Part shown: positions 1 through 64,000 of the stretch, piece after piece
How the letters are laid out: the number at the start of each line of letters is the position of its first letter
Position numbering within the stretch: the first letter of the stretch is position 1
IMG/VR virus record: IMGVR_UViG_3300022073_000094
DNA: 64,000 nucleotides
DNA from: a virus
Strand: one strand, 5' to 3'
Program-made: the position numbers and the translations under genes
The notes under the pieces: generated by a model
Database searches by the model: none
Told to the model about the DNA's origin: nothing
What the model saw: only the letters and a program-made list of their open reading frames with translations

Positions 1-1
1 A

Positions 2-874
2 TTAAGAATCAGCCTCCTCTTTATGATTAATATTGAAGTAAGTATCACGCAATGAAGTTGTTTTATTTTCAATTAAATCAGGATAAACATGTTGCTCACT
101 TAAACCTTTAAATAAGCGTCTTAATGTTTTTAATTTTTTAATTGCAATTGAATTTTTATTAATATCAATAATTTGATATTGTGCATCAATATAGTTTTTT
201 GCTTTTTCAAAATCTTCATCTGTGAAAGTTAAAAATATTAAATCTTGTGATGTAGGCTGATTCATATCAACATCTTGTACAAATTTACCATTTTTTAAAA
301 ATAAAGCACGGTCACATATGAGTTCAATATCTTCTAATTTATGACTTGATATTAAAACTTTAACTTGATATTGTTTTGTAATTTCTTTAATTGTATTTAA
401 AACATCAATTGATCCATCTGGATCCATTCCATTAGTCGGCTCATCTAATATTAAATATTGAGGCTTACTAATCATTGAAACGGCAATTGCAAGTTTTTGT
501 TTCATACCTAAAGAATATTTTTTAACTTTTTTATGAATATAATCTTGCATACCAAAAGCTTCAATAATATGATTTGCATAATCTTTATCAAAGCCAGAAC
601 CGAGTATTTTACTAAATACTTTTAAATTATTCATTCCTGTCATTTTTTGATAAAGCTTAGGATGCTCAATAAGATAACCAACATGATTATGGTTTTCAAT
701 ATCGACTGTTCCTTCATAATTTGCAATATTCCCATTCATAATCTTCATAATTGTTGTCTTACCAACACCATTCTTGCCAATTAATCCCACGATATGAGAG
801 TCATCAAATGCAAATGATAAATCATCAAGGACAAGATTATCTTTATATTTTTTTGTAACATCTTTAATATTCAT
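2..874 (-). CDS. pmtC: ABC transporter ATP-binding protein, PmtC-like (phenol-soluble modulin exporter family)
   Basis: Walker A GKNGVGKT, signature YSLGMKQ, Walker B LILDE, H-loop SSH; motifs DEPTNGMDPDGSIDVL and SLRDTYFNIN recalled from staphylococcal PmtC; own sigmaA-like promoter at ~910-940. Confidence 0.75.
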   Translation of the reverse strand: MNIKDVTKKYKDNLVLDDLSFAFDDSHIVGLIGKNGVGKTTIMKIMNGNIANYEGTVDIENHNHVGYLIEHPKLYQKMTGMNNLKVFSKILGSGFDKDYANHIIEAFGMQDYIHKKVKKYSLGMKQKLAIAVSMISKPQYLILDEPTNGMDPDGSIDVLNTIKEITKQYQVKVLISSHKLEDIELICDRALFLKNGKFVQDVDMNQPTSQDLIFLTFTDEDFEKAKNYIDAQYQIIDINKNSIAIKKLKTLRRLFKGLSEQHVYPDLIENKTTSLRDTYFNINHKEEADS

Positions 875-967
875 GCATTATCAATGCTCCTTTTTTTATT
901 TAAGATAATTATATTTTACTCTGCTTAAAAATAAATGTAAATCAATACTGTCTTACAACTGTATCAT

Positions 968-1330
968 TTATAGTAAAAAAACAAAGCTTAAAACTAATAA
1001 TATGATAATAATTGAATCAATTTTTTCTAAAATAGGCTTTTGATATTTTAGATTTTGATTGTAATGATAAATAATATCTTTAATTGCAATTGTTCGATTT
1101 ATGTTAAACAAAAGAGAATTTAGAAAAATCGCAACAAAAAACCATTTATTGAACGGCATTGACTCTTTTAAACCTAAAGCAAATGTTGATGCAATAATGA
1201 ATAGAGATAAGATAATAGGAACAAGTAAAACCCATTTTGTATTCGATTTCTTAAGTCGCATAATTGCAGCTTTTTTTTGATCCTCATCTAATGAATTGAT
1301 CAATTCATTCTCATCTTTAATGATTTTCAA
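968..1330 (-). CDS. small membrane protein, about 3 TM
   Basis: three hydrophobic stretches, RBS GGAGG upstream. Confidence 0.7.
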   Translation of the reverse strand: MKIIKDENELINSLDEDQKKAAIMRLKKSNTKWVLLVPIILSLFIIASTFALGLKESMPFNKWFFVAIFLNSLLFNINRTIAIKDIIYHYNQNLKYQKPILEKIDSIIIILLVLSFVFLL

Positions 1331-1345
1331 AGATATAAACCTCCT

Positions 1346-1669
1346 TTAGTTAATTACTTTAAACCAAATATGATAAAATTCACAATTAATTAAATCTTCT
1401 GTTTCAATTTCTTCACCACAATATTTACATTCTACAAAATCGCCATATTGTTTTAAATCATTAAAATCATGTACGACAAAATATGGGTGATCACAATTAG
1501 GACAAAGAATCTTATAAAATTTTTGTATTTTATTTTGATTAATTAATTCGTTTAGTGCTTGATCAATTTGTTCAGTTGAATATTGATTTAATTTTTTATA
1601 GAGTCCTTTATCCATTACTGAATCAAATAATTTTAAATAGTTATAAATTTCATTTTGTAATTTATTCAT
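1346..1669 (-). CDS. hypothetical protein, helical N-terminus plus zinc ribbon
   Basis: CPNC...CKYC pair; paralogous layout to 2152..2505. Confidence 0.7.
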   Translation of the reverse strand: MNKLQNEIYNYLKLFDSVMDKGLYKKLNQYSTEQIDQALNELINQNKIQKFYKILCPNCDHPYFVVHDFNDLKQYGDFVECKYCGEEIETEDLINCEFYHIWFKVIN

Positions 1670-1671
1670 TT

Positions 1672-2151
1672 TTAAATCTCCTTTTTTAATTCATTGTAAA
1701 CTTTACCAAGTAAATTTTGACCTTTCCAATTTGAAGGATCTAAAATTTTATCATCATTTTCACTTAATTTGACACCCCAAATTGCATCAAAAGGTGAAGC
1801 TTCAACAAAAATTTTATCTTTATTGTTTCTAACAAATACTTGTAATTCATCGAATTGATTGATTTTATCTTTAACAACTTCTTTCATAATATCGTATCTA
1901 ACTCTATCCCATTGTTCATTATCAAAATTTTTAACTTTTCGACCCAAACTTTTAACATAATTAGGTTGTTTTGCTTTTGTTAAAATTTGATGAGCTATTT
2001 CATAATCTTTAAAAAACATAGCTTTTCTCCACATAAAAGCTTGTTCAGAATTTGAAAACATATGTTTTTGATGCTTAAATCTAATAGGATAAAAATTCGA
2101 CATCATATCATTTTTACTAAAAAATAAAATGAATTTATCTGTAATTTTCAT
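1672..2151 (-). CDS. NADAR (YbiA/DUF1768) family hydrolase
   Basis: SNFYP, SEQAFMWRKA, KSLGRKV, EASPFDAIWG, WKGQNLLG motifs. Confidence 0.9.
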   Translation of the reverse strand: MKITDKFILFFSKNDMMSNFYPIRFKHQKHMFSNSEQAFMWRKAMFFKDYEIAHQILTKAKQPNYVKSLGRKVKNFDNEQWDRVRYDIMKEVVKDKINQFDELQVFVRNNKDKIFVEASPFDAIWGVKLSENDDKILDPSNWKGQNLLGKVYNELKKEI

Positions 2152-2505
2152 TTATAAAAACTCCTTTTTAATTTTATAAATAATTCTAATTTGATCTTTT
2201 GTATCAAATTCTTCATTAGTTAATTCACATTCATAAGTTTTTGGTATTTCTTCTTGTTTATTAGTAACAAATATTTGTTTTTCAAATGTGAAAGGACTAT
2301 AAATTGTATAATTTTTTTCTACATAGCCATTTTCTAATAAATCATTAAATAATAAATCAATAAATTCGTTAGAAAAACCAGCTCTAATAAAAGCACTTTT
2401 ATAAATATAATTATTTTTATTATATCTTGCTAGTTTTTTTAATAATAGATGATATTTATCTTGCGTTAAATTATAATTCTTAATTATTTTTTTAATATTT
2501 TCCAT
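2152..2505 (-). CDS. hypothetical protein, paralog of 1346..1669 with a degenerate zinc ribbon
   Basis: same layout (L..L...gyV.K.Y.I.[C/S]P ... ECE...EF), only one Cys left. Confidence 0.6.
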   Translation of the reverse strand: MENIKKIIKNYNLTQDKYHLLLKKLARYNKNNYIYKSAFIRAGFSNEFIDLLFNDLLENGYVEKNYTIYSPFTFEKQIFVTNKQEEIPKTYECELTNEEFDTKDQIRIIYKIKKEFL

Positions 2506-2590
2506 TAATTTAACCTCATTTCATAAGAATTATTATGTTAAATCTCGAATCATTTTATCATAAATTGGTTGTTAATTTAAATTATAACTA

Positions 2591-3379
2591 TCATAGATTT
2601 ATCTCCTTAATTTTTGCATTTAAATGTTCATGTGGGTAGCCTAATGCATTTGTATAAAATTGATATTCTTTAAATTTATAATTCTTAATTTCATGCACAT
2701 GACCAAAAAAATTGATAGGTGCAATTAATTCTGAAACATCACATCTATAGCTTCCAATTGATCCATCATTTAAATGTCTTAAATGAGTATCAGTTGTAAT
2801 AATTGGATAATGTGAAATAAAAACATCTAAATTTTTATTTTTTAATTTATAATATTGTTCTAAATCTTTTTGATTGAATTCTGAAACATCATTATTAATA
2901 TATTTTTTATCATTCATAAATAAGTTATAAAATGTAATTTCTTCTTCAGTTTTTGGTAAACTTGTCATTGTTAAGCCACCAAAGACTTTGTTTTTATATT
3001 CATAATAATTACTAGTAAAGCTACTATGAAAAATTACAACATTTTTTAAATCATAACATTGTGCAATTAAGTTTTTAATTCGATTATAACTCGTTTGATG
3101 TTTGTGTAATTGATTTTTTGAAATTAAATAATAATCGTGATTACCTGGAACGAAAAAGACAACATTGAAGTATTGACTAAATGTTTTTAAAATTAATCTT
3201 GAAATTTCATTATAATGAGATAAATCTCCTGCTATAATTAATACATCATGATCTGTTAATTGACTTTTATTAATTAAATTAATAATAAAATTTTCAATTG
3301 TTTGATAATATTTATTTTTATTTTTATTATATTTAATATGATGATCTATATGTAGATCATTAATATATGCAATATTCAT
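2591..3379 (-). CDS. calcineurin-like metallophosphoesterase
   Basis: DLH, GDLS, GNHD, SHYP, GHVH metal-binding motifs. Confidence 0.9.
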   Translation of the reverse strand: MNIAYINDLHIDHHIKYNKNKNKYYQTIENFIINLINKSQLTDHDVLIIAGDLSHYNEISRLILKTFSQYFNVVFFVPGNHDYYLISKNQLHKHQTSYNRIKNLIAQCYDLKNVVIFHSSFTSNYYEYKNKVFGGLTMTSLPKTEEEITFYNLFMNDKKYINNDVSEFNQKDLEQYYKLKNKNLDVFISHYPIITTDTHLRHLNDGSIGSYRCDVSELIAPINFFGHVHEIKNYKFKEYQFYTNALGYPHEHLNAKIKEINL

Positions 3380-3411
3380 AATTTAGTCCCTCATTTATTA
3401 AAATCATAAAA

Positions 3412-4059
3412 TTAATTTAAACACACAAATGTATTTAAAAATTGTTGTAATTGATATTCATTTTTTAATTTATTTTTATAAGCTTGATTGATTTTAAATT
3501 GATCATTATCATAAATTAAAAAATGTCTTTTAAAATTAGTTAGTGACATTAAGTCAAATTGATTCTTTGTTTTTGAATAATCGATATATTGTTCACTTAA
3601 AAAATCAGTGTAATTAATATAATAATTTTTAATAATAAATGCATTTATTAAATAATAAGATGTGATACCTTCATTACAATGATTAATAAAATTTATATTG
3701 TAATTTGATGATTTAACTAATTTATTTATTAATAAAGCTGTTTTTGTTGTTGGTTCATTCATATATTCAAATTGATCAATGACAAATAAAGCCTCATCAA
3801 AAATAAAATTAAAATAATCGTTAAAATAACTTTTATATGAAAAGCATTTATTTTGAGTTTTATGATTAATATATTGTCGAAACGACATAATAATTATGTC
3901 AACGCCTAGTTCATAGCTAAAATTTTTCCATTTATTTTTTATTGTTGAATCATTTGTTGGAATTAAAACAAAAATATAATTAATATCATTCATTTCAACT
4001 ATTTGTTGAATAATTTTAGTTTTATTTTTGAATTGATCTTCATGGTAAAATAAATGCAT
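3412..4059 (-). CDS. hypothetical protein
   Basis: ORF track; start moved to MHLFYH because of RBS GAGGTG and a family promoter at ~4090-4118. Confidence 0.65.
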   Translation of the reverse strand: MHLFYHEDQFKNKTKIIQQIVEMNDINYIFVLIPTNDSTIKNKWKNFSYELGVDIIIMSFRQYINHKTQNKCFSYKSYFNDYFNFIFDEALFVIDQFEYMNEPTTKTALLINKLVKSSNYNINFINHCNEGITSYYLINAFIIKNYYINYTDFLSEQYIDYSKTKNQFDLMSLTNFKRHFLIYDNDQFKINQAYKNKLKNEYQLQQFLNTFVCLN

Positions 4060-4228
4060 GAATAACACCTCATTAAGTAATATAATATTATAATACCATA
4101 TTACTATTGAGATGTACATTAATTATTATTTAAAATTTTGCTGAGTAAGTTGTTTTTTAATCTCATTCTTAGATACTATAAAAAAGTTATCACCCTTTAT
4201 TAGAGTGATAACTAAAAGTAAATAAATC

Positions 4229-5542
4229 TTAAACTGAACAGCTTGTACATTCTTCTACACTTAATAATTTATTACGTGTATAGTATAATGATTTTAAGCC
4301 TTTATAATGAGCATATACATAATATTTTGCTAATTCACTTGTTGATATATCTGAGTTAACATATAATATTGTAGATATGCCTTGATCGACATGTTGTTGT
4401 ATAATACTCATCAAATCAATTAAATTCATTTGATCAATATTAAATGCTGATTTATAATACCACATTGTTTGTGGTGATAAAAATGGCATTGGATAAAATG
4501 TTTCTGAATCGCCATATTTACGTCTTTCAATCTGATCGACAATCGGCATAACAGAGCTTGTTGCATTTTGTACATAAGAAATACTTTGAGTTGGAGCAAG
4601 TGCTAATCTATATGCACTATATAAGCCATACTCTTGTACTTCTTCTTTAAGTTGTAACCAATCTTGTTGACGTGGAATTTCAATCTCTTTAAAAAGATCT
4701 TTTACTTTTTGTGATTTAGGTTCAAATGATTGAGTAATATATTTTTCAAAATATGAACCATCAGCATAACTTGATAAATGGAAGTCTTTATACGTTTCAC
4801 CACGTTCTTTTGCAATTTGCATTGAACGTTTTAATGAATAAAAGTTCATCATCATAAAGAATGTATTAACAAAATCTTTTGCTTCTTCTGATTCATATTG
4901 AATTTGATTTTTAGCTAAATAACCATTTAAGTTAAGAGCACCTAACCCAACAGAATGAAGCTCTTCATTTGCTTTTTTTACACCTGGTGCAACTTTAACA
5001 TTTGATTCATCACTTACAGCTGTTAAAGCGTCCATACCTGTAAATACTGATTCTTTAAACTTTCCTGATTCCATCACGTTTACAATGTTTAATGAGCCTA
5101 AGTTACAAGAAATATCTCGTTTAATATCATCTTGACTATAATAATCATTAATGACTGATGTTTCTTGTAGCTGGTATATCTCTGTACAGAGATTGCTCAT
5201 TTTGATTTGTCCAATATTTGAATTTGCATGTACTTTGTTTGCATTATCTTTAAACATTAAATATGGATAACCTGATTGTAATTGTGTTTGAGCAATTTTA
5301 TTTAACATTTCACGTGCATTGACTGAACGTTTATATATATTCGGATTTTGTACGAGTTCTTCATACATTTCACTCATATTCATATCATCAAGTTCAACGC
5401 CATATTCTTTATATACTGTTCTTGGCCCAAACATATATAATTTTTTATTTTCTTTTGCAAGTTTAAAAAATTGATCAGGTATAATTAAACCAATTGATAG
5501 AGTTGAAAGTCTCAATGTTTCATCTGCGTTAACTTTTTTTGT
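4229..5542 (-). CDS. nrdE: class Ib ribonucleotide reductase alpha subunit, exon 3
   Basis: resumes ACA AAA AAA GTT (TKKVNADE) after intron-terminal G at 5543; SNLCTE and SCNLGS catalytic motifs; C-terminal CTSCSV. Confidence 0.95.
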   Translation of the reverse strand, partial: TKKVNADETLRLSTLSIGLIIPDQFFKLAKENKKLYMFGPRTVYKEYGVELDDMNMSEMYEELVQNPNIYKRSVNAREMLNKIAQTQLQSGYPYLMFKDNANKVHANSNIGQIKMSNLCTEIYQLQETSVINDYYSQDDIKRDISCNLGSLNIVNVMESGKFKESVFTGMDALTAVSDESNVKVAPGVKKANEELHSVGLGALNLNGYLAKNQIQYESEEAKDFVNTFFMMMNFYSLKRSMQIAKERGETYKDFHLSSYADGSYFEKYITQSFEPKSQKVKDLFKEIEIPRQQDWLQLKEEVQEYGLYSAYRLALAPTQSISYVQNATSSVMPIVDQIERRKYGDSETFYPMPFLSPQTMWYYKSAFNIDQMNLIDLMSIIQQHVDQGISTILYVNSDISTSELAKYYVYAHYKGLKSLYYTRNKLLSVEECTSCSV

Positions 5543-6629
5543 CACTTTACCTAAAATTTTCATTTTAGAGCGGACTATATCATAATTCTAGTCGTTACAC
5601 TAAAATTCCTTGCGCTTTAATTTAAAAGATTTATATGAGTTAATTTCACTCAAGACTTACCTGTATAAATAAGGCTCTACTCTACTCAATTATATTGTAA
5701 TAAGTCCTCTCGACGTAATACTCATCTTTCGATAGTCTCTACACCTTCATAATAATAAATATCTTTAAAAGCATTTTTATCAGCTCTATATGTGACTTGT
5801 GATCGAGTTAAACCTAAAGCTTTTCCACATTGATTTAAAGAATCATATATTTTACCATAAGCTACAACTTTTTTACGATTTGGGCTTGATTTAATCATCT
5901 TTTGTTTAGTTTGTTCTGATCTTTTACTACCTAAATGAATATTTCTAATTTTTTGCTTAGTTTCGTCTGTATGTTTATGACCATCAAATCGTGTTGTAAT
6001 TTTAGATCTCATCATTGCCATATGTTGATCATTTTGACCTTGATTAATTTCTGATAATTTTTTCTTTACCTCAGCGGTATGTGTTTTACCCCACATGGGA
6101 TTTAATTCGCCATCGGCTCCTCCTCCTTTTGCATATTTATAAATATTCAAACACAAATCATCATTATAATATTTATTAAGTAAAACTTGTTCTAAATTTT
6201 GAATGTCATTTCGATTATTAGATTGACAAATATTAATAATTTTAAAGTTAAAATCATTAATATTATTTGTTTCATTAAATAATTTTTGTAAAAATTTATT
6301 ATGATGATTATTTTTAATAAGTAAACGCTTATGAATTTTAATTCTTTTTTCTATATTTAATGATCCCCCAATATAATATTTATTAGATTTGATATGAGTA
6401 ATAATATATGTTCCAGCTGTCAAGATTTAACACCACCTTTTTTTTTTTGTTATTTAAAATATTTATTATTATGCTTGGCACGGTATTATCCTCTATTTAA
6501 ATTTATTTAAATGTAGACTCTCTTAGTCAGTTTTTTAAACTGATACCGTTAGCTGAATATTAATATTCAACACCGTTTTATATACGTTCACAAGGTTTTC
6601 ATTAATTTAAATTAATGGGACAACTATTT
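5543..6629 (-). mobile_element. group I intron 2 in nrdE (1087 nt)
   Basis: 5' exon ends in U (GAT), intron ends in G; P7 halves GAGACTA and ATATAGTCC; removal restores LLD|TKK in frame. Confidence 0.92.
5722..6423 (-). CDS. intron-encoded GIY-YIG homing endonuclease with NUMOD3 repeats
   Basis: GTYII...YYIG motif; NPMWGKTHT and GHKHTDETKQK repeats; ends VETIER across P7. Confidence 0.9.
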   Translation of the reverse strand: MTAGTYIITHIKSNKYYIGGSLNIEKRIKIHKRLLIKNNHHNKFLQKLFNETNNINDFNFKIINICQSNNRNDIQNLEQVLLNKYYNDDLCLNIYKYAKGGGADGELNPMWGKTHTAEVKKKLSEINQGQNDQHMAMMRSKITTRFDGHKHTDETKQKIRNIHLGSKRSEQTKQKMIKSSPNRKKVVAYGKIYDSLNQCGKALGLTRSQVTYRADKNAFKDIYYYEGVETIER

Positions 6630-6841
6630 ATCCAATAAATCGAGCACATCATAGTGGAAGATATTAAGATATACAGCACCAGCACCAGGGCGCGTACCTA
6701 ATTGGTCGGCATAAGCAAAGCTGCCTTCCAATGATTTTGCGACAGGCATAATGCCTTTTGCAACGCCTTTAATATCTTTAATTGCTTCTCCTCGTGCTCT
6801 TAATTTACTTAAATTTAGTGCTACACCGCCGCCGTTTTTTG
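6630..6841 (-). CDS. nrdE: ribonucleotide reductase alpha subunit, exon 2 (212 nt)
   Basis: SKNGGGVALNLSKLRARGE...RPGAGAVYLNIFH; phases add up (565+212+1314 nt, 696 aa product). Confidence 0.95.
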
Positions 6842-7851
6842 CATTCATGTTACGAAATAAATCGTAAATTTATTCCTTCTATATGTTACCACATAAGATC
6901 AGACTATATTATCATCTCAATCGTTACTTGAGACGCTCCGCGCTTCCATTTAAGAGGTTTTATATTAGACTATTATCATCTAAATCTCACCCATTTGACT
7001 TGGCTGTACTCTACTCAGTTATGTTGCAATAAGTCCTCAAGCGACGTAAAGCTCACCTTTTGATAGTCGTTGCACTATAAAAATTGAAAGTTTTTATTTG
7101 TCTCATCAGCACAATATTTTTTGATCCAATATTTTGAAATGTTTAAATCTTTATGCGCTTTATTAATGCTCTCATATGTTTTATTATAGGCTTTAAGTTT
7201 TTTACAATTATGAATTTTATATGATCCATTAGCAATTTGTTTTTTACGACTTTGACTAATCTTATTGATCGTATCTTGCGAATGTTGACGACCATAAAAT
7301 GGATTATTTCTACCTTTAAAATTTTCTTTCATTTGATTAATCATTTTTTCATACTTCTCTTTAGTCATCCATTCTTTATTTGATTTACCATAAAAATGAT
7401 GATCTTCACCAAAGATAATAGGCGTAATTGATGAATGACTGATATTATATATCATATCTTTATCTATAAATTCATCAATATAAGCTTGTTCGATTTGTTG
7501 TGCAATCTTTAAGTCAATATCATCATTATCATAATCATAATCAATTTTGTGTAAGATCATAAACCTAAAATATTGATGATATTTATTCCAAGCATGTTGT
7601 AAATGATTATTAATATGTGATTGATTTTTAAGATGACTAAAATGATCATTAAAGCGTTTTGATAAACACTTTGTTCGACCAATATAAAATTTATTATTAT
7701 ATTCATTCATAATTGCGTAAATATACTGAGACATTTTATAACAAAGTCCTTTCAATTTTAATAGCTCAGGATTACCCAATGTACATTGGAGTTTCCCCTG
7801 ATTTCACGGAGTGATCGACATATATCACTATATGAAGCTCCCATTAAGCTA
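6842..7851 (-). mobile_element. group I intron 1 in nrdE (1010 nt)
   Basis: exon ends CTC T, intron ends ...GAATG, next exon CA AAA AAC gives L-S-K-N; P7 halves CAACGACTA and ATATAGTCT. Confidence 0.92.
7075..7734 (-). CDS. intron-encoded GIY-YIG homing endonuclease with NUMOD3 repeats
   Basis: YIYAI...FYIGRT motif, NPFYGRQHS repeat; start set at MSQYIY. Confidence 0.9.
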   Translation of the reverse strand: MSQYIYAIMNEYNNKFYIGRTKCLSKRFNDHFSHLKNQSHINNHLQHAWNKYHQYFRFMILHKIDYDYDNDDIDLKIAQQIEQAYIDEFIDKDMIYNISHSSITPIIFGEDHHFYGKSNKEWMTKEKYEKMINQMKENFKGRNNPFYGRQHSQDTINKISQSRKKQIANGSYKIHNCKKLKAYNKTYESINKAHKDLNISKYWIKKYCADETNKNFQFL

Positions 7852-8416
7852 AGAGTTGACGTGCGATACTTTCATTATAATTAATACTATTTAAACTATC
7901 ATCTTCTTCTAATAAGAAACAGCTTATAAGCTCTCCTCTTCTCGCTTTACCCGCATTTTGAAAAGTTGGAGTAGCTGCCTGATAGCGCTGTTCCATCATT
8001 GCACTAATAAGTTGTTTAGCAATTTCTTTATCACCTTTTGCAAGATATAAAGCAACAATTAAAACATGTTGATAATAATTTTCTAAAAATGTTTGTTTGT
8101 CATTTGATTTTAATGCATAATTTTGATAAAACTTACTTGCAGCCATATAACTCGCAAAATTAAAATCAAAATGATTTGTATAATCAATTAAATTGATTAA
8201 TTCTTGTTCTGAATATTGTTTAAATACATTATAATAAAAATTATGATCAACTAAATAATGCAGACGATCTAATTCATTATCAAAATGCATTGAATGTTCA
8301 TCAACGTATTTTAAATATTCTTGTAAAGCTTCTTTATCTTTTTCAATTTTAAAGAAACCCATACCATCATTATGACGTTGTGTAATTTCATTATTTAGTT
8401 CTATAAAGTTTGTCAA
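7852..8416 (-). CDS. nrdE: ribonucleotide reductase alpha subunit, exon 1
   Basis: IELNNEIT, YMAASKFY, ATPTFQNAGKARRGELISCFLL; probable TTG start at 8416 after RBS GAAAGGA. Confidence 0.93.
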
Positions 8417-8765
8417 GTTGATCGATCCTTTCATTAAATAATTTAACATCTTTATCTTGTCCTCTTAACTCAAATTTTAAGAGAAGAGGAACATTAAATT
8501 CTTGAGATATATTATGACCTGCTTTAGCAAATCTCTCACCCCAATTTCTATTTCCACTTGAAGCAACACCTACAAGATAATTTGAATGAGATCTTAAGAA
8601 GTTTAAAACAGGCTCAGGCGTCTCTCCAAATTTAACAGTGCCAGTGACAATCACAAATGGTTCATTTACTTCTTTAACGTTTTCAATATTTTCAACTTGA
8701 GATTGACCTGTATGTTTTAAAAATGATTCACAATTGCCTGTCATTGAATAGTAATAAATTTTCAT
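8391..8765 (-). CDS. nrdI: class Ib RNR flavodoxin
   Basis: YYSMTGN, GVASSGNRNWG, KFELRG motifs. Confidence 0.95.
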   Translation of the reverse strand: MKIYYYSMTGNCESFLKHTGQSQVENIENVKEVNEPFVIVTGTVKFGETPEPVLNFLRSHSNYLVGVASSGNRNWGERFAKAGHNISQEFNVPLLLKFELRGQDKDVKLFNERIDQLDKLYRTK

Positions 8766-8776
8766 AATTAATCACC

Positions 8777-9751
8777 TTATTCTCTATCACTAAAATCAAA
8801 ATCATCATCACTCAATTCACTTACGTTTAAAGCAAGTGTATAGCCATCACCTTTTGTTGAAAAGAAATCATGATTTTTAGTTGAAGTATCTAACGCATTT
8901 TCCACAATTGGATTAAAGCCTTCTTCTTTAAAATAGGGATCAAATCCTAAATTTGCAAGCGCTTTATTACCATTATAGTGTAAATATTGAATGACATCTA
9001 ATGAAAGATTAATATCATCATATAACATATGCGTATACGATACTTCATTTTGATATAGCTGATCAAACATTTGATACATCTCTTTGTCAGCTTTTATTTG
9101 TTCTTCTTTAGTCAGTTCTTTATAAATCTCTTGTGCATCTGCCCCTACAAAACTCCCATGTATCGACTCATCTAGCATAATCTTACGTATAATCTCACCT
9201 GATGTTGTCATTTTGCCTTGTCCAGCAAGATACAATGGATAATAAAAACCTGAATAAAATAAAAAAGTTTCTAAACATACACTTGCAACTCTAGCCATAT
9301 ATTGATCATAAAGAGACGCATCTTTTTGCCATAATTTATGATATTTATTAACTATCATTTGTGACTTATAAGTCAAGTGTGGCTCATTAGGTGCCCACTC
9401 GTTAAGCAAATCATCAGTCTCTTTAGAAGGCAGAAGAGTTGTAAAAATGTGTGAATAACTTTTAGCATGAATTTGTTCCATCATTGCCATAAAATTATAC
9501 ACAGCTTTTTTTCTTAAATCTTTTGTATGCAACATCACTAAAGGCATTCCATCATCCGCTTGATGTGTATCTAAGCCCGTTAAACCAGCGAGTGCGTACT
9601 TAAATGCATTTTGTTCTTCTTTTTCTAAGTTCTCCCAAGAAGATAAATCTTTTGACACATTAAACTCAGTTTCAACCCACATTTGTGAGATATTTTGACG
9701 CCAAAAAAGATTTGTTGTGTCTTCTTGTTGATTCCAATTCACTACATCCAA
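8777..9751 (-). CDS. nrdF: class Ib RNR beta subunit
   Basis: GLTGLDTHQ, EQIHAKSYS, FLFYSGFYYP, DESIHG motifs. Confidence 0.95.
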   Translation of the reverse strand: MDVVNWNQQEDTTNLFWRQNISQMWVETEFNVSKDLSSWENLEKEEQNAFKYALAGLTGLDTHQADDGMPLVMLHTKDLRKKAVYNFMAMMEQIHAKSYSHIFTTLLPSKETDDLLNEWAPNEPHLTYKSQMIVNKYHKLWQKDASLYDQYMARVASVCLETFLFYSGFYYPLYLAGQGKMTTSGEIIRKIMLDESIHGSFVGADAQEIYKELTKEEQIKADKEMYQMFDQLYQNEVSYTHMLYDDINLSLDVIQYLHYNGNKALANLGFDPYFKEEGFNPIVENALDTSTKNHDFFSTKGDGYTLALNVSELSDDDFDFSDRE

Positions 9752-9839
9752 AAAGCATTCCTCCTATTTAATTTTACAATTTTTATTATACTAAAAATCA
9801 AGTAGAAGGAATACGTCTAAAGTTAAGAAGTTATTTTAT

Positions 9840-10256
9840 TTATAACTCCTTAATTAATTTATTAATTTGATCTTTAAACTTTTGAATATGATTTTCTAAT
9901 TCTTTAATTTTTGATTTAAGTTGTTTATTTTCTTGTACTAAATCTTGCATTTGATGATTCTCGTCTTTTTGTTTTTGAAGTAAAATAGATTTAAGATAAC
10001 TAAAAATCTTCGACATTGATTGTAAATCAGAAACATAAGTCTCATCTTCATTACAGTCAAGAACAAATTTTAATTGACCTGCATTGTAACAGCTATCAAT
10101 AATATAATGATAATCATTTGCTTCAATCTTAACAGACTGTGTTTTTAAATCATGTTCTATTTTAACATCTTTAATATTGTTAAGTTCAACAAAGTGTCTT
10201 AATTCAAAACTAAAATAAGCAAGGATTTGATTCACATGGTTTTTATAATTATTCAT
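9840..10256 (-). CDS. hypothetical protein with C-terminal coiled coil
   Basis: ORF with RBS GGAG; heptad pattern. Confidence 0.7.
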   Translation of the reverse strand: MNNYKNHVNQILAYFSFELRHFVELNNIKDVKIEHDLKTQSVKIEANDYHYIIDSCYNAGQLKFVLDCNEDETYVSDLQSMSKIFSYLKSILLQKQKDENHQMQDLVQENKQLKSKIKELENHIQKFKDQINKLIKEL

Positions 10257-10268
10257 TTTTGCAACTCC

Positions 10269-10808
10269 TTAATCTTGAAAATAGACTTTTTCTTTTGTGA
10301 AATTGAGATTATAAATATCATAATCATCTTTTAAATAATCAACGACTTCGTCATTATTCACATTATTTAATGCTTTATCAACCTTATTAAACCAGTTATG
10401 ACCATAGTAATCATGTACTTTTAAATAATCTTCATTGTCTAATTCAATATTTTCAAAATTTTGATACGCTGTGTTAATTTCAATATGCTCGTTTGAAGTT
10501 GTAAGTAAAATTTCATTTTCTTCTACTCGATAGCTTACTTCTAATTCAACATCAACTTTAATCATCTCAGTCATTTCATCAATCACAATAGAGTGCTCAT
10601 CAATCTCAAGCGGAAAATTAAAAATATCCTGACCTACAACTAATTTAGTATCAAATGTAATAAGACCTGATTGTTGATCAAATCGCTCTATGCTTGTAAT
10701 ATTAAGATCTTTTTTAATAGAATAAATCTCAAAAAGATCATAAATTGTTTCAACTGCAAGACTAATTGCTTCTTTATTTAATCTTATTTCATCTAACATG
10801 TTTTTCAC
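10269..10808 (-). CDS. acidic hypothetical protein
   Basis: ORF with RBS GAGGTG. Confidence 0.7.
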   Translation of the reverse strand: MKNMLDEIRLNKEAISLAVETIYDLFEIYSIKKDLNITSIERFDQQSGLITFDTKLVVGQDIFNFPLEIDEHSIVIDEMTEMIKVDVELEVSYRVEENEILLTTSNEHIEINTAYQNFENIELDNEDYLKVHDYYGHNWFNKVDKALNNVNNDEVVDYLKDDYDIYNLNFTKEKVYFQD

Positions 10809-11134
10809 CTCTTCATTTATTATTTATTTTACTACAAAATCTTAAGTAAGTAATTAAGTTTAAAATTAAGTAACCATTTTTTAATTTTTTCAACCACTTT
10901 TTTAAATCCAGTTAAGCTAGATTTTTGCATTCTTGAATGTAATTGAATTTGAATCATTTTTAATTCTAATTTTGCTTCACTTGCTTTGATATGTTTATAT
11001 TTATATTGTTTTAAAATTTGGTTAATTTTTTTTATTCATCATTGATCACTCCTTAATTAACTATATTAATATAGTATCATAATACTAATTAAATGTAAAT
11101 AATAAAGACATGCATTTACGCATGTCTGAAAATT

Positions 11135-13249
11135 TTAAATGAATTTTAAAATGTCATTTTTAGAAATATAATTTGAACGTAAGTCAACTGTTTCCAAATC
11201 TTTATTCCAATTAATTAAGTCTTCATATTCTTCATCATTTCTTGCAATTAACACATCTGCTTTATTAATCACTTTATTGAGAGATAAATATGCATTTGAT
11301 TTAAGTTTAATAGCAGCATGTGCTTTTTCACTTAGATTATGACCATTCACAACTCTTTTACCTGTTGCAGTTGAATTAATGACATAAGTTCGAGTGTCAT
11401 CATATTCATTATAATGAGATGTTGCAAGATATGATCCATATTGCTTTTTACTTGCTGTCATAGGTAAAATCATTTTCATTTTTGAAATATCAGCATATTG
11501 ATCAATATCGACATCTTCATTAAGTGCAAGTTGATAATCAATTTGTGATGAATGTGAAGAATAATATAATGAAAAATCAAATGTTAAATTAGATTTTAAA
11601 TCTTTATTAACAAAAATTGTTTCGCTTGCAACACCATGAATATCGAGATCAGTCATGTCTCCTGAATATAAAATTTTATGATCTCTAGTTCTAGAAAGGC
11701 CATGCCATGAAACATATTGATCTTGTGTAGAATCATAACAACTCAAATCTAAATCAGCATGTTGTCTCCAAATCACACCCAATGAAGTATTGCCTTTTAA
11801 TGTAAGAGATGTAAACTCAGGTATATGACCAATAAAGTTTTTAGTTGATGTTGGCATTTTATAATCAATTTGTTGATATAAATCATCAACTCTAATCACT
11901 TTATTATAAAATTTATTCTCAATATATTTAGTAATTAAATTAAGCAATTTAGACTTAATAAACATAATTTGCTCTACTTTAAATGATAATTCACTCAATG
12001 TATAAGCTTTATCAATAGAATGTGATTTAATATAAGTTTGACCATTACGAATTTTATAAACTCGATGAATTGTATCATCAATTTGCATCGTTTGATGACC
12101 CACAACTTTATAATTTTTATGTTTTAAAATTTGATACAATTCTTCTGCTCTTAAACTAAATGCATTAAATAACTTGACGACTTGATACATTGAAATAAAA
12201 TCATTCTCAAGCTTATATTCTATTTCATTAATTAAATCTTTTACATCTATTTTTTCTTTGTCAACTAAATCAACAGCATGTGATAAAATATCAACTTTCA
12301 TTGGTTTATGATAAGTTTTTGACAAGCGACTTATTTTATTAATGATTGATTTTGTTTGATCATTTTTAAATGAAAGAAATATAGGTTTATATCGATTAAA
12401 AATTTCTGCAAGACCAATGTAACCATAAGATTGAATATAAGCATTAAGATATAATTCTATTTTATTTCTATCAACACTATTAGAATGCTTCATTGTACAT
12501 TCAATTAATGAAATCATGTTTTCAGATTTAATTAATAATGTTGAATGTGATGCAATTCTAACAATTAATCTTAAAAATTCATGTGGATTTTGAGGCAAGA
12601 TAAAGCGTTGACCTCTCTCTTCCATAATTTGATTTATTTTAATATACATTTCACACATTAATTCTTTATTATTTATATCAAGTTTTAAAATTTCTTCATA
12701 TGATAATAAATCAAAAACTAAATTAAAGATTGCATTTTTATCATTTTGACTTAATGGTTGCGATTTTGATACAAATTCTTTGATCATATCTTTCGCTTCA
12801 TCTAATGATACAAGTTCAATATATTTAAATGTATTTTTAAAATCAGCTCTTAAATTTTCAATATATTGATCTTCATCAACTTCTTCTGGCTCATAAATAT
12901 AATCTTTAAGTTGATCATTTTCAAGCATCATTGTACCGTAAGTTGACGCATAATGTAAAAGTTGAGTGACTAATAGTTCTAAATCAGACGCATCTTTTAC
13001 AGTACTAAATTTTTTATATAATGTTGATTGATTTTCTTCTTGAGATAGACCGTATAAATAACTAATATACTTTGCAAAATCTAATTGTTTATGCTCATCT
13101 AATTGTCTTAAAAAATCTAAATCAATAACAATACTATGAAGAATTAACTCTTTAAGAGCTTTAGGATTTAAGTCATATGTTGCATGATCTAAATCAATAC
13201 ATTTATTAAATAATTCAATCATGTTATATTGACATTCTAATCTTGACAT
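11135..13249 (-). CDS. large phage cytoplasmic protein, helical N-terminus plus probable TerD-like C-terminal domain
   Basis: LLHYASTYG; C-terminal GVIW...DLDLS...SW...LYSGDMT...ASE pattern resembles TerD-type domains; RBS AAGGTGGAG. Confidence 0.6.
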   Translation of the reverse strand: MSRLECQYNMIELFNKCIDLDHATYDLNPKALKELILHSIVIDLDFLRQLDEHKQLDFAKYISYLYGLSQEENQSTLYKKFSTVKDASDLELLVTQLLHYASTYGTMMLENDQLKDYIYEPEEVDEDQYIENLRADFKNTFKYIELVSLDEAKDMIKEFVSKSQPLSQNDKNAIFNLVFDLLSYEEILKLDINNKELMCEMYIKINQIMEERGQRFILPQNPHEFLRLIVRIASHSTLLIKSENMISLIECTMKHSNSVDRNKIELYLNAYIQSYGYIGLAEIFNRYKPIFLSFKNDQTKSIINKISRLSKTYHKPMKVDILSHAVDLVDKEKIDVKDLINEIEYKLENDFISMYQVVKLFNAFSLRAEELYQILKHKNYKVVGHQTMQIDDTIHRVYKIRNGQTYIKSHSIDKAYTLSELSFKVEQIMFIKSKLLNLITKYIENKFYNKVIRVDDLYQQIDYKMPTSTKNFIGHIPEFTSLTLKGNTSLGVIWRQHADLDLSCYDSTQDQYVSWHGLSRTRDHKILYSGDMTDLDIHGVASETIFVNKDLKSNLTFDFSLYYSSHSSQIDYQLALNEDVDIDQYADISKMKMILPMTASKKQYGSYLATSHYNEYDDTRTYVINSTATGKRVVNGHNLSEKAHAAIKLKSNAYLSLNKVINKADVLIARNDEEYEDLINWNKDLETVDLRSNYISKNDILKFI

Positions 13250-13285
13250 ATTAATCTCCACCTTAATTTAAATTATGTATGACAT

Positions 13286-13449
13286 AAAAAATGATCTTGC
13301 GAATTGTAAAGCTGCCCTATTTTGATTATTGTAAATATGAGGAACAATTTTTGCAAGATCATTTTTTATGCTTATTCTAAAATTTAGCGAAGTGTATTCG
13401 TTTATTTATCCAAAATAATTTTTTAATAATGAGGAACACTTTATGCTAA
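13286..13449 (-). ncRNA. two tandem stem-loops sharing the motif UGUUCCUCAU (candidate ncRNAs or leader)
   Basis: 13286-13367 (AAAAAATGATCTTGC/GCAAGATCATTTTTT) and 13384-13449 (TTAGC..AAGTGT/ACACTT..GCTAA); both carry ATGAGGAACA on the plus strand. Confidence 0.45.
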
Positions 13450-13499
13450 AAATTTATTGTAAATTAATTATATCTTAAGTTACAAAGAAAGTACATACG

Positions 13500-13757
13500 T
13501 TATGCTAAAAGATTTTCAATGTATTCTTTTGGCTTCATTCCACTAAACGATTCAATAACTTCATTGTCTTTCTTAATGAAAACTGTAGGCACACTCATCA
13601 CGCCATATTTAGCTGCTAAATCAGGATTCTTATCAACGTCAAGTTTTGTGACTGTTAAATCGTCATGTTCTTTATCGATTTCTTCGATAATAGGTGCTAA
13701 ACTCTTACATGGACCACACCATGTTGCGTAAAAATCAATTAATTCTACATCTTTCAT
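13500..13757 (-). CDS. trxA: thioredoxin
   Basis: FYATWCGPCK active site, YGVMSVPT cis-Pro motif. Confidence 0.93.
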   Translation of the reverse strand: MKDVELIDFYATWCGPCKSLAPIIEEIDKEHDDLTVTKLDVDKNPDLAAKYGVMSVPTVFIKKDNEVIESFSGMKPKEYIENLLA

Positions 13758-13821
13758 TATCTTCACTCCTCCTTGAATATTTTATTATAAATCAAAATGA
13801 TCTAAATAAACACCTTTAGCT

Positions 13822-14199
13822 TTAAAAAGTTGGAATAAGTTGATCTATTGTACATTTAATTGATTTTTGACCTGTTTTATCAGTCATATAAACAGGAGTA
13901 TAAGAATGACATAATTCTAACATGACTTGTCTACAATCACCACATGGATAAGTAGGTTCATCTGAATCAGAAGTAATCGTAATCGACTTAATATCGCCTT
14001 TTTTATAGCCTTTAGTGATTGAATGTAACATTGCATTTCTTTCAGCACAAATTGTTGAGCCATAAGCTGTATTTTCAACATTCACACCTTTAATCAACGT
14101 TCCATCTTTCATCTCTAAAATACAGCCGACATGAAAATGTGAATATGGACAATATGCATTATGCTTGATTTCATTTGCTTCTTTATAATGCTGTGACAT
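13822..14199 (-). CDS. cdd: cytidine deaminase (homotetrameric type)
   Basis: AYCPYSHFHVG, NVENTAYGSTICAERNA, PCGDCRQ zinc ligands. Confidence 0.92.
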   Translation of the reverse strand: MSQHYKEANEIKHNAYCPYSHFHVGCILEMKDGTLIKGVNVENTAYGSTICAERNAMLHSITKGYKKGDIKSITITSDSDEPTYPCGDCRQVMLELCHSYTPVYMTDKTGQKSIKCTIDQLIPTF

Positions 14200-14312
14200 A
14201 ATAAAAACCTCTTTCTTCATAAGAAAAAATAGCAATTTCTTAATTACCAAAAATTGCTATTTTTCTATTTAATTAATAATTTAATTTTAAATCATTTTAG
14301 TAATGAAGTACA

Positions 14313-14753
14313 TTAATCAAATTTTTTATGGAAAGTTAAGTGGAAATAATGTTTTTTACCATGGAACCAATAAAAGATTTTTTTAGTAATTTTCTTACCA
14401 TGTTTTTGTTGATGTTCAAATTCTGCTTTTTGACTATCTGCAACTTCAATCATCCATTTACCATCTTTTTTATATGAGAATGTTGCAAATCCGTCATATT
14501 TTTCATATTTATTTAATTTAGTTGAATCTTTCACAATTTTAATTGCTTGACCTTGCACTTTTTTCTTAGCAGTTTGTTGACTATCAGCATTATAAACTTT
14601 ATAAGATTTAGCAGTATTGGGATCCTTCCATTTAGCTGTTGAACTACTATCTGCTGCATGAGCATCATGTGTGCCAACTGCTCCTCCTAATGCGCCTGTT
14701 AAAGTAACTGCACTCGCTAAAACTGTAGATGTTAGTAATTTTTTAATATTCAT
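14313..14753 (-). CDS. secreted protein with Sec signal peptide
   Basis: MNIKKLLTSTVLASAVTLTGALGG...AHA|AD signal; Lys-rich mature part. Confidence 0.75.
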   Translation of the reverse strand: MNIKKLLTSTVLASAVTLTGALGGAVGTHDAHAADSSSTAKWKDPNTAKSYKVYNADSQQTAKKKVQGQAIKIVKDSTKLNKYEKYDGFATFSYKKDGKWMIEVADSQKAEFEHQQKHGKKITKKIFYWFHGKKHYFHLTFHKKFD

Positions 14754-14970
14754 TTTAAAAACCCTTCCTTTTATCAAATTATTTTTAATTGTAATTCTAG
14801 TATTTGATCAAATTACCTTATAATTGAATCATATACTGATCTCTCTCGGAAGTAAATGGCTTTTTTAAAATATTTTTCAGATCTTTTCAGATCACTTTAA
14901 ATGACTCAAAAGAAGGCATAAAAAAAGCACTCTATAATTAAATAGAGTGTGAATTGAAAAAATATAGTAA

Positions 14971-15043
14971 TGAGCCGTACAGAACTCGAATCTGCGACAT
15001 TCTGATTAAAAGTCAGATGCTCTTCCAGCTGAGCTAACGGCTC
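14971..15043 (-). tRNA. tRNA-Lys(UUU)
   Basis: complete cloverleaf, anticodon arm CTGA-CTTTTAA-TCAG, TTCGA loop; no encoded CCA. Confidence 0.95.
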
Positions 15044-15058
15044 ATAATATAAAATTGA

Positions 15059-15133
15059 TTGCAACGAACAATATTTGAACTCACAACATCCAGATTATGA
15101 AGTTGGCAAGCTAACCAGACTGCTTTACCCGCA
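15059..15133 (-). pseudogene. decayed initiator-type tRNA-Met(CAU)
   Basis: GCGGGTAAAGCAGTCTGGTTAGCT...TTCATAA...GTTCAAAT resembles tRNA-fMet, but the T, anticodon and acceptor stems are mismatched. Confidence 0.65.
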
Positions 15134-15147
15134 ATAATAAATAATGA

Positions 15148-15218
15148 TAGGAGTTGAAAGAATTGAACTTCCATCTTTGCCTTATCAAGACACCGCTCTA
15201 CCATTGAGCTAAACTCCT
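15148..15218 (-). tRNA. tRNA-Ile(GAU)
   Basis: AGGAGTT/AACTCCT acceptor, loop TTGATAA; one mismatch at the top of the anticodon stem. Confidence 0.85.
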
Positions 15219-15225
15219 TTAATAG

Positions 15226-15295
15226 TGGATCCTGAAGGTAACGCTCCCTCTTCAACCGGTTATGAGCCAGATGCTCTACTTTTGAGCTAAGGATC
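15226..15295 (-). tRNA. tRNA-Met or Ile2 (CAU) with atypical T-loop
   Basis: GGATCCT/AGGATCC acceptor, loop CTCATAA, T-loop AGCGTTA instead of TTCRA. Confidence 0.8.
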
Positions 15296-15493
15296 CTTAA
15301 TGTAAATCCATCACATTGTAATTAAAGACTAATTATAAGTCTACATTGACTTAAAAAACTAAGACAAAGTAGTTAACAAAATTATTATTAATTTCAATTA
15401 ATAATTAAAAAGGTTATAATAAAATAACCTACATGAAATTTATTGTATTAATTATAAATAAAGTTATGCACTCTATTTATAAAATAAATTTAA

Positions 15494-15564
15494 CTGCTGA
15501 ACAAGGGATCGAACCTCGATTACTAGATCCAAATTCTAGTGTCTTACCATTAGACCATTCAGCA
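15494..15564 (-). tRNA. tRNA-Gln(UUG)
   Basis: TGCTGAA/TTCAGCA acceptor (U1-A72), CTAGA-ATTTGGA-TCTAG anticodon arm. Confidence 0.88.
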
Positions 15565-15575
15565 TTAATAAAAAG

Positions 15576-15649
15576 CGGTTCTGATGGGATTTGAACCCAC
15601 GATCTCTTGCGTGACAAGCAAGTGTGTTAAACCACTTCACTACAGAACC
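15576..15649 (-). tRNA. tRNA-Asp(GUC)
   Basis: GGTTCTG/CAGAACC acceptor, CTTGC-TTGTCAC-GCAAG anticodon arm, G73. Confidence 0.93.
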
Positions 15650-15653
15650 ATAA

Positions 15654-15729
15654 CTGTCGAGGTGAGGATCGAACTCACAATAAGACCTGATTAACAGTCA
15701 GGCGCGTCTACCAATTTCGCCACTCGACA
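15654..15729 (-). tRNA. tRNA-Asn(GUU)
   Basis: TGTCGAG/CTCGACA acceptor (U1-A72), CCTGA-CTGTTAA-TCAGG anticodon arm, G73, 7-nt variable loop. Confidence 0.9.
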
Positions 15730-16030
15730 CTAATTTTTAATTCACTTATTTTATGTTGATTAATTAACTATAAAATTATTTTATTATGTTCTTTAATAAG
15801 AGTAAACAGGCGTACTAAAATTAATTCTAATTTATTGTAATTTATGAGAGCCTGATTCTCTTAATTCAATCATATATCTTATTAATAATTAAGTACTTAA
15901 AATTCTTTTAATTTAACATAGTTGCAACAATAAAAAATTAAACAGCTAAAAAGATATCTAGCCGCTTAGTATCTTTGATTTTTATTTTTTAATCTTTTTT
16001 CTAATTCAACATATTCTTCAATTGTTTTAA

Positions 16031-16406
16031 GGTATTGAAAATGTAACTAAAATATTTACTTAATATTAGAAAAATAATACTAGTTGAATATTTAGCTATT
16101 TTAACTGCATTTATAATGACGAAGTCATTTTCTTTGTCGTTAAATGCTTTAACTCTTAGAAAAAAGAAATGGTCATTTTACAAAGCATCACTAACGCGTA
16201 TATACCAAATACGCTACACTTAAGCTGGTCTGCGAAACAGACATCGCTCGTGAATTTTTAATAATAAAATAATCAAATAGTCTTTTTAATCTAATTAATT
16301 AACGTTTTCGATAATGCAAATCATTATGATGTTACTCTTAATATAAATCAAATCAACTATATTAATATATTATCATTATTCTATCATGAAGTAAATAACT
16401 TATATT
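16031..16406 (-). ncRNA. TnpB-less copy of the IS607 right-end/omega RNA with its own promoter (copy 1)
   Basis: about 375 bp inverted copy of 53981-54354; 3' ~230 nt homologous to 50300-50534 (CCAGCTTA, TTGGTATA.GCG.TTAG, TTAACGACAAAG, GTTCAACTAGTATT, AAGTAAATATTTTA, ATACC end). Confidence 0.7.
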
Positions 16407-16417
16407 AATTTAATTAA

Positions 16418-17182
16418 CTATATATTTTCACACTTTCCATTTGTATTTGTATTTCTATTTGTATTTTTATCTTTCAATCTTTTTTCTAATTCAACATATT
16501 CTTCAATGGTTTTAATGTTTTGATTATCATTTAAATAACAATAGTAAAATTGCAATGCTTCATCTTTTGATAAGTATTTAGGCTTTAATATTTTATCACT
16601 TAAAATTGTTTTAATATCACTATCTTCATATTTGACCTGATCAAATTTTTTATATTGATCTTTATCGACTTTTAATTCATATGATTGAACTGTAATTAAA
16701 TGATTATAAACGCCAAGTTCATCATATATATCTTTTAACACAACATCATGATTTTTAATTAATTCATGTAATAAATAAACTTTCTCGTAATCATCTTTAT
16801 CAACATATTCTTCATTTAATTTATCTTGTAATTGATTTACTTCATCATTAATAACATTATTCAAACGTTTATAATCGAGATAGATCAAATATATAAATAG
16901 AAACATTGAAGGTATGATTGAACTTAACAAATCCATAATAATAAAATAATTAAAATATTGGTTAATAGGACCCACTAAATAATTAATTACAGGCACAAGA
17001 ATTAAAGGTGTAACTATAAACATAAATGAAATTAAAATAAGTAGATAATTAACAAATAATAAACTATAAAGATGATTATATTTCTTATATACTTGCGTAT
17101 ATTTCATGTCTTTGATAAAATCAATAAAATTGTTATAATTATTTTCTTCTAACAAATTTTGCTTAACAATTTGAAATTCCAT
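16418..17182 (-). CDS. 2-TM membrane protein, expanded paralog family
   Basis: two TM helices followed by YEKVYLLHELIK. Confidence 0.8.
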   Translation of the reverse strand: MEFQIVKQNLLEENNYNNFIDFIKDMKYTQVYKKYNHLYSLLFVNYLLILISFMFIVTPLILVPVINYLVGPINQYFNYFIIMDLLSSIIPSMFLFIYLIYLDYKRLNNVINDEVNQLQDKLNEEYVDKDDYEKVYLLHELIKNHDVVLKDIYDELGVYNHLITVQSYELKVDKDQYKKFDQVKYEDSDIKTILSDKILKPKYLSKDEALQFYYCYLNDNQNIKTIEEYVELEKRLKDKNTNRNTNTNGKCENI

Positions 17183-17883
17183 TATTTCATCACCACTTTA
17201 TTTTTGTATTTTATTTTGTCAACTTGATGTCGATAATCTTCATATGACTCAATTCTTTCTAAATCTAAGTCTAATTCTTTAATTTTATTCATAATTAGTT
17301 CATTCATTTGATTTTCATTTAAAGGCTTATTTAACTCATGATATGCTTGCAATTGATATTTATCCAAATAATTTAATAATGATTCATCATATTGAGATTG
17401 TAAAACATCAAATTCTTTTAGATTTATATCCATCACAAGTCTATTTTGTTCATCATAAATAAAGTTGACATGTGATTTAAATAATTCATTACTTTTTAAT
17501 AATTGATATACATTCATCATAATATCAGGATCATTTTTAAGATAAATCATGTTATTTAAAAAATTGAGTTCTTTATGTTTTAATCGATTAGCATTATAAT
17601 TTGCAACTTTAGGATTATAATAAAAAACATTACCTATAAGCATGACACCTAGAGGTGCTGAAAACATTAAAATAAATATAACGAAAGGTGCAATATAATC
17701 AGATAATTGATCTTTTGGCGTAGAAGTTATTAAATATTTTGCTAAATTTAATAATCCTATATAAATCACTAAATAAATGATTGATGCAATAATTGATTTT
17801 TTTCTAATATCTTTATAATCTTCGATTGTATCGTTCATTTCTTCTCGAAAATATTGATCATTAAATAAATATTTGATTTTCAT
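17182..17883 (-). CDS. 2-TM membrane protein, paralog family
   Basis: same topology and a similar C-terminal domain. Confidence 0.75.
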   Translation of the reverse strand: MKIKYLFNDQYFREEMNDTIEDYKDIRKKSIIASIIYLVIYIGLLNLAKYLITSTPKDQLSDYIAPFVIFILMFSAPLGVMLIGNVFYYNPKVANYNANRLKHKELNFLNNMIYLKNDPDIMMNVYQLLKSNELFKSHVNFIYDEQNRLVMDINLKEFDVLQSQYDESLLNYLDKYQLQAYHELNKPLNENQMNELIMNKIKELDLDLERIESYEDYRHQVDKIKYKNKVVMK

Positions 17884-18071
17884 TTTATTTGCTTCCTTTC
17901 AATCTTCTAATTTTATTTTATATAAAAATAATATCATAATACTAATTTTAAGTAAATAATAAAGATCTTACTTGATAACATGTAAGATCTCTATAGTAAG
18001 ACAATCAAATCAAATTAATAAAACTAATATGAAATTATATCTTAACTTTATTTATAATGTTTGACTTACTA

Positions 18072-18109
18072 GGTATTGAAAATGTAACTAAGATATTTAC
18101 TTAATATTA
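18072..18109 (-). repeat. 38-bp remnant of the IS607-type right end
   Basis: GGTATTGAAAATGTAACTAAGATATTTACTTAATATTA, near-identical to 16031-16068. Confidence 0.8.
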
Positions 18110-18294
18110 AAATGATAAATTTGATCTCCATCTTTATCATCATTTGCAATTTTTAATAAGTTTTTTAATTCGTTTTTATTATGATTTAACAAATCAGATG
18201 TAAATTCATCTCGTCTAAAATCAATGGCATACAACCAACTATTTTCTTGTAAAGAACTTATTTTACCTAATTTTTTTGCCATTACTATTTTCAC
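18097..18294 (-). CDS. small hypothetical protein; stop codon lies inside the right-end remnant
   Basis: GTG start with RBS AGGAAGG. Confidence 0.55.
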   Translation of the reverse strand: MKIVMAKKLGKISSLQENSWLYAIDFRRDEFTSDLLNHNKNELKNLLKIANDDKDGDQIYHFNIK

Positions 18295-18354
18295 CTTCCT
18301 ATAATTTAATTATACTAAAATAAAGATAATTTTTATACGATTACTTACATAAAT

Positions 18355-18438
18355 TTATGAATTTTTAATTGATTTTAAACCTAAAATATTCACTACACCT
18401 AAAATAATTAAACTTGCAAAAATATATCCTAATAACAT
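18355..18438 (-). CDS. 27-aa hydrophobic peptide MLLGYIFASLIILGVVNILGLKSIKNS (not in ORF track)
   Basis: RBS AAGGGAAG, family promoter at ~18488-18515, single TM plus basic tail. Confidence 0.55.
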   Translation of the reverse strand: MLLGYIFASLIILGVVNILGLKSIKNS

Positions 18439-18649
18439 ATTAAATCTTCCCTTAATTGTTTTTAAATTTAATTTTATGTGATTAATAATATTATAATACT
18501 AATTTTAAGTAAATAACTAAAGTCTTACTTAAACATAAGATGCATTGATAGAATCTTTTTTAATATCACTTATCCTTTACTCCATTAAAAGATTAAAAGA
18601 TTATCATAAAGGAATTATCTGCCTTCATATAAAAAAGCAGAAAGCATGT

Positions 18650-19351
18650 TTAATCTTCAGTTAATTCTTTTAATTCTTGTTTTAATTGAGATTGATCAAA
18701 GCCCCGTGTAGTGTGAATTTTATTGATCGCTTCATTCACAGTTTCACTACGACTTACTGATTTTAATCGAGCTAGCTGATTGACCATATTAAAATAAGTT
18801 TTTGCGATTTTCTTAACTTCTTCTTCATTGATCTTTTTAGTTGCAATGATTGCTTTATAATATGCAACTAGATCTCCTTCGTCATTAAAATTAGACTCAT
18901 TCATAAACTTTTCGCATGATTTTTTAATTTTATATTTTTCGTCCCTCAGTCTATCATATATTCCAAAATTATAACCTGCATCATCATAAGCGTTGAAATT
19001 ATTATAAGGCGTGATTTGATATTCTAAGTATTTATCTTGAGGATCAAAACTGACTGAATCATAATTATCATTTATATTATTAGTTTCAACTGCCTTTTTT
19101 GCCGATAATAATTCATATAGTAACTTAACATCAGTTACATCATCTTTATTAATAAAAAACAATTGATAGTCTTTTTTTGTTTCGCCGTTAAATGATTTTT
19201 TCAACCACTCTAAGTTTTTATTTAATTTACCTTTATTTAATTGATGATCATTATTTTTATTTTTATTATTTATGAGTATTACGATAAACGGAAGATATAT
19301 CAATGCAATTAGCATTAATATTGTTATTACTATGACTAACACTATAAACAT
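18650..19351 (-). CDS. membrane-anchored protein with coiled-coil tail
   Basis: N-terminal TM, DVKLLYELL similar to the family motif. Confidence 0.75.
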   Translation of the reverse strand: MFIVLVIVITILMLIALIYLPFIVILINNKNKNNDHQLNKGKLNKNLEWLKKSFNGETKKDYQLFFINKDDVTDVKLLYELLSAKKAVETNNINDNYDSVSFDPQDKYLEYQITPYNNFNAYDDAGYNFGIYDRLRDEKYKIKKSCEKFMNESNFNDEGDLVAYYKAIIATKKINEEEVKKIAKTYFNMVNQLARLKSVSRSETVNEAINKIHTTRGFDQSQLKQELKELTED

Positions 19352-19781
19352 CTTATAACATCTCCTTAACTTAATTATTTAAGTACAAAACAATGAGTAA
19401 CTATTTTAATGAAATCTTGTTATACTAAATGTATCGTTTATGTTTCTAAGTGTTGAATTTTCTTGTAACTTCAATGCATGTGTTAGAATCATATTTTGAA
19501 GATCAAAAGGTAAGTTTTCAAATTCTTCATTCTCATTATGAGAACCCATGACTATTTTCATTACTTGTTCAATGTATTCTTCTAAAATTTTGCGCCATCT
19601 CTTGTCGGCGATTAACCATTTTTATCTTCTCCTTTTTTTATGATATATCAATAATACCACAATACTAATTATATGTAAATACATAAATTACTAAAATAAA
19701 TGCAACGACACTTAATAAAACACAAAAAAGATCTTATTTAATCTATATTAAACATGATCTTTTTTGTGCAATAAATTATAT

Positions 19782-20762
19782 TTATAAAGAGATATTTCGA
19801 AGCTGTTGATCAATCACTTCTTCATTATTAAGTTGATTATCTTTTAATTGTTTCATTGCATTTTGAACTTTTTCTTCGTATTGCTTCTGTTGATCATATT
19901 TTAACTTTAATTCTTTTTCATTTTCTATTTGATGACTTTCTGAATCTTTAAGTAATGTTAACACATTCAATTGATGTAATTTTGTGATTAATTGTTTAAA
20001 ATTGAGTTGTCTTTCTTGTTGTTGATACAGTAAATGATTTAATGCATCAATTTCAACATCAGTCAAATGATTGTTATTGATTGATCTGTCTAAAAAACCA
20101 AACTTTAACAAGTTTTCATCATCACAAGTATATAAATTTTTGATAAGCTCATGTTTAAAATAAGCTGCTTTATTTTTGTCATAATAAGCTTGATGAAAAT
20201 ATTCAATAAATTTATTCTCATAATAATTAGCTTGATCTTTAACACCACGTGAATTAAGATTTATCTCTCTTTTAATCGTTGCGACCACAGAATTAATCAT
20301 CTGTAAAAATAAAATAATTGCTTTAGTCATTAAAAATGTTAAAAAAAGACTTGAAAAACCTGAGATCATAGGTATTAAGTAATCAATATCATCTTTAAAT
20401 GATTTACTATCACCAATATATAAGCAAAACAAAATAACTATTTCAAGTAAAGTTATTAATGTTATGAACATGGACTCGCCATGAAAAAAAAATTTATAGC
20501 CAGTTATACTATCACGATACTTAAGTCCGATTGATGAAGATAAAATCATTGAGATTAAAAATAGTATTTGAATGATTGCAAAAATTGAATAATATAACAC
20601 TTTTGATTTTACATTAATCGATTTTTTATTTTGATTCTTCATTTCATCATAAAGAACTCTTTTTTCGTTATTGGATAAATTTTCATATAATGAATCTTTT
20701 AATTTATTCTGATCGTCTAATTTAAATAATTTTCGAAAATTGATTATATCAAAATTATGCAT
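19782..20762 (-). CDS. 3-TM membrane protein with C-terminal coiled coil
   Basis: three hydrophobic segments; RBS AAAGGAG. Confidence 0.8.
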   Translation of the reverse strand: MHNFDIINFRKLFKLDDQNKLKDSLYENLSNNEKRVLYDEMKNQNKKSINVKSKVLYYSIFAIIQILFLISMILSSSIGLKYRDSITGYKFFFHGESMFITLITLLEIVILFCLYIGDSKSFKDDIDYLIPMISGFSSLFLTFLMTKAIILFLQMINSVVATIKREINLNSRGVKDQANYYENKFIEYFHQAYYDKNKAAYFKHELIKNLYTCDDENLLKFGFLDRSINNNHLTDVEIDALNHLLYQQQERQLNFKQLITKLHQLNVLTLLKDSESHQIENEKELKLKYDQQKQYEEKVQNAMKQLKDNQLNNEEVIDQQLRNISL

Positions 20763-20775
20763 ATAATTATCTCCT

Positions 20776-21474
20776 TTATAGATTATTTTTATTTAATAGC
20801 TGAGAACGTTGTAATTCTAATTCTTCTAATGACTTATATTTATCTCTTACATTATATTCTAATGCGGGTTGAATATAATTATTGAAAAACTCTTCAGTCT
20901 TATATAAATTAAGTTCTTTTTGTGGTATGACATCTTCTTTTAACATTTTAGCAACACTTTGATCTTGATAGTTATCTTGATTAAACTTAATAAAATTAAA
21001 ATTAGATTTTTTAACATCAAGTTTAAGATCTAAAAGATAATTTTTTAATTGAGAATGTGATGATTCATCTTTAATAACACCATATGTTTTAATTAATTCA
21101 TGTAGTAAGTAAACTTTTTCTTTATCATTCATATCAATATATGGTGTATTTAAGTAAGATTGCATCTCTTCTAAATGACTTTCTTTTGTATTTGATTTAT
21201 TGTTAAAATTCATCCAATATATAAATGAAATAATAAATGTGACAACAAGTAAAAAAATAATGTTTAAAAGACTTTCATCATCAAATATAGGTTGAAAATT
21301 GAATATACAACAAATCACAAAATCACTTATACTCATAACAAGAGCTGATATAATCATTGACGTGATAAAAGCTGCAATAATAAAACCGATTAAATCAAAT
21401 ACTTTATTGCTTAGCAATTTATTTTGTTCATAATTTTCATAACTATTCGTAATATGAAATATTTTATAACCCAT
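20776..21474 (-). CDS. 2-TM membrane protein, paralog family
   Basis: KEKVYLLHELIK shared with 16418..17182. Confidence 0.8.
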   Translation of the reverse strand: MGYKIFHITNSYENYEQNKLLSNKVFDLIGFIIAAFITSMIISALVMSISDFVICCIFNFQPIFDDESLLNIIFLLVVTFIISFIYWMNFNNKSNTKESHLEEMQSYLNTPYIDMNDKEKVYLLHELIKTYGVIKDESSHSQLKNYLLDLKLDVKKSNFNFIKFNQDNYQDQSVAKMLKEDVIPQKELNLYKTEEFFNNYIQPALEYNVRDKYKSLEELELQRSQLLNKNNL

Positions 21475-21713
21475 GATTTAAAATTTCCTTTCTTTATTTT
21501 TGTATAATTTAATTGTTAACATTTTATATAGTTTAGCTTTAAGTATTTATGTTAATTACATATTTATAATATTATAGTATTAATATTAAGTAAATATTAT
21601 TTATATATCTCGTCATCTATTTTAACAAAACCTAAAATAATTAATAAAAGAATGATGCTAAAATATTTCAAGACTTTTTTCATTGATCATTTAGCATCTA
21701 CTTTGTTCATTCA

Positions 21714-22316
21714 TTATTTAATTTTGAAATGTTGATTTGCCAATTTATAATATAAATCATTTATAATTTCACAATAATGTGGTTCATTATAGCGAACATA
21801 ATAATCACTTACGGGATTAAAATAAATCACATCATTCTTTACTCTTATAAAATGAGTTCCTTCAATCATTTGTGTACCTTGCATATAATATCCATTTAAC
21901 ATTGCATATGCATCATCACTGATCTTAATAGGGTAATAATTTGCTAGTCGTCTATGCGCACTTTTAATTGAATAAGATGGGAAAAGTCTTAAATAAAGTT
22001 GATGAAACATTCGTGACACAATGACATATTTATTGAATAATAACATGACTAACTCAAATAACATATATGTTGCAATTCCTATCCATACAAACATTAATTT
22101 ATGTTGATCATGTATAATCGTGTGATGTGTGACAATCAATGAAATAATAACAACTAAACTAAGTGTCATAAATGTTAAAACATGATTATCTTTTGCTGCA
22201 TAATAACGATTGATGATCCTCTTTACAATTCTTGAATTAGAAGATTTTAAAATAAGATCTAATTCATCCTCTGAAAAATGTTTTCTTTTCTCATAATCAA
22301 TTCTCATAAGTCTCAC
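21714..22316 (-). CDS. 2-TM membrane protein
   Basis: two TM helices; overlaps upstream gene (ATGA). Confidence 0.75.
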   Translation of the reverse strand: MRLMRIDYEKRKHFSEDELDLILKSSNSRIVKRIINRYYAAKDNHVLTFMTLSLVVIISLIVTHHTIIHDQHKLMFVWIGIATYMLFELVMLLFNKYVIVSRMFHQLYLRLFPSYSIKSAHRRLANYYPIKISDDAYAMLNGYYMQGTQMIEGTHFIRVKNDVIYFNPVSDYYVRYNEPHYCEIINDLYYKLANQHFKIK

Positions 22317-22555
22317 TCACCTAAATGCAAAGTATATTTTTTATCATCTTTATAGCCATTAATCAAAACATGTTCGTCTTTTTCTTGTAATAAATCTTTT
22401 AAAGACTTTACATCAATGTTGTGTAACTCTATAATTTGATCTTCATCATGGATTGCATCAAATCCAATCAATGTAACAATGTCAAATTGAACATCATCAT
22501 CTAAAATAACTTCTTCTTGTTTTTTACTGTCATAATCTCTATATGTTAAGTTCAT
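22313..22555 (-). CDS. small acidic hypothetical protein
   Basis: ORF in a tight operon. Confidence 0.7.
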   Translation of the reverse strand: MNLTYRDYDSKKQEEVILDDDVQFDIVTLIGFDAIHDEDQIIELHNIDVKSLKDLLQEKDEHVLINGYKDDKKYTLHLGE

Positions 22556-22557
22556 TA

Positions 22558-22890
22558 TTATTCCTCGCTTTCTTTAATCACTTCTTCAAGCATAATAAAT
22601 CTTGCTTTTTTATTGATTGTTTTATAAGTCATAAGCTGCCCTTTTTCAAGCTCATAATGTTTAGGTACGGATAATCTAACAGGCTTTTTTTGACCTTCAA
22701 CATAAACATCACATAAGTTTGTGACAGGCGTATTTTTCTTTTGAATGACGTCAAAATCAATAATTTTTTTCTTCATCACTTTTCCTTTTTTAGCTTGCCC
22801 ATTATTAATCATAAAAACAAATATAAATAATGCAATAATAACTAAAACAATCATAATTCCTATCATAAATTGATAACTCATTTTCTTCAC
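22558..22890 (-). CDS. membrane-anchored small beta-rich protein
   Basis: N-terminal TM followed by a short beta-strand pattern. Confidence 0.7.
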   Translation of the reverse strand: MKKMSYQFMIGIMIVLVIIALFIFVFMINNGQAKKGKVMKKKIIDFDVIQKKNTPVTNLCDVYVEGQKKPVRLSVPKHYELEKGQLMTYKTINKKARFIMLEEVIKESEE

Positions 22891-22948
22891 TCCTAATAAT
22901 TTTTAATAATATTATATTACGAAATGAAATAATGAGATATAGTCAATT

Positions 22949-23677
22949 TTATTGTGATTGTTTTAATGCTTTAATATAATCATCATTATATAAATAAGAT
23001 GCAACTATATCTTTATTTTGCTCAATTAAATTAATTTGTAATGTAATATATTGTGCAAGATTATCTCTAGTTAATTGATATTCTCTTGCTAATTTAGTTG
23101 CTCTTTTTCGAGTATCAATATCTTTAATTGCACTTACATCTATAAAATGTTTAGGCTTATCAATGACAAATTGATCATAAGAACTTTCAATATGATTAAT
23201 AAGTTGATAGTTATAAATAAGTTGCTCTGTATTTTGATTGTAATAAGCTCTATTTGCAATCTTTAAAAATAAATATAAATCATGCTCAATAATTTGATTG
23301 ACTAATACTTTCTTAATCATTCTATATTTAAATGTTTTATAACTTAAAATAAGGACAAGACTCATTATAACAATCACGCCAAATAAAGTTGCATATTGTA
23401 TATGTTCTTTTAATAAAAAAATTAATGACAATGACATAATAATAAAAATAATAAAATGAATAATAAACATGGTCATATATTTAACATGTGTTTGATAAAT
23501 TAACTTATCATATTTAGATAAACTTTCTAAAAATTCTTTCTGTGGCATAGATTGACGTCTATCTTCAATATCTTGATGACGTTGTTTAAATAATTTTATA
23601 ATGAGAGGGCGACTAAAATCACCCTCATACAATGAAAAATCAATAAGTTGTTGTGTAATTGGAATTGTATTCAACAC
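22949..23677 (-). CDS. 2-TM membrane protein next to telA (possible XpaC-like partner)
   Basis: two TMs plus helical C-terminus, 10 bp from the TelA gene. Confidence 0.6.
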   Translation of the reverse strand: MLNTIPITQQLIDFSLYEGDFSRPLIIKLFKQRHQDIEDRRQSMPQKEFLESLSKYDKLIYQTHVKYMTMFIIHFIIFIIMSLSLIFLLKEHIQYATLFGVIVIMSLVLILSYKTFKYRMIKKVLVNQIIEHDLYLFLKIANRAYYNQNTEQLIYNYQLINHIESSYDQFVIDKPKHFIDVSAIKDIDTRKRATKLAREYQLTRDNLAQYITLQINLIEQNKDIVASYLYNDDYIKALKQSQ

Positions 23678-23687
23678 TTACATCACC

Positions 23688-24986
23688 TTAAATCGTTTTT
23701 TCTGATCTTTCTATTTCAGCTTTATTCAAATCATTAACTCTTTTAATTAATTCTTCATGTTTAGCTGAAAGTTGTTTAAAATCTTCAGACTCACGAAGAC
23801 GTTTTTCTTGTCCTAAACGCTTAATTTCAGCTAAAGCACGAGTTGTGTCTTCCATATTTCTTTCAATTTCTTGCAACGTTTCAATATTCACATATGACTT
23901 TTCAGCTGATGCAGCAATTTTAAGAGCTGTTTCTTGCATTTTTTCAGAATTAGAACTTAGCATTTCATCAGTATGATCATACATCAATTCATTTAATTTT
24001 GCATAAGCTGCTTGTCTATTTGCAGTATAAGCCTGAGATAATTGAGATTTCCAAGCTGGTATCACATTCACAACTTGATCTCTAATATTAGATGATAATG
24101 CTTCATTCATCATTTGCATCATTGAAATATCGTCATATGTTCTTTTAGCTGTCATTTGAGATGCTTGTAAACTATGAATTTTTTTATCAATGTTTTGTAT
24201 TGCATTATTTGCATCATTATATGCACTACTTAATTCTAAGCTTTGAGTCTCAGTATCAATACGTTGTTTAAGAGGTTTAAGCTCATTTTCTTGTATATCA
24301 TATTTCTTTTCTTCTAATGCAGCAATAAGAGGATAAGTATCTTTATAATTATCTAAAACTGCATTTTTTAACTTATTCATATATACAATATCTCGTTGCA
24401 AAACATCTTGTCCATTCTCTAATCGATGTTGAATATTAGTTAAACGCATTGCATCATTATTAAATGAAGCAAACGCTTCTTCTAATGTACGTTTACCTTT
24501 ATTTTTAAGACGTTGAAAAAATGTTTGCTCTTCTGGGAATAACTCTGTTGGATCTGAGTTATTAAAGATACTCATTAATGAATCTAAATCTTTTTTAATT
24601 GAATTTGGATTATCACCTGACTTAACAACTCTTAATACTTCATCGGCTCTATCACCCATTCTTTGCTGTTCATCAGCACCATACTCAATTAAACTTGCAT
24701 ATGAAACATCGTCAAGTTGTTTAAGATGATTTTCAACTTTTTTAGCAGGAAGTTTAAGTCTAATTTCATCAGGTATTACACTATTCTCAGATTTAAAATG
24801 GGGTTGATAAAACTCTTTGTTTACAACTTCATAACTTTGCTGAGTTTCTTCATCTTCATCATTGTTTGAATCAATGACAACCACTTCATCGTCTTTTTGC
24901 TCTTTTTCTTTCAATTTATCACTTAATTGTGCTTTTAATTCAGGATCATTTAAAATTGTATCTAAAATTTCATCTTTTGACGGCAT
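23688..24986 (-). CDS. telA: toxic anion resistance protein, TelA family
   Basis: YGADEQ, FFQRL, long coiled coil, VIPAWKSQL, IETLQ motifs. Confidence 0.82.
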   Translation of the reverse strand: MPSKDEILDTILNDPELKAQLSDKLKEKEQKDDEVVVIDSNNDEDEETQQSYEVVNKEFYQPHFKSENSVIPDEIRLKLPAKKVENHLKQLDDVSYASLIEYGADEQQRMGDRADEVLRVVKSGDNPNSIKKDLDSLMSIFNNSDPTELFPEEQTFFQRLKNKGKRTLEEAFASFNNDAMRLTNIQHRLENGQDVLQRDIVYMNKLKNAVLDNYKDTYPLIAALEEKKYDIQENELKPLKQRIDTETQSLELSSAYNDANNAIQNIDKKIHSLQASQMTAKRTYDDISMMQMMNEALSSNIRDQVVNVIPAWKSQLSQAYTANRQAAYAKLNELMYDHTDEMLSSNSEKMQETALKIAASAEKSYVNIETLQEIERNMEDTTRALAEIKRLGQEKRLRESEDFKQLSAKHEELIKRVNDLNKAEIERSEKTI

Positions 24987-25062
24987 ATATAAGTCACTCC
25001 TTAATTTTATTTTTCATTAGTACTACGATATTAACTATAAATCAAATTAAATGAAAAGTAAA

Positions 25063-25821
25063 TCAATTATTTTCAATTACATATTGATTCAACAAAAAAT
25101 TCGTTAAATCATCTTTAAGTTGTTCACTATATTTAAAATGTAAACTTTTTTCATCTTTAAAACTAAAATAAAATTGATTCATTTTTTCACGCATGACATC
25201 TAATATTTGACCTAACTCTTCGTTAAATTCATTTGTGAATTGACCACTTAATTGCTCAAAAGAATTAATTCTTTTGTGTAACCTTAACCATTGAATCATA
25301 TCTTTATTTTTGTAATAAGTAGATTGTTTTACAACATCATTTAATGCTACATCTTTATATTGGTCGTCATTAAAATAACAAGCTCTACTAAATAAAGAGA
25401 AAATGTTTAAAATAGACTTTGCATTATTTAGTTTCATTTTATATGCTTCACCACAAAGTGATAAAATCAATGACTTTTTAATTGATTCATAATAGTTATT
25501 TAACACATCTTCATTGTTAAAAAAGTTATAAATTAATGTGTTGATATAAGATTTATGTTGATAATAATTCGAGTATTGTGCAGCAAGCATAATTAAACCA
25601 TCATAACTTCCATTCATCACAATTTTATAAAACTTAGATAAATTGAAATATTTGTTTTCATCTTTCTCACATGCGCCTTTATCATTATTTTTAAAAACCA
25701 TATCTTTCATAGGTTCAAGCACTAAAAACATATAATCATGATCTGATTGATCATCATCTAAGTGTTGAAATCGACTACCGTATTCAGCCTTTGACAAAAC
25801 TTTACATTGTTCTAAATTCAT
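25063..25821 (-). CDS. DNA polymerase beta-superfamily nucleotidyltransferase
   Basis: YGSR...DDQSDHDY (GS-x-DxD) motif. Confidence 0.75.
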   Translation of the reverse strand: MNLEQCKVLSKAEYGSRFQHLDDDQSDHDYMFLVLEPMKDMVFKNNDKGACEKDENKYFNLSKFYKIVMNGSYDGLIMLAAQYSNYYQHKSYINTLIYNFFNNEDVLNNYYESIKKSLILSLCGEAYKMKLNNAKSILNIFSLFSRACYFNDDQYKDVALNDVVKQSTYYKNKDMIQWLRLHKRINSFEQLSGQFTNEFNEELGQILDVMREKMNQFYFSFKDEKSLHFKYSEQLKDDLTNFLLNQYVIENN

Positions 25822-25909
25822 GTTACGATCACCACCTTATATTTCAATAATATCATAATACTAAAAAATATGTAAATAATAAATCCCACATTAAAGTGAG
25901 ACTCATCAT

Positions 25910-26365
25910 TTAGAGATATTTTTTGATCAATGCTTGCATCATCGCAGGATTTTTATGCATGAATTTTTCAAGCTTTTGACGACTCTTAGTCGTTTGTTTT
26001 AACATATCATCAGTCGTTAAGTACATAAATTTATTGAATGTGTAGTTAACATTTAAGCCCTTTATTGTCACAAGATTTTCATCACCATTCACTAATTCTA
26101 ATATTTCATCTTTTGAGCAATAGCAAATAAGCTGACTTAGTAATTTTTTCATTTGATAAAAAGCATTAGTGATCTCATGATATGATTTTCTAAACTTAAT
26201 TAACTCTTGTTTATCATAATCCTGATTAGTTTGACGAGCTCTAAAAATATTTGTTAGATGATTAGGATTAGGCATTGCATCATCGGCTTGCACAAAATGA
26301 TCATAATGCTTTTTAAATTGAGCCTTTAATTGTTCAACATCTTTAAGTGTCATATTATTTCTCAC
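25910..26365 (-). CDS. hypothetical protein
   Basis: ORF overlapping the upstream stop. Confidence 0.7.
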   Translation of the reverse strand: MRNNMTLKDVEQLKAQFKKHYDHFVQADDAMPNPNHLTNIFRARQTNQDYDKQELIKFRKSYHEITNAFYQMKKLLSQLICYCSKDEILELVNGDENLVTIKGLNVNYTFNKFMYLTTDDMLKQTTKSRQKLEKFMHKNPAMMQALIKKYL

Positions 26366-27080
26366 CCCCTCTTAATTGATTTATATATTTCACACTTAAG
26401 CTTGGTAAATGGAGGTCGTTAATGATTTCATCTATAATTTGATTATCTTTCATTTCAATGGCATATAATAGCTCTCTTAATAAGCTTAATTGATTAATAA
26501 ATAGTGCATATCGATCTGAGTTAAAATGTTTAGAATTATTTCGCATAATTTCACAAATTTCATTCATCTCAGCTTTTACATCATTAATAAGTTGATTATA
26601 ATTGAGCGCTGATGCTTGAGTTTGAGACTCAACACTCTCTTGTTGAGAGTGAGCCTCTTTATTAATCTCCATTAGATATGATCGATCAAGGCCGAGGGCT
26701 TTAACAAGCTTGTCGTGAGCCAATGCAGCTGTGCTTTGTGTGTCAAATCCTGTTTTCTCATATTTTTTACCATTATGCTTAAACTCAAATTTGTATCGAC
26801 CTATTGCTTGGTCATAAAACACACAATAATATTGAGATGACACATTTTTTAAATTTGTGCGTCTCAAATCATTATTATTTATTTTTTGTTGAAGCTTACG
26901 ACCATATAATAGTTTAATTAAACCAATTGTTTTATTTGTTCCAATAAGTTCAGGCGTTTTTGCGACATATCGAATGCGACCATTTTCCTTCCTTTTATAT
27001 ACAAGTAAGCTCTTAAGTTGTTCCTCAAATTCATCCTCAATTAAAATGTACTCATTTTTATTGAATAAATATTTTTTCAT
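26355..27080 (-). CDS. AP2-domain DNA-binding protein derived from an HNH-AP2 endonuclease, nuclease site decayed
   Basis: SQYYCVFYDQAIGRYKFEFKHNGKKYEKTGFDTQSTAALAHD is AP2-like; NNNDLRRTNL is an HNH remnant without His. Confidence 0.65.
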   Translation of the reverse strand: MKKYLFNKNEYILIEDEFEEQLKSLLVYKRKENGRIRYVAKTPELIGTNKTIGLIKLLYGRKLQQKINNNDLRRTNLKNVSSQYYCVFYDQAIGRYKFEFKHNGKKYEKTGFDTQSTAALAHDKLVKALGLDRSYLMEINKEAHSQQESVESQTQASALNYNQLINDVKAEMNEICEIMRNNSKHFNSDRYALFINQLSLLRELLYAIEMKDNQIIDEIINDLHLPSLSVKYINQLRGGEK

Positions 27081-27084
27081 ATGT

Positions 27085-27230
27085 AATCGACCCCTTATAT
27101 GTTGTTTGATTGATTATAGTATTATAGTACCATAAAATCACTCTTGTGTAAACAGCTTATTACAATAAAATTGATTGTTTACCTTATTTCATATTTGTAG
27201 TACAATAATAACATAAATAAATAAGGAGGT
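27085..27230. promoter_or_regulatory. divergent promoter region at the strand switch
   Basis: leftward TTTACA...TACTAT at ~27120-27152; rightward -10 TACAAT at ~27200. Confidence 0.65.
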
Positions 27231-27235
27231 ATTTA

Positions 27236-27739
27236 ATGAATACACAAAAATTTAAACATGAAATTAAACATGCACTAGATAAGATCGAGGAAAAATCAGA
27301 TATTGAATACATCACAGATTATTATCAACTTAAAGTGATTAGAGATTTAACTGATCTTTCAACTGCTTATACAAGCAATAAACAAGATAAAGATCATCCA
27401 AGAGTTAAAGCTGCATTTTCAACACTAAGAGACGACTCATTTAAATTTTTTGCATCATGCATTAATATTAATAAAGAGACAAATCAAACTGAAGATGAAT
27501 TTTTAGATGATCTTGCAAATAATATTGTAAATGAAAGTTCATTATATGATGCGAATCATTTAAAAAACATCATTGATTTTCTTGATACTCAACTATTACA
27601 AACTCTTGTACTTCAACTCTTAACACTTATTTTTACACATATTCAAGATGCTGAAGATGATGAAGCTGAGCCAAATGCAATCTTTGAATTATTTAATGCA
27701 CATACTTTAGTGCAATATTTCTTATGGCAAGAAGTTTAG
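27236..27739 (+). CDS. helical hypothetical protein
   Basis: RBS AAGGAGG. Confidence 0.8.
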   Translation: MNTQKFKHEIKHALDKIEEKSDIEYITDYYQLKVIRDLTDLSTAYTSNKQDKDHPRVKAAFSTLRDDSFKFFASCININKETNQTEDEFLDDLANNIVNESSLYDANHLKNIIDFLDTQLLQTLVLQLLTLIFTHIQDAEDDEAEPNAIFELFNAHTLVQYFLWQEV

Positions 27740-27771
27740 AATTAACTTAATTCTAAAAATTGCATTTAGTT

Positions 27772-27835
27772 AGTCCCTTTCTAATTACCTTCAAAATCCG
27801 CGCGGCGGATCACTCAAGGTACTCTAAAAGGGGCT
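27772..27835 (-). repeat. dispersed imperfect palindrome P1
   Basis: CCC...TACC...ATCCGC/GCGGAT...GGTAC...GGGG. Confidence 0.7.
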
Positions 27836-28235
27836 CGACAGACTCTAACCTTAATTATAACAATTATTCTAAAAGGAACGAGTCAGTTCTAAAATTAAAT
27901 TTAACAACGATTCATCTCAACTCAGTTTTTTAACCTTAAAAATAAATATTTAAAATATACACTTTTTTTCTTATTCACTACACACTTACACTTATATAAA
28001 GGAAGTTTTTAGCATGCAAAAGGTCACAAAAAGAAGACTTAAAAAAGGATTACATTTTAGTTTAATTGTGATAGGCTTAATTGAGATAAATAAAGAAATT
28101 TTTAAAAACTATCAATATTTAGCTCATCACAAATCAGACTACAAACAAAATATCAATGATTTTTGATATGTACATTGGTACTAATTTATGGTAAGATGAT
28201 ATTATGACATTTAATTACACAGGAGGAATAAATAT

Positions 28236-28859
28236 ATGAAAACTCTATTTGAACAATTACAAGATGCATTTGAAGCAGGCACAAAAGAATTTAAAACAAA
28301 ACGTGGTGATCGTCGTATACAAGAAGATATGGAAGAAATGTTAGATGAACTTAAATCACTACAACGTAAAGGATCAGCTAAAGCAAAAGACTTTACTGAA
28401 AAAGCACGTGCTAAATATCAAGCTTGTAAAGATGAAAAAAAAGAACAAGATGAATTATTTGAACAATTTTTAGATGAACTATTATTTGGTTCAGAAGATG
28501 ATTGTGAATGTGATAACTGTGAATGTGAAGATTATGAAGATGATTCAACTGTTGATAGCACAATTGACTTAATGGGCGACGTTGAAGAAACAATTCACGA
28601 TGTCGTTGCTGATGTAAAAGAAGGCTTTATTGAACTAAATACAGCTAAAAATCTTGTACTCGTCTTAGCAGCAACTAAATTTGAATTAAGACAACTTATT
28701 CAATATATTTTAGCTGACAGAGATGAAAGAGAAAACATTAAAGATACAATTTATGAAATTGATAATCTCATTGATGAATTAAAATATTATAAAAATGAAG
28801 TTGACGTTGAAAGCTTAAACTCATTAATTTATGGCTTGACACTTCATTTTAAACTCTAA
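28236..28859 (+). CDS. acidic protein with CECDNCEC motif
   Basis: RBS AGGAGG; DDCECDNCECEDYEDD. Confidence 0.8.
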   Translation: MKTLFEQLQDAFEAGTKEFKTKRGDRRIQEDMEEMLDELKSLQRKGSAKAKDFTEKARAKYQACKDEKKEQDELFEQFLDELLFGSEDDCECDNCECEDYEDDSTVDSTIDLMGDVEETIHDVVADVKEGFIELNTAKNLVLVLAATKFELRQLIQYILADRDERENIKDTIYEIDNLIDELKYYKNEVDVESLNSLIYGLTLHFKL

Positions 28860-29033
28860 TGGTTTAATATTAAAAAGAATCTAAAGGCTCTAGAAACGCT
28901 TCTATTAGGCGCGACTAGAGTCTTTTTTTATGGCTAAATTAAGAAAAAAAAAAAATGAAATTAAAAGTGAGTGAATTAAGTGTGATTATTATTTTTTAAA
29001 CGTAGAGTTAGGATTAATTAATAAAAGACAATA

Positions 29034-29460
29034 TGTTAGAGCATAAGTCGGCCCACTTTAAGTTATGCTGTGCATAATGATGTAGAGGGAAAGACTATGA
29101 CTAAAAATTTTAATAGTCTTAAAAAAATTTTGGTTTTGGCTTTTTGGCCCAAGTTGGAGCCAACCAAGCACTATCGTTAGAGAGACTGATGAGACATCGA
29201 CCGTGGCCGTGTGGTTTCGACTTTTTTGACCCCCACCCTTAAGGCTATAAAAATATATATGAGCACCTGGGGCTAAAAACTTCAGAGACTTTAAAGCCAT
29301 AAAGCCATAATAATACTAATACTACTAATAATATAACATCTTCTTACTCTCTTTAAGACTCATCTTATGGCTTTTTGCTTGGCTTTTATGTGGCTTTTTA
29401 TGTTTGTATTAAAGCCAAAATAACATAATATAAGGAATAAATGAAAAAAGTTAGATATTA
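29034..29460. other. origin-like block A (iteron word TGGCTTT/AAAGCCA)
   Basis: direct and inverted GGCTTT copies around an AT-rich (TAA/TAC) tract; 48-bp header shared with block B. Confidence 0.6.
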
Positions 29461-29570
29461 AAAAATAAAAGTTAAATGCAAAGTTGAATGTTGAATTAAT
29501 TAAGTAAAGAGCGATATATAAAACATTGATAATTAAATGCAGAGTTAAGATTAATTAAGTAAAAGCAACT

Positions 29571-30015
29571 TGTTAGAGCATAAATCAGCCCACTTAAGTT
29601 ATGCTGTGCATAATGATGAAGGGGTGTTAATAATATAATTTGAATTTTAACACATTATTTTTTTTTTTTTAATCAATGAGTCCTCGAAGTCCTCGACTAA
29701 AAAAATAGGCAAGGACACACTTCTGAGTATGCACTGCATAACATTACCAGAAGAAAAGTCTGAGTCCTTGGGCCTATTCAACTTATATGTATGGGGACTA
29801 AAAATTTTTTAATAACCCCCTTAGTGCTAAAATTTCACAAGCCTCTAAGACCGAGGACTCTAAGATAAAATAATAATAATAATAATAATAATATCCTTGA
29901 GTCTCTTTACCTCAGGCTTACTTTAGCTTGAGTCCTAGCTTGAGTCCTAGCTGAGTCTTCGACTAAATTTTATGACTTGTAAAGATCCTAAAACAATGGT
30001 AAATGAAAAAATTAC
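29571..30015. other. origin-like block B (iteron word GAGTCCT/AGGACTC)
   Basis: GAGTCCT copies including TTGAGTCCTAGC x2, inverted AGGACTC, (TAA)n tract at ~29870-29892; directly upstream of HTH-Rep1. Confidence 0.65.
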
Positions 30016-30153
30016 TTAAAAATATTGTACATTTCAACAAGGATGTTTTATAATTAAATAAAATGATTAGTTAATTAGATATTTTATATTAATTATCTAC
30101 ATGAGTAAATCGTTTATAAGACGTTTAATTCATAAAAAAAGGAGAAGATTAGA

Positions 30154-30378
30154 ATGAAAAAACAAAGAACATTATATGAACTTTTAGAAAGAGAATCAAT
30201 TAGCGAGAATATATCAAAAAATGAGCTTGCAAAGAGAATTGGAATTACTTATCAAACTTTGATGAATACTAAAAAGTTAAATCCGACTCGTGAAACATAT
30301 AATAAAATAGCTGCTTATTTTGATATTGACGTCATTTTTTTACTTGATCATTATCCTGCTGATGCTACACTTAAGTAA
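30154..30378 (+). CDS. XRE/Cro-C1 HTH regulator 1
   Basis: ISKNELAKRIGITYQTL...PTRETYNKIAAYFDI. Confidence 0.85.
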   Translation: MKKQRTLYELLERESISENISKNELAKRIGITYQTLMNTKKLNPTRETYNKIAAYFDIDVIFLLDHYPADATLK

Positions 30379-30585
30379 TTTTTGCATAAAAAAAGAGATG
30401 CACTTATCATGTGCATCTTGTGAATTTAAGATAAAAAATTGGGATAGATTGTGCAAAATCAAACATTAAACGATTTAATAATAATATTAATATATTTATA
30501 ATTGTAAATTATATTGATCAATATGTACACGATTATTAATCAATTATATTTAAATGATAAGATACGTATAAAGGAGGGATTTATT

Positions 30586-32358
30586 GTGCAGAATCAAGAA
30601 TTAGATGATTTACACAATGACATTAAAGAAGAAGTTGATAAAATCTTGAAGAAACATAAACTACAAGGACAAGCTAATAGAAAGATTAATGAAAATGATA
30701 TAGGTTGGATCTTATTAAAAGCTTGCGATATTGTGTATATTGATTATTCTGTTGAAAAAGACATGTCGGTATATACTTATGCAATTTATAATCCTAAAGT
30801 TCAAGGTTATGTAAGAGATACAAACTTTTTAAATGATCTTATTCAACTTATAATATTGAATTATCCTGATTATGTTAAAACAACTGCTAATCGGGCGCTT
30901 AAAGATGTTGATAATTATATTAAACATTCTAAGACAGAAATTAGAATTGCGAACTTACCCCCTCAACATCTTGTTAAGATGCAAAATTGTATTGTTAATT
31001 TAAAAACCAAAGAAACATATGATTTTGATGATGATGCTGTTAAAGACTATGATTTTATTGATTCAATTCGATATTCATTATATAGACCTGAAGATGTTGA
31101 TCAATGGAGTTTAAATGTTGTAAAATCAATTATGAAAGATTGGTCTCAAGGAAAAGAAGATATTGAAAAATTTATGCGTCAAATTGCTTTTTCATTTATT
31201 GAAGGTGATGGCCGAGGTGTACAAATTATTTTAAAATCTGAAGGTGGAGATGGAAAATCAACATTTAATCGTATTATATCTAAATTAAGTGATCCTTCAT
31301 CTACAGTTACAATTAATTTAGATGAATATAATGATGATAATATTATGAATAAGATTCAGCCAAGTACAAAATTTATAATGGGTGATGATTTAAGTTCTAA
31401 TTTTAGCATGTCTAAAAAAGCACTTGCTCGATTTAAATCATTAGTTGATGGCGGACCTATTAATGTAAATGAGAAATTCATGCCAAGTAAAACAATTAGT
31501 TCTAAGGCATTAAAAGTTCAAAATACAAATACACATATTAAAGTCTTTGAAAATAACGCTGCAATTAAATCACGTATTATTTTATTTGAATGGCCACATT
31601 ATGATTTTAGACAAAATCCGACTTTAGAGTTTAATTTAGATGACTTAAGTGGTAAATATGGGCCCGCTAATAAAAAATTTATGGAAGCATTTTTAGCATA
31701 TATTATTTATTATACTGAGTATTTTAAAAAATTTAGTGTAACAGATAAAATGAAAGAAGATCTTGAACAAGCATTAGATGATAATGATACAATTCTTCAG
31801 CATTTTTATGAATTAGAAGAAATGGGTGCTCTTAAATATGATATGTTACCATATAGTGTCTTATATTCTCATTATAAAGATTGGTTATTGACAACAAATC
31901 CTGGTTCTAAGCCTTTAAAACAAGTTGAATATACAAAAAGAATGAAACAAAATTTAGTTAAAGAAGGCTATACTGAGAATACAAAAAGAAAGATTGATAA
32001 TATTGATAAAAAAGATTTTAATCCAAATTTATTTGAAAATATTCAATATGATGATTCAAAACGTTCTAATATTGCGTATCGTCCTCCTCTTAACATTGAA
32101 GAGCATTTAGATCAGTTTGAAAAAGATTTAGAGCAGCTTGATTATGTTACAATGAAAGATAAATATAGTGATCGCTTTGTGCAACAATATATTAATAATC
32201 TATTTGAATATAATAAGACTGATATTATGCTTATTTTTTCTAAATTTGATTATACAACGGCCGACGTATTACAACTTAGTCCTGATCAAGCTTTAAAATG
32301 CTTACTAGGCTATCATCAAATGAAAACACTTGAAGAAGTAGAATTAGTGAATGATTAA
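30586..32358 (+). CDS. D5_N + SF3 helicase replication initiator (P4 alpha/SaPI Rep-like), copy 1
   Basis: Walker A GGDGKST, Walker B MGDD, motif C NTN; no primase domain recognised; GTG start at 30586 after AAGGAGG aligns with copy 2. Confidence 0.85.
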   Translation: MQNQELDDLHNDIKEEVDKILKKHKLQGQANRKINENDIGWILLKACDIVYIDYSVEKDMSVYTYAIYNPKVQGYVRDTNFLNDLIQLIILNYPDYVKTTANRALKDVDNYIKHSKTEIRIANLPPQHLVKMQNCIVNLKTKETYDFDDDAVKDYDFIDSIRYSLYRPEDVDQWSLNVVKSIMKDWSQGKEDIEKFMRQIAFSFIEGDGRGVQIILKSEGGDGKSTFNRIISKLSDPSSTVTINLDEYNDDNIMNKIQPSTKFIMGDDLSSNFSMSKKALARFKSLVDGGPINVNEKFMPSKTISSKALKVQNTNTHIKVFENNAAIKSRIILFEWPHYDFRQNPTLEFNLDDLSGKYGPANKKFMEAFLAYIIYYTEYFKKFSVTDKMKEDLEQALDDNDTILQHFYELEEMGALKYDMLPYSVLYSHYKDWLLTTNPGSKPLKQVEYTKRMKQNLVKEGYTENTKRKIDNIDKKDFNPNLFENIQYDDSKRSNIAYRPPLNIEEHLDQFEKDLEQLDYVTMKDKYSDRFVQQYINNLFEYNKTDIMLIFSKFDYTTADVLQLSPDQALKCLLGYHQMKTLEEVELVND

Positions 32359-32405
32359 ATAGAAAAGTTAGAAGTTTAATGACGAGAGTTTATGACTATT
32401 TTCTC

Positions 32406-32469
32406 AGCCCCCTTTTTAAAACCTTTAGGGTCCGCATGCGGACCTATATAAGTTTACATAGGAGGGCCT
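32406..32469 (+). repeat. dispersed imperfect palindrome P2
   Basis: CCCCC...GGTCCGCATGCGGACC...GGAGGG. Confidence 0.65.
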
Positions 32470-32737
32470 ACTTTTACTTCTAATTTTACTTCTCATTCTA
32501 ACTTTAAGTCAATGCCTACTTTTGCGTCTAACTTTAAGTTGATGCCTATTTCTATGTCTAATTCCTGTCGTCTTATACAACTTCAATATTTGATTTTAAT
32601 TTAACGTCTCAACCTTCTAGAGCTCTCAAGCAAGCATTCTTCTCTTCCTTCTTTATAATTAATCACAAATCTTTCAAAGCTTCTTCGTGTGCTTCTGGTG
32701 ATGAAAGCCAGATCTTTTAGAAAATATACTTTTTATA

Positions 32738-32766
32738 TTTACTCTTTACTAGTACTATGATATTAT
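32738..32766 (+). promoter_or_regulatory. family promoter TTTACW-N6-TAGTAYYATGR-TAYTAT (example; 15 or more copies in the window)
   Basis: plus: 32738, 35906, 37842, 38793, 41384, 44397, 53085, 54917, 56746, 62972; minus: ~11070, ~17930, 19651, ~25850, 58546, 62319, 62578, 62774; usually a 17-bp spacer with extended -10 TG. Confidence 0.85.
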
Positions 32767-32813
32767 AATCAATGTAAACAAAACAAATAAACACAAATGG
32801 AGTGTGAGATATA

Positions 32814-33539
32814 ATGAATTTAATTCAAAGTGATGCGACACAATTTCATATTATTGTCATTGGAGCAGGCGGGACTGGAGGCTGGCTAGCCAGCTTTATT
32901 GATCGCTTAAATGACATAGACGGAAAAGAACTAATTACGACAATTATTGATGGCGATATTGTTGAGCAAAAAAATTTAAAACGACAAAACTTTTTAAAGC
33001 AAGATGTGAATCATAATAAAGCTGAAGTAATTGGATCTCGTTATCATTTTACTAATATTATTTCACAATTTTTAAAAAAACCTGACGAGTTAAAACAAGT
33101 TGTTGAGTCAATGCCACAAGCTCAGCCTATTATTGTAGGAGCAGTTGATAATAATGCATCTCGTTTACTTGTTAAAGAATTTATTGATGCATATGAAGAA
33201 TCAATTTTATGGATTGATGCAGGTAATTCAGAGCGAGATGGTCAAGTCATTACATCATTTAAAGAAGACGGTGAGTATGTTGAAGGATTTAAAGATCCAT
33301 TTATATTAAAGCCTGAATTAAATGATACAGCAGGAGATAATCGTCATCCTGATGATATTTCATGTGCTGAGCAAAGTGAAAGTGCACCTCAGAATATTGC
33401 AGCTAATATTTTTAGTGCAACAACATTATTTGGCATATTAAATAAATGGATTGCACAAGAGCCTTTGCTTGATAATGAAATTAAATTTAATTCTTCAACA
33501 TTAAGTATATACAAATTTGAGGAGGATCAAGATGCTTAA
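32814..33539 (+). CDS. ThiF/E1-like ubiquitin-activating enzyme (PRTRC ThiF type)
   Basis: IGAGGTGG, DGDIVEQKNLKRQNF, VDNNASR, WIDAGN, SCAE (candidate catalytic Cys). Confidence 0.88.
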   Translation: MNLIQSDATQFHIIVIGAGGTGGWLASFIDRLNDIDGKELITTIIDGDIVEQKNLKRQNFLKQDVNHNKAEVIGSRYHFTNIISQFLKKPDELKQVVESMPQAQPIIVGAVDNNASRLLVKEFIDAYEESILWIDAGNSERDGQVITSFKEDGEYVEGFKDPFILKPELNDTAGDNRHPDDISCAEQSESAPQNIAANIFSATTLFGILNKWIAQEPLLDNEIKFNSSTLSIYKFEEDQDA

Positions 33540-33798
33540 TATTTATAACGAAATTGAATCTTTGGTTGCTTTCCATATCGTGCATGAATTTGTGCTTGAT
33601 GATATTGCTGAAAAATGTAATCGTAATTCAACATTTGATGAGTTTGAAAAAGCTTTATATGAAATGATGAAGACATATGATTATATTATTCATGAAGAAG
33701 GTGCAAGCTGTATGAAAGATGAATTTAGTGAATATTTAGCAGATGTGAAATTTTTAATTGAATTTTTAACAACATTTAAAACTGAAGGAGTGCTTTAA
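33517..33798 (+). CDS. small hypothetical protein
   Basis: translationally coupled between E1 and JAB genes. Confidence 0.7.
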   Translation: MRRIKMLNIYNEIESLVAFHIVHEFVLDDIAEKCNRNSTFDEFEKALYEMMKTYDYIIHEEGASCMKDEFSEYLADVKFLIEFLTTFKTEGVL

Positions 33799-33800
33799 TT

Positions 33801-34877
33801 ATGACAAATCAATTTAATCAAAATAATGATTTTTTTAATACAATTACGCCTATTAGTTTATCATCATCTCCTAATTATGATGGAATTGCAACATCTCATA
33901 TTGTAGGAGGAAATGGTATTTTTACTTATGCAAAAACTCAGCTCGCGGAAAAATGCATTAAAGAAACAGATTATACAATTAATCCTGATTTACCTAAAGT
34001 TGAGCAATATATTAGATTTAATGAACATTTACCTAAGATTCCATTAGAAGCATTTTATTCAATGCTTGCATTCTATAAGAGAGTGTACGAACAAGATAAG
34101 ACTGAGGCACAGATGAATTTTTATTGGAATAAAGATGTATTAAATGAAATAGAAGTTGATGGAATCATGTATGATTTAGATGCAATTTCAGGACTTAAAG
34201 ATTGGGGTAAAGGGTTAATTTCATATGTGCCTATACAAGAAAATTCAGGAACTTTGACAACAACTAATGATCCGATTTATCAAGCTTTAAGAGAACAAAT
34301 GATGCCATTTGTTGAAACTCATTCACACAATGTAATGGCTGCTTTTAAATCTGGCACCGATGAAAAGAATTCATTCGCTGACGAGCTTCAATTGGTCATT
34401 GGTAATATTACATCTCCTGATTTTGATTTTTATAATTGGGTAACAATTCGAGGTAAGCAAATTGATAATTTAGAAGAAGATATTATTAAACAAATTGTTG
34501 AACTTCCTGAAACATTTGAAAATAAATCACTCAATGAATTGCCTGAAATACCTGATGAATGGATGCAAAATCATTCTAAAATGGTTTATAAATCAAAAGT
34601 GTTATCTGGCGATGAAGAGTATTATAATAAATATATTAAAGATCAAGAGCATCTATTTGATGATGAAGAAGATAAATATGAAAATGAGACATCTCATATT
34701 TTAGATTCTTTTACAAATTCGGAGCAAGAAGATCATTCAACAGTCGATGCAGCTCCGGTCGACAACAAAGTAGAAGAAGTGGCAACAACAATCGAAACAG
34801 ACGTAAACGACAAGCAAGAAAACAATTCAAAAATGGGTCTCTTTAAACGCATTAAAAAATTCTTTAAGAAAGGATAA
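33801..34877 (+). CDS. JAB/JAMM metallopeptidase (PRTRC protein A type) with acidic tail
   Basis: E...HSHNVMAAFKSGTD matches the E-x(n)-HxH-x7-S-x2-D JAMM motif. Confidence 0.85.
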   Translation: MTNQFNQNNDFFNTITPISLSSSPNYDGIATSHIVGGNGIFTYAKTQLAEKCIKETDYTINPDLPKVEQYIRFNEHLPKIPLEAFYSMLAFYKRVYEQDKTEAQMNFYWNKDVLNEIEVDGIMYDLDAISGLKDWGKGLISYVPIQENSGTLTTTNDPIYQALREQMMPFVETHSHNVMAAFKSGTDEKNSFADELQLVIGNITSPDFDFYNWVTIRGKQIDNLEEDIIKQIVELPETFENKSLNELPEIPDEWMQNHSKMVYKSKVLSGDEEYYNKYIKDQEHLFDDEEDKYENETSHILDSFTNSEQEDHSTVDAAPVDNKVEEVATTIETDVNDKQENNSKMGLFKRIKKFFKKG

Positions 34878-35887
34878 TGATGATGGAATTTACAATTGAA
34901 CAGTCATTGAGTTCACATGATGTGAGTTCTTTGTCTAAAGTGAATATTTTAAGATTATTGCTTGATCATGATCTTATTTTTATGCAGCATTTTGCACATC
35001 CTTTGATACAAGATGACAGTGATAAAAATTATTATTTAGAATGTTTTTTACCAGGCTATCATCTTGCAATTGAATTTAAGACAAATTATTATTATCAAAA
35101 TAATGATGTGAGACAATACATTAATAATAAGATAGAACGCATACAATCGAATGAACAACTTAATGTTGTTGTAATTGATTTACAAAAAGATACTTTAGAA
35201 AGTGCAATATCACATATTAATCAACGTCTCATGAATTTAACTAAAGATCCAGGCTTAAGTCAGCATTCACAGTTTGTAAGAAAACAAGCGCAAGTGGCTG
35301 AGACAGTTTTTGATTATTATGGAATATTAAAAAAATCAGATATATTTATTCAACATGGTTTACCTGTCAATGCTTTATATGCAGGTTGTGTTGCAATTCA
35401 GGCTAAATCTAATATTTTTCCGTTTATAACATATGATGAATTTATGGATCAATTCAAGTTTTTACTCACATCAATTCATCATTATAAATCAGTTAAGCCT
35501 AAGCATATTGATTATAAAACTCGTATGCAAATGACTGATATTGAGATGAGTGTTTTTAATATGCCACAATTTAGAGTATTTATCGAATCTTTAATTGAAA
35601 ATGATCCATTTATCAAACAGTATTTACATTTAATGTTAAAAGATACAAGTGTGATGTATTATAATGATAAATTTAATCATCATAAAAAAGACTTAATTGA
35701 ATATAAAGAAGAATTTAAACAACTTTTTAAAGATCACCAACTTAAAAGATTAAAATTGATTAAACAGCCTCAAATAGCAGGCTTAATGATTAAAGATGGA
35801 TTAAAAGAACTAGATCAATTACCACGAGGCGAAGTGTATGCGTCAAATCGAAATATGATTGAAAAATACGTTGAAGCAGCTGAATAA
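34877..35887 (+). CDS. hypothetical protein, possible PD-(D/E)xK-like N-terminal domain
   Basis: ECFLPGYHLAIEF resembles a restriction-endonuclease-like fold motif. Confidence 0.55.
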   Translation: MMMEFTIEQSLSSHDVSSLSKVNILRLLLDHDLIFMQHFAHPLIQDDSDKNYYLECFLPGYHLAIEFKTNYYYQNNDVRQYINNKIERIQSNEQLNVVVIDLQKDTLESAISHINQRLMNLTKDPGLSQHSQFVRKQAQVAETVFDYYGILKKSDIFIQHGLPVNALYAGCVAIQAKSNIFPFITYDEFMDQFKFLLTSIHHYKSVKPKHIDYKTRMQMTDIEMSVFNMPQFRVFIESLIENDPFIKQYLHLMLKDTSVMYYNDKFNHHKKDLIEYKEEFKQLFKDHQLKRLKLIKQPQIAGLMIKDGLKELDQLPRGEVYASNRNMIEKYVEAAE

Positions 35888-35968
35888 TAAATGCTGCTTC
35901 TTTTATTTACTTAACATTAGTATTATGGTATTATAAAACTATAATCTTAATGAGAGCGGTGAAAAATA

Positions 35969-36904
35969 ATGAAATTAGATCAACTTCAATTATCAAATAA
36001 TCAGATTTATGCTGGGTCAGGTTTTATGAAATCAAATGTAACGTCTCAGATGCAGTCAATTTTAGAAGTATTTAAAAATCATGATGAGAATGTAACATTA
36101 TTAAATAAACGTAATGAGATCAATTTAATGAATCGACATCAATCAATTTATCAAGGTTATATTTATTATCGTAAAGCAACAGACAGTAATAGTGACGTTG
36201 TACATTTAACAATTTATAAATATGGAGCACGTCGATTAAATTTACAACTTCCAACTGATGAAGAAGGAATTGACAATGTGTCAGTTTCAGTGATTATGCC
36301 ATCTTTATTATTTGCTAATGATGGCCATCAAACTTATATTGCATTTGAGAATTTTAATCGACCATGGCCTTTTCATAATGTTTTTTCATATGATAATGAT
36401 TTAGATCATCTTTTTAGAAATTCACAATCACGATTTTATGACTTATGTGAGAAACAGTTTTATAAAATTTGCACAGGCTATGCTGTAGAAGGAATTAATT
36501 TTTTTAAAACACCTGAGTTATATATTCATACAATTTTAACTGGTATTTCTAACTTTGATTTATCAGCATTACATGCCTTTAACACTAATTCTTTACTCAT
36601 TATAAAATCTCAATATAGTGATCAATTAAAGGATCAATATGTTCATCTTAATCGTGTTTCATCATTATTTGAAGGCGATTTAAGTATGAATGATTTACTC
36701 GATTGTCATACAGTAAGACAAGTTATTGCATTACTTGAACAATACGTTGTTAGAAGTGAGTATTTAAAATTATTATCTTCTTCTTATAGAGGTTTTGGAG
36801 AGATGATGTATCATAAAAATGAAAATTTAAATTTAATTATAGTAGGTATTTTCTCAGCATTCAATAATCTCGAATTGATTGAAACATTAATTAAATCATT
36901 TTAG
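35969..36904 (+). CDS. prokaryotic E2-like conjugating enzyme (Prok-E2 D / PRTRC protein B type)
   Basis: MPSLLF, WPFHNV...ICTG (candidate catalytic Cys), SNFDL pattern; context of E1 and JAB. Confidence 0.65.
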   Translation: MKLDQLQLSNNQIYAGSGFMKSNVTSQMQSILEVFKNHDENVTLLNKRNEINLMNRHQSIYQGYIYYRKATDSNSDVVHLTIYKYGARRLNLQLPTDEEGIDNVSVSVIMPSLLFANDGHQTYIAFENFNRPWPFHNVFSYDNDLDHLFRNSQSRFYDLCEKQFYKICTGYAVEGINFFKTPELYIHTILTGISNFDLSALHAFNTNSLLIIKSQYSDQLKDQYVHLNRVSSLFEGDLSMNDLLDCHTVRQVIALLEQYVVRSEYLKLLSSSYRGFGEMMYHKNENLNLIIVGIFSAFNNLELIETLIKSF

Positions 36905-36923
36905 TGAAAGGATTGAATCAATA

Positions 36924-37841
36924 ATGGAACAAATAAAATTAAAAGAATATATTAACTCATCAATGAAAGGTAAATTAGATAATCACATTAAACTTAAGTT
37001 TATGACACACGGCGATATTTCATATATTGGATTCTCAAAAAACCATATATTAGAAGCAATTAATAAAAGAAGATTGATTTTCTTACTTCCAATTCGTTAT
37101 ATTGAACCTTATACAATGCAAGTTAGATATAATGCAATGATTTTTACATTTGGATTTATCAATCCTAAAACTCAACGTCGTTCAGTAAGATCTTTTTTAA
37201 ATAAAAACTCATTGTTAGGTCAAGCTCTTAATCAATATAGCCACATGTATAAAAGCATTGAAAAGTCAGTCATTAGCGCAAACGATATATTTTTAAACTT
37301 AAAATTAAACGAAGTAATGAATACATTTTTTGATGAATATGTATACTCAAGTGTCGATGAATTAATACATGCATATAATCTAGACTTTAAACAATCTCTT
37401 ACTTCAAAATGCGATTTATATAAATCAGATAAAAAACATATCATTGTGTTAAATGATTCGATTGATGTGACTGAGACATTAAATGAATATAATCAAGCAA
37501 TAACAATTCTTAAAAATCTTTATTCTGATGATGAATATCAACAATCAATGAGAAAATTTTCTAATCAATTGACTAACTATGTGATTTATCATACACTTTG
37601 TAGAACGATTAATTTTCAAAAAAAATTCAATTTTTTAACATTGTTTAGATCTTCTTATTTTAATTCACAAGGCGGCTTTGATATTAAAAATATTGATCAA
37701 TATGATCAAGAAATGTTTGATACATTTTATAGAAAAATAACTGAAGATAGTATTTCATATAATAGAACGTTTGTTGTCTCATTGTATGAAGATTGTTTAA
37801 TGAACCAACTTTTTAATTTTCAATATGTTTATATTCAATAA
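36924..37841 (+). CDS. hypothetical protein
   Basis: RBS GAAAGGA. Confidence 0.75.
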   Translation: MEQIKLKEYINSSMKGKLDNHIKLKFMTHGDISYIGFSKNHILEAINKRRLIFLLPIRYIEPYTMQVRYNAMIFTFGFINPKTQRRSVRSFLNKNSLLGQALNQYSHMYKSIEKSVISANDIFLNLKLNEVMNTFFDEYVYSSVDELIHAYNLDFKQSLTSKCDLYKSDKKHIIVLNDSIDVTETLNEYNQAITILKNLYSDDEYQQSMRKFSNQLTNYVIYHTLCRTINFQKKFNFLTLFRSSYFNSQGGFDIKNIDQYDQEMFDTFYRKITEDSISYNRTFVVSLYEDCLMNQLFNFQYVYIQ

Positions 37842-37899
37842 TTTACTTTTTATTAGTAACATGATATTATTAAATTATATTAATTGAGGTGATGATTAA

Positions 37900-38772
37900 A
37901 TGAAACTTGAAAATATGTTAGAAGAACATAAACAATATCATATTGATTATCAAATATCTCTATATGATGTAAATGAAGAAAATATTGAATTTTTCAAACA
38001 TACAAATCTTGATTCTTTTAGATCTTTTATAGATATATATCAAAAATATACACCTAGTCAATTTATTGACTTATTAAAAGAAAAGATTGATGAAAATAAA
38101 TATGAATTATATACAAATCTTTTAGATTTTAATGATAATGATTTAGAGCTTAAAACAACTAATGTATTTTTAAATAACGCTCTTTTTGTACTTGTATTTG
38201 AACTTGATGATAGTTATTTTGTTTTATCAAATCAAGATCAATTATATACAAGTGATAAACAATTTTCTCCATTATATAAAGCAATTTATTTAGAAATTGT
38301 TGAGTATTTGCTTGAATTTATTAAAGAAGGTGAAGCAACTGATGATGTCAATGAGATTAATGACATTTTGGATGTTTCTAATATTCAAACTTATATTTCA
38401 GGCGTGCACAAACTTGATCGTCATCTTTTAACAAATGTTGAACTAAATAATCATGAGACAGTCTTTATGACTGATGATAATAGAGTGATTGATTTAAATA
38501 ATAATGAAATTTCATTTGAAAATTATGATCTAAATTATGACGAATTATTTGATGATGGAATTGAACGTGCATCATTTACTCTGAGTCAAGAATCTCACAC
38601 ACTCACACAACAAGAAGAAAATCAAAATCAAGAAGATCAACTTACACGATTAAGAAATGAATTAAATGATAATCAATGGCATCAAGCAACAAGAATTGTA
38701 CAACTCTTAGGTCAACAAGAAAATTATGATAATATTTATCATCAAGCTAGAGATTTAGGCTACGTTGAATAA
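37900..38772 (+). CDS. acidic hypothetical protein
   Basis: own family promoter, RBS GAGGTG. Confidence 0.8.
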   Translation: MKLENMLEEHKQYHIDYQISLYDVNEENIEFFKHTNLDSFRSFIDIYQKYTPSQFIDLLKEKIDENKYELYTNLLDFNDNDLELKTTNVFLNNALFVLVFELDDSYFVLSNQDQLYTSDKQFSPLYKAIYLEIVEYLLEFIKEGEATDDVNEINDILDVSNIQTYISGVHKLDRHLLTNVELNNHETVFMTDDNRVIDLNNNEISFENYDLNYDELFDDGIERASFTLSQESHTLTQQEENQNQEDQLTRLRNELNDNQWHQATRIVQLLGQQENYDNIYHQARDLGYVE

Positions 38773-38876
38773 AAAAAATTTTAGTAACATGGTTTACTTA
38801 CTATTTATACTATGGTATTATATAAATATAATCTTTAGTGATTATGAAATAAATTAAAAGATAGGTGGAATTTATA

Positions 38877-39476
38877 ATGCAAATTAATACAAATCATGAA
38901 ATCAGTACTTTAGTAATTGGTGGACAATCTTATGATGTGAGTTCTTTAAATAATGATGCAATTGCTCAACTTGCTCGATCATTAGGCGCACAAGACAATG
39001 CATCTCAAGAGTTTCATGCATCAACTCAAACATTAGAATTTAGACCTCAAACAGGATCTAAAGGTTCAAATTTCAGTGAGATTTTCAGTCATTTAAGAGA
39101 AGATAATGAAACACATCATCATTCATTTGAAGAAGAAAACGAAGATGAAGAAGCAAATGAAGATTATGATTTTGATGAAGATGACTTTAACTTTAATAAT
39201 GAGTCTGAAGAAACTGAAGAAGAACGTGAAGAAAGAGAATTTCTTGAGTCTTTTGCAATTCCAGCATCAAAATTTAGTGATAATGACATTCGTTATTTCA
39301 AACAAAATGATGTTGATGTAACTGACTTAAATGAACTAATGAATGCAAAAGTTGAGATCAATCGTTTAGATAAAGAATACAATGAAGAACAAGCAACTGA
39401 ACTTGCTCAAGCATTCTTAAATGGTGATATTCAACTTGATGAATTTGTAGCAAGTATTAGAGAGCTAAGTATTTAA
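38877..39476 (+). CDS. ubiquitin-like modifier precursor: ~63-aa Ubl ending LEFRPQTGSKG fused to a 136-aa acidic tail
   Basis: GSKG at 39054-39065 resembles the GTKG C-terminus of Prok_Ub/PRTRC-C modifiers; own promoter; ATG start at 38877. Confidence 0.6.
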   Translation: MQINTNHEISTLVIGGQSYDVSSLNNDAIAQLARSLGAQDNASQEFHASTQTLEFRPQTGSKGSNFSEIFSHLREDNETHHHSFEEENEDEEANEDYDFDEDDFNFNNESEETEEEREEREFLESFAIPASKFSDNDIRYFKQNDVDVTDLNELMNAKVEINRLDKEYNEEQATELAQAFLNGDIQLDEFVASIRELSI

Positions 39477-39527
39477 TTCTTAGCTTTCTTTTACATATAA
39501 GGTGGAAAATAAATGAAGAGGTGAAAG

Positions 39528-40286
39528 ATGATGACAATTACAAAAAGTCAAAGAAAATTGAAAGATGATTTAGTTCAACTTATGATACATGATATTGATT
39601 ATTATATACTCAGAGACTCTTATCAGAATGATGAATCTAATTTTGAAGAGAGTATTGATTTAAGTTTAAATGCTTTAATTGAGCAAGACTTAGTTGACCA
39701 AGAGATACTTAATGTTTTATCAAATATGATAAATGTTGAAAAATATAATGATCCTAATCAAACTTTTGTCTCAATTGAAAATATGTCACAATTTATAAAT
39801 TTGCAAGGTTATAGTACACAAGCTAACCGTTCATTTCAAGATAAAAATCAAGACATTATTTTAAAGACAATTTTTGAATTATTAAATCATCAATTTCACT
39901 TTCAACTCGAAATAATTGACCAAATCACTAAAAAGTTTGAACCTTTTTTAAGTGATGATTTAAAAAGTCATTTAAAAATTGATATTTATCAAAATACACA
40001 AACAAAGGAATATCAACTTATATTTAATATTGATAGTAATGATGCGAAAAAATATCAACAACTTTTAACTGAATTAGAGCAAAGTATTCAACTTTATCAT
40101 ACTTATTATTATCAATTTATAAAAGCAAATCGATGCTTGTTGTATCTAATTAAATTTTTAAATGCACATAATAATACAGAATTTCAACAAGTGAGTACGA
40201 TTTATTTTCCAACTTATATTGAAATGTTTGACAATATCGAATTTGTTGCATCATGTAACGTAAATTCAAGAAAGGAAGATGATTAA
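39528..40286 (+). CDS. hypothetical protein
   Basis: RBS GAGGTG. Confidence 0.75.
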   Translation: MMTITKSQRKLKDDLVQLMIHDIDYYILRDSYQNDESNFEESIDLSLNALIEQDLVDQEILNVLSNMINVEKYNDPNQTFVSIENMSQFINLQGYSTQANRSFQDKNQDIILKTIFELLNHQFHFQLEIIDQITKKFEPFLSDDLKSHLKIDIYQNTQTKEYQLIFNIDSNDAKKYQQLLTELEQSIQLYHTYYYQFIKANRCLLYLIKFLNAHNNTEFQQVSTIYFPTYIEMFDNIEFVASCNVNSRKEDD

Positions 40287-40288
40287 AA

Positions 40289-40606
40289 ATGGCTAATCAA
40301 TTTGCAACAAGTACAATTAATGATAAAGAACAATTTGTCATAGATCATTATGAACATATGACATATAAAGAAATGGGTCAAAAACTAGATTTATCTCGTG
40401 GCTCAATTCAATATATTATGAATAAATTTAATTTAAAAAAGACACGTTATTCAGTACAAGATTATCGTTTTAGAGTTGGCGAGCTTGAAGATTTTTTACA
40501 TGATTGGCAGTCACATTTTGACAGTGTCAATGATTTATCTAAAAGTGATATAATAAATTTAATTGATCGATTTAACACACAATCTGAAGAATTACTCCAA
40601 AGCTAA
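40289..40606 (+). CDS. HTH DNA-binding protein
   Basis: MTYKEMGQKLDLSRGSIQYIM. Confidence 0.7.
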   Translation: MANQFATSTINDKEQFVIDHYEHMTYKEMGQKLDLSRGSIQYIMNKFNLKKTRYSVQDYRFRVGELEDFLHDWQSHFDSVNDLSKSDIINLIDRFNTQSEELLQS

Positions 40607-40634
40607 AAATAGTGTTGAGAGGGGGTGTAAATCG

Positions 40635-41348
40635 ATGAATAATTTTGGTCGTCAACGTCAAAATCCTTACTCTTGGATTGTTCCTGGAGTTATTGTCATT
40701 TTAGATTTGTTGATGTATTTACTTGCTTATACAAAGCAACCAAAAGGTTTAATTAAAGGTTTTTCAGACAAAACTTTAATTTATGCAGGTGCACTTAATG
40801 GTGACAGTCCTTTTTATCGTATTATGACAAGCGTATTATTAAGTAGTTCGTTGTATATTTTAATTATTTCGTTAATCATTCTTATTTTAACTTGGGTTTA
40901 TATGGAGAAAATGTATGGCTTTGGCTTATATGTTGCATCATTACTTTTATTAATTGTGATTGCAGGCTTTTTAGCTCAACATTTAACGCCTGAACATGTG
41001 ACAGCAAGTTTAATCACAGCTTTAGCAGGTTTAGTAGGCATGCTTTTAGCTGCTTATATTAAATTAAAAGAGCAAGACATAATGATTATTTTGATTATTA
41101 ATGGGGTTCTTTTAATTGCATCATTTTTTGTTCCGGGTCATGAAGCAGTCAATATTATTATCACAATTATTATGTTTGTGATTGGTATTGTATTAGGCTT
41201 TATTGCAATCATGTTAAGCTATAAAATTGCTGAAATAGAAGAAACAAATCGTTATAAACAACAATTAAAAGAAGAAGAAAAAAGACGTAAAGAAGCTGAA
41301 CGTCAACAAAAACAAATTGATAAAATTCGTCGTAAACAAAGCAAGTAG
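40635..41348 (+). CDS. rhomboid-fold membrane protein lacking catalytic Ser/His (pseudoprotease)
   Basis: GA....FYRIMTS (WR-loop position), MEKMYG, GLVGML; GASG replaced by SLIT and no TM6 His; basic coiled-coil tail. Confidence 0.55.
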   Translation: MNNFGRQRQNPYSWIVPGVIVILDLLMYLLAYTKQPKGLIKGFSDKTLIYAGALNGDSPFYRIMTSVLLSSSLYILIISLIILILTWVYMEKMYGFGLYVASLLLLIVIAGFLAQHLTPEHVTASLITALAGLVGMLLAAYIKLKEQDIMIILIINGVLLIASFFVPGHEAVNIIITIIMFVIGIVLGFIAIMLSYKIAEIEETNRYKQQLKEEEKRRKEAERQQKQIDKIRRKQSK

Positions 41349-41446
41349 ATTTATATTTTATCTATCTACTTGCCATTTTTTTATTTACTCTTAAGTAATA
41401 CTATGATACTATTAACTTATAATTAAAAAGAAAGAGGTTTAAACAT

Positions 41447-42289
41447 ATGAATACAGAAGTATTACGATTAATGAGATTTATAGAGAATCTTAATACACAA
41501 TATTTTAAGGAGATTAATATCTCTCGTTCTCAGCTTTATGAGATCAAAAGAGATCCGCGTTTACTTTATAAATCACGATTAGAAACAGTTTTAAAGTTAT
41601 ATGATTATATGCATCAGCATGAAGAATTAAAACATGAACAAGTTAAAAATGTGATTGATGATGAACAATTTCAAAGCGCTTTAAAAGATGAAGAAGAAAC
41701 TATTAAAGCATTAAATTTAGATCATTATGTTGGCGTTGACTTAGGCTCTAAACATCTTATTGCAGCATCAAATAATGATTTAAGTCAAACATTTATTGCT
41801 AAAACTCAAAATATTAATCGTCTGACTAATATTTATAATAGAGAGCGTAAACAAGCACAAAGATCAGAATTTAAAACGCTTGCAACAACCTTATGTAATA
41901 AATTTACAACTCAAGTTGAGGGTGAGATTAATTATCAAGTTAATCAATTGCTTAAAGAGTTTGATGACGATGCAATCTTTGTTGTAGGTGATCAATGCTT
42001 TAGAAATGGTCAAGCAGTAAAAGATCAAACTTCATCTAATTATATTATTTGGTCATTAATTATTAAGCAATTTAGACGTAAGCTTGAGGATCAAAATAGA
42101 TTAATTATTATTAATGAGTCGGGTAGCTCAATTAAATGTCCAAATTGTCATAAATCTAAAAAATCAAATCGCACAATTGATAATCGATTTCATTGTAAAA
42201 GTTGTGGCTTTAAACATGAATCTGACGACGTTGTTGCAGCTGTAAATATTTTAAATAAATATTTAGCAAAAAACATGGACAAATTATAG
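41447..42289 (+). CDS. HTH fused to a truncated TnpB-like RuvC/zinc-ribbon domain
   Basis: N-terminal ISRSQLYEIK HTH; VGVDLG (RuvC-I), INESGSS, CPNC..CKSC, DDVVAAVNI (RuvC-III); only 280 aa; no tnpA or IS ends; family promoter. Confidence 0.75.
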   Translation: MNTEVLRLMRFIENLNTQYFKEINISRSQLYEIKRDPRLLYKSRLETVLKLYDYMHQHEELKHEQVKNVIDDEQFQSALKDEEETIKALNLDHYVGVDLGSKHLIAASNNDLSQTFIAKTQNINRLTNIYNRERKQAQRSEFKTLATTLCNKFTTQVEGEINYQVNQLLKEFDDDAIFVVGDQCFRNGQAVKDQTSSNYIIWSLIIKQFRRKLEDQNRLIIINESGSSIKCPNCHKSKKSNRTIDNRFHCKSCGFKHESDDVVAAVNILNKYLAKNMDKL

Positions 42290-42304
42290 AGGAAGTGTTT
42301 TGAG

Positions 42305-42802
42305 ATGAAAATTTCTTATGAAGATATTTCAATTTTTTATTCAATCACACATAATCAAATTTTTTGGTTTGCAATTATTCTATTTGTGATTGCATGCATC
42401 TTTATATCTTTTAGAGTTTATGCAAAAAGTTTAAAAAAAGCAGCAGTTTTTAATATGATTTCAATTTTGTTTGGATCAGTTTGTGTAATTGTACTTATGA
42501 TCGCTCTTTTATTGACGATTAATGAATGCCATAATTCATATAAGGTCACGATAAAAGGTACACAACAACCTGAAAGTGTGTTTGTTTCAAATGATCAAAA
42601 GCTTTTAATTTTTAACACACAAAATCAGAATGTGATGCTTAAAGTGAGTGCTAGTTCTAAGGTTAAGAAAAATGATGACATAAAGCTTAAAACAATTCAA
42701 CCTATTATTATGAAAAAGAATAAAATTGATCAACATAAAGACATTACACTTAATGAATTTATGACAAATTATAAAGTTATCAAATATGATAAAGAGGAGT
42801 GA
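42305..42802 (+). CDS. 2-TM membrane protein
   Basis: two N-terminal TMs. Confidence 0.75.
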   Translation: MKISYEDISIFYSITHNQIFWFAIILFVIACIFISFRVYAKSLKKAAVFNMISILFGSVCVIVLMIALLLTINECHNSYKVTIKGTQQPESVFVSNDQKLLIFNTQNQNVMLKVSASSKVKKNDDIKLKTIQPIIMKKNKIDQHKDITLNEFMTNYKVIKYDKEE

Positions 42803-43209
42803 AAAAGATGGAATTAAATTTAAATGATTTTAAAATTGATCACAATGAGATCGCACAAACAATTCAATATATAATTAATCATAAAACAATGTTAATCACA
42901 CTTATCATATTTAGTGTGCTTGCTCTCATATTTATGATGTTATTTATGATCATTATTTCATACGACACTGACGATGGTCATAAACGTAATTATGGTAAAG
43001 ATCATGTAGGGTATATGCATTATTTATACGATGACTTAAGACAACTTGGTTATTCTCATGAAGAAGCAACTCAGCGTGTGACTTTTGCAGGACATTATTG
43101 TAATGCTAAAAAGAAAAGAGTAAAGCTCCCACAACGCGTTGTCAATTATGTAAAAAGTCAAGATTTTAATCCACGTAATTACTTTGGACGGCTTAATTAT
43201 TACGAATAG
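42799..43209 (+). CDS. single-TM membrane protein
   Basis: GTGA overlap, one TM. Confidence 0.7.
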   Translation: MKKMELNLNDFKIDHNEIAQTIQYIINHKTMLITLIIFSVLALIFMMLFMIIISYDTDDGHKRNYGKDHVGYMHYLYDDLRQLGYSHEEATQRVTFAGHYCNAKKKRVKLPQRVVNYVKSQDFNPRNYFGRLNYYE

Positions 43210-43224
43210 AAAGGTTTGATAAAA

Positions 43225-43350
43225 ATGATTCAACTTATTTTTGTGTTCCCACTCTTAATTTTATTTATCTTGCTTTCAGTTTTAAGCATTAAAGGAAATA
43301 AGTCAATTGATGTAGAAAAGTCTAAAAAAGAAGAAGATAAGAAGAAATAA
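43225..43350 (+). CDS. 41-aa membrane peptide MIQLIFVFPLLILFILLSVLSIKGNKS...KKK (not in ORF track)
   Basis: RBS GAAAGG, TM plus charged tail. Confidence 0.6.
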   Translation: MIQLIFVFPLLILFILLSVLSIKGNKSIDVEKSKKEEDKKK

Positions 43351-43386
43351 AATGATTGATATTAGCTTTAATTAAAGCATTATTTT

Positions 43387-43451
43387 AGCCCCCTGCTCGG
43401 TACCTTAAAAGTCTGATTCGCAGACCGCTTAGAGTACTTAAAAAGGGGGCT
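43387..43451 (-). repeat. dispersed imperfect palindrome P3
   Basis: reverse complement reads CCCCC..AAGTACTCTAAGCGGTCTGC..CAGACTT..GGTAC..GGGGG, near P7. Confidence 0.8.
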
Positions 43452-43707
43452 TTTATAACGGTTAATATTTATGCTTACTATGATCTCTTATAAAGATATA
43501 TCTAAAATATACACTAAAAAATCAAAGTATAAATTTTTTTCTTTATCCTTTACTCATCATTAATCAAGATATATAATTTAAATTAACCTTCTTTTTATGT
43601 ATTAAGAGCAGATTATTTATCTAAATAGTCTGCTCTTTTTTCATGTCTTATTTAAGCACTTTATTTCAATCTCTTAATTAATCATTCCATCAATTACATA
43701 TTTTTTT

Positions 43708-43727
43708 AGTATATATTTTAAATATAC
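43708..43727. promoter_or_regulatory. operator-like motif AGTRTAT(AT)TTTARRTATAY (example; about 7 copies)
   Basis: also ~27941-27965 (rc), 43494-43520 (rc), ~48420, 56657, 57627, 63530. Confidence 0.55.
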
Positions 43728-43765
43728 TTTTACATATTATAAAAAAAGAGAGCAAGCTTAAGTGC

Positions 43766-44311
43766 TTACTCTTCAATTTTTAACGCATCTTTTTTAGGTT
43801 TATTGACAATAAATAATTGATCATGGTCACCTTTATATTCATGATGTTCTTTCCAATTGTGATTTGGATAAGTGATTATCACATTATAATGATTATAGTA
43901 GTCATTGACAGTATCAGGATCCCTCAATTGTTCAAGATTAAATCCATGTTTAATTTTAATTGAAGCTTTAGGTTTTTTTAAAGTTGAATCAAATTTTTCT
44001 TTAACATGATTTGCACTTACGTTCATCAATTTATCTTTATGATGACGATGATAAATAATTTGTATTGTTTCGCTAGGCATTCTATAATATGTCATTCGAC
44101 CTCGTTCTGTTTTTTTAATTACTTCACCATTTTTAATATTTTCAACACTTAAAGGAGTCACTGTAAAATTAAGTTTTTGTTCTTCATTAGTGATTTTAGG
44201 ATTATTATATTCTGAAAATTCAGATACAATAATCGCAGTCAGACTAATAATCAATAGTCCTATAACTAAACATCCTACTATAAGTGTATGAGATTCATCT
44301 TTTTTATTCAT
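43766..44311 (-). CDS. membrane-anchored extracellular protein
   Basis: N-terminal TM, RBS GAAAGGA. Confidence 0.75.
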   Translation of the reverse strand: MNKKDESHTLIVGCLVIGLLIISLTAIIVSEFSEYNNPKITNEEQKLNFTVTPLSVENIKNGEVIKKTERGRMTYYRMPSETIQIIYHRHHKDKLMNVSANHVKEKFDSTLKKPKASIKIKHGFNLEQLRDPDTVNDYYNHYNVIITYPNHNWKEHHEYKGDHDQLFIVNKPKKDALKIEE

Positions 44312-44463
44312 TTAAATATCCTTTCTTTTTTTTTTTTTTTTTTTCAATTTTATTTTATATCTATTCATATATTTAAGTAAACATAAGCTCTTACTGTTTA
44401 CATAATAATAGTATCATGATATTATTAAATTAACAAATCATTAAGAGAGAGGATTCAATACAT

Positions 44464-45279
44464 ATGAAAAAGATAATTTCAATTATTGTGACAATTTTAG
44501 TCGTGGCCTTTTTAGTTGTGAGTCATTTGCCAAAGCAAACTTTTAATCAACTTGCAGTGCCATTTAGTCATGCACATAATAATAAGAAAGTAAGTGTAAG
44601 TTCAGACACAGACTTAATTAAATTAAAATGGAACAAAAATGATTATCCTGCATATTATGCAAAATTAAATACAAAAGATTTAACAAATAGTGATAATGCG
44701 ATGATTAAAGGTTTAAAATCAAAAGACAAAAAAGAAGCTTTTAAATATGACGGTTTAGATCAAAAAGGAAGATCTGGTAATGCTTATGGATTAGTCACAT
44801 ATGAAAGTGTGAAACATCATAATTCAAGCGAGATGCAACGTCCTTCATTTGATAGTGATGCAGATCCATCTGGTTGGCCCGATCATAATCCTAAAATGCA
44901 AACAGGTGATTATAGAGGTTATTTATATAACAGATCACATTCAATTGCTTGGAGTTTAGGTGGATCAATGAATAGAGAAAATTTAACAACTGGGACTCGT
45001 GCTCAAAATGTTGGAACTCGTGGGCATGAAGGGGGCATGGCTTATTTAGAAAATAAAGTACGTGACACTGTTTATTCAAATCATTCGTTACAAGTTTATT
45101 ATAAAGTAAGACCTATTTATAAAGGACAAGAATCGTTACCCCGTGGCTCTGAAGTGACAGCGTATTCAATCAGCGATCATGGCCAAACTTTAAACGAACG
45201 AGTTTATGTGTTTAACGCTCAAAAAGGAGTGAACATTAATTATGCAAACGGACAAGCATCAGGACAATATTTACAATAA
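44464..45279 (+). CDS. secreted DNA/RNA non-specific endonuclease (EndA/streptodornase-like)
   Basis: signal anchor; GLDQKGRSG, YNRSHSIAWSLGG, NLTTGTRAQN, GGMAYLENKVR. Confidence 0.88.
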   Translation: MKKIISIIVTILVVAFLVVSHLPKQTFNQLAVPFSHAHNNKKVSVSSDTDLIKLKWNKNDYPAYYAKLNTKDLTNSDNAMIKGLKSKDKKEAFKYDGLDQKGRSGNAYGLVTYESVKHHNSSEMQRPSFDSDADPSGWPDHNPKMQTGDYRGYLYNRSHSIAWSLGGSMNRENLTTGTRAQNVGTRGHEGGMAYLENKVRDTVYSNHSLQVYYKVRPIYKGQESLPRGSEVTAYSISDHGQTLNERVYVFNAQKGVNINYANGQASGQYLQ

Positions 45280-45299
45280 AAATAAAGGAGCATTTTAAA

Positions 45300-45764
45300 A
45301 TGGAAATATCAATTGACAAATATTTTGATTATTTAGATCAAATTAAGAAAGAAAATAAAATTCGTCAACTTCAATATAGTGATTTATCTATTGTAAAAAG
45401 AAAATTTATTTTAAATGAATTATCAAATGTCTTGTATGATTTAAAAAGCATTGATTCATATGATACTAATGAAATTCATACATCATCAGATCAATTAAAT
45501 CAAACTCTCAAAAGCCATTTAAGTCATTATTTTAAAGAACTAATTAAATTAACGTGTGAATTTTATGGTTATGATAACATTGTAGAATCTAGTCGATTTT
45601 TAATCGATAGTTATATTGTGATGCCATTACTTGCAAATGGTAATGATGAATTAAATCAATTATTATTTGTGACTAATGAATTATTTGAAGTTTCTCTTTT
45701 TGGTTACCTTGATGAAATGATAGACTTATTTATTATTTTTGATCAAAAATATGATTTACTATAA
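45300..45764 (+). CDS. hypothetical protein
   Basis: RBS AAAGGAG. Confidence 0.75.
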   Translation: MEISIDKYFDYLDQIKKENKIRQLQYSDLSIVKRKFILNELSNVLYDLKSIDSYDTNEIHTSSDQLNQTLKSHLSHYFKELIKLTCEFYGYDNIVESSRFLIDSYIVMPLLANGNDELNQLLFVTNELFEVSLFGYLDEMIDLFIIFDQKYDLL

Positions 45765-45784
45765 AAGAAAGGAATGAATAATTA

Positions 45785-46348
45785 ATGGATAATAAAAATA
45801 AATTTAAGGATATTAAACAAATTATATTAGATGGCAATTCTGATCAAAAAGAGCAATATAAAAAATCTTCTGAGGATCTATTAATTAAATACATTAATGA
45901 AATTAATGATTTTAAAAAAAGAATTGAAGAAAAATATCATAATAATGGTATCAATAATGTTAGTTTTTCTATTCAATCATCTTATACGTGGCTAGGTGAT
46001 GATTTAGAAATTAAATCTAATTATGGTGACAAAATGTCGATTTTTGAAGAACGTAAGAATGTTATTGAGTATGATGAAATTGATATTAATGATCCAAAGG
46101 AAGAAATTCAACTTGAAATTTATCAAACCGAAACAATGTTTGATCAGTTTAAAGGTAAAATTTATAAAAATAATGATGGTTATTATCTTGAGTTAAAACC
46201 AAAATATGATGGAGAAGATCATTTAATATTCAATACAATTCAAGACTTATTAGATTTTTATTGCGAAAGAGATGAAATTCATCAAAGATTTGATCATTAT
46301 GGCTCATTTTTAGATTCTGATAGATCTATTGAATATGAAATTAGATAA
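45785..46348 (+). CDS. acidic hypothetical protein
   Basis: RBS GAAAGGA. Confidence 0.75.
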   Translation: MDNKNKFKDIKQIILDGNSDQKEQYKKSSEDLLIKYINEINDFKKRIEEKYHNNGINNVSFSIQSSYTWLGDDLEIKSNYGDKMSIFEERKNVIEYDEIDINDPKEEIQLEIYQTETMFDQFKGKIYKNNDGYYLELKPKYDGEDHLIFNTIQDLLDFYCERDEIHQRFDHYGSFLDSDRSIEYEIR

Positions 46349-46488
46349 TATTTTATATGTATCAATTTATAAAATTAAGAAATGAGACGATTTGAATTGT
46401 TTTCTTTACTATACGACTTATTAGAAGTTTTAGTTGTATTTTGCGTCATATAAAAATGTTATAATAAATTGTGAGGTGAATAAAAACA

Positions 46489-47829
46489 ATGAAAAATCCG
46501 AGTGAAATCATTAAAGATCAGATCAATGAAACAGTCTCAGGTGTACAAGAAATTATGATTGATTCAACAATGTCGTCAGTTATTGATGAAGAACGAATTG
46601 ATCAAGTCATTGGATCTTATACAGCGGAGTCAACTTATAAAAATGATCATTGTGATTTAATCATTGATGGACAAAAATATGAAAATTTAAATATTATGTT
46701 TAATACTTTCATACAAGTCCCAACTTTTATTGCGATGATTAATTATTCAAATAAGACAATTAGTTTTTTAAATGAAGATGTGAAATCTCATCCAAGAGTG
46801 CTTAATCAAGGCTTTAAATTAATTAAATGTGAAGATCATGATGGATCACAACTTGAACTAGATGATACGAAGTTAAAAGAAGCTATTTTACAAGCGTTAG
46901 AAGATCATCAATTTGAGCTTATTTCAAATGCTTTATTAAATACAGGTGAACAATATCCATTAAGAGAAAAGATAGATAATAAAGAACTTGTTCAATCTTT
47001 AACAAATATTCAATCACCTTTACAAGCAACCGATAGAGCAACACGCAAATCAGTACAAAATCAAACCAAGCATGAGTTAGATAGAGTTTTTAATCGCGTT
47101 CTCGCAAATTATGAACATCATTATAAGGTTGGTATATTAAAAAATACAGGTCATATTGCAGTTAAAAAGATTATGATTAATGAGTCTGATATGGGTGATG
47201 CTGTTATTTTAGTCAATAAAGAGCATCAATATATTGATGATGATCAAACCTTACAAGATGTTTCATATGTTCAAGATTGTGCAAAAATGATGGCGAATGT
47301 ATATTATAACAATTATATTAACAGTCCTCATTTTAAACATAAGATTGAAACACATCTTAATGCGCAACTTAGTCAAATACAAGAGCAAATACAAGTTGCA
47401 AATAAAGATATTAAAGTTGATGAAATTGAACCAATGCAAGCACCTCTATTAACTGATAGAGATCAATATACAACTGAGTTTAAGACAACATTAACTTATC
47501 GTTTAAATAATTCAGAGCTTTATACTTGGTTTACACGCGTTGATTTAAGATTTATCTTCATTCTTGACATTGAAGAAGGCAAAATACGATATTTTGTTTA
47601 TAATGGAAGTCCAAGATTAGGTGATTATGAAATTAACGATGAGGAATCAAATCGTAGCATTACAACACCTATCACAGAAGATGATTTAAAAGACAGAGGA
47701 ATTAAAGTATCTGATGAGCGTGTAAGTGAGGAAAATGAATTACGTGAAAAAGCAAAAAGTGAAATTGATACAGCACTTGAGAATATTACACAACAACTTG
47801 AGAAATATCAAGATGTTACAAACTTTTAA
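46489..47829 (+). CDS. hypothetical protein (446 aa)
   Basis: promoter TTGCGT..TATAAT, RBS GAGGTG. Confidence 0.8.
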   Translation: MKNPSEIIKDQINETVSGVQEIMIDSTMSSVIDEERIDQVIGSYTAESTYKNDHCDLIIDGQKYENLNIMFNTFIQVPTFIAMINYSNKTISFLNEDVKSHPRVLNQGFKLIKCEDHDGSQLELDDTKLKEAILQALEDHQFELISNALLNTGEQYPLREKIDNKELVQSLTNIQSPLQATDRATRKSVQNQTKHELDRVFNRVLANYEHHYKVGILKNTGHIAVKKIMINESDMGDAVILVNKEHQYIDDDQTLQDVSYVQDCAKMMANVYYNNYINSPHFKHKIETHLNAQLSQIQEQIQVANKDIKVDEIEPMQAPLLTDRDQYTTEFKTTLTYRLNNSELYTWFTRVDLRFIFILDIEEGKIRYFVYNGSPRLGDYEINDEESNRSITTPITEDDLKDRGIKVSDERVSEENELREKAKSEIDTALENITQQLEKYQDVTNF

Positions 47830-47845
47830 TTAAAAAAGAAAGGAA

Positions 47846-48355
47846 ATGATTGATATGTCTATGTCTGAAATTTATACAAAATCAACTCTAGAGAAAAAAG
47901 TTAAAAACAGAATCTATTTTGAGTTTACATTTAAATTTAATTCATTTTTAATTGATAATGCGTTAAAAAATGTTGATCAATTACGTATTTTAATTGTAAG
48001 TGATAGAGAACTTTCACCCGTTTTACTTGAAAATTTTATACACGAAAATTTAGAAAAAGATAAAAATCTTAGAAGTAAAGATGGACTACAACATCATTTG
48101 ACACAAGTGAATATCGAAGATTTTATAAATAAAAAAGATGATGATTATAAAAATGATATAATTTATTCATATAATATTAATAGCATAAAAAGAAACAGCT
48201 TATTTGATAAAGATTTTGAAGATTTAGATGAGCAATTTATTAACATATATGATTATTATCCAATAGCTTATCTATTTGAAGTTGATTTAAGTGATCTTGA
48301 TTTTAAAAATACAGAAGATGAAGAATTTACGCTTGATATTGATGACTTTAAATAA
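47846..48355 (+). CDS. hypothetical protein
   Basis: ORF followed by a hairpin terminator at 48366-48418. Confidence 0.75.
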   Translation: MIDMSMSEIYTKSTLEKKVKNRIYFEFTFKFNSFLIDNALKNVDQLRILIVSDRELSPVLLENFIHENLEKDKNLRSKDGLQHHLTQVNIEDFINKKDDDYKNDIIYSYNINSIKRNSLFDKDFEDLDEQFINIYDYYPIAYLFEVDLSDLDFKNTEDEEFTLDIDDFK

Positions 48356-48541
48356 AAAGAATAAAATTATTTTAAGAGATCTTATTTATTTAAGGTCTCT
48401 TAAAATAATAGCTTTTTTTAATATATATTTTAAATATACTTCTAAAAAGAAAAATGATATAATCTAAATATTTTAAACAAAAGTATGTAATCTAATATAA
48501 ATTTGTATTATAATGTATTTATAAGGGGGTTATAAATACAA

Positions 48542-49126
48542 ATGAAAGCATCAGAAGTAATGAAAACATTAAGAATTTCACGTTCTTCTTTAGCTAATTA
48601 TAAGGCTGACGGAAGAATAAGAGCAACTAAACGATATAATGGGCTATATGATTATTGTGATGAAGATGTTTATCGATTAATAAATCAAAATCAGCCTAGA
48701 ATGAATGTGATTTATTCTAGAGTTTCTACTCGTAAACAAAAGAAAGATTTAGAAAATCAAGAAAATCTTCTTAAACAATATTGTTTAAATCAAGGTCTTA
48801 TTATTAATAGAAGTTATAAAGATATTGATTCAGGTATTTCTTTTGAAAATCGTAAAGAATTTTTTGAATTGCTAGATTTAGTAATTAATTATAAAGTTGA
48901 TAAAATAATTATTACTTATAAAGATCGATTAAGCAGAGTAGGTTTTGAATTATTTAAAACTTTATTTGAAAAATTTGGAACGGAGATTATTGTTATTTCA
49001 GAGTTAGGATCTGAAAAGATTGATTCAGAAGAAATTTTTGAAGAAATCGTTTCTTTATTGCATTGCTATTCAATGAAATTATATACTAAGAGAAAAAATA
49101 AGCAGATTAAGGATCTAATTAAATGA
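48542..49126 (+). CDS. tnpA: IS607 serine transposase
   Basis: N-terminal MerR-like HTH, IYSRVSTRKQKKDLENQ catalytic motif, KDRLSRVGF. Confidence 0.93.
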   Translation: MKASEVMKTLRISRSSLANYKADGRIRATKRYNGLYDYCDEDVYRLINQNQPRMNVIYSRVSTRKQKKDLENQENLLKQYCLNQGLIINRSYKDIDSGISFENRKEFFELLDLVINYKVDKIIITYKDRLSRVGFELFKTLFEKFGTEIIVISELGSEKIDSEEIFEEIVSLLHCYSMKLYTKRKNKQIKDLIK

Positions 49127-50331
49127 AATTAGTTGAAATTCATAAGATTAATCGCAAGTCAAAATATTATTCTTTGTTTGAAGAGTTATGTAAAGAGTCA
49201 AATTCTTTATATAATCAAGCTTTATTTAAAGTTAAGCAATCTTTAAATAGAGAAAATAAATGGATGTTTTATTCAGATCTTAATCAATTTTGTAAAAATC
49301 GACCTGATAAATATAATAATTATAGGCGTTTACCCGCTCAATGTTCTCAACAAACTCTTAGACTATTAGATCAAAATTTAAAAGCATATCGTAATAGTAT
49401 TAAAGATTGGTCTAAAAATAAGTCTAAATATCTCGGTAAGCCAAAGTTTCCTAATTTTAAAAAATCTGGAGGCTTATTTCAGCTTATCTTAACAAGTCAA
49501 CAAGTGAAATATGATAGAGAATCATTACTTCTTAGATTTCCTAAAAATTTTAATTCATTTACTTTAAAATTAAGACAAAATCATACGACAAAAATTAATC
49601 AAGTTAGAATATTACCTAAAATTGATTGTTTTAAAATTGAGATTGTGTATGAAATAGAAGCAATTACAACTCAGAATCTTCATCATAATGTTGCATCAAT
49701 AGATCTTGGTCTTGAAAATTTAACTACTTTGGCGTTTTCAAATTGCAAAAGACCTTTAATTTATAAAGGAAGACGTCTTATCAAGATCAATCATAATTAT
49801 AATAGACAAATTAAGAAATATCAGTCAATTTTAAATAAAACTCAAAAGAAACAAAGAAGCAGTAAAAGATTAAGATCATTATATTTAAAAAGAAATAATA
49901 AAATAGAAGATCAAATGCATAAGATAAGCAAATCAATAGTTGATTGTCTTTTAGAGAATGACATCTCAATATTAATTATTGGGCATAACGTTAATCAAAA
50001 GCAAAAATCGACGTTAAAGAATTTTGTATCTTTGCCAATCTTCAAATTAATTCATTTCTTAAAATATAAATGTGAAATTAGAGGTATAAAAGTAGTTGAT
50101 ATAAATGAGTCTTATACATCAGGTACTTCTTTTTTAGACAAAGAAGATCCGATAAAAGAAAATTACAATAAGTTTAGAAGAATTAAAAGGGGCTTATTTA
50201 AGTCAAATAAAGGGCGCTTAATCAATAGCGACGTTAATTCTGCTTATCAAATTATGAAAAAATTCGATAAAAATTTAAATATTCAATATAATCATCAAAT
50301 TTTTAATCCACGAGTGATGTTTATTCAATAA
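49123..50331 (+). CDS. tnpB: TnpB RNA-guided nuclease
   Basis: SIDLG (RuvC-I), NESYTS, NSDVNSA (RuvC-III). Confidence 0.92.
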   Translation: MKLVEIHKINRKSKYYSLFEELCKESNSLYNQALFKVKQSLNRENKWMFYSDLNQFCKNRPDKYNNYRRLPAQCSQQTLRLLDQNLKAYRNSIKDWSKNKSKYLGKPKFPNFKKSGGLFQLILTSQQVKYDRESLLLRFPKNFNSFTLKLRQNHTTKINQVRILPKIDCFKIEIVYEIEAITTQNLHHNVASIDLGLENLTTLAFSNCKRPLIYKGRRLIKINHNYNRQIKKYQSILNKTQKKQRSSKRLRSLYLKRNNKIEDQMHKISKSIVDCLLENDISILIIGHNVNQKQKSTLKNFVSLPIFKLIHFLKYKCEIRGIKVVDINESYTSGTSFLDKEDPIKENYNKFRRIKRGLFKSNKGRLINSDVNSAYQIMKKFDKNLNIQYNHQIFNPRVMFIQ

Positions 50332-50554
50332 ACCAGCTTAGGATAGCGCTTTTGGTATAAGCGTGTTAGTTTAAATGATATAAAACGAAAGTTCTCTTAG
50401 ATAGTAAAGTAATTAAGTTTGAAAAGCTATTAAGTTATCATTAAACGACAAAGCAAATCGTTTTAACGTTAGAATGTTCAACTAGTATTTTAATTTTGAT
50501 ACAAAGTAAATATTTTAATCAGATTTGTGATACCTTAAGCTACCTTATCAATTT
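50300..50554 (+). ncRNA. predicted TnpB omega RNA (scaffold to 50534, guide from the flank)
   Basis: about 200 nt non-coding between the tnpB stop and the right end; conserved blocks shared with the orphan copies. Confidence 0.65.
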
Positions 50555-51088
50555 TTATCACCTCAAAAAGCAACTGACAATAATTCTCTCTACAAGTTTG
50601 ATATTAGTCACAATCAATATATTCAAGCTGTCATTTTTAATAATCAATCATCTATGAGTCTAACATATGACTTTGATTTGTTTCATAGAAGTAGAAGCTA
50701 TAGTTTTAGTGAAAATCTAATTCCTTATAATTTTAAGAGATTCGATATTATTTATAATGATCAATCTTATATTAACAATTTTGATGAAGATCATTTAGTC
50801 AAATCTCAATTTATAGATTTCATAAATCAATATGATGCATCACCACAAACACTTATTGATTTTTATATTCAATTAGTCAAACATAAACGACCTTCGTATG
50901 ATAAAATGTGTGAGATTATTGATCATTATGAAGAAGCAAAAGAAGAGTTTAAAAATATTAAAGTTGCAAATCGTAATGAGACACTTAATAAAATGCTTGA
51001 AGATAATCAAGATGTGATTGATCAAAATGATGATGATTATTTGACAACACGGAAAGAAGTTAAAAATTTACTTCATTCATTAAAATAG
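50535..51088 (+). pseudogene. 5'-truncated gene interrupted by IS607 (ORF track 50654..51088 is its distal part)
   Basis: the frame stays open from the IS end (LKLPYQFLSPQK...) into the ATG at 50654; no RBS at 50654. Confidence 0.6.
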
Positions 51089-51096
51089 AAAAGTTC

Positions 51097-51158
51097 AGTC
51101 CCTTCTCAGTACTTTTAAAGTCTGCTCCGCAGACCTCTTAAGGTACTTGAAAAGGGGA
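51097..51158 (-). repeat. dispersed imperfect palindrome P4
   Basis: reverse complement CCCCTTTTCAAGTACC..GGTCTGCGGAGCAGACTT..AGTAC..GGG. Confidence 0.8.
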
Positions 51159-51270
51159 GGATCTATGACTACATTGTATAATATCATATCAACCATGTAC
51201 TCGCTCTTAGTAATATGATATTATAAAAATACCTTAAAAATATATTTGTAAGAAAGGAAGTGAAAATGAA

Positions 51271-51594
51271 ATGAGAATATCATTATTTGATTGGTTGACG
51301 AATACAATATTGTATGATGAAGATTTAGGTCACGCACAATTTGTTGCAAATTTGAATGGCGACTATCAACATGTTGATGTTAAAGGCGTTGATGATCCTT
51401 ATGAATTAAGTGAAATTGTGAAATATGATTTAGCACAAAACTCAATTGATGCATCATACTATGTCTTTTTAGAAGAACGTGTTGATAATTATCGATTAGG
51501 CTTATTGAATAATATTAAAAAGTATTATTTTAATAACAAAATTACATTTCGTGACTTATTAAATGTAAAAATTGAATGTGAAAAAGCAGCTTAA
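51271..51594 (+). CDS. hypothetical protein
   Basis: family-type promoter at ~51200-51225, RBS. Confidence 0.75.
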   Translation: MRISLFDWLTNTILYDEDLGHAQFVANLNGDYQHVDVKGVDDPYELSEIVKYDLAQNSIDASYYVFLEERVDNYRLGLLNNIKKYYFNNKITFRDLLNVKIECEKAA

Positions 51595-51624
51595 CATATT
51601 CTATGCTAGCTGCTTAATTTATAT

Positions 51625-51789
51625 TTAGAAGAAGCCTTTTTTCTCAACTTCTAATCTTTTACCTGAAGCTGTATCAATTTTAACCTCATCACCACGAGTT
51701 ACATTAATTTTTTTTAATAATTCTTCAGGGACAATGATTGCAAGTTGATCACCACTGTGTTTAATAACTTTACAAACTTCTTTTGCCAT
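51625..51789 (-). CDS. 54-aa AbrB/MazE/SpoVT-like DNA-binding protein (not in ORF track)
   Basis: MAKEVCKVIKHSGDQLAIIVPEELLKKINVTRGDEVKI; RBS GGAGG. Confidence 0.75.
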   Translation of the reverse strand: MAKEVCKVIKHSGDQLAIIVPEELLKKINVTRGDEVKIDTASGKRLEVEKKGFF

Positions 51790-51866
51790 ATTCAAAACCT
51801 CCATAAAATAGTATAATAAAATTGTACAACATGTACAACTTAAAAGAAAGGATAAGGTGAATAAAA

Positions 51867-52355
51867 ATGGTTCAATATGAACAAATACTTAAAAAGTTTG
51901 AATCTGAGATTATACAATCAATTCAAAACTATGAATTATTAGATGATATTCGTTTTGAGATTTTAAACTCAGTCACTGATAATAATAGTCAAGTTGTTTT
52001 TTATGCAAATGCAGCTGTTGAAATCAATGATTTAACAATTGAAGTATATGAGTTTACGCCAGAGCATGAACCTTTACTTTTGCAATGTCATTATGAAGAG
52101 CCACAAGGTTTAATTCAACTTGAAATTGTATGTAATGTTGAAGATATGACATTACAAATTAATGGATCTAAATTAAAATTGTCAGATCAAGCATCACATT
52201 CAGTTCATCTCGTTAATCAGGATTATAAAGATGATGAATATGAACGTCTCAATAAGTATGTACAAGAAGAACTTGATACTGATAATAGACTTGATTTTCC
52301 ACGTTTATTTAGACAAATGGGTGAAATTAAAGTAAACGAAACATTTATTGAATAA
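51867..52355 (+). CDS. acidic hypothetical protein
   Basis: RBS AAGGTG. Confidence 0.75.
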   Translation: MVQYEQILKKFESEIIQSIQNYELLDDIRFEILNSVTDNNSQVVFYANAAVEINDLTIEVYEFTPEHEPLLLQCHYEEPQGLIQLEIVCNVEDMTLQINGSKLKLSDQASHSVHLVNQDYKDDEYERLNKYVQEELDTDNRLDFPRLFRQMGEIKVNETFIE

Positions 52356-52407
52356 TGTGTTTACTTTACAACCTCATTAAGATAAAATAGTACTATAATA
52401 TCATTAA

Positions 52408-52757
52408 GGGGTTGTTTATTGGATTCGACAGGGCACGAATCGTTCCATTCACAACTCGACTCGCTAAGTCGTAAACGCAAAACAGTTAAAAATAACTGAC
52501 GAAACTCAAGAATTACAAGTCGCGTAGTGTGACAACCTAAATTGATCTAAATAGTGATAGATCTTTTTAGGTTTCAACTTTTGTCACTATCGTTCATTGG
52601 CATACCCAAGGTACCGTGAATCGTAACACGTTGGCTATAATGTGTGAATAATTTGTATGTTTACATGCATTGTAGTAATTATACAAACATGCAAAATAGT
52701 TGTACTACAATTGAATGTGCAATGCTCTGGACAGGGGTTCGACTCCCCTCAACTCCA
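52408..52757 (+). ncRNA. ssrA: tmRNA; tag (A)DETQELQVA at 52498-52527
   Basis: 5' GGGGTTG...GGATTCGACAGGG, 3' GGACAGGGGTTCGACTCCCCTCAACTCCA, G3-U70, ATAACT resume signal. Confidence 0.95.
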
Positions 52758-52788
52758 TTAAATTTAAAATAAGAAAGGATTTTAATCA

Positions 52789-53034
52789 ATGGCGGAAAAA
52801 AAGAAATCAGTTGCTGAATCAGCTTTACATTATGGATTAAAAAAGAAAGTAAGAGTCGTTTTTATTGATAATACATCAATTACAGGTCAACTTGACTTTG
52901 TGAATCGTTATGAATATGTCCTTAAAGATGTATCACGTAAAGTGAAGTCAAATGGTCAAATTAAGGATGAAAAATTTGATCATGAAGTTGTTGTATTAAA
53001 GGCATCAGTTAAATATCTAACTGTTGTTGAATAA
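52789..53034 (+). CDS. Hfq/Sm-like RNA-binding protein
   Basis: Sm1-like VRVVFIDNTSITGQLDFVNRYEYVL and Sm2-like VVLKASVKYL; 81 aa. Confidence 0.65.
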   Translation: MAEKKKSVAESALHYGLKKKVRVVFIDNTSITGQLDFVNRYEYVLKDVSRKVKSNGQIKDEKFDHEVVVLKASVKYLTVVE

Positions 53035-53140
53035 TCAAACATGCTAAAAAAGGTCTAAGATTTTAAAATTTTAGATCTTTTTTATTTACATATATTTAGT
53101 ATCATGATATTATAGATATATAATAAATTAAACGAATGAA

Positions 53141-53356
53141 ATGAGGATAAATAAGATGAAAATATTAAAAGTAACATTCTTAATAATGATTGGCATACTT
53201 GTTTTAAATGGTTTAACAAAAGTGATTGATTTGATTGCAATGCAAGGCGCATTTGGTCCTGTTTTAGCAGCAATTTGTTTAGGTGCATTTGCAGGCTTAA
53301 CATGTTTAATATTTAGTGATAAAATTGTGAATCATTTAAAAGAAGGAGATGAATAA
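53141..53356 (+). CDS. small 2-TM membrane protein
   Basis: two hydrophobic helices; overlaps tmk start. Confidence 0.65.
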   Translation: MRINKMKILKVTFLIMIGILVLNGLTKVIDLIAMQGAFGPVLAAICLGAFAGLTCLIFSDKIVNHLKEGDE

Positions 53357-53969
53357 TATGTTTATTACATTTGAAGGCGGTGAAGGAGCAGGCAAGTCAA
53401 CAATCGCTAAAAGATTGAGACATTATTTAGAAAATAAAGGCTATGAAGTGATTTTGACGCGTGAGCCAGGTGGAACTGAGTTTGCTGATAGAGTCAGAGA
53501 TTTAATTATGAAAGAAAATATTAGCGCATATGAAGAAATGATGCTTTTTAATGTTGCACGACTTAATCATTTGAAGCGAGTCATTTTACCCGCTTTAGCA
53601 AATAATAAAATTGTATTATGTGATCGTTTTATTGATAGTTCTAGAGCTTATCAAGGTATTTTAGGTGACTGTACTTATAATGAATATCAAAAACTTGAAC
53701 AAGTGAATGAAACAATTGCAAATAGTGTTGATTTAATTGATACAACTTTTTATTTTAAAATTGATCCAGAGATTGCATTAAATCGAATTGCAAAAAATAA
53801 TCGTGAAACAAATCGTTTTGATAAAAAAGACTTAGATTATCATTATCAACTTCAAACAGCTTATGAGCAACTTATTAGTGTTGATAGAAGTAATAGATTT
53901 GTAGTCATAGATGCTGAACAAGATGAAGAACAAGTGTTACAACAATGTATTGATCATTTAAATTTATAG
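53349..53969 (+). CDS. tmk: thymidylate kinase
   Basis: FITFEGGEGAGKST, TREPGGT, CDRFIDSS. Confidence 0.95.
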   Translation: MNNMFITFEGGEGAGKSTIAKRLRHYLENKGYEVILTREPGGTEFADRVRDLIMKENISAYEEMMLFNVARLNHLKRVILPALANNKIVLCDRFIDSSRAYQGILGDCTYNEYQKLEQVNETIANSVDLIDTTFYFKIDPEIALNRIAKNNRETNRFDKKDLDYHYQLQTAYEQLISVDRSNRFVVIDAEQDEEQVLQQCIDHLNL

Positions 53970-53980
53970 TCAAATAAATC

Positions 53981-54354
53981 AATATAAGTTATTTACTTGA
54001 TGGTACGAATGATAATAAAATATAAATATAGTTGATTAGATCTATATTAAGAGTAACATCATAATGCGGAGCATTATCGAAAACGTTAATTAATAGAGAT
54101 TGAAGAGACTATTTTCTTATTTATTATTCTTATTAAAAATACACAAGTGATGTTTGTATCGCAAACCAGCTTAAGTGTTACGTGTTTGGTATATGCGTGT
54201 TAGTGATGCTTTGTAAAACGACCATTTCTTTTTTCTAAAAGTTAAAGCATTTAACGACAAAGAAAATGACTTAGTCATATTTAAAATAGCTAAATATTCA
54301 ACTAATATTATAATTTTAGTATAAAGTAAATATTTTAGTTACATTTTCAATACC
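53981..54354 (+). ncRNA. TnpB-less copy of the IS607 right-end/omega RNA with its own promoter (copy 2)
   Basis: inverted homolog of 16031-16406; ends CAATACC; TTTACT...TGATAAT promoter-like 5' part. Confidence 0.7.
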
Positions 54355-54372
54355 TAAGGAGGTGTAAAGTAT

Positions 54373-54780
54373 ATGATATTTGATAAATATCAAGTTTTAC
54401 TTAATAAAAATCGTCTTTTAGTCGTATGTCAGATTAGATATAAAAATCAAAAAATAAATTATATTGTACCTAAATACATCTATGAATTATTTAGCGAAGA
54501 GTTAAATGAGACATCTATATTTGATATAAGCTCAACGAGTTTTAATGACTTTGAATCAATGAATGATGGCAATACATTTAAACTTGGCGATCATTTATAT
54601 AGTCAATTAAAAGATTTTAATTATAATAATGTTGATACACGACTTTTAACTCATTTTAATATTGCATTCTTTAAATGGCTTGATAAATATGAAGGTCATT
54701 TTGATGAACAACAACTCTTTTATCTTAATAATATGCAAACTTTAACAACTGATTTTATTCAATTTATCTTAGCACGATAA
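54373..54780 (+). CDS. hypothetical protein
   Basis: RBS AAGGAGG immediately after the omega-like unit. Confidence 0.75.
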   Translation: MIFDKYQVLLNKNRLLVVCQIRYKNQKINYIVPKYIYELFSEELNETSIFDISSTSFNDFESMNDGNTFKLGDHLYSQLKDFNYNNVDTRLLTHFNIAFFKWLDKYEGHFDEQQLFYLNNMQTLTTDFIQFILAR

Positions 54781-54992
54781 ATAAAAAGTAAAGCTGTTTA
54801 AGAAATGAAACATTAAAGTAGGCTTAATTGTCTACTTTTTTTTTTATTATGATTAACACACATAACCTTATTTAATTAATTTAAAGATATTTTAGTAAAA
54901 CTTTTAGCTCAGCCTATTTACATATTACTAGTACTATGATACTATATAATATGTAATTAATTAAACAAACAAAATGAAAGGTTGACATATAA

Positions 54993-55508
54993 ATGAATAA
55001 ATTAAATGAGAATAAGCAAATTGAAAGCAAAGTAAGCAGACAACTTAATGATAACATTACAAATTGGGTTTATGATAAACATCTTAATTATGTTGAACCA
55101 CAAGAACAAGTGACTAAAATCGCTGAAGAATTAAATGAATTATATGACGTTCTACATCATGAAGATTATTTCTATGAAGTGATGGATGCAATTGGCGATA
55201 TGTATGTTGCTGCGTCTACATTATTTGTTGAAATGAATGATCATGGGTTAGACTATGATATAATGCAACACATCAATTGTAAAGTTGGTGCAATGGATCT
55301 TTCATTTACTTATAATAATATTTATCATTATGCTTTAAATGGTGATTATGAAACAGCATCAAGCATTATTGTGAACACATTTTTTAATCAACTCAATGCT
55401 TTTTGTAATGCTTATCAATTTAACTTACGTGACGCAGTTGCTTGTGCTTATTCTCATATTAAAAGAAGACCTGAACGTTATTATGAAGAAACTAAAGAAT
55501 GGAAATAA
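54993..55508 (+). CDS. MazG-like NTP pyrophosphohydrolase
   Basis: KIAEELNELY, DAIGDMYV, AYSHIKRR. Confidence 0.75.
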   Translation: MNKLNENKQIESKVSRQLNDNITNWVYDKHLNYVEPQEQVTKIAEELNELYDVLHHEDYFYEVMDAIGDMYVAASTLFVEMNDHGLDYDIMQHINCKVGAMDLSFTYNNIYHYALNGDYETASSIIVNTFFNQLNAFCNAYQFNLRDAVACAYSHIKRRPERYYEETKEWK

Positions 55509-55530
55509 AATAAATTATTAATATGAAAGG

Positions 55531-56229
55531 TTGATAAAAATGATGAAAAATAGAATGATGGAAACAGTGAAATTTGATTATAACGATATAAATATTAAAC
55601 AAATTCAACGAGGTCAAAGAATTCAAGGTTATTTAAGTATAGTGATTTCATTAGTCTTTTTATTCTCTTCAATATCAGGATTATTTATATTTAGTAATAT
55701 GATATTTGATGGTTTAGTTGGAGATGCTAAATTAATTGCAAAGATTATGGAATGTATAATTGGATTAGTTTTTCTTATATTTAGTGTATTATTTGGAATT
55801 GGTGCATGTATTGTAATTACACGCATATCTCTTAGCTTGTATTATGATAGATATAGTTATGATATTGCACAAATTCCATCATATCGCAAATTTAATAAAC
55901 AATTTTTTAACGTTGATAATCAATATGAAGTTAAATACTTACACCAATTATTAGATACTGAACATGTTTCAATTAAATATAACAATGATACAATTTATGT
56001 TAACATAAGTGATCAATATAAAAGTCTTGAAGATAATCTAAATTTATTCAATAAATCTCAATTAGATATGATTGACGACGTAATCAATCAAAATAAAATG
56101 GATGATATAAGAGATGCAATTCAAGTTGCTAATCAATATTTCAGACCAGTTGTTGAATATCGAACTGACATGGAATCAACTTCTCAAATGTATCAATCTA
56201 TTAAAAAAGCAAATGAAAGAGGTGAATAA
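55531..56229 (+). CDS. 2-TM membrane protein, same family as the 16-23 kb cluster
   Basis: two TMs then YEVKYLHQLL. Confidence 0.75.
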   Translation: MIKMMKNRMMETVKFDYNDINIKQIQRGQRIQGYLSIVISLVFLFSSISGLFIFSNMIFDGLVGDAKLIAKIMECIIGLVFLIFSVLFGIGACIVITRISLSLYYDRYSYDIAQIPSYRKFNKQFFNVDNQYEVKYLHQLLDTEHVSIKYNNDTIYVNISDQYKSLEDNLNLFNKSQLDMIDDVINQNKMDDIRDAIQVANQYFRPVVEYRTDMESTSQMYQSIKKANERGE

Positions 56230-56230
56230 A

Positions 56231-56408
56231 ATGAAACAAAGAATTTATACAATAGAATCATTACAAGATCAATTTTTGCATAAAGGCATACAAAGAGATG
56301 ATCGATTAGTTGTATCAGATGTGTCATATTATTTTGATCCAAACAACTATCAAGAAAAAAAAGATGTCGTTAAGCAATCACTGGCGAATCATAGCTGTTG
56401 AAGAATAG
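56231..56408 (+). pseudogene. small gene with an apparent +1 frameshift in an A run
   Basis: RBS GAGGTG-ATG at 56231; removing one A gives ...EKKMSLSNHWRIIAVEE before a terminator. Confidence 0.45.
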
Positions 56409-56805
56409 AGGTCTTATTTGATCTCTTCTTTTTTTTTTACCTTATATGATACAAAATAATAGGAGGTAATAATATGTGACGTAAATTTCAAATTATTACA
56501 TTAAGAGTAAATCCTTATATAAATTTATATATGTTTGATGTTGTCAGTTGGCTATCTCAATTCTCTCTCTCTCACTTCGATTTAACTTTTCTCTTTTTTT
56601 TTTGATCTAACCTCTCATTTTAACAATTTTCTTCAATCTAAATTTCACCCTTTTTTAGTGTATATTTTAGATATATTTTTATAATTAGCTCATGCTGAAC
56701 TTCTCGCATTTCGTTCCTTGTTTAAGTTTTCTCCTCCTACCCCAGTTTACTCCGCTCTAGTACTGTGGTATTATAAATAATGTAAATAAATGAAAGGCAG
56801 GTTGA

Positions 56806-57345
56806 TTGAGTATGAGTAATATATATGAGAATTTAACTGAGCGACAAAGAGAAGGGACTAATGCAAGCGAGGTTGAAGAGATTGAGAAAGTTGTGAATAC
56901 ATATTTTGATAGTGAGCATGCGACTCGTGTGATTGAGAAAGTTGTAAAAGGCGTGAGTGCATATCGTTTAGGGCAATTGAGAACGATTGTGACAAACGGC
57001 TTAATTACAAATATGATCGGAAGACGTGCGCAGCAAGCATTTTATTTAAATATCGGAGAGATTGATGATATAGATGAGACATTTTATCGTGATGGTGATA
57101 AAGAGAATCGCATGAGAAACTGGGCAAAAGGCGCACATGATCATAAGAATTTGCATGAGCATGGTTATATCACAATTGATGGCAAAACACGACAAAAAGA
57201 TTATGCATTAAGTGCGTTATGTTATCGTGTTGCATTCTTCATCGAGTATTTAAAGCTTGATGAAGGCGAAGTGATTGTTGATGTTGACGATTGGAATAAA
57301 GCATATGAGAATTTTGCACATGACTTATACGAAGTGATGGGATAA
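56806..57345 (+). CDS. early-type hypothetical protein in a promoter-gene-terminator cassette
   Basis: family promoter 56746, terminator ~57355-57390. Confidence 0.8.
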   Translation: MSMSNIYENLTERQREGTNASEVEEIEKVVNTYFDSEHATRVIEKVVKGVSAYRLGQLRTIVTNGLITNMIGRRAQQAFYLNIGEIDDIDETFYRDGDKENRMRNWAKGAHDHKNLHEHGYITIDGKTRQKDYALSALCYRVAFFIEYLKLDEGEVIVDVDDWNKAYENFAHDLYEVMG

Positions 57346-57507
57346 ATCAAATAAAAGCACTTGTCTTTAATGAGATGAGTGTTTTTTTATATATAATAAT
57401 CTTTTAATCATTTAACGGGGTAAAGGATTAGAATTGATTAATGAGATGATTGAGAAGAATTAACGTAAGAGATGAGAAGCTTGAGTTAGAGTGAGACATA
57501 GAGAGTC

Positions 57508-57574
57508 AGCCCCCCTTTCAAGTACTTTATGAGGTCTGCAGGAGCAGACTTTATAGGTACACAGACAGGGGGCT
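57508..57574 (+). repeat. dispersed imperfect palindrome P5 with long complementary flanks
   Basis: CCCCCCTTTCAAGTACTTTATGAGGTCTGCAGGAGCAGACTTTATAGGTACACAGACAGGGGG. Confidence 0.85.
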
Positions 57575-57729
57575 TGCTTTATGCATTGTTTTATGCTCTA
57601 CACTCTCTTAGTTTCAGCCTTTTTTTAGTGTATATTTTAAGTATATTTTTATAAGAAAGATATTAGAGTATAAATCATAATTTATATGTGATAAAATAAT
57701 AATATAAAAGTAAGGAGGAATAGATAATT

Positions 57730-58365
57730 ATGGCAACACAACAAGACGTTAAGACTGTATTAGGAAAGTATTATGATGAAGACGCAAACTATGACATCCG
57801 CGTTCTTATAGATGCTAGCGGAATTTTATTTGATTTTGACGAATTAGAGTGTGATGAGGAATATGGAGAAGGCGGAGCAAGATTTACGTCACGTTTAGAG
57901 ATTAATGCAGATATATTTTTTGCTGAGTCATATTCTACATCAGAATTGTATCAGCCATTAGATAAAATTAAGAAGTTATCAATGTATAAAGAGCTTGTTG
58001 ATGAGTATGGCTTTGATGATGATGAGTATTTAAACGGATCAACATACAATGAAGCGCTTGAGGATTATATAAGTGATGTTAGAGTTAATAATGATCAATA
58101 CCTTGATATTATTTTGCAAGAAGATATGCAGCTTGACGAAAATGCATTAAAAGAGTTAGAAGAAGATGGTGAAACTCGTATTTACACTTTTGATGCTAAA
58201 ATTTTAAAAATTGAACCAAAAAATATCCCTTCAATTATAGAAGAGTTAGATGTAGTCGATGATATGTTAACTCAAGCTAAAGCAGAATATGAAGAGCTCT
58301 TTAAAATTCGTATTGCAGATGAAAGACTTGCGATTCATGACGTGACGATTGAGAAAGATCAATAA
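57730..58365 (+). CDS. very acidic early-type protein
   Basis: hand count about 56 D/E vs about 20 K/R in 211 aa; RBS AAGGAGG. Confidence 0.8.
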   Translation: MATQQDVKTVLGKYYDEDANYDIRVLIDASGILFDFDELECDEEYGEGGARFTSRLEINADIFFAESYSTSELYQPLDKIKKLSMYKELVDEYGFDDDEYLNGSTYNEALEDYISDVRVNNDQYLDIILQEDMQLDENALKELEEDGETRIYTFDAKILKIEPKNIPSIIEELDVVDDMLTQAKAEYEELFKIRIADERLAIHDVTIEKDQ

Positions 58366-58419
58366 TTGTCATTAATAGAGTTGTCCTCTACTCCATTATT
58401 GGACTAAAGGACTCATAAT

Positions 58420-58540
58420 AAAACGAAGAGAGCCTATCTCATGAGAAATGATAGGCTCTCTTTTAATGAAAAACATTTTAAAAAATATATATGAGAAAGA
58501 TTGGAAGTTTTATAATATTAATGCCTTGATTAATATTATA
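58420..58540 (-). ncRNA. candidate sRNA 1 (promoter 58546-58574, terminator hairpin 58428-58460)
   Basis: no RBS-led ORF; motifs AACTTCCAATCTT, TTTCTCAT, AAAATGTTTTTCATTAAAAG shared with sRNA 2. Confidence 0.6.
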
Positions 58541-58673
58541 TTATTATAATACCATAATACTAAAGCTATGTAAAGGGGTTATATTAAAAAAATTTAAATA
58601 AATATTTAGAGCTTGCTTATGTTTCAGTTAGAGCGAGATGAGATGCTTAAGTTAGAGTGAGCGAGGCGGTCAG

Positions 58674-58738
58674 AGTCCCCTATTAGAGGTCCTGAGTGGG
58701 TCTGCGCAGCAGACTTTGAGAGGACCTGATGAGGGGCT
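58674..58738 (+). repeat. dispersed imperfect palindrome P6
   Basis: CCCC..AGGTCCT..GGTCTGCGCAGCAGAC..AGGACCT..GGGG (compensatory GTAC to GTCC/GGAC change). Confidence 0.85.
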
Positions 58739-58984
58739 TAGCTTTATACTTTACACTCGTGTATTTTATGTATTATTCGTGCTCTCTCATTACAAAAGTT
58801 AGCTAATCGATCTACATTTACTCTCGCTTAACATCAGAGCTAATTTTTTTGTGTAATGAGCCTGATTACAAGTTGAAGTAACTGCATAAGATTTTAATAT
58901 TAACTGTATTCTTTAATGAATGAGATGAAAAAATATATCTTTATAAATGAAATGAATGATGATAATGATGAGTTACATAAATGA

Positions 58985-59545
58985 TGTTTTATTGACGTTG
59001 ACAGATTAACAGATAAAATGAATGTGTCGAGCATAAAAAGTGATCAAAAATTAAAAAACTAGACGCATACAAAATGATTTATTTATAACAGAGATTACTC
59101 TTATGCTGTTATAAAGATAAGATAAAAAAATAATTTGATATAATGTGACAGACAGATGACAGATAAAATGGGCTTTTTTATTTTTATATCTTTTGAGTTT
59201 AATTATATTAAACCGGCTGTTAGTTGAGAGTTTAATGATGGCTATCTGTCATCTGTCTGTCACATTATATTTTAGCTGAAACATTAAGCATACATAAGAC
59301 ACAACAGCATAACTAAGAGCTGAATTAAGCTAAAGACAGATATATCATTATAAACATTGTACTTATCTTTAATTTTGCTTTTTATTGTTTCATTTTAAGC
59401 TTTTGACAGATGAATTGACAGATGAATAGACAGATAAAAATTTAAAGCTCATCTGTCTATTATTTTTCTTAAAAATAGCAAATTTTATTGACAGATGAAT
59501 AGACGGATAAATCACATTTTTTAAGTCATTTGTCAATGTGAAAAT
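58985..59545. other. origin-like block C (iteron word GACAGAT/ATCTGTC)
   Basis: many GACAGAT copies, TTGACAGATGAAT repeats, perfect 26-bp inverted repeat 59140-59165/59243-59268; directly upstream of HTH-Rep2. Confidence 0.7.
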
Positions 59546-59620
59546 TGTTATTTACAAAAAGAGTTAAAAGATGTATAATTATATTTATCATAAATTATTA
59601 TAAAAAAGTGAGATGATGAT

Positions 59621-59824
59621 ATGATGACATTATATGAATTTATAAAATATGAAGGCTTGAAGAGAAATTTATCAATACGTGATTTAGCGACTGAAGCAGG
59701 TTTGACTTATCCGACTATTTATCGTTTAAAAAAGAAAGAGCCGAGTCGACAGACTTATTATAAACTTTCAAAGTTTTTAGATGTAACAATTGCTGAATTA
59801 TTAGAATATCCTATTTTAAAGTAA
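59621..59824 (+). CDS. XRE/Cro-C1 HTH regulator 2 (paralog of 30154..30378)
   Basis: LSIRDLATEAGLTYPTIYRL...PSRQTYYKLSKFLDV. Confidence 0.85.
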   Translation: MMTLYEFIKYEGLKRNLSIRDLATEAGLTYPTIYRLKKKEPSRQTYYKLSKFLDVTIAELLEYPILK

Positions 59825-60021
59825 TAAAAAAAAAATGATCCCAGACTATATTTAATAGCCTGGGATAGGATGTGATAAATTTAAAGTTAAAAACGTCAAT
59901 TAAGTCAATTAATTGAGCAAAGATTCGACTTATAAATTAATTATATAAAGCTTGTAATAAGATGTAAATATATTCGAATCGACAATTTACATTTAAGTTA
60001 AATTAAAAAAGTTAAGAGGAG

Positions 60022-61767
60022 ATGTTTAAAGTGACTCAGATGTCAATTAAAGAGTTAGAAGAGCGACTTATTCAAGAGAAGAATAATGTTAAGAAGAGAT
60101 ATCAATTGGGAGGTAGACCGAATCACCAATTGAATGAAAATGATTTATATCAGATTATAAAAGCTGCATGTGATATAGTGATTATTGATTATTCAGACGA
60201 ACAAGACTTGACAAATTATAGTTATGGAATATATAATCCTAGCACAAGAACTTATGTAAGAGAACGTAATTATTTAGTTTATTTGATACAATATATTATT
60301 AACAGTGAGACATTGTCACCTAATATATCATCTAAGAAAGCAATATCAGAAGTTGATGAAGCAATTAAATTTTCAAAAAATAAATTGACAAAAGCAAATA
60401 TTCCACCACAATACATTGTGAAATTTAAGAATTGTATATATGATTTAAAGCATAAGAAACGATATGAGTTTGATGATGAAGAAGTAAAAGATTATCATTT
60501 TTTAAATATGATTCGTTATCCTTATAAGGAGCTTGCTAATGTTAATCAAGAGATGTTAGAGATTGTTGACAGAGTAATGAATAGTTGGACAGATGGAAAT
60601 GAAGATATTGAAAAAACAATTAATCAAATCATATTTAGTGCAATAGAAGGGAATGGTCGAAATGTGCAAATTATTCTTAAGTCAGATGGAGGAGACGGCA
60701 AATCGACATTTTTAAGAACTTTACAAAAAATTGGTCATACTTCGTTAACACATCATTTAAATATTGATGAATATGGTGATGACAATGCACTTAATCAGAT
60801 TCAGCCAAGCACAAAATTAATTTTAGGAGATGATCTTGCTTCTAATTTTAAAGTCACGCATAAAATTTTATCACGACTTAAGACATTAGTTGATGGTGGG
60901 ATCTTAAATGTAAGTGAGAAATACATGCCAAATAAATTGATTCAGTCAAGTGCGTTGAAGATTCAAGCAACAAATACAGATGTTAAGTTTTATGAAAATA
61001 ACGATGCAATTAGAGATCGCATTTTGCTTATTATTTGGCCTCATCATAATTTTAGACAAAATCCAATAACTGACTTTAACTTAGACATTTTAACAGGCAA
61101 AGGGTGTAAGGCTGATGAGGATTTTATGACTGCATATATCGCAAGAGCGATTCATAAAACTGAGTATTTTGATCATTTTCATGTTACACAAGAAATGAGA
61201 GATGATATGCAAGAAATGCTTGATGATAATGATATAATGTCTCAATTTATGATTGAATTAGATGATTTAGATGTTCTTTCATATTCTCATATTCCATCAT
61301 TTGTACTTTACGAGCATTATAAGCAATGGTTAAATAATATAAATCCTGGCTCAAAGCCGATGAAAATGATTGATTTTACAAGAAAACTAAGAAAACAATT
61401 ATTAGATTATGGATATGATGATTCATCACGCTTATTATTATCACAGATTAAGAATAATCAATTTAATTTTAACATATTTGAAGATATGTACATTGATTTT
61501 CAAAAGAAAACGACAGTTTTTATCAACCATGACTTAACAATTGAAGGAAAACAAGAACAGCTTGAAAAAGATGCACAAGAATTATCAGCAGATGTTTTTC
61601 AATCTAAATATGATAGAAAACAGATCAAAGCTTATTTACATTATTTAAATGATGTGAATGGTCACAAACTTTTAAATCTTTTTCTTGATTCTAATACTGA
61701 ATATACACCTGATCAGATTCATGATATACCCTGTCATGAACTTGTAAGAATTGTTCAGTCTCAATAA
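60022..61767 (+). CDS. D5_N + SF3 helicase replication initiator, copy 2
   Basis: GGDGKST, LGDD, ATN; colinear with copy 1 (NENDL/I..ACDIV.IDYS, QPSTK, WPHH/YNFRQNP). Confidence 0.85.
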   Translation: MFKVTQMSIKELEERLIQEKNNVKKRYQLGGRPNHQLNENDLYQIIKAACDIVIIDYSDEQDLTNYSYGIYNPSTRTYVRERNYLVYLIQYIINSETLSPNISSKKAISEVDEAIKFSKNKLTKANIPPQYIVKFKNCIYDLKHKKRYEFDDEEVKDYHFLNMIRYPYKELANVNQEMLEIVDRVMNSWTDGNEDIEKTINQIIFSAIEGNGRNVQIILKSDGGDGKSTFLRTLQKIGHTSLTHHLNIDEYGDDNALNQIQPSTKLILGDDLASNFKVTHKILSRLKTLVDGGILNVSEKYMPNKLIQSSALKIQATNTDVKFYENNDAIRDRILLIIWPHHNFRQNPITDFNLDILTGKGCKADEDFMTAYIARAIHKTEYFDHFHVTQEMRDDMQEMLDDNDIMSQFMIELDDLDVLSYSHIPSFVLYEHYKQWLNNINPGSKPMKMIDFTRKLRKQLLDYGYDDSSRLLLSQIKNNQFNFNIFEDMYIDFQKKTTVFINHDLTIEGKQEQLEKDAQELSADVFQSKYDRKQIKAYLHYLNDVNGHKLLNLFLDSNTEYTPDQIHDIPCHELVRIVQSQ

Positions 61768-61866
61768 ACTTATTTAGATCATAGATCAGCGCTTAATAGA
61801 AGCTTGTCTCGGACTTAAAAGATCAAGTTAATATTAAATCACAACATGATATTTAATGCTTAATTA

Positions 61867-61933
61867 ACCCCCCTTCAAGTACTCTAAGTGGTCTGCGGAG
61901 CAGACTTTACAGGTACACAACAGAAGGGGGGCT
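61867..61933 (+). repeat. dispersed imperfect palindrome P7
   Basis: CCCCCCTTCAAGTACTCTAAGTGGTCTGCGGAGCAGACTTTACAGGTACAC..GGGGGG. Confidence 0.85.
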
Positions 61934-62042
61934 TGCTTTATGCATTGTTTTATACTCTACACTCTCTTAGCTTTAGCCTTTTTTTATTAAATATGAGCAT
62001 AAAAAAAGAGAGAGCTTGCGGCTCCCCCTTTTAAGCATTGAA

Positions 62043-62288
62043 TTAAGCGATTTGTTGCATTTCAGCTTTAAATTCCTTTGCATCATCGTCATCGAAATAA
62101 TTAATTTCGACCAAGCGATTAGCAAGCTGATTTTTGCTGCCATTATAGCGAATAAGCAATGTTGGGTTAGAATTATAATTGCGAGTGATGAATGATGCTT
62201 TGCAATGGCCAATCACAGCCTCAGCATCCTTCACAACCTCAGCATCAGTGCCTTCCACAGCCCAATCTAATTCGAATAATGTTTCCAT
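62043..62288 (-). CDS. 81-aa early-type protein METLFELDWAVEG...
   Basis: RBS GAGGTG, family promoter 62319-62347, terminator ~62000-62032. Confidence 0.8.
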   Translation of the reverse strand: METLFELDWAVEGTDAEVVKDAEAVIGHCKASFITRNYNSNPTLLIRYNGSKNQLANRLVEINYFDDDDAKEFKAEMQQIA

Positions 62289-62460
62289 ATTAATCACCTC
62301 ATATTTTATTATATTTATATAATACCATGATACTAAATCTATGTAAAGGGGTAAATGCATAATTTATTTAAAAATAATAATAAGCTGCATAAAAATATTA
62401 GCTTAAAATAATGCTTAAAAATATTAGCATAAACATAAAATAATAAATAATAATGCATAA

Positions 62461-62572
62461 TAAAAAGGAGCCTGAGGACTCCCTTTTAATGAAAAACATT
62501 TTAGAAATCATGAGAAATTTTTTATATAATAAGATTGGAAGTTTTTTTATAATCAATTCATTATTGATTATA
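62461..62572 (-). ncRNA. candidate sRNA 2 (promoter 62578-62606, terminator 62462-62487)
   Basis: paralog of sRNA 1, no RBS-led ORF. Confidence 0.6.
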
Positions 62573-62647
62573 TATTTATAATACCATAATACTAAATATA
62601 TGTAAAGGGGCTATATTAAATTTTTTTAAAAATAAATAGCATAATAT

Positions 62648-62768
62648 AAAAGGAGAGGGCCTATCTAAGGAGAAATAGATAGGCCTTAAAAATTATGAGA
62701 AATATTTTAAGAATTTCGAATAATTAATAAGTGAAAGGTGAGTCAATCCTTATTCCTTATTAATTATA
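62648..62768 (-). ncRNA. candidate sRNA 3 (promoter 62774-62802, terminator hairpin 62658-62686)
   Basis: terminator hairpin homologous to that of sRNA 1; contains anti-SD-like CTCACCTTTCAC and TTTCTCAT. Confidence 0.6.
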
Positions 62769-63030
62769 TTTATATTATACCATGGTACTAATAATATGTA
62801 AAGGGGTAAATTAAAAAAATATGATTGAGTTAGAGCGAGTGATGATGTTTGAGTCAGAACGAGATTATGCTTAATTGAGAGCGAGCGATAATGATTTAGT
62901 TAATCCCTTTTTAATTTATAATTTTATGAAGTGCACTAAGGACAAGAGCTCTTTTTTTTTTATTTAACGTATTTACTTAATATTAGTACTATGGTATTAT
63001 AATAATATAATAAAAAAAAGGTGGTAATGA

Positions 63031-63291
63031 ATGATGGCAGACGAAAAAATGACTGAGTATTATAATTTTGGTAGAGAAACAGAGTTATATAAATTATTGA
63101 GTGGGTTAAGTGAAGAAGAGAGAGAAGATTATGTTGATGGGTTTGACGAATTAGACGATGAGACTGAACAAAAAGTTGATTCATTTATTAAGCAATTTAT
63201 TAAATTAGTTTATACTAATAAAAATAATTTAATTGCTAAAGTGACTGCGATGACAGATCAACATATTGAGTTATGTGTAACTGAGTTATAA
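63031..63291 (+). CDS. small acidic early-type protein
   Basis: family promoter 62972, RBS AAGGTGG, terminator ~63298-63332. Confidence 0.8.
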   Translation: MMADEKMTEYYNFGRETELYKLLSGLSEEEREDYVDGFDELDDETEQKVDSFIKQFIKLVYTNKNNLIAKVTAMTDQHIELCVTEL

Positions 63292-63396
63292 TTTAAATAA
63301 GAGCTGTTCTTTAAATAGAGCAGCGTTTTTTTTGATATTAAATATAAGAAATAGTTTTAGTGTCTGAGTTTAAGTCAGAGCGAGACACAGCGAGTC

Positions 63397-63459
63397 AGCC
63401 CCCTTTCAAGTACTTTATGAGGTCTGCGCAGCAGACTTTACGAGTACACAACAGGGGCT
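63397..63459 (+). repeat. dispersed imperfect palindrome P8 with complementary flanks (AGAGCGAGA/TCTCGCTCT)
   Basis: near-identical to P5. Confidence 0.85.
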
Positions 63460-63878
63460 TGCTCTATGTCTCATCTCGCTCTACTTCTTGCTTTACACTC
63501 TCTCTCTCTTTCAGCTTTAGCCCTTTTTTAGTATATATTTTAAATATATTTTTATAATAAAATGAGGCTTGACTAATGCATAAAAAAAAGCATCCCTTTC
63601 ATAATTGATTATATAAAAGGGATTACTTAGATTTGTAGTTGATTATTATTACACAATTTACATTCAAAGTATAATTATTTTATCATGCTGTGAATGTAAT
63701 GTACACAAACATCTTCGCACTCTCATCTCAGCTTTTATCATCGCTGAAATCGACCGTAAGTGCGTAGAGATTGTTCTCGTTTGAGTTAAATTGATAAGCA
63801 AATAAATAGCTGTATACAGCGTCGATAAGAAATGTTAAAATGATATTAAATTTAGAGATAAAAGGAGCTATGTGAAGT

Positions 63879-64000
63879 ATGGAAGAACAATTACAAAATA
63901 TTCAAGAAGCGTTAGTGAATCGTTTTGACGCAACTAAAGAGGTTGCAAAAGCAATTAAAGAGGCGTTAGAATCATTAGCAGATCAAGCACCTCAATTAAT
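63879..64000 (+). CDS. partial CDS MEEQLQNIQEALVNRFDATKEVAK..., runs off the window
   Basis: RBS AAAGGAG, open to the window end. Confidence 0.65.
   Translation, partial: MEEQLQNIQEALVNRFDATKEVAKAIKEALESLADQAPQL

What the first reader, a model, noticed from the sequence alone, without database searches (positions are those of the whole stretch)
15991..16406. Orphan omega-RNA-like gene whose guide position matches the neighbouring gene 39/40
Seen: 16031-16406 (minus strand) keeps the IS607 right-end scaffold but has no tnpB, and carries a promoter-like 5' part. The 40 nt after its ...CAATACC end (16030 down to 15991) match 16515-16476 of the adjacent membrane-protein gene at 39/40, with the mismatch at guide position 8. 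Known: TnpB omega RNAs take their guide from the sequence flanking the right end. Inference: this may be a trans-acting guide RNA aimed at a family paralog or at the IS-free allele of a competing phage. The match itself may simply be the stump of an interrupted paralog (LKTIEEYVELEKRLKNKNQRY*).
Basis: partly seen in the sequence, partly recalled or inferred. Interest (0 to 1): 0.72.

Follow-up and report, generated by a model that had tools for sequence, protein, structure and literature searches.

The report
Gene-less mobile TnpB guide-RNA element
This is a real, roughly 390-base jumping element in a phage-like genome that carries only a promoter and the guide-RNA scaffold of an IS607/TnpB transposon. 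Its near-perfect match to the neighbouring gene is most likely a leftover of local gene rearrangement, not an evolved target.

Summary
Window 16420→16031 (minus strand) is a protein-less element with three parts: a phage-type promoter, a conserved leader, and a ~230-nt scaffold. The scaffold is homologous to the right end (omega/reRNA) of the IS607 at 48464-50534 (serine-recombinase tnpA plus tnpB). Across 7 copies, 37 scaffold base pairs are 97% kept and 8 show compensatory changes.

The element is or was mobile. An 85% copy at 53967-54354 is a clean insertion that seven related metagenomic contigs lack, and a further copy sits at a third site in another contig.

The 39/40 match is real (chance expectation 0.02), but comparison explains it. 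Related genomes have gene A followed by a paralog B. Three relatives carry the same element at the same left junction, directly after A's stop codon. In the one relative whose contig reaches the right end, the flank is the 5' end of B. In the window B is gone. The flank is a chimera: about 45 nt of an A-type gene end joined to the last codons of B.

So the "guide" was created by secondary rearrangement. Its site in gene A has a mismatch near the start of the guide and lacks the TA^T context seen at all four mapped insertion sites.

Stand-alone omega RNAs are already known, and this scan has met them in other phages.

The parts
16031..16420 (-). Orphan element A: a gene-less IS607-derived element. 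It runs from TAG (the stop codon of gene A) to ...CAATACC.
   Evidence: The boundaries come from the clean insertion of the sister copy B and from identical left junctions in L014, L015 and L018. It is 85-88% identical to copies B and L017. No ORF longer than 35 aa lies inside it.
16367..16395 (-). Promoter-like site: TTTACT, 17-nt spacer, TG-n-TAATAT.
   Evidence: Read directly from the sequence. It belongs to the window-wide promoter-like repeat families D2/D3. The -35 and -10 boxes are kept in all five orphan copies despite substitutions. Function is not shown.
16263..16366 (-). Conserved leader. It holds a hairpin (ATAATGC, variable loop, GCATTAT, about 16327-16311) that overlaps a 9-codon mini-ORF (M-x-x-IIENVN).
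   Evidence: Alignment of five orphan copies gives 88% mean identity; the hairpin loop varies while the stem is kept. The leader is absent from the autonomous IS607 copies.
16031..16262 (-). Omega/reRNA-like scaffold. It starts at the homolog of the last ~30 nt of tnpB and ends at ...ATACC.
   Evidence: Homology to the right ends of the IS607 copies in the window, L005 and L016. The consensus fold has 37 pairs, 97.3% paired, with 8 pairs changed on both sides; 0 of 500 shuffles reach this.
15966..16030 (-). Right flank, the 'guide position': a chimeric gene stump. About 45 nt are A-type (16030 to about 15986) and the rest is the B-type tail ending in the stop codon TAA (15968-15966).
   Evidence: Alignment with the ends of A and B in relatives. 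The stump's first ~49 nt are identical to the 3' end of L014's gene A, apart from one G/A difference at position 46. From 16030 onward the window is 94% identical to L006:2129-2459, which is the end of B and its downstream DNA. None of 10 B protein clusters has an A-type C-terminus.
15939..15968 (-). Intrinsic-terminator-like hairpin plus T-run, inherited from paralog B.
   Evidence: one terminator-like site found, against 0.1 expected. It is conserved downstream of B in relatives.
16476..16515 (-). The matching segment inside gene A (codons ...IKTIEEYVELEKRL...). It is preceded by ...CAAAACA.
   Evidence: 39/40 match. It has the same sense as the guide, so only DNA could be targeted, not the mRNA (read from the sequence).
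16418..17182 (-). Gene A: a 254-aa predicted membrane protein of a tandem paralog family. Its stop codon is supplied by the element.
53967..54354 (+). Orphan element B: the sister copy, a clean 388-nt insertion between the thymidylate kinase gene and ORF 54373. Its first bases, TAG, supply the kinase gene's stop codon.
   Evidence: Empty site AAATTTA^TAAGGAGG in L007-L013. 85% identical to element A.
18071..18118 (-). Right-end stub C: the last ~48 nt of the right end, which truncates the homolog of a 136-aa gene.
   Evidence: 92% identical to the right end of orphan A. Flank homology to L001/L002 stops at 18109.
48464..50534 (+). Autonomous IS607: tnpA serine recombinase (48542..49126), tnpB (49123..50331) and a right-end scaffold (about 50300-50534).
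   Evidence: Pfam hits to Resolvase, OrfB_IS605 and Cas12f1-like_TNB. Boundaries set against L013. The D194, E329 and D370 motifs are conserved with the L005 TnpB.

Best explanation
The feature is a stand-alone, gene-less derivative of an IS607-family transposon. It has three parts: a phage-type promoter, a ~100-nt conserved leader, and the ~230-nt TnpB guide-RNA (omega/reRNA) scaffold, which ends exactly at the element's right boundary.

Shown:
- It has discrete ends (TAG...ATACC).
- It occurs at three or more different sites in this phage group.
- Each insertion is present in some relatives and absent in others.
- It inserts at TA^T, as does the one autonomous IS607 copy whose insertion site could be mapped.
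- Its RNA helices are kept by compensatory changes.

Inferred:
- It is transcribed from its own promoter.
- The transcript is trimmed to scaffold plus about 16-20 nt of flank and is used in trans by the IS607-encoded TnpB (49123..50331), as published for stand-alone omega RNAs. The guide would recognise the element-free version of its own insertion site and so favour retention or homing.
- It was moved by the serine recombinase TnpA acting in trans.

The copy at 16 kb entered directly after the stop codon of gene A, at the A/B gene junction, in an ancestor shared with L014, L015 and L018. Its original flank was the 5' end of paralog B, which is still seen in L015. In the window's lineage at least two later rearrangements followed. 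One placed the 3' end of an A-type gene next to the right end. The other was a homologous A/B crossover in the shared ...RLK(D/N)KN... region, which deleted B. These left a chimeric 21-codon stump.

The 39/40 match to the neighbouring gene is therefore a by-product of paralogy and local rearrangement. This copy's guide no longer matches the empty site. It probably does not cut gene A either, because of the mismatch at position 6/8 and the non-canonical CA^TT context.
For: Scaffold homology and fold: (37 pairs, 97.3% paired, 8 pairs changed on both sides, 0 of 500 shuffles as high; the slid controls give 30-44% paired).

Discrete mobile unit:
- Copy B is a 388-nt insertion absent from L007-L013.
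- Element-free A/B junctions occur in L001-L006.
- The same element follows the stop of A in L014, L015 and L018.
- A further copy sits at a third site in L017.

Insertion context is TA^TN at four of four mapped sites, while the right-end junction always reads CC-TN.

Origin of the flank:
- The L015 flank is the start of B.
- The window flank is A-type and then B-type.
- It continues at 94% identity into the DNA downstream of B.
- It is identical to L014's A allele over ~49 nt apart from one G/A difference at position 46.
- No B allele with an A-type end was found among 10 clusters.
- A natural A/B fusion protein, P0010, shows that A/B crossovers recur.

Partner nuclease: the TnpB is full length with conserved catalytic-type motifs.

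Literature:
- Stand-alone mobilised omega RNAs work in trans with compatible effectors (PMC10691335).
- PATE-like gene-less elements encode omega RNAs (bioRxiv 10.1101/2023.03.14.532601).
- IS607 inserts by dinucleotide recombination, and its TnpB distinguishes the empty site from the right-end junction (bioRxiv 10.1101/2023.08.09.552727).
- Single TAM changes abolish cleavage by an IS607 TnpB (PMC11061315).
Against:
- The left ~160 nt of the orphans has no detectable similarity to the left end of either autonomous IS607. Mobilisation by this TnpA is therefore inferred, not shown.
- The central part of the orphan scaffold differs from that of the autonomous copies, so compatibility with the window's TnpB is uncertain.
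- The order and mechanism of the rearrangements that made the stump cannot be resolved. The similarity of TCAATACC|TT to TCAAAACA|TT at the junction (D17) could mean microhomology-driven duplication or a true insertion into an A-type gene.
- The TA^T rule rests on only four sites in a 27% G+C genome.
Confidence: 0.68

Rival explanations
1. Re-aimed weapon. The rearranged flank gives a working guide that, together with TnpB in trans, cuts gene A of co-infecting relatives. The resident gene A would be spared by its C at position 8 and/or by its CA^TT context. The orphan would then act as a phage-versus-phage exclusion or marker-conversion device.
For: - The guide region matches L014's gene A perfectly for ~45 nt. 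It matches other A alleles with 1-3 mismatches.
- Some alleles (L001-L004, L006) carry the canonical TA^TT context at exactly this site.
- The single difference from the resident gene lies in the TAM-proximal part. There, pairs 1-14 contact the protein in an IS607 TnpB, and that TnpB is reported to tolerate mismatches less well than Cas9 or Cas12a (PMC11061315).
- The element has its own conserved promoter, and an intact TnpB is present.
- Stand-alone omega RNAs act in trans (PMC10691335).
Against: - No sampled allele combines a canonical TA^TT context with a perfect match.
- The C/A polymorphism at position 8 also occurs in genomes that lack this guide (L006, L015). It is therefore not a specific escape mutation.
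- The flank is fully explained as a rearrangement relic.
- Only one genome is known with this flank.
- Nothing shows expression.
Confidence: 0.1
2. Inert relic. The element is a decaying, no longer mobile or loaded leftover of IS607 activity. It would be kept only because it supplies the stop codon of gene A and is harmless; the conserved structure would reflect recent common descent.
For: - The left part shows no similarity to the left ends of the autonomous IS607 copies.
- The central scaffold domain diverges from that of the autonomous copies.
- A plainly dead right-end stub lies 2 kb away at 18071-18118.
- With few, related sequences, covariation counts can be inflated (caveat stated).
Against: - Copies at three different sites are 85-88% identical over their full length. 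Their ends are intact and the promoter boxes are kept.
- Compensatory changes occur among the orphans themselves, for example GTCTG/CAGAC versus GTTTG/CAAAC in copy B.
- Insertions are precise and polymorphic among close relatives, which argues for recent mobility.
Confidence: 0.2
3. Mobile promoter. The part under selection is the outward-reading promoter, which restores transcription of genes downstream of the insertion. On this view the scaffold is passenger sequence.
For: - Copy B splits a 15-nt intergenic gap between two co-oriented genes, and no terminator separates its promoter from ORF 54373.
- The promoter boxes are conserved in all copies.
Against: - In copy A the transcript would meet a terminator about 65-90 nt past the element, before the tRNA cluster.
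- This view does not explain the conserved, covarying 230-nt scaffold that ends exactly at the boundary.
Confidence: 0.1

Closest known systems
Stand-alone omega RNAs of OMEGA systems (Altae-Tran et al. 2021, as summarised in PMC10691335) and PATE-like gene-less IS200/IS605 elements (Meers et al., bioRxiv 10.1101/2023.03.14.532601)
   Same: A mobilised guide-RNA scaffold with no effector or transposase gene, found in the same genome as an effector-containing copy. The guide is taken from the right flank, and use by TnpB in trans is presumed.
   Different: This one belongs to the serine-recombinase (IS607) branch and lives in a phage-like genome. It carries its own phage-type promoter and a conserved ~100-nt leader that the autonomous copies lack. 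It also supplies the stop codon of the upstream gene at both sites in the window.
IS607-family TnpB with its reRNA (ISXfa1, bioRxiv 10.1101/2023.08.09.552727; ISFba1 / RAGATH-18-derived RNAs, PMC11061315)
   Same: A serine-recombinase tnpA plus tnpB partner element is present. The scaffold overlaps the 3' end of tnpB and ends at the right boundary. Insertion occurs next to a fixed short motif, and the right-end junction differs from the empty site just upstream of that motif (CC-TN versus TA-TN here; CGG versus GGG in ISXfa1).
   Different: There is no Rfam hit, RAGATH-18 included. The context is AT-rich (TA^T) where the published TAMs are G-rich. The scaffold is about 230 nt against ~144 nt. 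The TnpB lacks CxxC zinc-finger cysteines, and its RuvC-II glutamate appears to be shifted toward the C-terminus (read).
TnpB-driven transposon homing / restorative homing (Meers et al.; review PMC13565253)
   Same: For copy B, and for the L015 copy, the flank equals the element-free site carried by relatives. That is the arrangement needed for guide-directed cutting of empty sites and copying of the element.
   Different: The window's copy A has lost this relationship. Its flank is a rearranged gene fragment, not the empty site.
TldR-type domesticated TnpB with a fixed guide RNA (bioRxiv 10.1101/2023.11.30.569447)
   Same: A guide RNA expressed outside an active transposon and aimed at a specific gene.
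   Different: No nuclease-dead TnpB lies next to it; the 280-aa HTH-TnpB-like protein is 25 kb away. The element is mobile and polymorphic. The match lies inside a coding region near its 3' end, not at a promoter.

Membership tests
TnpB omega/reRNA of IS607-family elements | The scaffold is homologous to the right end of a tnpB-bearing IS607 and begins within the 3' end of tnpB. | tested here: met
   Two homology blocks to the window IS607 (75% and 79% identity), and 72-73% identity over ~240 nt to the IS607 copies in L005 and L016. Homology starts about 30 nt before the tnpB stop codon.
TnpB omega/reRNA of IS607-family elements | The 3' end of the scaffold coincides with the transposon boundary, so that the guide comes from the flank. 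| tested here: met
   Empty sites in L007-L013 place the boundary directly after ...ATACC. The same end is seen in L015, L017 and the IS607 copies.
TnpB omega/reRNA of IS607-family elements | The secondary structure is conserved and supported by covariation. | tested here: met
   Four helices with 37 pairs, 97.3% paired, 8 pairs changed on both sides; 0 of 500 shuffles reach this and the slid controls give 30-44%. The central domain could not be aligned between orphans and autonomous copies.
TnpB omega/reRNA of IS607-family elements | The RNA is expressed, processed and bound by TnpB. | not testable with these tools
Only promoter-like and terminator-like sequences can be reported.
Non-autonomous (MITE/PATE-like) derivative of an autonomous IS | No transposase or effector gene inside the element. 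| tested here: met
   The longest internal ORF is 35 aa. tblastn with TnpA and TnpB finds nothing near 16 kb or 54 kb.
Non-autonomous (MITE/PATE-like) derivative of an autonomous IS | Several copies at different sites, with presence/absence differences among relatives. | tested here: met
   Three sites: the A/B junction (window, L014, L015, L018), tmk/ORF135 (window only; empty in 7 contigs), and the L017 site.
Non-autonomous (MITE/PATE-like) derivative of an autonomous IS | Both ends match the ends of the autonomous partner, so that its transposase can act in trans. | tested here: inconclusive
   The right end matches. The left ~160 nt gives no BLAST hit to the left end of either IS607. Only short AT-rich resemblances can be seen by eye.
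Non-autonomous (MITE/PATE-like) derivative of an autonomous IS | The same target-site signature as the autonomous partner. | tested here: met
   The orphans inserted at TTTA^TA, TATA^TG and AATA^TA; the window IS607 inserted at GATA^TT. This is a small sample from an AT-rich genome.
RAGATH-18-derived reRNA and other Rfam families | The sequence reaches the family's covariance-model threshold. | tested here: not met
   No omega- or RAGATH-type hit at gathering thresholds over the whole window, nor at E-value up to 10 on 15900-16500.
TldR-type domesticated guide RNA | The guide is encoded beside a nuclease-dead TnpB homolog and aimed at a promoter. | tested here: not met
   The neighbours are membrane-protein paralogs and tRNAs. 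The match lies in the 3' coding part of gene A.

The most novel reading that the evidence does not exclude
A rearrangement has re-aimed a stand-alone, promoter-driven IS607 guide RNA at a conserved segment of a phage membrane-protein gene. With TnpB supplied in trans, it cuts the versions of that gene carried by co-infecting relatives. The resident copy would be protected by one mismatch near the start of the guide and/or by a non-permissive adjacent motif. That would be a natural step from selfish homing toward a CRISPR-like inter-phage weapon.
Probability: 0.1. Interest if true: 0.75.

Novelty: new member of a known kind. Interest (0 to 1): 0.4.

Why it matters
This is a well-resolved natural example of a gene-less TnpB guide-RNA element moving within a phage population. 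It has exact ends, filled and empty sites, and a likely insertion motif. It also shows one case in which the guide was changed by rearrangement of the flank, with no transposition involved. That route to new guide specificities bears on how stand-alone guides, and ultimately CRISPR-like arrays, could arise. It also gives a concrete, cheap test system: one TnpB, three or more natural guides, and known natural target variants. The headline claim, a guide aimed at the neighbouring gene, is most likely incidental.

Tried and rejected
- Public collections. Nothing was found in the phage collection by DNA. A right-end pattern found nothing in viral contigs or species genomes. A protein-pattern search for gene A in viral contigs also found nothing. 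No whole genome is held for this window. Relatives came only from ENA/Logan contigs, reached through protein look-ups, and from one metagenome scan.
- RNA families. Rfam gave no omega-RNA-type family at either threshold.
- Solved structures. A sequence search of the PDB with the TnpB gave no hit at E-value 0.001 or better. The catalytic residues were therefore judged from motif conservation alone.
- "The stump is simply the C-terminus of B in this lineage." Rejected as the simplest reading, because all 10 B clusters end in the B-type ...IKSL(D/E)E... sequence and none is A-type.
- Antisense regulation of the gene A mRNA. Rejected, because the guide and the mRNA have the same sense.
- "The guide targets the IS-free allele." Rejected for this copy, because the element-free alleles have the start of B at the junction.
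- Left-end comparison. Looking for left-end similarity between the orphans and the autonomous IS607 copies led nowhere.

Full report
**1. What is in the sequence**

The window has 26.6% G+C and looks like a large phage. It carries tRNAs, a tmRNA and many copies of one promoter-like motif.

On the minus strand the order is as follows:
- Gene A (16418..17182; 254 aa; no Pfam family) ends in TAG at 16420-16418.
- From that TAG down to ...CAATACC at 16031 lies a stretch with no ORF longer than 35 aa.
- The next 40 nt (16030→15991) match 16515→16476 inside gene A at 39/40.

The similarity extends over 66 nt at 91%. A 22-nt version with up to 3 mismatches occurs only at these two places, against 0.02 expected by chance. 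The observation therefore stands.

**2. The IS607 partner and the other copies**

- At 48464-50534 lies an autonomous IS607-type element. It has a serine-recombinase tnpA (Pfam Resolvase) and a 402-aa tnpB (OrfB_IS605 plus Cas12f1-like TNB).
- The TnpB keeps IDLG (D194), INE-S-YTSG (E329) and NSDVN-AYQI (D370). A 68%-identical TnpB from a related contig keeps them too.
- The usual RuvC-II glutamate position is not occupied. This fits the class with a C-terminally shifted glutamate described in bioRxiv 10.1101/2023.08.09.552727. That assignment is an inference.
- The 16-kb stretch matches the right end of this IS in two blocks. One of them overlaps the last ~30 nt of tnpB.
- A second orphan copy lies at 53967-54354 on the plus strand, 85% identical to the first. 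A 48-nt right-end stub lies at 18071-18118.

**3. The scaffold is a conserved structured RNA**

Seven scaffolds were aligned: orphans A, B, L015 and L017, and the IS607 copies of the window, L005 and L016.
- They share four helices with 37 pairs, of which 97.3% of cells pair.
- Eight pairs show changes on both sides.
- None of 500 column shuffles reaches these values, and sliding the partner columns drops pairing to 30-44%.
- One compensatory change separates two orphans from each other: GTCTG/CAGAC in A against GTTTG/CAAAC in B.
- The central domain differs between orphans and autonomous copies and could not be aligned.
- No Rfam family matches.

**4. It is a discrete mobile element**

Copy B:
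- Seven related contigs (L007-L013) have the thymidylate kinase gene followed after 15 nt by the 135-aa gene. Their junction reads AAATTTA^TAAGGAGG.
- The window has the same junction with a 388-nt insertion, TAG...CAATACC. This fixes both ends of the element.

Copy A and its relatives:
- The same element, with the same left junction directly after the stop of gene A, is present in L014, L015 and L018.
- L001-L006 lack it there.

A fourth copy sits at a third site in L017. That site adjoins DNA homologous to the last 200 nt of the window.

All five orphan copies share several features that the autonomous IS607 copies lack:
- the -35 and -10 promoter boxes;
- a leader hairpin with a variable loop;
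- a 9-codon mini-ORF.

Four mapped insertion sites read TTTA^TA, TATA^TG, AATA^TA (orphans) and GATA^TT (window IS607 against L013). The right-end junction always reads CC-TN. ISXfa1 behaves in a parallel way. There the empty site (GGG) is a TAM, while the right-end junction (CGG) is not (bioRxiv 10.1101/2023.08.09.552727). In other IS607 elements the TAM lies next to the left end (PMC11061315).

**5. Why the flank matches the neighbouring gene**

In relatives, gene A is followed by a paralog B of 220-227 aa that ends ...KNKNQRY.

In L015 the element's right flank is the 5' end of B. The start codon of B has lost its A, and B is internally deleted between two copies of a 14-nt repeat. This is the expected primary state: an insertion at the A/B junction whose guide equals the empty site.

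In the window the flank differs:
- The first ~45 nt are of the A type.
- The next ~20 nt, and everything downstream, are of the B type. From 16030 on, the window is 94% identical to L006:2129-2459.
- The flank's first ~49 nt are identical to L014's gene A apart from one G/A difference at position 46.
- None of 10 B protein clusters has an A-type end, so the stump is a true chimera.
- The A-to-B switch lies in the shared ...AGATT(A/G)AAA... region.
- Homologous A/B crossovers are seen elsewhere: P0010 is an A/B fusion.

The junction between the right end and the A-type sequence lies at ...ACA^TT in the window's own gene A. In the A alleles of L001-L004 and L006 the same site reads ...ATA^TT, which is the canonical insertion context. 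Three routes to this junction remain possible:
- a second insertion into an A-type gene, followed by recombination between element copies;
- a recombinase-mediated or microhomology-mediated exchange at that site;
- either of these followed by the A/B crossover that removed B.

I cannot decide between these routes. All of them make the match a by-product of paralogy.

**6. Could it still act on gene A?**

- The guide has the same sense as the gene A mRNA, so only DNA targeting is conceivable.
- The resident site differs from the guide at position 8 from the element end. That is position 6 if the first two bases are the recombination core.
- The resident site has CA, not TA, before the core.
- Published IS607 TnpBs lose activity with single TAM changes. 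Heteroduplex pairs 1-14 contact the protein, and ISFba1 TnpB is reported to tolerate mismatches less well than Cas9 or Cas12a (PMC11061315).
- Self-cutting is therefore unlikely.
- Among sampled relatives, L014's allele is a perfect match but has the CA context. L001-type and L006-type alleles have the TA context but carry a mismatch.
- The C/A difference at position 8 also occurs in genomes without this guide, so it is not evidence of escape.
- The weapon reading is not excluded, and I give it about 0.1.

**7. Comparison with what is known**

Stand-alone, evidently mobilised omega RNAs that work in trans with compatible effectors have been described (PMC10691335). So have gene-less PATE-like elements that encode omega RNAs (bioRxiv 10.1101/2023.03.14.532601).

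This scan has also met orphan TnpB guide modules in several other phage genomes, including one where solo scaffolds abut truncated paralogs. Those are unchecked notes, and I used them only as leads.

This case is a new member of that kind. Four particulars are worth recording:
- it belongs to the IS607 branch;
- it has its own phage promoter and leader;
- it donates a stop codon to the upstream gene;
- its guide was changed by rearrangement of the flank.

**8. Limits**

- No expression or binding data could be obtained.
- Mobilisation by TnpA and loading onto TnpB are inferred.
- The insertion motif rests on four sites.
- The relatives are short metagenomic contigs, and two of them (L014, L018) end inside the element.

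Noticed in passing
window 48464-50534 and 50654-51088; L013:4815-5062: Compared with L013, the autonomous IS607 replaces 248 nt. The lost DNA includes the ribosome-binding site, the start codon and the first 74 codons (with a membrane segment) of a 258-aa gene. ORF 50654..51088 is the 5'-truncated remainder. The right flank (TTAAGC...) is intact, so the missing DNA lies on the left-end side.
   Followed up: partly
window 18071-18118 and ORF 18097..18294: A 48-nt right-end stub truncates the homolog of a 136-aa gene (L001:976-1386) to 65 aa. About 1.1 kb holding the rest of that gene and two more genes of L001/L002 is missing here. L005 has a complete IS607 upstream of the same 233-aa gene, but its flanks do not align with the window's.
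   Followed up: partly
L017:802-1190 (minus strand); window 63802-64000: A further orphan copy lies about 80 nt beyond DNA that is 95% identical to the last 200 nt of the window. The window's own genome may therefore carry a third orphan just past its right edge.
   Followed up: no
window 16300-16335 (minus strand), 54060-54095 (plus strand); L014, L015, L017: The orphan leader holds a hairpin (ATAATGC, 3-5 nt loop, GCATTAT) whose loop differs in every copy. The same stretch reads as a 9-codon ORF, M-x-x-I-I-E-N-V-N-stop, preceded by AAGAG. Whether the RNA hairpin or the peptide is conserved is open.
   Followed up: partly
window 16219-16242, 54152-54175, 43411, 51120, 58691, 61882, 63413: The first scaffold hairpin (GTCTG-N4-GCAGACC) shares its core with the ~65-bp palindromes at module boundaries that another reader noted. 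Seven matches with up to 3 mismatches were found, against 0.00 expected. Whether the two are related is unexplained.
   Followed up: partly
P0010 (ENA contig, not fetched): A 249-aa protein is a natural fusion of the N-terminal half of A with the C-terminal half of B, joined at the shared EKVYLLHELI motif. Unequal crossovers within this tandem paralog family therefore recur.
   Followed up: no
window 41447-42289: A 280-aa protein joins a short N-terminal region to the C-terminal half of TnpB (VDLG, INESGSS, two CxxC, DDVVAAVNI). It reaches the Pfam threshold only for Cas12f1-like_TNB and aligns with the C-terminal half of the IS607 TnpB. No omega-like scaffold was seen next to it.
   Followed up: partly
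window 16386-16400 and 16052-16066 (minus strand): The -35 region at the orphan's left end (AAGTTATTTACTT) is an inverted near-copy of the conserved right-end motif AAGTAAATAT. It could be a recombinase-binding repeat, or merely the phage promoter word appearing twice.
   Followed up: no

What the first reader, a model, noticed from the sequence alone, without database searches (positions are those of the whole stretch)
32814..39476. Virus-encoded ubiquitin-like conjugation set (E1, JAB, E2, Ubl) with a self-capped modifier
Seen: ThiF/E1 motifs with an SCAE Cys, an exact JAMM motif (HSHNVMAAFKSGTD), a protein with WPFHNV...ICTG, and a ~63-aa domain ending LEFRPQTGSKG that runs on into a 136-aa strongly acidic tail. 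Known: PRTRC/Prok-Ub cassettes combine ThiF E1, JAB, E2-D and a modifier ending in GTKG, and related bacterial Bil systems conjugate Ubls to phage proteins as defence. Inference: here the machinery sits on a phage-like replicon, is split over at least four family promoters, and has no ParB partner in this window. The Ubl appears to be a precursor that JAB must cleave after Gly (39063-39065), which would both activate the modifier and release a separate acidic protein. This could be a viral protein-tagging system for host takeover or counter-defence.
Basis: partly seen in the sequence, partly recalled or inferred. Interest (0 to 1): 0.88.

Follow-up and report, generated by a model that had tools for sequence, protein, structure and literature searches.

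The report
Phage-like ubiquitin-type tagging kit, capped modifier
A low-GC, phage-like genome piece carries a very diverged set of ubiquitin-type tagging genes (activating enzyme, transfer enzyme, trimming protease, tag). The tag is made as the front end of a longer protein and probably has to be cut free, much as ubiquitin is in our own cells.

Summary

- **E1:** 32814-33539 is a ThiF-type E1. Its best family match is PRTRC_ThiF, below the curated cut-off.
- **JAB:** 33801-34877 is a JAB/JAMM peptidase with the full Glu...HxHx7Sx2D site. It belongs to the JAB family found next to ThiF in jumbo phages and PRTRC plasmids.
- **E2:** 35969-36904 is a distant PRTRC_B-type E2 (profile-profile E about 7e-6). 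It shares the PF-x-N...C-x-G motif but has a 22-residue insert. Fold hits are mostly UBC/E2 entries, all weak.
- **Ubl:** 38877-39065 encodes a beta-grasp modifier ending in an invariant TGSKG. An acidic linker and a conserved helical domain follow in the same frame.

The best evidence for the domain boundary comes from a divergent relative. It has two adjacent paralogues: a 56-aa gene that stops right after GSKG, and a fused version. Bacillus jumbo phages encode the same modifier family as 4-6 tandem copies (Pfam Prok_Ub).

Cleavage by JAB, thioester transfer and the targets are inferred, not shown. The cassette is a distant relative of PRTRC (operon type 6d, Iyer 2006), not a member: no ParB, E or F was found and every curated cut-off is missed. 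This scan has already noted PRTRC-like cassettes on phages in other genomes. The fusion-precursor form and the dispersed layout are what is new here.

The parts
32738..32766 (+). family promoter-like site ahead of E1
   Evidence: exact match to TTTACT..TATGRTATTAT; 21 sites in the window, 0 expected
32814..33539 (+). ThiF-type E1 (241 aa); GxGGxGG at residues 17-23, candidate catalytic Cys184 (33363-33365)
   Evidence: PF00899 8.3e-16; PRTRC_ThiF 3.3e-21, 75.8 bits, below cut-off 144.75; invariant columns
33517..33798 (+). small ORF overlapping the E1 stop; function unknown
   Evidence: homologue in the same slot in L045 (3.5e-40); ORFs of 84-88 aa in that slot in L041, L042 and L045
33801..34877 (+). 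JAB/JAMM metallopeptidase with an N-terminal extension (358 aa); Glu102, His174, His176, Ser184, Asp187
   Evidence: exact HxHx7Sx2D; 3e-25 to Bacillus phage WH1 gp215, which lies next to ThiF; alignment of 17 JABs; PRTRC_A only 0.017
34877..35887 (+). conserved 336-aa protein; possible DUF559/PvuRts1I-like nuclease (lead only)
   Evidence: syntenic homologues in L041, L042 and L045; language-model features 0.91 with few shared features
35906..35934 (+). family promoter-like site ahead of E2
35969..36904 (+). diverged PRTRC_B-type E2-like protein (311 aa); Asn137, Cys168 (36470-36472), His187; extra C-terminal helical part
   Evidence: hhalign against PRTRC_B-like alignment, Prob 84-85%, E about 7e-6; shared motif; about 29 of the top 50 fold rows are UBC/E2 entries, but Z is at most 4.0; AFDB 'UBC core' probability 0.98, E 0.08
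36924..37841 (+). conserved 305-aa partner of unknown function
   Evidence: homologues next to ThiF or E2 in L041, L045, L046 and L047; no family match
37842..37870 (+). family promoter-like site
37900..38772 (+). conserved 290-aa protein of unknown function
   Evidence: syntenic homologues in L041-L043 and L045
38793..38821 (+). family promoter-like site ahead of the modifier gene
38877..39065 (+). ubiquitin-like beta-grasp domain, residues 1-63, ending in invariant TGSKG (Gly63 at 39063-39065)
   Evidence: alignment A1; bb-a-bb model, pLDDT 78-87; structural hits to PRTRC protein C / Prok_Ub; hhalign to phage poly-Ubl units, P 2.9e-4; free paralogue ends at GSKG
39066..39215 (+). variable acidic linker, residues 64-113
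   Evidence: 21 D/E in 50 residues; pLDDT below 50; length varies among homologues
39216..39476 (+). conserved helical C-terminal domain, residues 114-199, plus stop
   Evidence: invariant LESF.IPA..FS...YF.Q..DVT block; pLDDT 81-93; no specific fold match
39528..40286 (+). conserved downstream 252-aa protein of unknown function
   Evidence: homologues directly after the modifier gene in L041-L043 and L046

Best explanation
This is a working, highly diverged ubiquitin-like conjugation cassette of the PRTRC / operon-type-6d lineage, carried by a low-GC phage-like element.

Proposed mechanism. The modifier is translated as a 199-aa precursor. The JAB peptidase cuts after Gly63 of TGSKG. This frees a 63-aa beta-grasp tag with a reactive C-terminal Gly and, in equal amounts, a 136-aa acidic/helical protein. 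The ThiF-type E1 adenylates Gly63 and probably takes the tag onto Cys184. The tag then passes to Cys168 of the E2-like protein and on to lysines of targets that are still unknown. JAB may also remove the tag again.

Shown here: the identity of the four parts, the domain boundary, conservation and gene linkage.

Inferred: cleavage, thioesters, targets and biological role. My best guess for the role is an early function tied to replication of the element, because the cassette sits next to the primase in three lineages.
For: - E1: ThiF/PRTRC_ThiF matches and an invariant Cys.
- JAB: complete JAMM site, and homology to the JABs that sit next to ThiF in nearly all of 35 viral loci and in PRTRC.
- E2: profile-profile E about 7e-6 to PRTRC_B-like proteins, aligning N137 and C168. 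The PRTRC_B HMM hits a window-family E2 directly at 0.0035. E2 folds dominate the fold search. The gene lies within 6 kb of ThiF in L045, L046 and L047.
- Ubl: beta-grasp model, PRTRC protein C hits in two structure libraries, and the same G-[ST]-K-G end as Prok_Ub-positive phage poly-Ubls.
- Boundary: invariant TGSKG followed at once by a variable linker in 19 homologues. In L047 and L048, a 56-aa paralogue stops exactly after GSKG, next to a fused copy. Poly-Ubl junctions read GTKG then Ala or Gly, matching the small residue after GSKG here.
- E1-Ubl complex: score 0.47 against a best control of 0.00, which the tool rates as weak support. In its calibration, 58 of 80 solved complexes and 2 of 110 mismatched pairs reached the mark, but only 7 of those 80 solved complexes, and both mismatches, did so at a score of 0.60 or under. 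The Ubl tail (residues 56-63) sits in the GxGGxG/Asp site.
- Precedent: the JAB enzyme BilC cuts a Ubl-GFP fusion after the reactive Gly (PMC10557695).
Against: - No biochemical data exist for this cassette or for any PRTRC cassette that I could find.
- Direct HMMs for PRTRC_B, PRTRC_C and Prok_Ub miss the window's E2 and Ubl.
- Fold Z scores are at most 4.0, below the level the tool treats as meaningful on its own.
- The lineage L041-L043 keeps E1, JAB, the fused Ubl and the neighbouring genes but has no E2 homologue in the syntenic slot.
- L047 having both a free and a fused Ubl could mean the fused form is not the source of the tag.
- The complex prediction is only 'weak support' and may reflect memory of solved E1-Ubl complexes.
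Confidence: 0.6

Rival explanations
1. The 199-aa protein is never cut. It acts as a ubiquitin-like-domain adaptor, or as a C-terminally blocked regulator or decoy that docks its helical domain onto E1, E2 or JAB. The real modifier is a free Ubl encoded elsewhere in the genome.
For: L047 and L048 carry both a free 56-aa Ubl and the fused form. The C-terminal domain is conserved as strongly as the Ubl. Only 64 kb of a probably larger genome was visible.
Against: The Ubl HMM finds no second Ubl in the window. The fused form is the only Ubl seen next to the cassette in L041-L043, L045 and L046. The invariant TGSKG plus a small next residue matches poly-Ubl junctions, which must be cut to give a usable tag.
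Confidence: 0.2
2. The ThiF-type enzyme and the beta-grasp protein form a sulphur-carrier or adenylation pair, as ThiF-ThiS and MoeB-MoaD do. It would serve a cofactor, tRNA thiolation or a peptide product rather than protein tagging, and the 311-aa protein is not an E2.
For: ThiF and MoeB models also match the E1 (4.9e-11 and weaker). The E2 fold scores are weak.
Against: PRTRC_ThiF is the best match by ten orders of magnitude. No sulphurtransferase or rhodanese partner was found. The JAB plus Cys-bearing PRTRC_B-like protein recur with ThiF in dozens of loci. The G-x-K-G tail belongs to the Prok_Ub family.
Confidence: 0.07
3. The cassette works as described, but as a phage-carried defence or superinfection-exclusion system. 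It would tag proteins of competing phages, as the bacterial Bil system does, rather than host or own proteins.
For: Bacterial Ubl systems (Bil, CBASS Cap2) act in anti-phage defence (PMC10557695, PMC10097602). Phages often carry defence genes.
Against: There is no PADLOC match beyond the generic E1 fold. The cassette is a stable, syntenic core next to the primase across lineages 40-60% identical, not a variable island.
Confidence: 0.1

Closest known systems
PRTRC (ParB-Related, ThiF-Related Cassette; NCBIfam TIGR03734-03742), which is operon type 6d of Iyer, Burroughs and Aravind 2006 (PMC1779556)
   Same: ThiF-type E1 without a rhodanese domain; JAB with an N-terminal extension; an E2-like protein with the P-x-x-N...C-x-G core; a small beta-grasp tag ending G-x-[KR]-G; carried on mobile elements; function never tested.
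   Different: No ParB, E or F was found. All curated cut-offs are missed. Gene order is rearranged (E1, JAB, E2, Ubl), with four extra conserved genes and four promoter-like sites. The E2 has a 22-residue insert and a C-terminal helical part. The tag is fused to an acidic linker and a helical domain.
Poly-Ubl cassettes of Bacillus jumbo phages (vB_BceM_WH1 gp211-gp216, Edson, KLEB27-3) and IMG/VR jumbo contigs
   Same: Closest E1 (about 35% identity) and JAB; a viral setting; the modifier is made as a precursor that needs cutting at G-[ST]-K-G.
   Different: There the precursor is 4-6 tandem Prok_Ub units, the order is the compact Ubl, large protein, E2, JAB, E1, and the E2 has no insert.
Eukaryotic ubiquitin precursors (polyubiquitin; ubiquitin fused to ribosomal proteins, UBA52 and RPS27A)
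   Same: It would work the same way: the tag is made with a C-terminal extension or in tandem and is freed by a peptidase at the terminal Gly, releasing a second protein in equal amounts (established knowledge).
   Different: The resemblance is in gene layout only. The tail is GSKG, not LRGG, and the fusion partner is an acidic helical protein of unknown role.
Bil (BilABCD) bacterial ubiquitination system
   Same: A JAB peptidase pre-processes the Ubl to expose Gly and cuts a Ubl-GFP fusion; E1 and E2 then conjugate the Ubl to lysines (PMC10557695).
   Different: Bil proteins resemble the canonical eukaryotic enzymes, and its E1 has a separate CYS domain. No sequence-level membership was found here, and Bil is host-encoded defence.

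Membership tests
PRTRC (NCBIfam TIGR03734-03742) | PRTRC_ThiF (TIGR03736) at or above the curated cut-off | tested here: not met
   Best NCBIfam hit, but 75.8 bits against a cut-off of 144.75
PRTRC (NCBIfam TIGR03734-03742) | PRTRC protein A (JAB, TIGR03735) | tested here: not met
   14.7 bits against a cut-off of 101.8, covering only the catalytic motif. The JAMM site itself is shared with PRTRC_A of Polaromonas
PRTRC (NCBIfam TIGR03734-03742) | PRTRC protein B (E2-like) | tested here: inconclusive
   No NCBIfam hit. hhalign to an alignment that includes two annotated PRTRC_B proteins gives Prob 84-85%, E about 7e-6
PRTRC (NCBIfam TIGR03734-03742) | PRTRC protein C / Pfam Prok_Ub PF14454 (the tag) | tested here: inconclusive
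   No direct HMM hit even at E 10. Structural hits to PRTRC C clusters. hhalign to Prok_Ub-positive phage units, P 2.9e-4
PRTRC (NCBIfam TIGR03734-03742) | ParB-family partner and proteins E and F | tested here: not met
   None among the ten cluster and neighbouring proteins or about 40 further ORFs scanned. hhalign of the cluster ORFs against F-like proteins was negative. Not every ORF was scanned
Operon type 6d (Iyer et al. 2006) | Small beta-grasp protein with a conserved C-terminal Gly | tested here: inconclusive
   The beta-grasp and the invariant Gly are present, but the Gly is internal here and terminal only in the L047/L048 paralogue
Operon type 6d (Iyer et al. 2006) | E2-like protein with a conserved Cys and a His further downstream | tested here: met
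   Cys168 is invariant. His187, in the helix after it, is invariant in the six closest homologues but lost in the most distant ones
Operon type 6d (Iyer et al. 2006) | JAB with an N-terminal alpha+beta domain (JAB-N); E1 without rhodanese | tested here: met
   About 100 residues ahead of the catalytic Glu carry conserved GNG.F and PKIP blocks and a conserved Trp in FYWN. The 241-aa E1 is the ThiF domain only. The 'strictly conserved Arg' was not identified
Bil / CBASS-Cap2 defence systems | Match to defence-system models | tested here: not met
   PADLOC finds only the Rossmann part of the Cap2 E1-E2 models, at 4.6e-8 or weaker, and nothing for the other proteins
JAMM/MPN+ metallopeptidases | Glu ... 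HxHx7Sx2D zinc site | tested here: met
   Glu102, His174, His176, Ser184 and Asp187 are conserved in 17 homologues. Pfam Prok-JAB itself did not score

The most novel reading that the evidence does not exclude
The element uses a ubiquitin-fusion strategy that arose independently of eukaryotes. A single JAB cut after Gly63 would both arm the tag and release, in equal amounts, a strongly acidic helical effector, for example a DNA- or protein-mimic acting on the host or on the element's own replication. Effector release and tagging would then be locked together in time. Sister lineages solve the same problem with 4-6-unit poly-Ubl genes or with free-plus-fused gene pairs.
Probability: 0.35. Interest if true: 0.8.

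Novelty: new variant of a known kind. Interest (0 to 1): 0.64.

Why it matters
PRTRC/6d cassettes were predicted in 2006 and, in the literature I could search, have never been tested. Bacterial ubiquitin-like systems are now known mainly as anti-phage defence. Here the virus side carries a complete kit.

Its modifier genes also repeat the three layouts of eukaryotic ubiquitin genes: free, tandem poly, and fused to another protein. That gives a compact four-protein system for three questions: how JAB peptidases mature ubiquitin-like tags, what mobile elements tag, and whether fusion precursors are an old and recurrent solution.

The GSKG tail has a practical use. Trypsin would leave a single Gly on modified lysines, which gives a direct mass-spectrometry readout.

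Tried and rejected
- DNA searches of the cluster in phage and plasmid collections found nothing.
- No whole genome is held for this window.
- A single-protein scan of IMG/VR found no relatives, and the six-sequence E1 alignment was too diverse to scan with.
- Foldseek against PDB gave no usable E2 hit. For the Ubl model it gave only protein G/L-type bb-a-bb domains.
- The window Ubl HMM alone does not reach phage poly-Ubls (E 3) or PRTRC C (hhalign 0.11).
- Profile comparison of the five unassigned ORFs (93, 336, 305, 290 and 252 aa) with each other, with E2 and with PRTRC_F-like proteins was negative. Atlas look-ups of the 305-aa and 290-aa proteins gave nothing.
- The helical C-domain has only generic helical-hairpin matches.
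- I could not search the rest of the L041 contig for a relocated E2.
- Laying contigs of four runs showed collinear relatives about 93-95% identical, but it cannot show transcription.
- The E1-Ubl complex reached only 'weak support' (0.47 against 0.00).
- Literature searches for phage poly-Ubl or PRTRC function found nothing relevant.
Full report
**Setting.** The window is about 26% G+C, with genes running outward from about 27-28 kb. It encodes a ribonucleotide reductase split by homing endonucleases, thymidylate kinase, six tRNAs, a tmRNA-like gene, two P4/D5-type primases and TnpB-like genes. No whole genome is held. The DNA comes from a subsurface metagenome, and relatives occur in indoor, air and mouse-associated samples. 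I found no structural gene, so 'phage-like' is the most I can say.

**E1.** The 241-aa product of 32814-33539 matches ThiF (PF00899, 8.3e-16). Its best NCBIfam match is PRTRC_ThiF (3.3e-21, 75.8 bits), well ahead of ThiF and MoeB but below the curated cut-off of 144.75. I aligned it with E1s of Bacillus phage WH1, an uncultured faecal phage, a Thermoanaerobacterium plasmid and two annotated PRTRC ThiF proteins. The GxGGxG loop, the RQNF and VDN motifs, DxGN and Cys184 (SCAE) are all invariant.

**JAB.** The 358-aa product of 33801-34877 carries an exact HxHx7Sx2D motif at residues 174-187 and a conserved upstream Glu102. Pfam's Prok-JAB does not score, and PRTRC_A scores only 0.017. However, phmmer links it at 1e-23 to 1e-28 to the JABs that lie directly upstream of ThiF in Bacillus phage WH1 and many IMG/VR jumbo contigs. 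The same HSH..M.AF.SG.D signature is in PRTRC_A of Polaromonas. About 100 residues ahead of the catalytic Glu are conserved as well. This fits the JAB-N extension described for operon type 6d.

**E2.** The 311-aa product of 35969-36904 has no Pfam, PHROG, NCBIfam or PADLOC match and few homologues.
- Across 11 homologues down to 20% identity, N137, C168, G170, N195 and D197 are invariant.
- A motif scan of the fetched loci found P-[FL]-x-N-[VM]-[FY], a short spacer, then C-x-G in the protein next to JAB-ThiF in 16 loci. These include both annotated PRTRC_B proteins. The window has the same motif with a 22-residue insert.
- Profile-profile comparison of the window family with these PRTRC_B-like proteins gives Prob 84-85% and E about 7e-6, aligning N137, C168 and the downstream LLT..SN.DL block. 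The PRTRC_B-like HMM also hits the L047 member of the window family at 0.0035.
- The AlphaFold model (pTM 0.81) has an N-terminal helix, a beta-meander, the Cys loop and helices.
- Foldseek against PDB found nothing. AFDB clusters gave a 'UBC core' entry at probability 0.98, E 0.08.
- In the exhaustive aligner, about 29 of the top 50 entries are UBC/E2-fold proteins (Ubc8, UbcH5, a Bub complex chain, CdnG-E2, Atg3 and others). All have Z of 4.0 or less, which is not significant row by row.
- The gene lies within 6 kb of ThiF in three divergent lineages.

I read it as a real but very diverged E2.

**The modifier.** Homologues of the 199-aa protein (45 clusters, 41-100% identity) are all full length. 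Their alignment shows three parts:
- a conserved N-domain ending in invariant P-x-T-G-S-K-G;
- an acidic linker of variable length;
- a conserved C-domain.

The model gives a bb-a-bb fold for residues 1-59 (pLDDT 78-87), disorder at 60-108 and a confident helical C-domain. 'PRTRC system protein C' is the top AFDB cluster hit, with two more in the top 30. Several 61-81-aa hits end exactly opposite residue 63. The ESM Atlas search returns a Prok_Ub cluster and a 57-aa viral cluster with TM 0.65 by the hit. A canonical PRTRC C ends ...YEFRQGNFGDRG, against ...LEFRPQTGSKG here.

**Where the tag ends.**
- Bacillus phage WH1 gp211 is five tandem 57-aa units, each ending IEFKVQAGTKG. IMG/VR jumbo contigs carry four or six such units, and one carries a single free unit ending AGTKG then stop.
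- The tandem poly-Ubls score as Pfam Prok_Ub well above threshold (3.4e-27, 7.9e-30).
- The window family aligns to them end to end, with P 2.9e-4.
- The most telling case is L047 and L048, two separate assemblies of a divergent relative. They carry a 56-aa gene that stops immediately after ...QVGSKG. Next to it is a near-identical copy that runs on into an acidic linker and the same C-domain.

So Gly63 is a natural C-terminus of this tag. The residue after it is small (Ser, Ala, Val or Thr), as at the poly-Ubl junctions.

**E1-Ubl docking.** The complex test scored 0.47 against a best control of 0.00. The tool rates this as weak support. In its calibration, 58 of 80 solved complexes and 2 of 110 mismatched pairs reached the mark, but only 7 of those 80 solved complexes, and both mismatches, did so at a score of 0.60 or under. 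The counts hold only roughly, because I supplied my own alignment. The contacts put Ubl residues 56-63 into the E1 nucleotide-binding and Asp site. This is the expected geometry, but it may be recalled from solved complexes.

**Layout.** A 29-nt extended -10 promoter-like motif occurs 21 times in the window (0 expected), always co-oriented with the genes. Four copies precede E1, E2, the 290-aa gene and the modifier gene. The extra genes (93, 336, 305, 290 and 252 aa) are conserved and syntenic in relatives. They have no detectable family and no similarity to each other or to PRTRC_F. The 336-aa protein has a weak nuclease-like lead. The cassette sits next to a primase in the window, in L041 and in L047. 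One lineage (L041-L043) has a 114-aa ORF where the E2 should be.

**Mechanism and known systems.** The JAB enzyme of the Bil system has been shown to cut a Ubl-GFP fusion after the reactive Gly (PMC10557695). JAB cleavage of the precursor here, followed by an E1-to-E2-to-lysine relay, is therefore the most economical reading, but none of it has been tested. The cassette fails every curated PRTRC cut-off and lacks ParB, E and F. It is a distant relative of PRTRC (operon type 6d, PMC1779556), not a member. Earlier notes of this scan report PRTRC-like cassettes on phages in at least seven other genomes. The fusion precursor with its free paralogue, the parallel poly-Ubl genes and the dispersed multi-promoter layout are the distinctive points here.

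Noticed in passing
L001:2778-3677 (Bacillus phage vB_BceM_WH1 gp211): This gene is annotated 'virion structural protein' but is five tandem Prok_Ub units, each ending GTKG. It lies upstream of a 509-aa protein, an E2-like protein (gp214), JAB (gp215) and ThiF (gp216). Only three cultured phages (WH1, Edson, KLEB27-3) have it.
   Followed up: partly
L047:11905-12075 and L047:12161-12646 (also L048): Adjacent paralogues: a free 56-aa Ubl ending GSKG then stop, and a Ubl plus acidic linker plus helical domain fusion. A natural pair for testing whether the fused form is processed.
   Followed up: partly
L041:7681-8025 (also L042): A relative about 50-60% identical keeps E1, JAB, the fused Ubl and the neighbouring genes, but has an unrelated basic 114-aa ORF where the E2-like gene should be. 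Whether an E2 lies elsewhere in that genome could not be checked.
   Followed up: partly
window, 21 sites, e.g. 17928, 32738, 35906, 44397, 62972: A 29-nt promoter-like motif (TTTACT..TATGRTATTAT) occurs 21 times against 0 expected, always co-oriented with the genes on both arms. Copies also appear on unrelated contigs of relatives.
   Followed up: partly
window:34877-35887: The 336-aa protein between JAB and E2 gets language-model hits to DUF559 / PvuRts1I-like endonuclease families (0.91, few shared features). Lead only.
   Followed up: no
window:4229-9751 (minus strand): The ribonucleotide reductase large-subunit gene is in pieces (4229-5563 and 7844-8449) separated by two homing-endonuclease ORFs. 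The small subunit is at 8777-9751.
   Followed up: no
window:14970-15729 and 52408-52757: A cluster of six tRNA genes on the minus strand, and a tmRNA-like gene with an unusual tag peptide (DETQELQVA) on the plus strand.
   Followed up: no
window:30514-32358 and 60022-61767: Two paralogous P4/D5-type primase-helicase genes (DUF5906). The first lies directly upstream of the cassette, an adjacency repeated in L041 and L047.
   Followed up: partly
L005:13497-14606: In the Pseudomonas megaplasmid PRTRC locus, a dnaN (sliding clamp) gene lies about 4 kb downstream of ThiF. Together with the primase adjacency here, this hints at a link between these cassettes and replication.
   Followed up: no

Follow-up and report, generated by a model that had tools for sequence, protein, structure and literature searches.

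The window, a 64,000-nucleotide stretch of viral DNA (IMG/VR record IMGVR_UViG_3300022073_000094), contains a gene for a short protein that joins an HTH domain to the C-terminal half of TnpB. Its position and the features in and around this mini-TnpB gene are given in Table 1.

Table 1 Features of the mini-TnpB locus and of the full-length TnpB gene in the same window.
Feature	Position	Strand	Details
Terminator-like hairpin and T-run, end of the upstream gene (40563-41348)	41334..41380	+	inverted repeat, 22-nt arms
Promoter-like site	41384..41412	+	-35 TTTACT 41384-41389, 17-nt spacer, TG 41404-41405, -10 TACTAT 41407-41412
Shine-Dalgarno GAGG	41434..41437	+	9 nt ahead of ATG; conserved in alignment of relatives
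CDS of the HTH-RuvC/TNB protein P0001	41447..42289	+	280 aa; full-length homologs exist
Five-helix HTH domain, Aca11 / AcrIIA15-NTD-like, aa 1-62	41447..41632	+	domain model, structure and profile matches
Variable linker, predicted disordered, aa 63-90	41633..41716	+	pLDDT <50 at residues 63-88
TnpB-type RuvC with inserted CCCC zinc ribbon (TNB), aa 91-280	41717..42286	+	profiles, fold match
Catalytic codons	D98 41738-41740; E224 42116-42118; D261 42227-42229	+	translation
Zinc ribbon C231-C253	42137-42205	+	C231-x-x-C234 and C250-x-x-C253
485-bp segment with 165-aa membrane-protein ORF (42305-42802)	42281..42765	+	bounded by direct repeat ACAAATTATA
Full-length IS607-type TnpB (window)	49123-50331		

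The upstream gene is ended by a terminator-like hairpin, so that the mini-TnpB gene starts a new transcription unit. The hairpin is retained in the relatives L017 and L018, with altered stem bases in L018. A previous examination of the letters of this DNA, here called the sequence-only reading, had let the gene begin at 41384. At this position lies the -35 hexamer of the putative promoter, and the coding sequence begins at 41447. The same reading placed the gene under a promoter shared by a family. The putative promoter, TTTACT-17 nt-TGn-TACTAT, is kept in the alignment of L017, L018, L004 and L010, though their proteins are just 48-62% identical, and the box ATGATAYTATTAA recurs (34 matches against 14 expected) and is found upstream of several other genes in the window. 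RNA-library contigs covering the gene are 2-6 kb long and possibly represent DNA carry-over; they cannot show transcription, its start site or its strand.

All the motifs from which a TnpB core had been recognized are located in the 280-residue translation: V-D-L-G at residues 97-100 (with D98), N-E-S-G-S-S at 223-228 (with E224), the two CxxC pairs and the RuvC-III motif D-D-V-V-A-A-V-N-I at 260-268 (with D261). The protein matches the Pfam family PF07282 (Cas12f1-like TNB) above cut-off, with an E value of 7e-11. The NCBIfam profile guided_TnpB (NF040570) aligns residues 79-271 with profile positions 181-389 of 389, that is with its C-terminal half only, and scores 56.2 bits against a curated cut-off of 100 bits. 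In the AF2 model, residues 90-278 superpose on residues 184-378 of ISDra2 TnpB (PDB 8H1J) with Z 12.3, identifying the C-terminal part as the RuvC and TNB fold; Cas12f superposes with Z 15, and the TnpB/Cas12f fold matches span about 165-180 residues. In ISDra2 TnpB, WED comprises residues 1-12 and 117-176 and REC residues 13-116, hence the matched span is exactly RuvC plus TNB (PMC10097598). The model has no counterpart of the WED/REC region, as the sequence-only reading had proposed; its N-terminus consists of the 62-residue helical HTH and the disordered linker.

The active site is well conserved. D98 and the four cysteines are invariant among 33 diverged members of the family, and E224, R242, N246 and D261 are conserved in at least 90% of them. 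Two members carry N or H at position 261, with only the neighbouring D260 left. The protein thus resembles TnpB and Cas12f in its RuvC fold with a D-E-D triad, its inserted CCCC ribbon and its RuvC-III signature D-x-x-A-A-x-N-I. Contrary to TnpB, the mini family is devoid of WED, REC, a 3' omega RNA gene, TnpA and IS ends, and has an unrelated HTH.

The HTH domain is modelled with a pLDDT of 90.6. Its best structural match is Aca11 (Z 7.8, rmsd 2.0 over 60 residues) and its second the AcrIIA15 N-terminal domain on palindromic DNA (Z 7.3, rmsd 1.9 over 57). Both head the lists of the two aligners, Foldseek and VIA, and a profile search against PDB sequences picks them again, weakly (E 0.04 and 0.57). 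With AcrIIA13-15 and Aca11 (8JFR, 8JFO, 9LX2) it shares an HTH of about 60 residues and five helices (Z 7.3-7.8), at a sequence identity of 13-18%. AcrIIA15 also shows the same order of HTH, flexible linker and effector in staphylococcal mobile DNA; its C-terminal effector is a Cas9 inhibitor, in contrast to the nuclease core of the mini protein. Pfam finds no family at cut-off for the HTH or the isolated N-terminal domains, returning sub-threshold noise only. By hhalign, the 233-aa homolog from plasmid pSSAP1 contains the HTH (probability 94%), whereas the full-length TnpB P0002 does not, and a search with the HTH profile matches almost exclusively PF07282-bearing proteins. The linker differs in length and sequence across the family. 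As a lead only, a feature search of a protein atlas points loosely to small regulators of the HTH_26/HTH_3 type.

Full-length homologs of the protein occur at 97, 62, 48-50 and 40% identity. Fifteen proteins are found at E<=1e-30 and some 35 short ones at E<=1e-20; canonical TnpBs of 350-500 residues first appear in the family search near E 1e-14. Clustered at 50% identity, the proteins that display the layout of HTH, linker and RuvC/TNB, 203-344 residues long, make up about 35 clusters, and the layout is maintained down to 23-30% identity. A tree places all 35 short proteins in one branch with support 95, together with 3 further sequences, and the mini family is nested inside the TnpB tree. 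Compared with L017, the whole gene has a dN/dS of 0.055; the HTH comes to 0.058, RuvC-TNB to 0.019 and the linker to 0.78, showing that purifying selection acts on both folded domains. The joining of an HTH to the C-terminal half of TnpB, rightly noted before as an unusual architecture, is therefore real and conserved, and not a recent non-conserved fusion. Descent from the window's own IS607-type TnpB was considered and rejected: the two proteins are just 27% identical over 85 residues and sit on separate tree branches.

A megablast of positions 40000-44000 against phage and plasmid collections gives no match; scanning with the subclade alignment recovers no relative in isolate genomes and a single distant match in IMG/VR. 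We found no description of the HTH-TnpB-core architecture or of the repA-linked gene in a literature search of incomplete coverage, a weak sign of novelty.

Staphylococcal mobile DNA carries the mini-TnpB gene in its backbone or as an accessory gene, outside any transposon. In the window, the nearest tnpA (48542-49126) is part of a separate, full IS607-type element, which agrees with the previous remark that neither tnpA nor IS ends lie nearby. More generally, no adjacent tnpA, IS ends or omega-RNA-like sequence occur with any member examined. The gene is single-copy and syntenic: its upstream neighbours are syntenic with those of L004 at 26-70% identity, the mini gene itself being 48% identical, and it occupies the same position in L017, L018, L005, L006 and L008. 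It looks domesticated, as described before, in that the transposon context is absent and the position syntenic.

A second setting is found on plasmids of coagulase-negative staphylococci (CoNS), where parA is followed by repA on the opposite strand and then, 19-80 nt behind, by the mini gene (seven of the eight sampled). There, it trails repA and lacks a separate promoter. The collinear relatives sampled all carry the mini gene and related S. aureus RepA_N plasmids are without it, in what is a small sampling; the gene is therefore not needed for replication. Neither full-length TnpB nor tnpA occurs in the mini-bearing stretches examined of L004, L011 and L015 (15-19 kb each) or of seven sampled plasmids; the eighth, L001, has just one IS200/IS605 tnpA, about 4 kb off. 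Pfam and PHROGs return nothing informative on the neighbouring ORFs, and we see no partner gene conserved between the clades of the window and of the plasmids.

Altogether, we propose that the mini-TnpB proteins are TnpB-derived nucleases, tethered or regulated by an HTH and independent of RNA, that form a discrete family maintained by selection; we give this reading a probability of about 0.5. The WED and REC half is replaced by an HTH of the Aca11 / AcrIIA15-NTD type, and the RuvC site and the TNB ribbon are intact. DNA is probably found by protein contact and not by a guide RNA. That loss of WED makes the protein RNA-independent had been put forward in the sequence-only reading as a fallback, and is now the favoured reading.

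We infer DNA binding by the HTH, catalysis and RNA independence along the following lines. The HTH would bind a specific double-stranded DNA site, as its structural look-alikes bind inverted repeats as dimers; in AcrIIA15, dimerization occurs via the N-terminal domain, which binds inverted repeats (PMC10901769). The flexible linker would let the HTH tether or regulate the RuvC nuclease, and the latter would be active without omega RNA. In large phage-like elements such as the window, the gene has its own putative promoter and a constant location; in CoNS plasmids it lies directly behind repA. The protein may serve in competition between mobile elements, in exclusion or in homing; it may also process DNA of its own element or be an autoregulated effector nuclease. 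In its most specific form, which we advance tentatively and with less confidence than the general one, the protein would be a TnpB descendant that lost RNA guidance and was re-targeted by a sequence-specific HTH, yielding a protein-guided site-specific nuclease or nickase directed against competing mobile DNA or used in processing the element's own.

An upstream palindrome was evaluated as operator and is convincing in the L004 subclade only, where a perfect 22-bp palindrome overlaps the transcription start. No clear target site of the HTH was found, and this palindrome is the only lead.

The palindrome also bears on a different division of labour between the domains, in which the HTH does no more than repress, in the manner of an Aca protein, the gene's own promoter or the rep operon, and RuvC/TNB is an untargeted effector that degrades host or competitor nucleic acid, or acts in anti-defence or abortive infection. 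The layout would be parallel to AcrIIA13-15, in which an N-terminal domain of this kind is joined to an effector of unrelated origin. The domains structurally nearest to the HTH are autorepressors, which speaks for such an autoregulated effector nuclease, as do the palindrome of the L004 subclade, the flexible linker and the modular domains. However, the window version of the palindrome is degenerate, pairing at just 8 of 11 positions, and the plasmid genes, trailing repA, have no own promoter to repress. An untargeted nuclease should moreover be toxic, yet no conserved immunity partner adjoins the gene. We consider this explanation rather unlikely.

If the protein were still RNA-guided, it would use a non-canonical or trans-supplied RNA, such as the orphan omega-like units of the window, or would act as a subunit with full-length TnpB. 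The RuvC alpha1/alpha2 helices, which in TnpB touch part of the omega RNA scaffold (PMC10097598), are indeed retained in the mini protein, and in the window, L008 and L013 no more than a few kb separate the mini gene from a full-length TnpB. But WED and REC, the domains that bind the TAM duplex, the omega RNA pseudoknot and the guide-target heteroduplex (PMC10097598), are absent. The two orphan omega-like units, which had been suggested to pair with the mini protein, share homology with the 3' end and flanking DNA of the window's full-length TnpB (50305-50538), as well as of the full-length TnpB in L008; their natural partner is thus full-length TnpB, and no omega-like sequence adjoins any mini gene. 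The stretches of L004, L011, L015 and seven plasmids described above moreover have no full-length TnpB or tnpA. Nor does the gene have conserved non-coding DNA on its flanks: the next ORF begins 16 nt past its stop, and Rfam finds no match over 41200-43300. RNA guidance is accordingly improbable. A gene-less gap of 1.3 kb behind tandem mini genes in L013, tried as an RNA locus, is a tRNA cluster.

An analogy with TldR had been drawn as well, and it fails in its essential point. TldRs have a mutated or deleted RuvC active site and have often lost the zinc finger, with WED/REC and the guide RNA kept (Wiegand et al., bioRxiv 10.1101/2023.11.30.569447). Like TldR and dCas12f-sigmaE, the mini protein is a TnpB descendant outside a transposon, without tnpA and LE/RE and in a fixed non-transposon context. 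Unlike TldR, it has an intact RuvC and zinc finger, no WED/REC and no guide seen. It is thus not of the TldR type, its features being the inverse: an apparently live nuclease without the guide-holding half.

The same evidence weighs on the idea of a plain HTH transcription factor, a protein-guided counterpart of TldR in which RuvC/TNB is a non-catalytic scaffold or sensor. The HTH fold is typical of repressor families and regulators arose repeatedly from TnpB; nonetheless about 33 diverged clusters preserve the D-E-D triad, the TNB arginine and the zinc ligands, residues that known TnpB-derived regulators lose, and dN/dS is lower in RuvC-TNB (0.019) than in the HTH or the linker. Together this makes the idea very improbable. 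Finally, a decaying, 5'-truncated IS605/IS607 tnpB remnant still open by chance, to which the NCBI label 'transposase' of some members and the score below the NCBIfam TnpB cut-off might point, is scarcely credible for a gene with its own putative promoter and ribosome-binding site, a syntenic position, strong purifying selection, an architecture held to 23-30% identity and an acquired, folded and conserved N-terminal domain that full-length TnpB does not have.

The IS630/Tc1 DDE transposases and free-standing phage HTH homing endonucleases are alike to the mini family, as we read it, in that a small HTH tethers a metal-dependent nuclease to DNA. There is no homology to them beyond the generic RNase H fold. 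Contrary to these enzymes, the mini family lacks inverted repeats and target duplications and does not occur in multiple copies, and in the small sampling of close relatives it does not look patchy.

To our knowledge, all characterised TnpB descendants (the Cas12 types, Fanzor, TldR and dCas12f-sigmaE) retain the RNA-guide apparatus and vary in their action at the target. If our reading is true, the mini family represents the opposite outcome, with the catalytic core kept and the guide apparatus giving way to a protein module that binds DNA. Such a path would run opposite to those from TnpB to Cas12 and from TnpB to TldR, both of which keep the guide. It would also bear on the modularity of the RuvC/TNB core and on whether this core can act without an R-loop. 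The unstudied conserved backbone gene behind repA in CoNS plasmids may influence plasmid competition or maintenance, and a core of about 190 residues, compared to roughly 400 for TnpB/Cas12f, may appeal to protein engineers.

Two counterpoints to the RNA-independent nuclease concern its mechanism. The retained RuvC alpha1/alpha2 helices, which in TnpB contact omega RNA, may still bind RNA. The RuvC sites of TnpB and Cas12 cut single strands exposed through guide-driven unwinding, and the route of a tethered RuvC to duplex DNA is puzzling without such unwinding.

The 3' flank of the mini-TnpB gene is not conserved, because the 485-bp segment immediately after it is missing in close relatives: a contig of run X16 joins position 42280 directly to 42766.

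All motifs quoted in the sequence-only reading are found in the translation of the mini gene, whose product P0001 also carries a Cas12f1-like TNB domain above the Pfam cut-off. The curated NCBIfam profile guided_TnpB aligns through its positions 181-389 (of 389) with residues 79-271; the score is 56 bits, the cut-off 100. In the AlphaFold2 model (pLDDT 77.8), residues 63-88 are disordered. The part beyond (88/92-280) superposes on RuvC and TNB of Cas12f with a Z-score of 15, and residues 90-278 on residues 184-378 of ISDra2 TnpB (Z 12.3). In the latter enzyme WED spans residues 1-12 and 117-176, REC 13-116, RuvC 185-326 and 360-375, and TNB 327-359, with D191, E278 and D361 as catalytic residues (PMC10097598). 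Read against these limits, the alignment indicates that P0001, as modelled, has the nuclease lobe of TnpB in full and lacks the recognition lobe altogether. The motifs, the Pfam match and the structural model together bear out the original description of an HTH joined to the C-terminal half of TnpB.

The N-terminal domain of P0001 matches no Pfam family at threshold. Folded alone, from a 30-sequence alignment, it is modelled with confidence (pLDDT 90.6) as a bundle of five helices. In an exhaustive structural comparison with 48,161 PDB representatives, it is closest to Aca11 (Z 7.8, rmsd 2.0 over 60 residues), then to the N-terminal domain of AcrIIA15 on palindromic DNA (Z 7.3, rmsd 1.9 over 57 residues); CUT/POU, MuB-N and XRE-type HTH domains rank lower. 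For a helical domain this small, such Z values are modest. The top nine Foldseek rows are again Aca11 and AcrIIA15, both weakly matched by a sequence profile of the domain searched against the PDB (E 0.04 and 0.57). We consider the HTH fold assignment good and homology to Aca11/AcrIIA15 plausible but unproven; 'XRE-like HTH' was a fair label. According to hhalign, the domain is absent from the full-length IS607-type TnpB of the window (probability 0.2%) and present in the 233-aa homolog from a staphylococcal plasmid (94%); the family therefore acquired it rather than deriving it from the TnpB N-terminus.

A word-indexed search returned seven full-length relatives (264-284 aa, 97-40% identity to P0001); aligned, they are most conserved over the first 55 residues and vary in the linker, and all of them retain D98, E224, D261 and the zinc ligands. 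A profile search over 1.84 billion representatives separated out a discrete group of about 35 proteins, 203-344 aa in length (E 1e-137 to 1e-20), among them one of 416 aa with a C-terminal extension; canonical TnpBs (350-500 aa) appear from E ~1e-14. An alignment of 33 proteins from this search, down to 22% identity to P0001, has the variable-length linker and RuvC/TNB module throughout and a complete N-terminal helical domain in 30. Residues G96, D98, S228 and A264 and the C-P-x-C and C-x-x-C pairs are invariant in it; E224, R242, N246, D261, N267 and I268 are kept by at least 90% of members, and the two with N or H at position 261 retain the neighbouring D260. Searched alone against longer proteins, the HTH profile matches almost exclusively PF07282-bearing members of the mini-TnpB family. 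In a maximum-likelihood tree that is built on the RuvC/TNB region and includes 46 canonical TnpBs, all 35 short proteins share one branch (support 95) with three atypical longer sequences, and the IS607-type TnpB of the window is placed elsewhere. Compared with the 97%-identical gene of locus L017, the P0001 gene has 34 synonymous and 9 non-synonymous differences: dN/dS is 0.055 overall, 0.058 in the HTH (aa 1-60), 0.78 in the linker (aa 61-92) and 0.019 in RuvC-TNB (aa 93-280). Mini-TnpB is a conserved family, not a recent fusion.

The window is low in GC (~26%) and encodes six tRNAs, a tmRNA, ribonucleotide reductase, TelA-like proteins and SF3 primase-helicase-like proteins. The phage and plasmid collections searched contain no close relative of it; DNA close to it comes mostly from indoor and built-environment metagenomes. 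To judge from the next terminator-like site on its strand, the mini gene probably heads a short operon that continues with small membrane-protein ORFs. The -10 region of its promoter-like site belongs to a recurrent box, ATGATAYTATTAA, found ~40 nt upstream of several other window genes on both strands (34 matches with at most two mismatches, against 14 expected) and probably marking a common promoter class of the element. Homologs of six genes upstream stand in the same order in locus L004 (26-70% identity; 48% for the mini gene itself), and the mini gene occupies the equivalent place in L005, L006, L008, L017 and L018. This synteny, together with a promoter-like site kept across the syntenic loci, fits vertical inheritance with the element backbone and not a mobile IS. 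The best-conserved neighbour is the 105-aa protein (70% identity to L004), which matches a PHROG 'transcriptional regulator' at E 1e-5.

Features of the window around the mini-TnpB gene and related elements
Feature	Position	Strand	Description
105-aa protein	40289-40606		two genes upstream of mini-TnpB; weak sigma-70 region 4 / HTH similarity
Terminator-like hairpin	41334-41380		5' of mini gene; closes upstream gene
Promoter-like -35, TTTACT	41384-41389		followed by 17 nt, TG and -10 TACTAT (41407-41412); sequence reading
Ribosome-binding site, GAGG			9 nt 5' of the mini-gene ATG
Mini-TnpB CDS	41447-42289	+	single ORF, 280 aa
485-bp insertion/deletion	42281-42765		right behind the mini-TnpB stop; direct repeat ACAAATTATA at bounds
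Next terminator-like site	43604-43637	as mini gene	
ATGATAYTATTAA box, examples	37861, 41403, 44416, 25856-25844(-), 51215, 54936		extended -10, TGnTAYTAT type
IS607-type unit, complete	48542-50538		serine-recombinase TnpA (48542-49126) overlapping 402-aa TnpB (49123-50331)

The family is common on plasmids of coagulase-negative staphylococci. A tblastn search of PLSDB placed it on 50 Staphylococcus plasmids, all from coagulase-negative species among the matches listed, under the annotations 'zinc ribbon domain-containing protein' or 'transposase'. Of eight plasmids inspected, seven carry parA, an opposite-strand repA, the mini gene 19-80 nt behind repA, a 91-aa ORF and often a YolD-like gene; on the eighth (L001) the mini gene adjoins par genes. 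At L002 276-3354 and in L019-L023 the module comprises parA, repA (RepA_N, opposite strand), mini-TnpB, the 91-aa ORF, the YolD-like gene and a 134-aa ORF. This module is conserved in the backbone of these plasmids, and the 91-aa ORF matches no known family. In S. aureus plasmids, the related RepA_N rep genes have no mini gene behind them, everything after repA being missing; the mini gene is therefore accessory rather than essential for replication. No adjacent tnpA was found in any mini-gene context examined; the sole nearby case, an IS200/IS605 tnpA on L001, lies 4 kb off on the other strand.

The omega RNA gene of TnpB overlaps the 3' end of the ORF and extends into the right end of the element (PMC10097598). 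Behind the mini gene the next ORF begins 16 nt past the stop codon, the 3' flank varies among relatives, and the 485-bp segment is missing from L017 and from a 6.3-kb contig of sequencing run X16. Rfam gave no match over 41200-43300, even at E≤1. This argues against a guide-RNA locus at the mini gene. The 485-bp segment carries a 165-aa membrane-protein ORF (42305-42802).

Over stretches of 63-67 nt, both orphan omega-like units (~16.0 kb and ~54.0 kb) share 75-81% identity with 50305-50538, which comprises the 3' end of the full-length TnpB gene and its flank. They resemble the corresponding flank of a full-length TnpB in L008 as well; no such similarity lies near any mini gene. Their natural partner is the full-length TnpB of the window with its TnpA, and the proposed pairing with P0001 is not upheld. 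The stretch 50305-50538 is source-like for both units and for a 48-nt remnant at 18071-18118.

The analysis shows the architecture of P0001, a catalytic site that is intact and under selection, an HTH likewise under selection, and neither a guide-RNA locus nor a transposon context. With a probability of about one half, we read P0001 as a catalytically active RuvC nuclease that works without RNA and is tethered to DNA, or else regulated, via a sequence-specific HTH. The HTH, probably dimeric, would bind DNA and there tether or regulate a RuvC domain that would be active without RNA. The chief alternative, distinctly less probable, is an RNA-independent but untargeted effector nuclease whose HTH is merely an autorepressor, as in AcrIIA15, which forms dimers via its N-terminal domain and recognises inverted repeats in the promoter of its own gene (PMC10901769). 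This alternative is favoured by a perfect 22-bp palindrome, CTATTAATTTA/TAAATTAATAG, which in the P0008/P0009 subclade (L004 8389-8410, also L009 and L010) overlaps both the -10 box and the transcription start of the mini gene and is a candidate HTH operator. However, its window counterpart is degenerate, pairing at just 8 of 11 positions, and the plasmid genes are promoter-less and repA-linked.

Guidance by an RNA supplied in trans is improbable. In TnpB, WED and REC together make up the TAM cleft, keep the pseudoknot in place and line the channel for the heteroduplex (PMC10097598); because P0001 lacks both, canonical RNA guidance is impossible. It does retain the RuvC alpha1/alpha2 helices, which in TnpB contact part of the omega RNA scaffold (PMC10097598), so some RNA binding may persist. 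The fit to the data worsens progressively from there to a non-catalytic regulator, an option still more doubtful beside the conserved catalytic residues, and on to a decaying remnant, scarcely credible for a gene with these dN/dS values.

P0001 resembles TnpB in the catalytic lobe only, and differs by its missing WED/REC, omega RNA and transposon context and its sub-cut-off curated score. TldR is defined by a RuvC that is dead and a guide apparatus that is kept, and P0001 has neither; escape from the transposon is common to both. The architecture and domestication first proposed stand, but not a TldR-like RNA-guided regulator working with the orphan omega RNAs. AcrIIA15 has the same layout of HTH, linker and effector; HTH-plus-RNase-H-fold transposases and HTH-bearing homing endonucleases are parallel by analogy only. 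The literature, partially covered, holds no description of an HTH-RuvC/TNB architecture or of the repA-linked gene; given that coverage, we rate the family as a variant of TnpB exaptation, a known kind, rather than as categorically new. As an instance of a TnpB core seemingly trading RNA guidance for a protein DNA-binding module, it is clean and testable; its activity and role are entirely inferred.

Further members occur on large contigs with TelA, FtsK, IsaA, rhomboid, MobL or tRNA genes. On a 132-kb contig (L013 6170-9089), two tandem mini-TnpB paralogs of 276 and 263 aa abut; a four-tRNA cluster follows them, and a full-length TnpB lies 2.5 kb upstream. The sequence of another member (L025) is found on contigs up to ~290 kb, and its neighbourhood looks like that of a jumbo phage. 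There, a tandem array of at least nine ORFs of ~215 aa that match no known family (1-5650) is followed by a gene for a PvuRts1I-like/SRA (modified-cytosine-dependent) endonuclease (5664-6578).

What the first reader, a model, noticed from the sequence alone, without database searches (positions are those of the whole stretch)
58420..62802. Three paralogous promoter-sRNA-terminator units carrying anti-start-codon and anti-SD sequences
Seen: three minus-strand family promoters (58546, 62578, 62774), each preceded by CCCC, fire into 110-120 nt with no RBS-led ORF and end at intrinsic terminators. Units 1 and 2 share AACTTCCAATCTT and AAAATGTTTTTCATTAAAAG; units 1 and 3 share the GCCTATC..TTTCTC.T.AGATAGGC hairpin; all carry TTTCTCAT. 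These words are reverse complements of initiation regions (ATGAAAAACATTTT, ATGAGAAA, GTGAAAGGTGAG). sRNA 3 could pair ~17 bp, with a 2-nt bulge and one mismatch, over the RBS of ORF 36924 (AGTGAAAGGATTGAATCAAT). Inference: an early viral sRNA family that silences translation of host or viral mRNAs.
Basis: partly seen in the sequence, partly recalled or inferred. Interest (0 to 1): 0.75.

Follow-up and report, generated by a model that had tools for sequence, protein, structure and literature searches.

The report
Conserved ORF-less early RNA genes
Three short gene-like units in a large phage-like DNA each have a strong promoter and a stop signal but no protein gene; they are kept in related genomes and are probably small RNAs, but their proposed targets are no better than chance.

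Summary
A family promoter (CCCC, TTTACA, 17 nt, TG-extended -10) occurs four times on the minus strand. One copy drives an 81-aa gene. Three fire into about 120 nt without a credible ORF and end in hairpin terminators.

Related metagenome contigs carry the same units at the same locus, between a convergent 211-aa gene and a divergent 86-aa gene. Unit 3 is 92.5-100% identical across relatives; the flanking genes are 86-93%.

The unit 1/2 type keeps two nearly invariant single-stranded boxes, A (AAAACTTCCAATCTT) and B (AAAATGTTTTTCATTA). They lie between a 5' hairpin at the predicted RNA start and the terminator. Both hairpins covary (6 of 19 pairs). No short reading frame on either strand is conserved. 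These are most likely non-coding early RNAs.

The proposed mechanism is not supported:
- Pairing with the window's 72 start regions is no better than for random genomic 120-mers.
- ORF 36924 ranks 20th of 72, and its 9-nt core lies mostly inside a stable hairpin.
- Box order is wrong for covering one SD and its start codon together.
- Nothing ties the element to staphylococci.

No Rfam family matches. Targets and expression remain untested. The scan has noted ORF-less early phage RNAs on other DNA, but no look-alike of this family.

The parts
58546..58578 (-). Unit 1 family promoter: CCCC, -35 TTTACA, 17-nt spacer, TG-extended -10 TATTAT
58513..58538 (-). Unit 1 5' hairpin, 10-bp arms with loop CAAGGC, starting within a few nt of the predicted +1
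58497..58511 (-). Unit 1 box A (AAAACTTCCAATCTT), predicted unpaired and invariant in 8 of 8 unit 1/2-type copies
58464..58479 (-). Unit 1 box B (AAAATGTTTTTCATTA), nearly invariant
58415..58460 (-). Unit 1 terminator: 11-bp stem, 11-nt loop and U-rich tail. It is also the hairpin directly behind the convergent 211-aa gene (57730-58365, + strand)
62578..62610 (-). Unit 2 family promoter
62549..62571 (-). Unit 2 5' hairpin, 9-bp arms with loop AATGA
62531..62545 (-). Unit 2 box A
62487..62502 (-). Unit 2 box B
62457..62487 (-). Unit 2 terminator, with a U-G and a G-U pair that are wobbles only on the minus-strand RNA, followed by a U tail
62774..62806 (-). Unit 3 family promoter (-10 TATAAT, 11 of 12 consensus positions)
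62720..62767 (-). Unit 3 48-nt 5' hairpin holding two AAGGA words and CUCACCUUUCAC
62691..62708 (-). Unit 3 box B-like segment (AAAATATTTCTCATAATT) directly before the terminator
62646..62685 (-). Unit 3 terminator hairpin and CTCTCCTTTTAT tail
62004..62351 (-). Fourth family promoter (62319-62351), the 81-aa ORF (62043-62288) and its terminator (62004-32). This is the protein-coding sister cassette between units 2 and 1

Best explanation
The three units are genes for small non-coding RNAs of about 115-125 nt. They belong to a large, low-GC (26%), phage-like element known only from metagenomes.

Each unit is probably transcribed on its own by host sigma-A-type RNA polymerase from a near-consensus promoter with an extended -10. 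That is inferred from sequence and suggests early expression.

The RNA would start at or just before a perfect hairpin and end at an intrinsic terminator. Ends of this kind protect RNAs from 5' and 3' decay in Firmicutes-type hosts.

Between the hairpins lies a 45-60-nt unpaired A/U-rich segment. It carries nearly invariant boxes: A (CUUCCAAUCUU) and B (AAAAUGUUUUUCAUUA) in the unit 1/2 type, and a box B-like UUUCUCAUAAUU in unit 3. I take these boxes to be the working part. They most likely base-pair with, or are bound by, a partner that lies outside this window: the rest of the element, the host, or a protein.

Shown here: the anatomy, the lack of a conserved ORF, the conservation and the covariation. 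Inferred: transcription, timing, action in trans and any target.
For: (1) Four exact family promoters against 0 expected. Three are followed by folds with z-scores of -3.5 to -6.2 and the plan 5' hairpin, open middle, terminator.

(2) Relatives reached through the neighbouring 81-aa and 211-aa proteins carry the same units at the same locus. L052 has u3-u2-81aa-u1 facing the 211-aa gene. L051 and L055 have u3-u1 facing it. L038 has u3-81aa-u1 facing it.

(3) Unit 3 is 92.5-100% identical where the 211-aa and 81-aa genes are 85.6-93.2% identical. It exceeds its neighbours in L052, L055 and L051. Identity ends just after the terminator.

(4) In 8 distinct unit 1/2-type copies box A is invariant. 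Box B has one substitution and one 1-nt deletion. The spacer between them varies from 15 to 28 nt.

(5) Hairpins covary. Six of 19 pairs changed on both sides. 90.5% of cells are paired, against 34-47% when partners are slid. The covariation score is 0.269 against 0.140 in shuffles, reached by 0 of 500. Both arms of the 5' stem also share a symmetric 2-nt deletion.

(6) No frame is conserved:
- Minus strand: MFFIKRE... runs 26, 33 or 10 codons, and its ATG becomes ATA in L052_u1.
- Plus strand: MKNIL... stops after 4 codons (L055) or 8 (L038) and is frameshifted in unit 2.
- None has a usable SD.

(7) More distant relatives (L056, L049; the 211-aa protein of L056 is 63% identical) keep the plan in a longer, 206-216-nt unit. 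They have a 5' hairpin at +1, CUUCCAACCUU or CUCCCAACCUU, AAAUAUUUUCAUAAUU, and a unit 3-like terminator with compensatory changes.

(8) Unit 1-type copies always point into a convergent gene, so nothing downstream could be the product.

(9) Featureless promoter-to-terminator transcripts are documented in phages. About 25% of transcription units in six Pseudomonas phages are of this kind, and some were confirmed by northern blot (PMC10914365).
Against: No discrete transcript has been shown. The only hit in an RNA library is one 234-nt metatranscriptome contig (62506-62737). It spans the unit 3 terminator and the unit 2 promoter, so it could be read-through or DNA.

No target was found. The boxes and the whole RNAs pair no better with the window than shuffled or random genomic controls do.

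The high identity of unit 3 could reflect recent exchange of a cassette rather than selection, because the region is mosaic.

Perfect palindromes can also be maintained at the DNA level. The terminator loop of unit 1 is inverted in L038, so that loop is not under strand-specific constraint.

Only 5 to 8 distinct sequences support each alignment.
Confidence: 0.5

Rival explanations
1. Mobile regulatory cassettes, or 'empty morons'. The repeated promoter-plus-terminator modules mainly act as recombination and insulation points for shuffling small early genes and whole modules, as PeSLs do in T4-type phages. The ORF-less interiors are leftovers, and the RNAs have no function in trans.
For: The locus is mosaic. 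The 81-aa gene and a complete ori-HTH-Rep module lie between duplicated units in the window but are absent in L051 and L055. The Rep module is also absent in L038 and L052. A contig in run X8 joins 58511 to 62307, skipping 3795 nt. 5' hairpins, spacers and terminators occur in different combinations among copies. PeSLs are described as strong early promoters with stem-loop terminators that mediate such shuffling (PMC2839356).
Against: PeSLs are compact and are followed directly by an SD and a start codon. Here about 120 nt of interior is kept. It holds two nearly invariant boxes amid variable spacers, and a unit 3 more conserved than the neighbouring genes. The plan persists in relatives with only 63% protein identity.
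Confidence: 0.18
2. Cis-acting convergent transcription or 3'-overlap antisense control (unit 1 type only). The strong promoter fires against the end of the 211-aa gene operon. The two RNAs share a fully complementary terminator hairpin, so unit 1 would block or destabilise read-through from that operon.
For: In all seven loci where the flank is available, a unit of this family sits tail-to-tail with the 211-aa gene homologue and shares the hairpin. In L045-type copies the plus-strand side of the hairpin has no T tract, so plus-strand read-through is plausible. Loop inversion (L038) is neutral for a cis-antisense pair.
Against: This does not explain units 2 and 3, which are not next to that gene. 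It also does not explain invariant boxes A and B, which lie beyond the 3' end of the convergent mRNA.
Confidence: 0.12
3. The units encode very small proteins, or form a type I toxin-antitoxin-like pair. Candidates are plus-strand MKNIL...KDWKFY... (22-30 aa), minus-strand MFFIKRE..., or a 17-aa TTG-started frame in the unit 3 hairpin.
For: The plus-strand frame is open in 5 of 8 copies with the same K-D-W-K-F reading. One box B change is synonymous in it (AAC to AAT). Spacer types of 17 and 23 nt differ by two codons. Unit 2-type copies have GAGGA or GAGGG 10-11 nt before that ATG. AAGGA lies 7 nt before the unit 3 TTG.
Against: The plus-strand frame has stops after 4 and 8 codons in L055 and L038 and a frameshift in window unit 2. 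Unit 1-type copies have no SD, and no plus-strand promoter exists other than read-through of a terminator. The peptide is not hydrophobic like type I toxins. Compensatory stem changes alter two residues at a time. The minus-strand ATG is lost in L052_u1. A 1-nt indel changes the C-terminus of the unit 3 frame in 2 of 5 copies, and its start is buried in a stable hairpin. At 26% GC an open 27-codon frame has roughly a 9% chance (my estimate).
Confidence: 0.07
4. The RNAs work by binding a protein or the ribosome rather than an mRNA. The purine-rich SD-like words in the 5' hairpin loops (AAGGA, GAGGA, CAGGA) and the pyrimidine boxes would act as a decoy, a sponge or a STAB-SD-type stabiliser.
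For: SD-like words recur in 5' hairpin loops of most copies, and twice in unit 3. SD-like 5' stabilisers, including one from a Bacillus phage, are known in Firmicutes (references 106 and 179 in PMC3997798). No mRNA target was found.
Against: The loop words are not invariant (AATGA in unit 2, TAAGC in L045). No partner protein is identified. The neighbouring 81-aa protein proposed as Hfq-like has no LSM/Hfq match in Pfam.
Confidence: 0.1
5. Leader-plus-terminator units awaiting an antiterminator, like lambda PR'-tR' and its 6S RNA. The short RNA would be the default product, and read-through would be the regulated event.
For: All family promoters are followed by a -10-like ATATAAT word in the initially transcribed region, the kind of element that causes sigma-dependent pausing. 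Units 3 and 2 lie upstream of the 81-aa gene.
Against: Unit 1-type copies, and the u3-u1 tandems of L051 and L055, run into a convergent gene, so there is nothing to read into. The 81-aa gene has its own full promoter.
Confidence: 0.03

Closest known systems
Phage-encoded candidate ncRNAs defined as featureless promoter-to-terminator transcription units (ONT-cappable-seq of Pseudomonas phages, e.g. phiKZ 71-nt and 141-nt species; PMC10914365)
   Same: Short units of under 250 nt, bounded by a phage promoter and a terminator, with no annotated feature. They are abundant in large phages and their function is unknown.
   Different: Those were found by transcript mapping and mostly sit in 5' UTRs of genes as premature-termination products. 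The units here are only predicted from sequence. They are stand-alone (unit 1 faces a convergent gene), paralogous, and carry conserved boxes. There is no sequence relation.
Firmicute base-pairing sRNAs with pyrimidine-rich unpaired seeds (staphylococcal RsaE and RNAIII type; my recollection of the literature, not tested here)
   Same: Own promoter, Rho-independent terminator, and an unpaired C/U-containing motif (CUUCC) that could pair with purine-rich ribosome-binding sites.
   Different: No Rfam match. The seed is CUUCC, not UCCC. No target was found. The family is carried by a mobile element, in 2-3 paralogues with mosaic hairpins.
PeSL promoter-early stem-loop cassettes of T4-type phages (PMC2839356, PMC4122927)
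   Same: A repeated strong sigma-70-type early promoter associated with terminator stem-loops, concentrated in a plastic region of small genes. Differences between relatives map to these repeats.
   Different: PeSLs are compact and lead straight into an SD and an ORF. Here three copies lead into about 120 nt of conserved ORF-less sequence. The host group and the sequence are unrelated.
Classical phage regulatory RNAs: lambda OOP, P22 Sar, P1/P7 C4, P4 CI (my recollection of the literature)
   Same: Small, highly structured, phage-encoded RNAs that end at a terminator and act by pairing near ribosome-binding sites.
   Different: Those are cis-encoded or have obvious complementary sites in the same immunity region. 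No complementary site exists within this 64-kb window.
Convergent 3'-overlapping antisense pairs of Firmicute prophages (SR4/bsrG, RatA/txpA; my recollection of the literature)
   Same: Unit 1 and the 211-aa gene converge on one shared hairpin, so their 3' ends are complementary.
   Different: The partner is a 211-aa protein of unknown function, not a small toxin. The overlap is only the hairpin. Units 2 and 3 have no such partner.

Membership tests
Trans-acting base-pairing sRNA | Independent promoter and intrinsic terminator bounding a short transcript | tested here: met
   Met at sequence level only. No transcript mapping.
Trans-acting base-pairing sRNA | No conserved reading frame | tested here: met
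   Frames on both strands are broken or shifted among 8 copies.
Trans-acting base-pairing sRNA | Conserved, unpaired seed segment | tested here: met
   Box A is invariant and box B nearly so, and both are predicted unpaired.
Trans-acting base-pairing sRNA | Complementary target site better than chance, ideally conserved | tested here: not met
   Tested within the 64-kb window only. The rest of the element and the host are not available.
Trans-acting base-pairing sRNA | Discrete stable transcript | not testable with these tools
   Only assembled contigs could be laid.
Any Rfam 15 family | Covariance-model score at or above the gathering threshold | tested here: not met
   No match over the units at gathering score. 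Best permissive matches score 21-27 bits against thresholds of 44-110.
PeSL-type mobile regulatory cassette | Repeated strong early promoter with associated terminator stem-loop in a plastic region | tested here: inconclusive
   Promoters are repeated, and terminators lie 40-110 nt upstream of the next promoter rather than overlapping it.
PeSL-type mobile regulatory cassette | Followed directly by the SD and start codon of a small gene | tested here: not met
   True only for the 62319-62351 copy. Units 1-3 have no SD-led ORF.
PeSL-type mobile regulatory cassette | Insertions, deletions and replacements between relatives map to the repeats | tested here: met
   Synteny comparison and the joint 58511 to 62307 in a relative.
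Type I toxin-antitoxin | Conserved small hydrophobic toxin ORF overlapped by an antisense RNA | tested here: not met
   The candidate peptides are not conserved. The one hydrophobic frame (33 aa, unit 2) runs through the terminator and has no counterpart in other copies.
Antitermination leader (lambda PR'-tR' type) | A co-oriented operon downstream of the terminator | tested here: not met
   Unit 1-type copies face a convergent gene in all relatives.
Plasmid-type countertranscript (ctRNA) of the adjacent Rep module | Antisense overlap with the rep mRNA leader | tested here: not met
   Unit 1 lies about 1 kb from the HTH/Rep leader and is present in relatives that lack the module.

The most novel reading that the evidence does not exclude
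The family would be a phage tool for general shut-off of translation by RNA. Box B is complementary to AUGAAAAAC-type starts; 14 of the window's 72 genes begin ATGAAA. Box A (CUUCC) can pair with GGAGG or GGAAG ribosome-binding sites through a wobble pair. Abundant, doubly capped early RNAs would then occupy many host initiation regions at once, or the 30S subunit through their SD-like loops. My tests exclude a specific target inside this window. They do not exclude a diffuse effect, a host target, or a target elsewhere in the element.
Probability: 0.1. Interest if true: 0.7.

Novelty: new member of a known kind. Interest (0 to 1): 0.4.

Why it matters
Small RNAs of virulent or large phages are poorly known, especially outside E. 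coli and Pseudomonas. Here is a compact, sequence-defined locus of two or three paralogous candidate RNA genes. It has clear conserved boxes, covarying hairpins and natural variants in at least seven related contigs. That gives the material needed to design probes, box mutants and target searches once a host or a full genome is known.

The locus also shows how whole gene cassettes, including a replication module, have been inserted between duplicated copies. That bears on how such elements are assembled.

If the RNAs prove inert, the locus would instead be a Gram-positive-style counterpart of the PeSL shuffling cassettes of T4-type phages.

Tried and rejected
Searches for relatives:
- Megablast and blastn of 58200-64000, and tblastn of the 581-aa and 81-aa proteins, against GenBank phages gave no match.
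- The promoter pattern in IMG/VR gave 0 hits.
- The search for related loci with the 581-aa protein found none.
- The promoter pattern in metagenome and genome collections gave 37 single hits. Only L006 and L009 are real relatives, and their family promoters lead into ORFs.
- No whole genome is held for this window, and an exact look-up of the 581-aa protein found nothing.

Staphylococcal link: the 213-kb Staphylococcus phage record with the best RNR match has no family promoter.

Rfam: nothing at the gathering threshold or at permissive thresholds.

Targets:
- Duplex energies against 72 start regions were only slightly better than mononucleotide shuffles and were within the range of random genomic 120-mers.
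- The longest perfect complement is a 14-mer of unit 1 with codons 3-7 of ORF 56812-57345. It is ATAT-rich, does not extend, and lies in the variable spacer.
- Box-only scans of the whole window were no better than shuffles.
- Two earlier versions of these scripts timed out.

Read laying: contigs of four runs show near-identical copies of the unit 3-unit 2 stretch in other samples, but they cannot show transcript ends or levels. Stretches without cover mean nothing.

Ideas rejected:
- Hfq partner: the 81-aa protein at 52789-53034 has no LSM/Hfq hit in Pfam.
- Primer RNA for the neighbouring origin: unit 1 transcribes away from it.
- ctRNA of the Rep module: no overlap, and the unit is present without the module.

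Full report
CONTEXT

The window is 26% G+C. It carries ribonucleotide reductase, TelA, thymidylate kinase, a TnpB, two DUF5906 primase/helicase-type proteins, six tRNAs and a tmRNA. No whole genome is held for it.

The run index places it in subsurface metagenome samples, with near-identical pieces in at least a dozen other studies. The best GenBank relative is a 213-kb unverified Staphylococcus phage record, at 75% protein identity for RNR only. That record has none of the promoters discussed here. The host is therefore unknown, and 'staphylococcal' is an assumption.

THE OBSERVATION

The promoter word CCCC-TTTACATA-n2-TTTAGTA-n2-ATGGTAT occurs four times, all on the minus strand: 58549-58578, 62322-62351, 62581-62610 and 62777-62806. 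Zero are expected. A relaxed form (TTTACA, 14 nt, TGnTATnAT) adds three copies elsewhere.

The copy at 62319-62351, the three extra copies, and those in relatives L006 and L009 lead into SD-led ORFs. The other three copies lead into about 120 nt without one.

TTTCTCAT is at chance in the window as a whole, but four of its nine copies fall within the roughly 360 nt of the units.

Each unit folds as a perfect hairpin beginning within a few nucleotides of the predicted +1, then a 45-60-nt open A/U-rich segment, then a terminator hairpin. The z-scores are -6.2, -3.5 and -5.3.

RELATIVES

DNA searches failed. Homologues of the neighbouring 81-aa protein (69-86% identity) and 211-aa protein (63-90%) led to contigs with the same locus. 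Reading them gives these arrangements, where the 211-aa gene converges on the last unit:
- L051 and L055: 86-aa gene (divergent), u3, u1, 211-aa gene.
- L038: u3, 81-aa gene, u1, 211-aa gene.
- L052: u3, u2, 81-aa gene, u1, 211-aa gene.
- This window: u3, u2, 81-aa gene, [palindrome, Rep, HTH, ori, palindrome], u1, 211-aa gene.

A contig of run X8 joins 58511 to 62307, which is the same layout without the module. The RNA locus is therefore ancestral. Cassettes have been inserted between duplicated copies of the unit 1/2 type.

Two more distant contigs carry a single longer unit of 206-216 nt with the same plan and recognisable boxes. They are L056, whose 211-aa protein is 63% identical, and L049.

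CODING OR NOT

Minus-strand frame: the frame starting in box B (MFFIKRE...) is 26, 33 or 10 codons long. It has no SD, and it loses its ATG in L052_u1.

Plus-strand frame: MKNIL...KDWKFY... is open in five of eight copies. It stops after 4 or 8 codons in L055 and L038 and is shifted in window unit 2. It has no SD in unit 1-type copies and no promoter of its own.

Compensatory changes in the 5' stem would alter two residues at a time. A 17-codon TTG frame in unit 3 is buried in a hairpin of about -15 kcal/mol, and a 1-nt indel changes its end in two of five copies. I conclude that coding is unlikely, at about 7%.

CONSERVATION AND STRUCTURE

Unit 3 is 100%, 96.6%, 95.8% and 92.5% identical to its homologues in L052, L051, L055 and L038. 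The 211-aa gene is 85.6%, 91.4%, 85.6% and 93.2% identical in the same four contigs. The 81-aa gene is 92.7% identical in L052 and 88.2% in L038. Similarity ends right after the terminator.

Unit 1/2-type copies are only 72-85% identical overall. Box A (15 nt) is invariant in eight distinct copies, and box B (16 nt) has one substitution and one deletion. The spacer between them varies from 15 to 28 nt.

On alignment A4, six of 19 pairs changed on both sides. 90.5% of cells pair, against 34-47% with slid partners. No shuffle out of 500 reached the observed covariation score. The 5' stem exists in five sequence versions, all perfectly paired, including a symmetric 2-nt deletion in both arms.

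The unit 3 hairpins show one compensatory pair in L051, and further ones appear in the L049 terminator. In window unit 2 a U-G and a G-U pair exist only on the minus-strand RNA. That is a small hint that selection acts on that RNA.

Against strand-specific selection, the unit 1 terminator loop is inverted in L038.

THE PROPOSED MECHANISM

I called 72 start regions in the window and compared each RNA with them. Minimum and top-five duplex energies were slightly better than mononucleotide shuffles. They were matched or beaten by random 120-mers of the same window:
- Minimum energy: 7, 17 and 4 of 60 random 120-mers for units 1, 2 and 3.
- Top-five mean: 6, 9 and 9 of 60.

ORF 36924 ranks 20th of 72 for unit 3, at -18.3 kcal/mol. 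Its perfect core is 9 nt. Random 120-mers have on average 7 start regions with a 9-nt match. Seven of those nine bases are paired in the unit 3 5' hairpin.

Patterns complementary to box B and box A occur 19 and 7 times with up to three mismatches, against 18.2 and 10.3 expected. Energy scans of the boxes over the whole window give -14.4, -12.8 and -17.7 kcal/mol. These lie inside the ranges of shuffled boxes.

A 14-nt match of unit 1 to codons 3-7 of ORF 56812-57345 is ATAT-rich, does not extend, and lies in the non-conserved spacer.

There is also a geometric problem. To cover an SD and its AUG together, an antisense RNA must read 5'-CAU...CCUCC-3'. Here the pyrimidine box is 5' of the CAU box. 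Only unit 2-type copies have UCCUC 3' of CAU, and that lies in the terminator stem.

It is met for targets inside this window. Targets elsewhere remain possible.

WHAT IT MOST LIKELY IS

Taken together these are probably genes for stable non-coding early RNAs whose working parts are the invariant open boxes. I put functional RNA at about 0.5. Within that, translational repression by pairing is about 0.2.

Hairpins at the 5' end and SD-like purine words are known RNA stabilisers in Firmicutes, one of them from a Bacillus phage (references cited in PMC3997798). Featureless promoter-to-terminator RNAs are common in large phages (PMC10914365).

The main rival is that the units are chiefly shuffling and insulation cassettes like the PeSLs of T4-type phages (PMC2839356). 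The mosaic synteny fits that rival; the conserved interior does not.

For unit 1 alone, the invariable tail-to-tail position against the 211-aa gene, with a shared hairpin, makes a cis role in blocking or destabilising read-through a fair alternative.

An antitermination leader is unlikely, because unit 1-type copies run into a convergent gene. So is a countertranscript of the Rep module, because the unit is present in relatives without the module.

NOVELTY

No Rfam family matches, and no look-alike was noted before in this scan. The same kind of object has been noted on other genomes. I rate it a new member of a known kind, of moderate interest. It is a well-delimited candidate family with natural variants, but expression and targets are untested.

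Noticed in passing
window 57508-57590, 58674-58740, 61867-61933, 63397-63460; also L042, L044, L045, L055, L056: Imperfect palindromes of about 65 bp (C-run ... GGTCTGC-GnA-GCAGAC ... G-run) lie 40-110 bp upstream of family promoters. They bracket the inserted ori-HTH-Rep module. In relatives the same palindrome type directly precedes the promoter of the 81-aa gene or of unit 3. Several unrelated contigs in run X24 also carry it. It looks like a cassette-boundary element.
   Followed up: partly
window 58985-61933 compared with L038, L051, L052, L055: The whole ori-HTH-Rep (DUF5906) module is an insertion relative to four related contigs. L038 carries at least four DUF5906 genes, three of them with an adjacent small HTH gene. 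Multiple replication modules therefore seem typical of this group.
   Followed up: partly
window 63592-63705 (-): Another ORF-less stretch. A promoter-like site (TGTACA, 17 nt, TAAAAT with TG) is followed about 55 nt later by a 12-bp hairpin and eight T. This could be a fourth small unit of about 85 nt with a different promoter.
   Followed up: no
window 52789-53034 (+): The 81-aa protein behind the tmRNA, proposed earlier as Hfq/Sm-like, has no LSM/Hfq match in Pfam. Its best hit is an unrelated coiled-coil family at E 0.028.
   Followed up: partly
all family promoters (window and L038-L056): A second -10-like word, ATATAAT, sits 5-8 nt after the -10 in every copy, ORF-led or not. With TTAGTA 17 nt upstream it could be an overlapping second promoter or a sigma-dependent pause element. 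If it is the true -10, transcripts would start inside the 5' hairpins.
   Followed up: no
L038 9391-9427 compared with window 58428-58460: The 11-nt loop of the unit 1 terminator is exactly inverted between the two genomes while the stem is unchanged. This is a hairpin flip, presumably by recombination between the arms.
   Followed up: partly
window 52408-52757 (+): The element-encoded tmRNA has an unusual predicted tag, DETQELQVA.
   Followed up: no
window 62043-62288 (-), 63031-63291 (+): The two small proteins under family-type promoters next to the RNA units are strongly acidic (runs of D and E). They have no Pfam or PHROG match.
   Followed up: no
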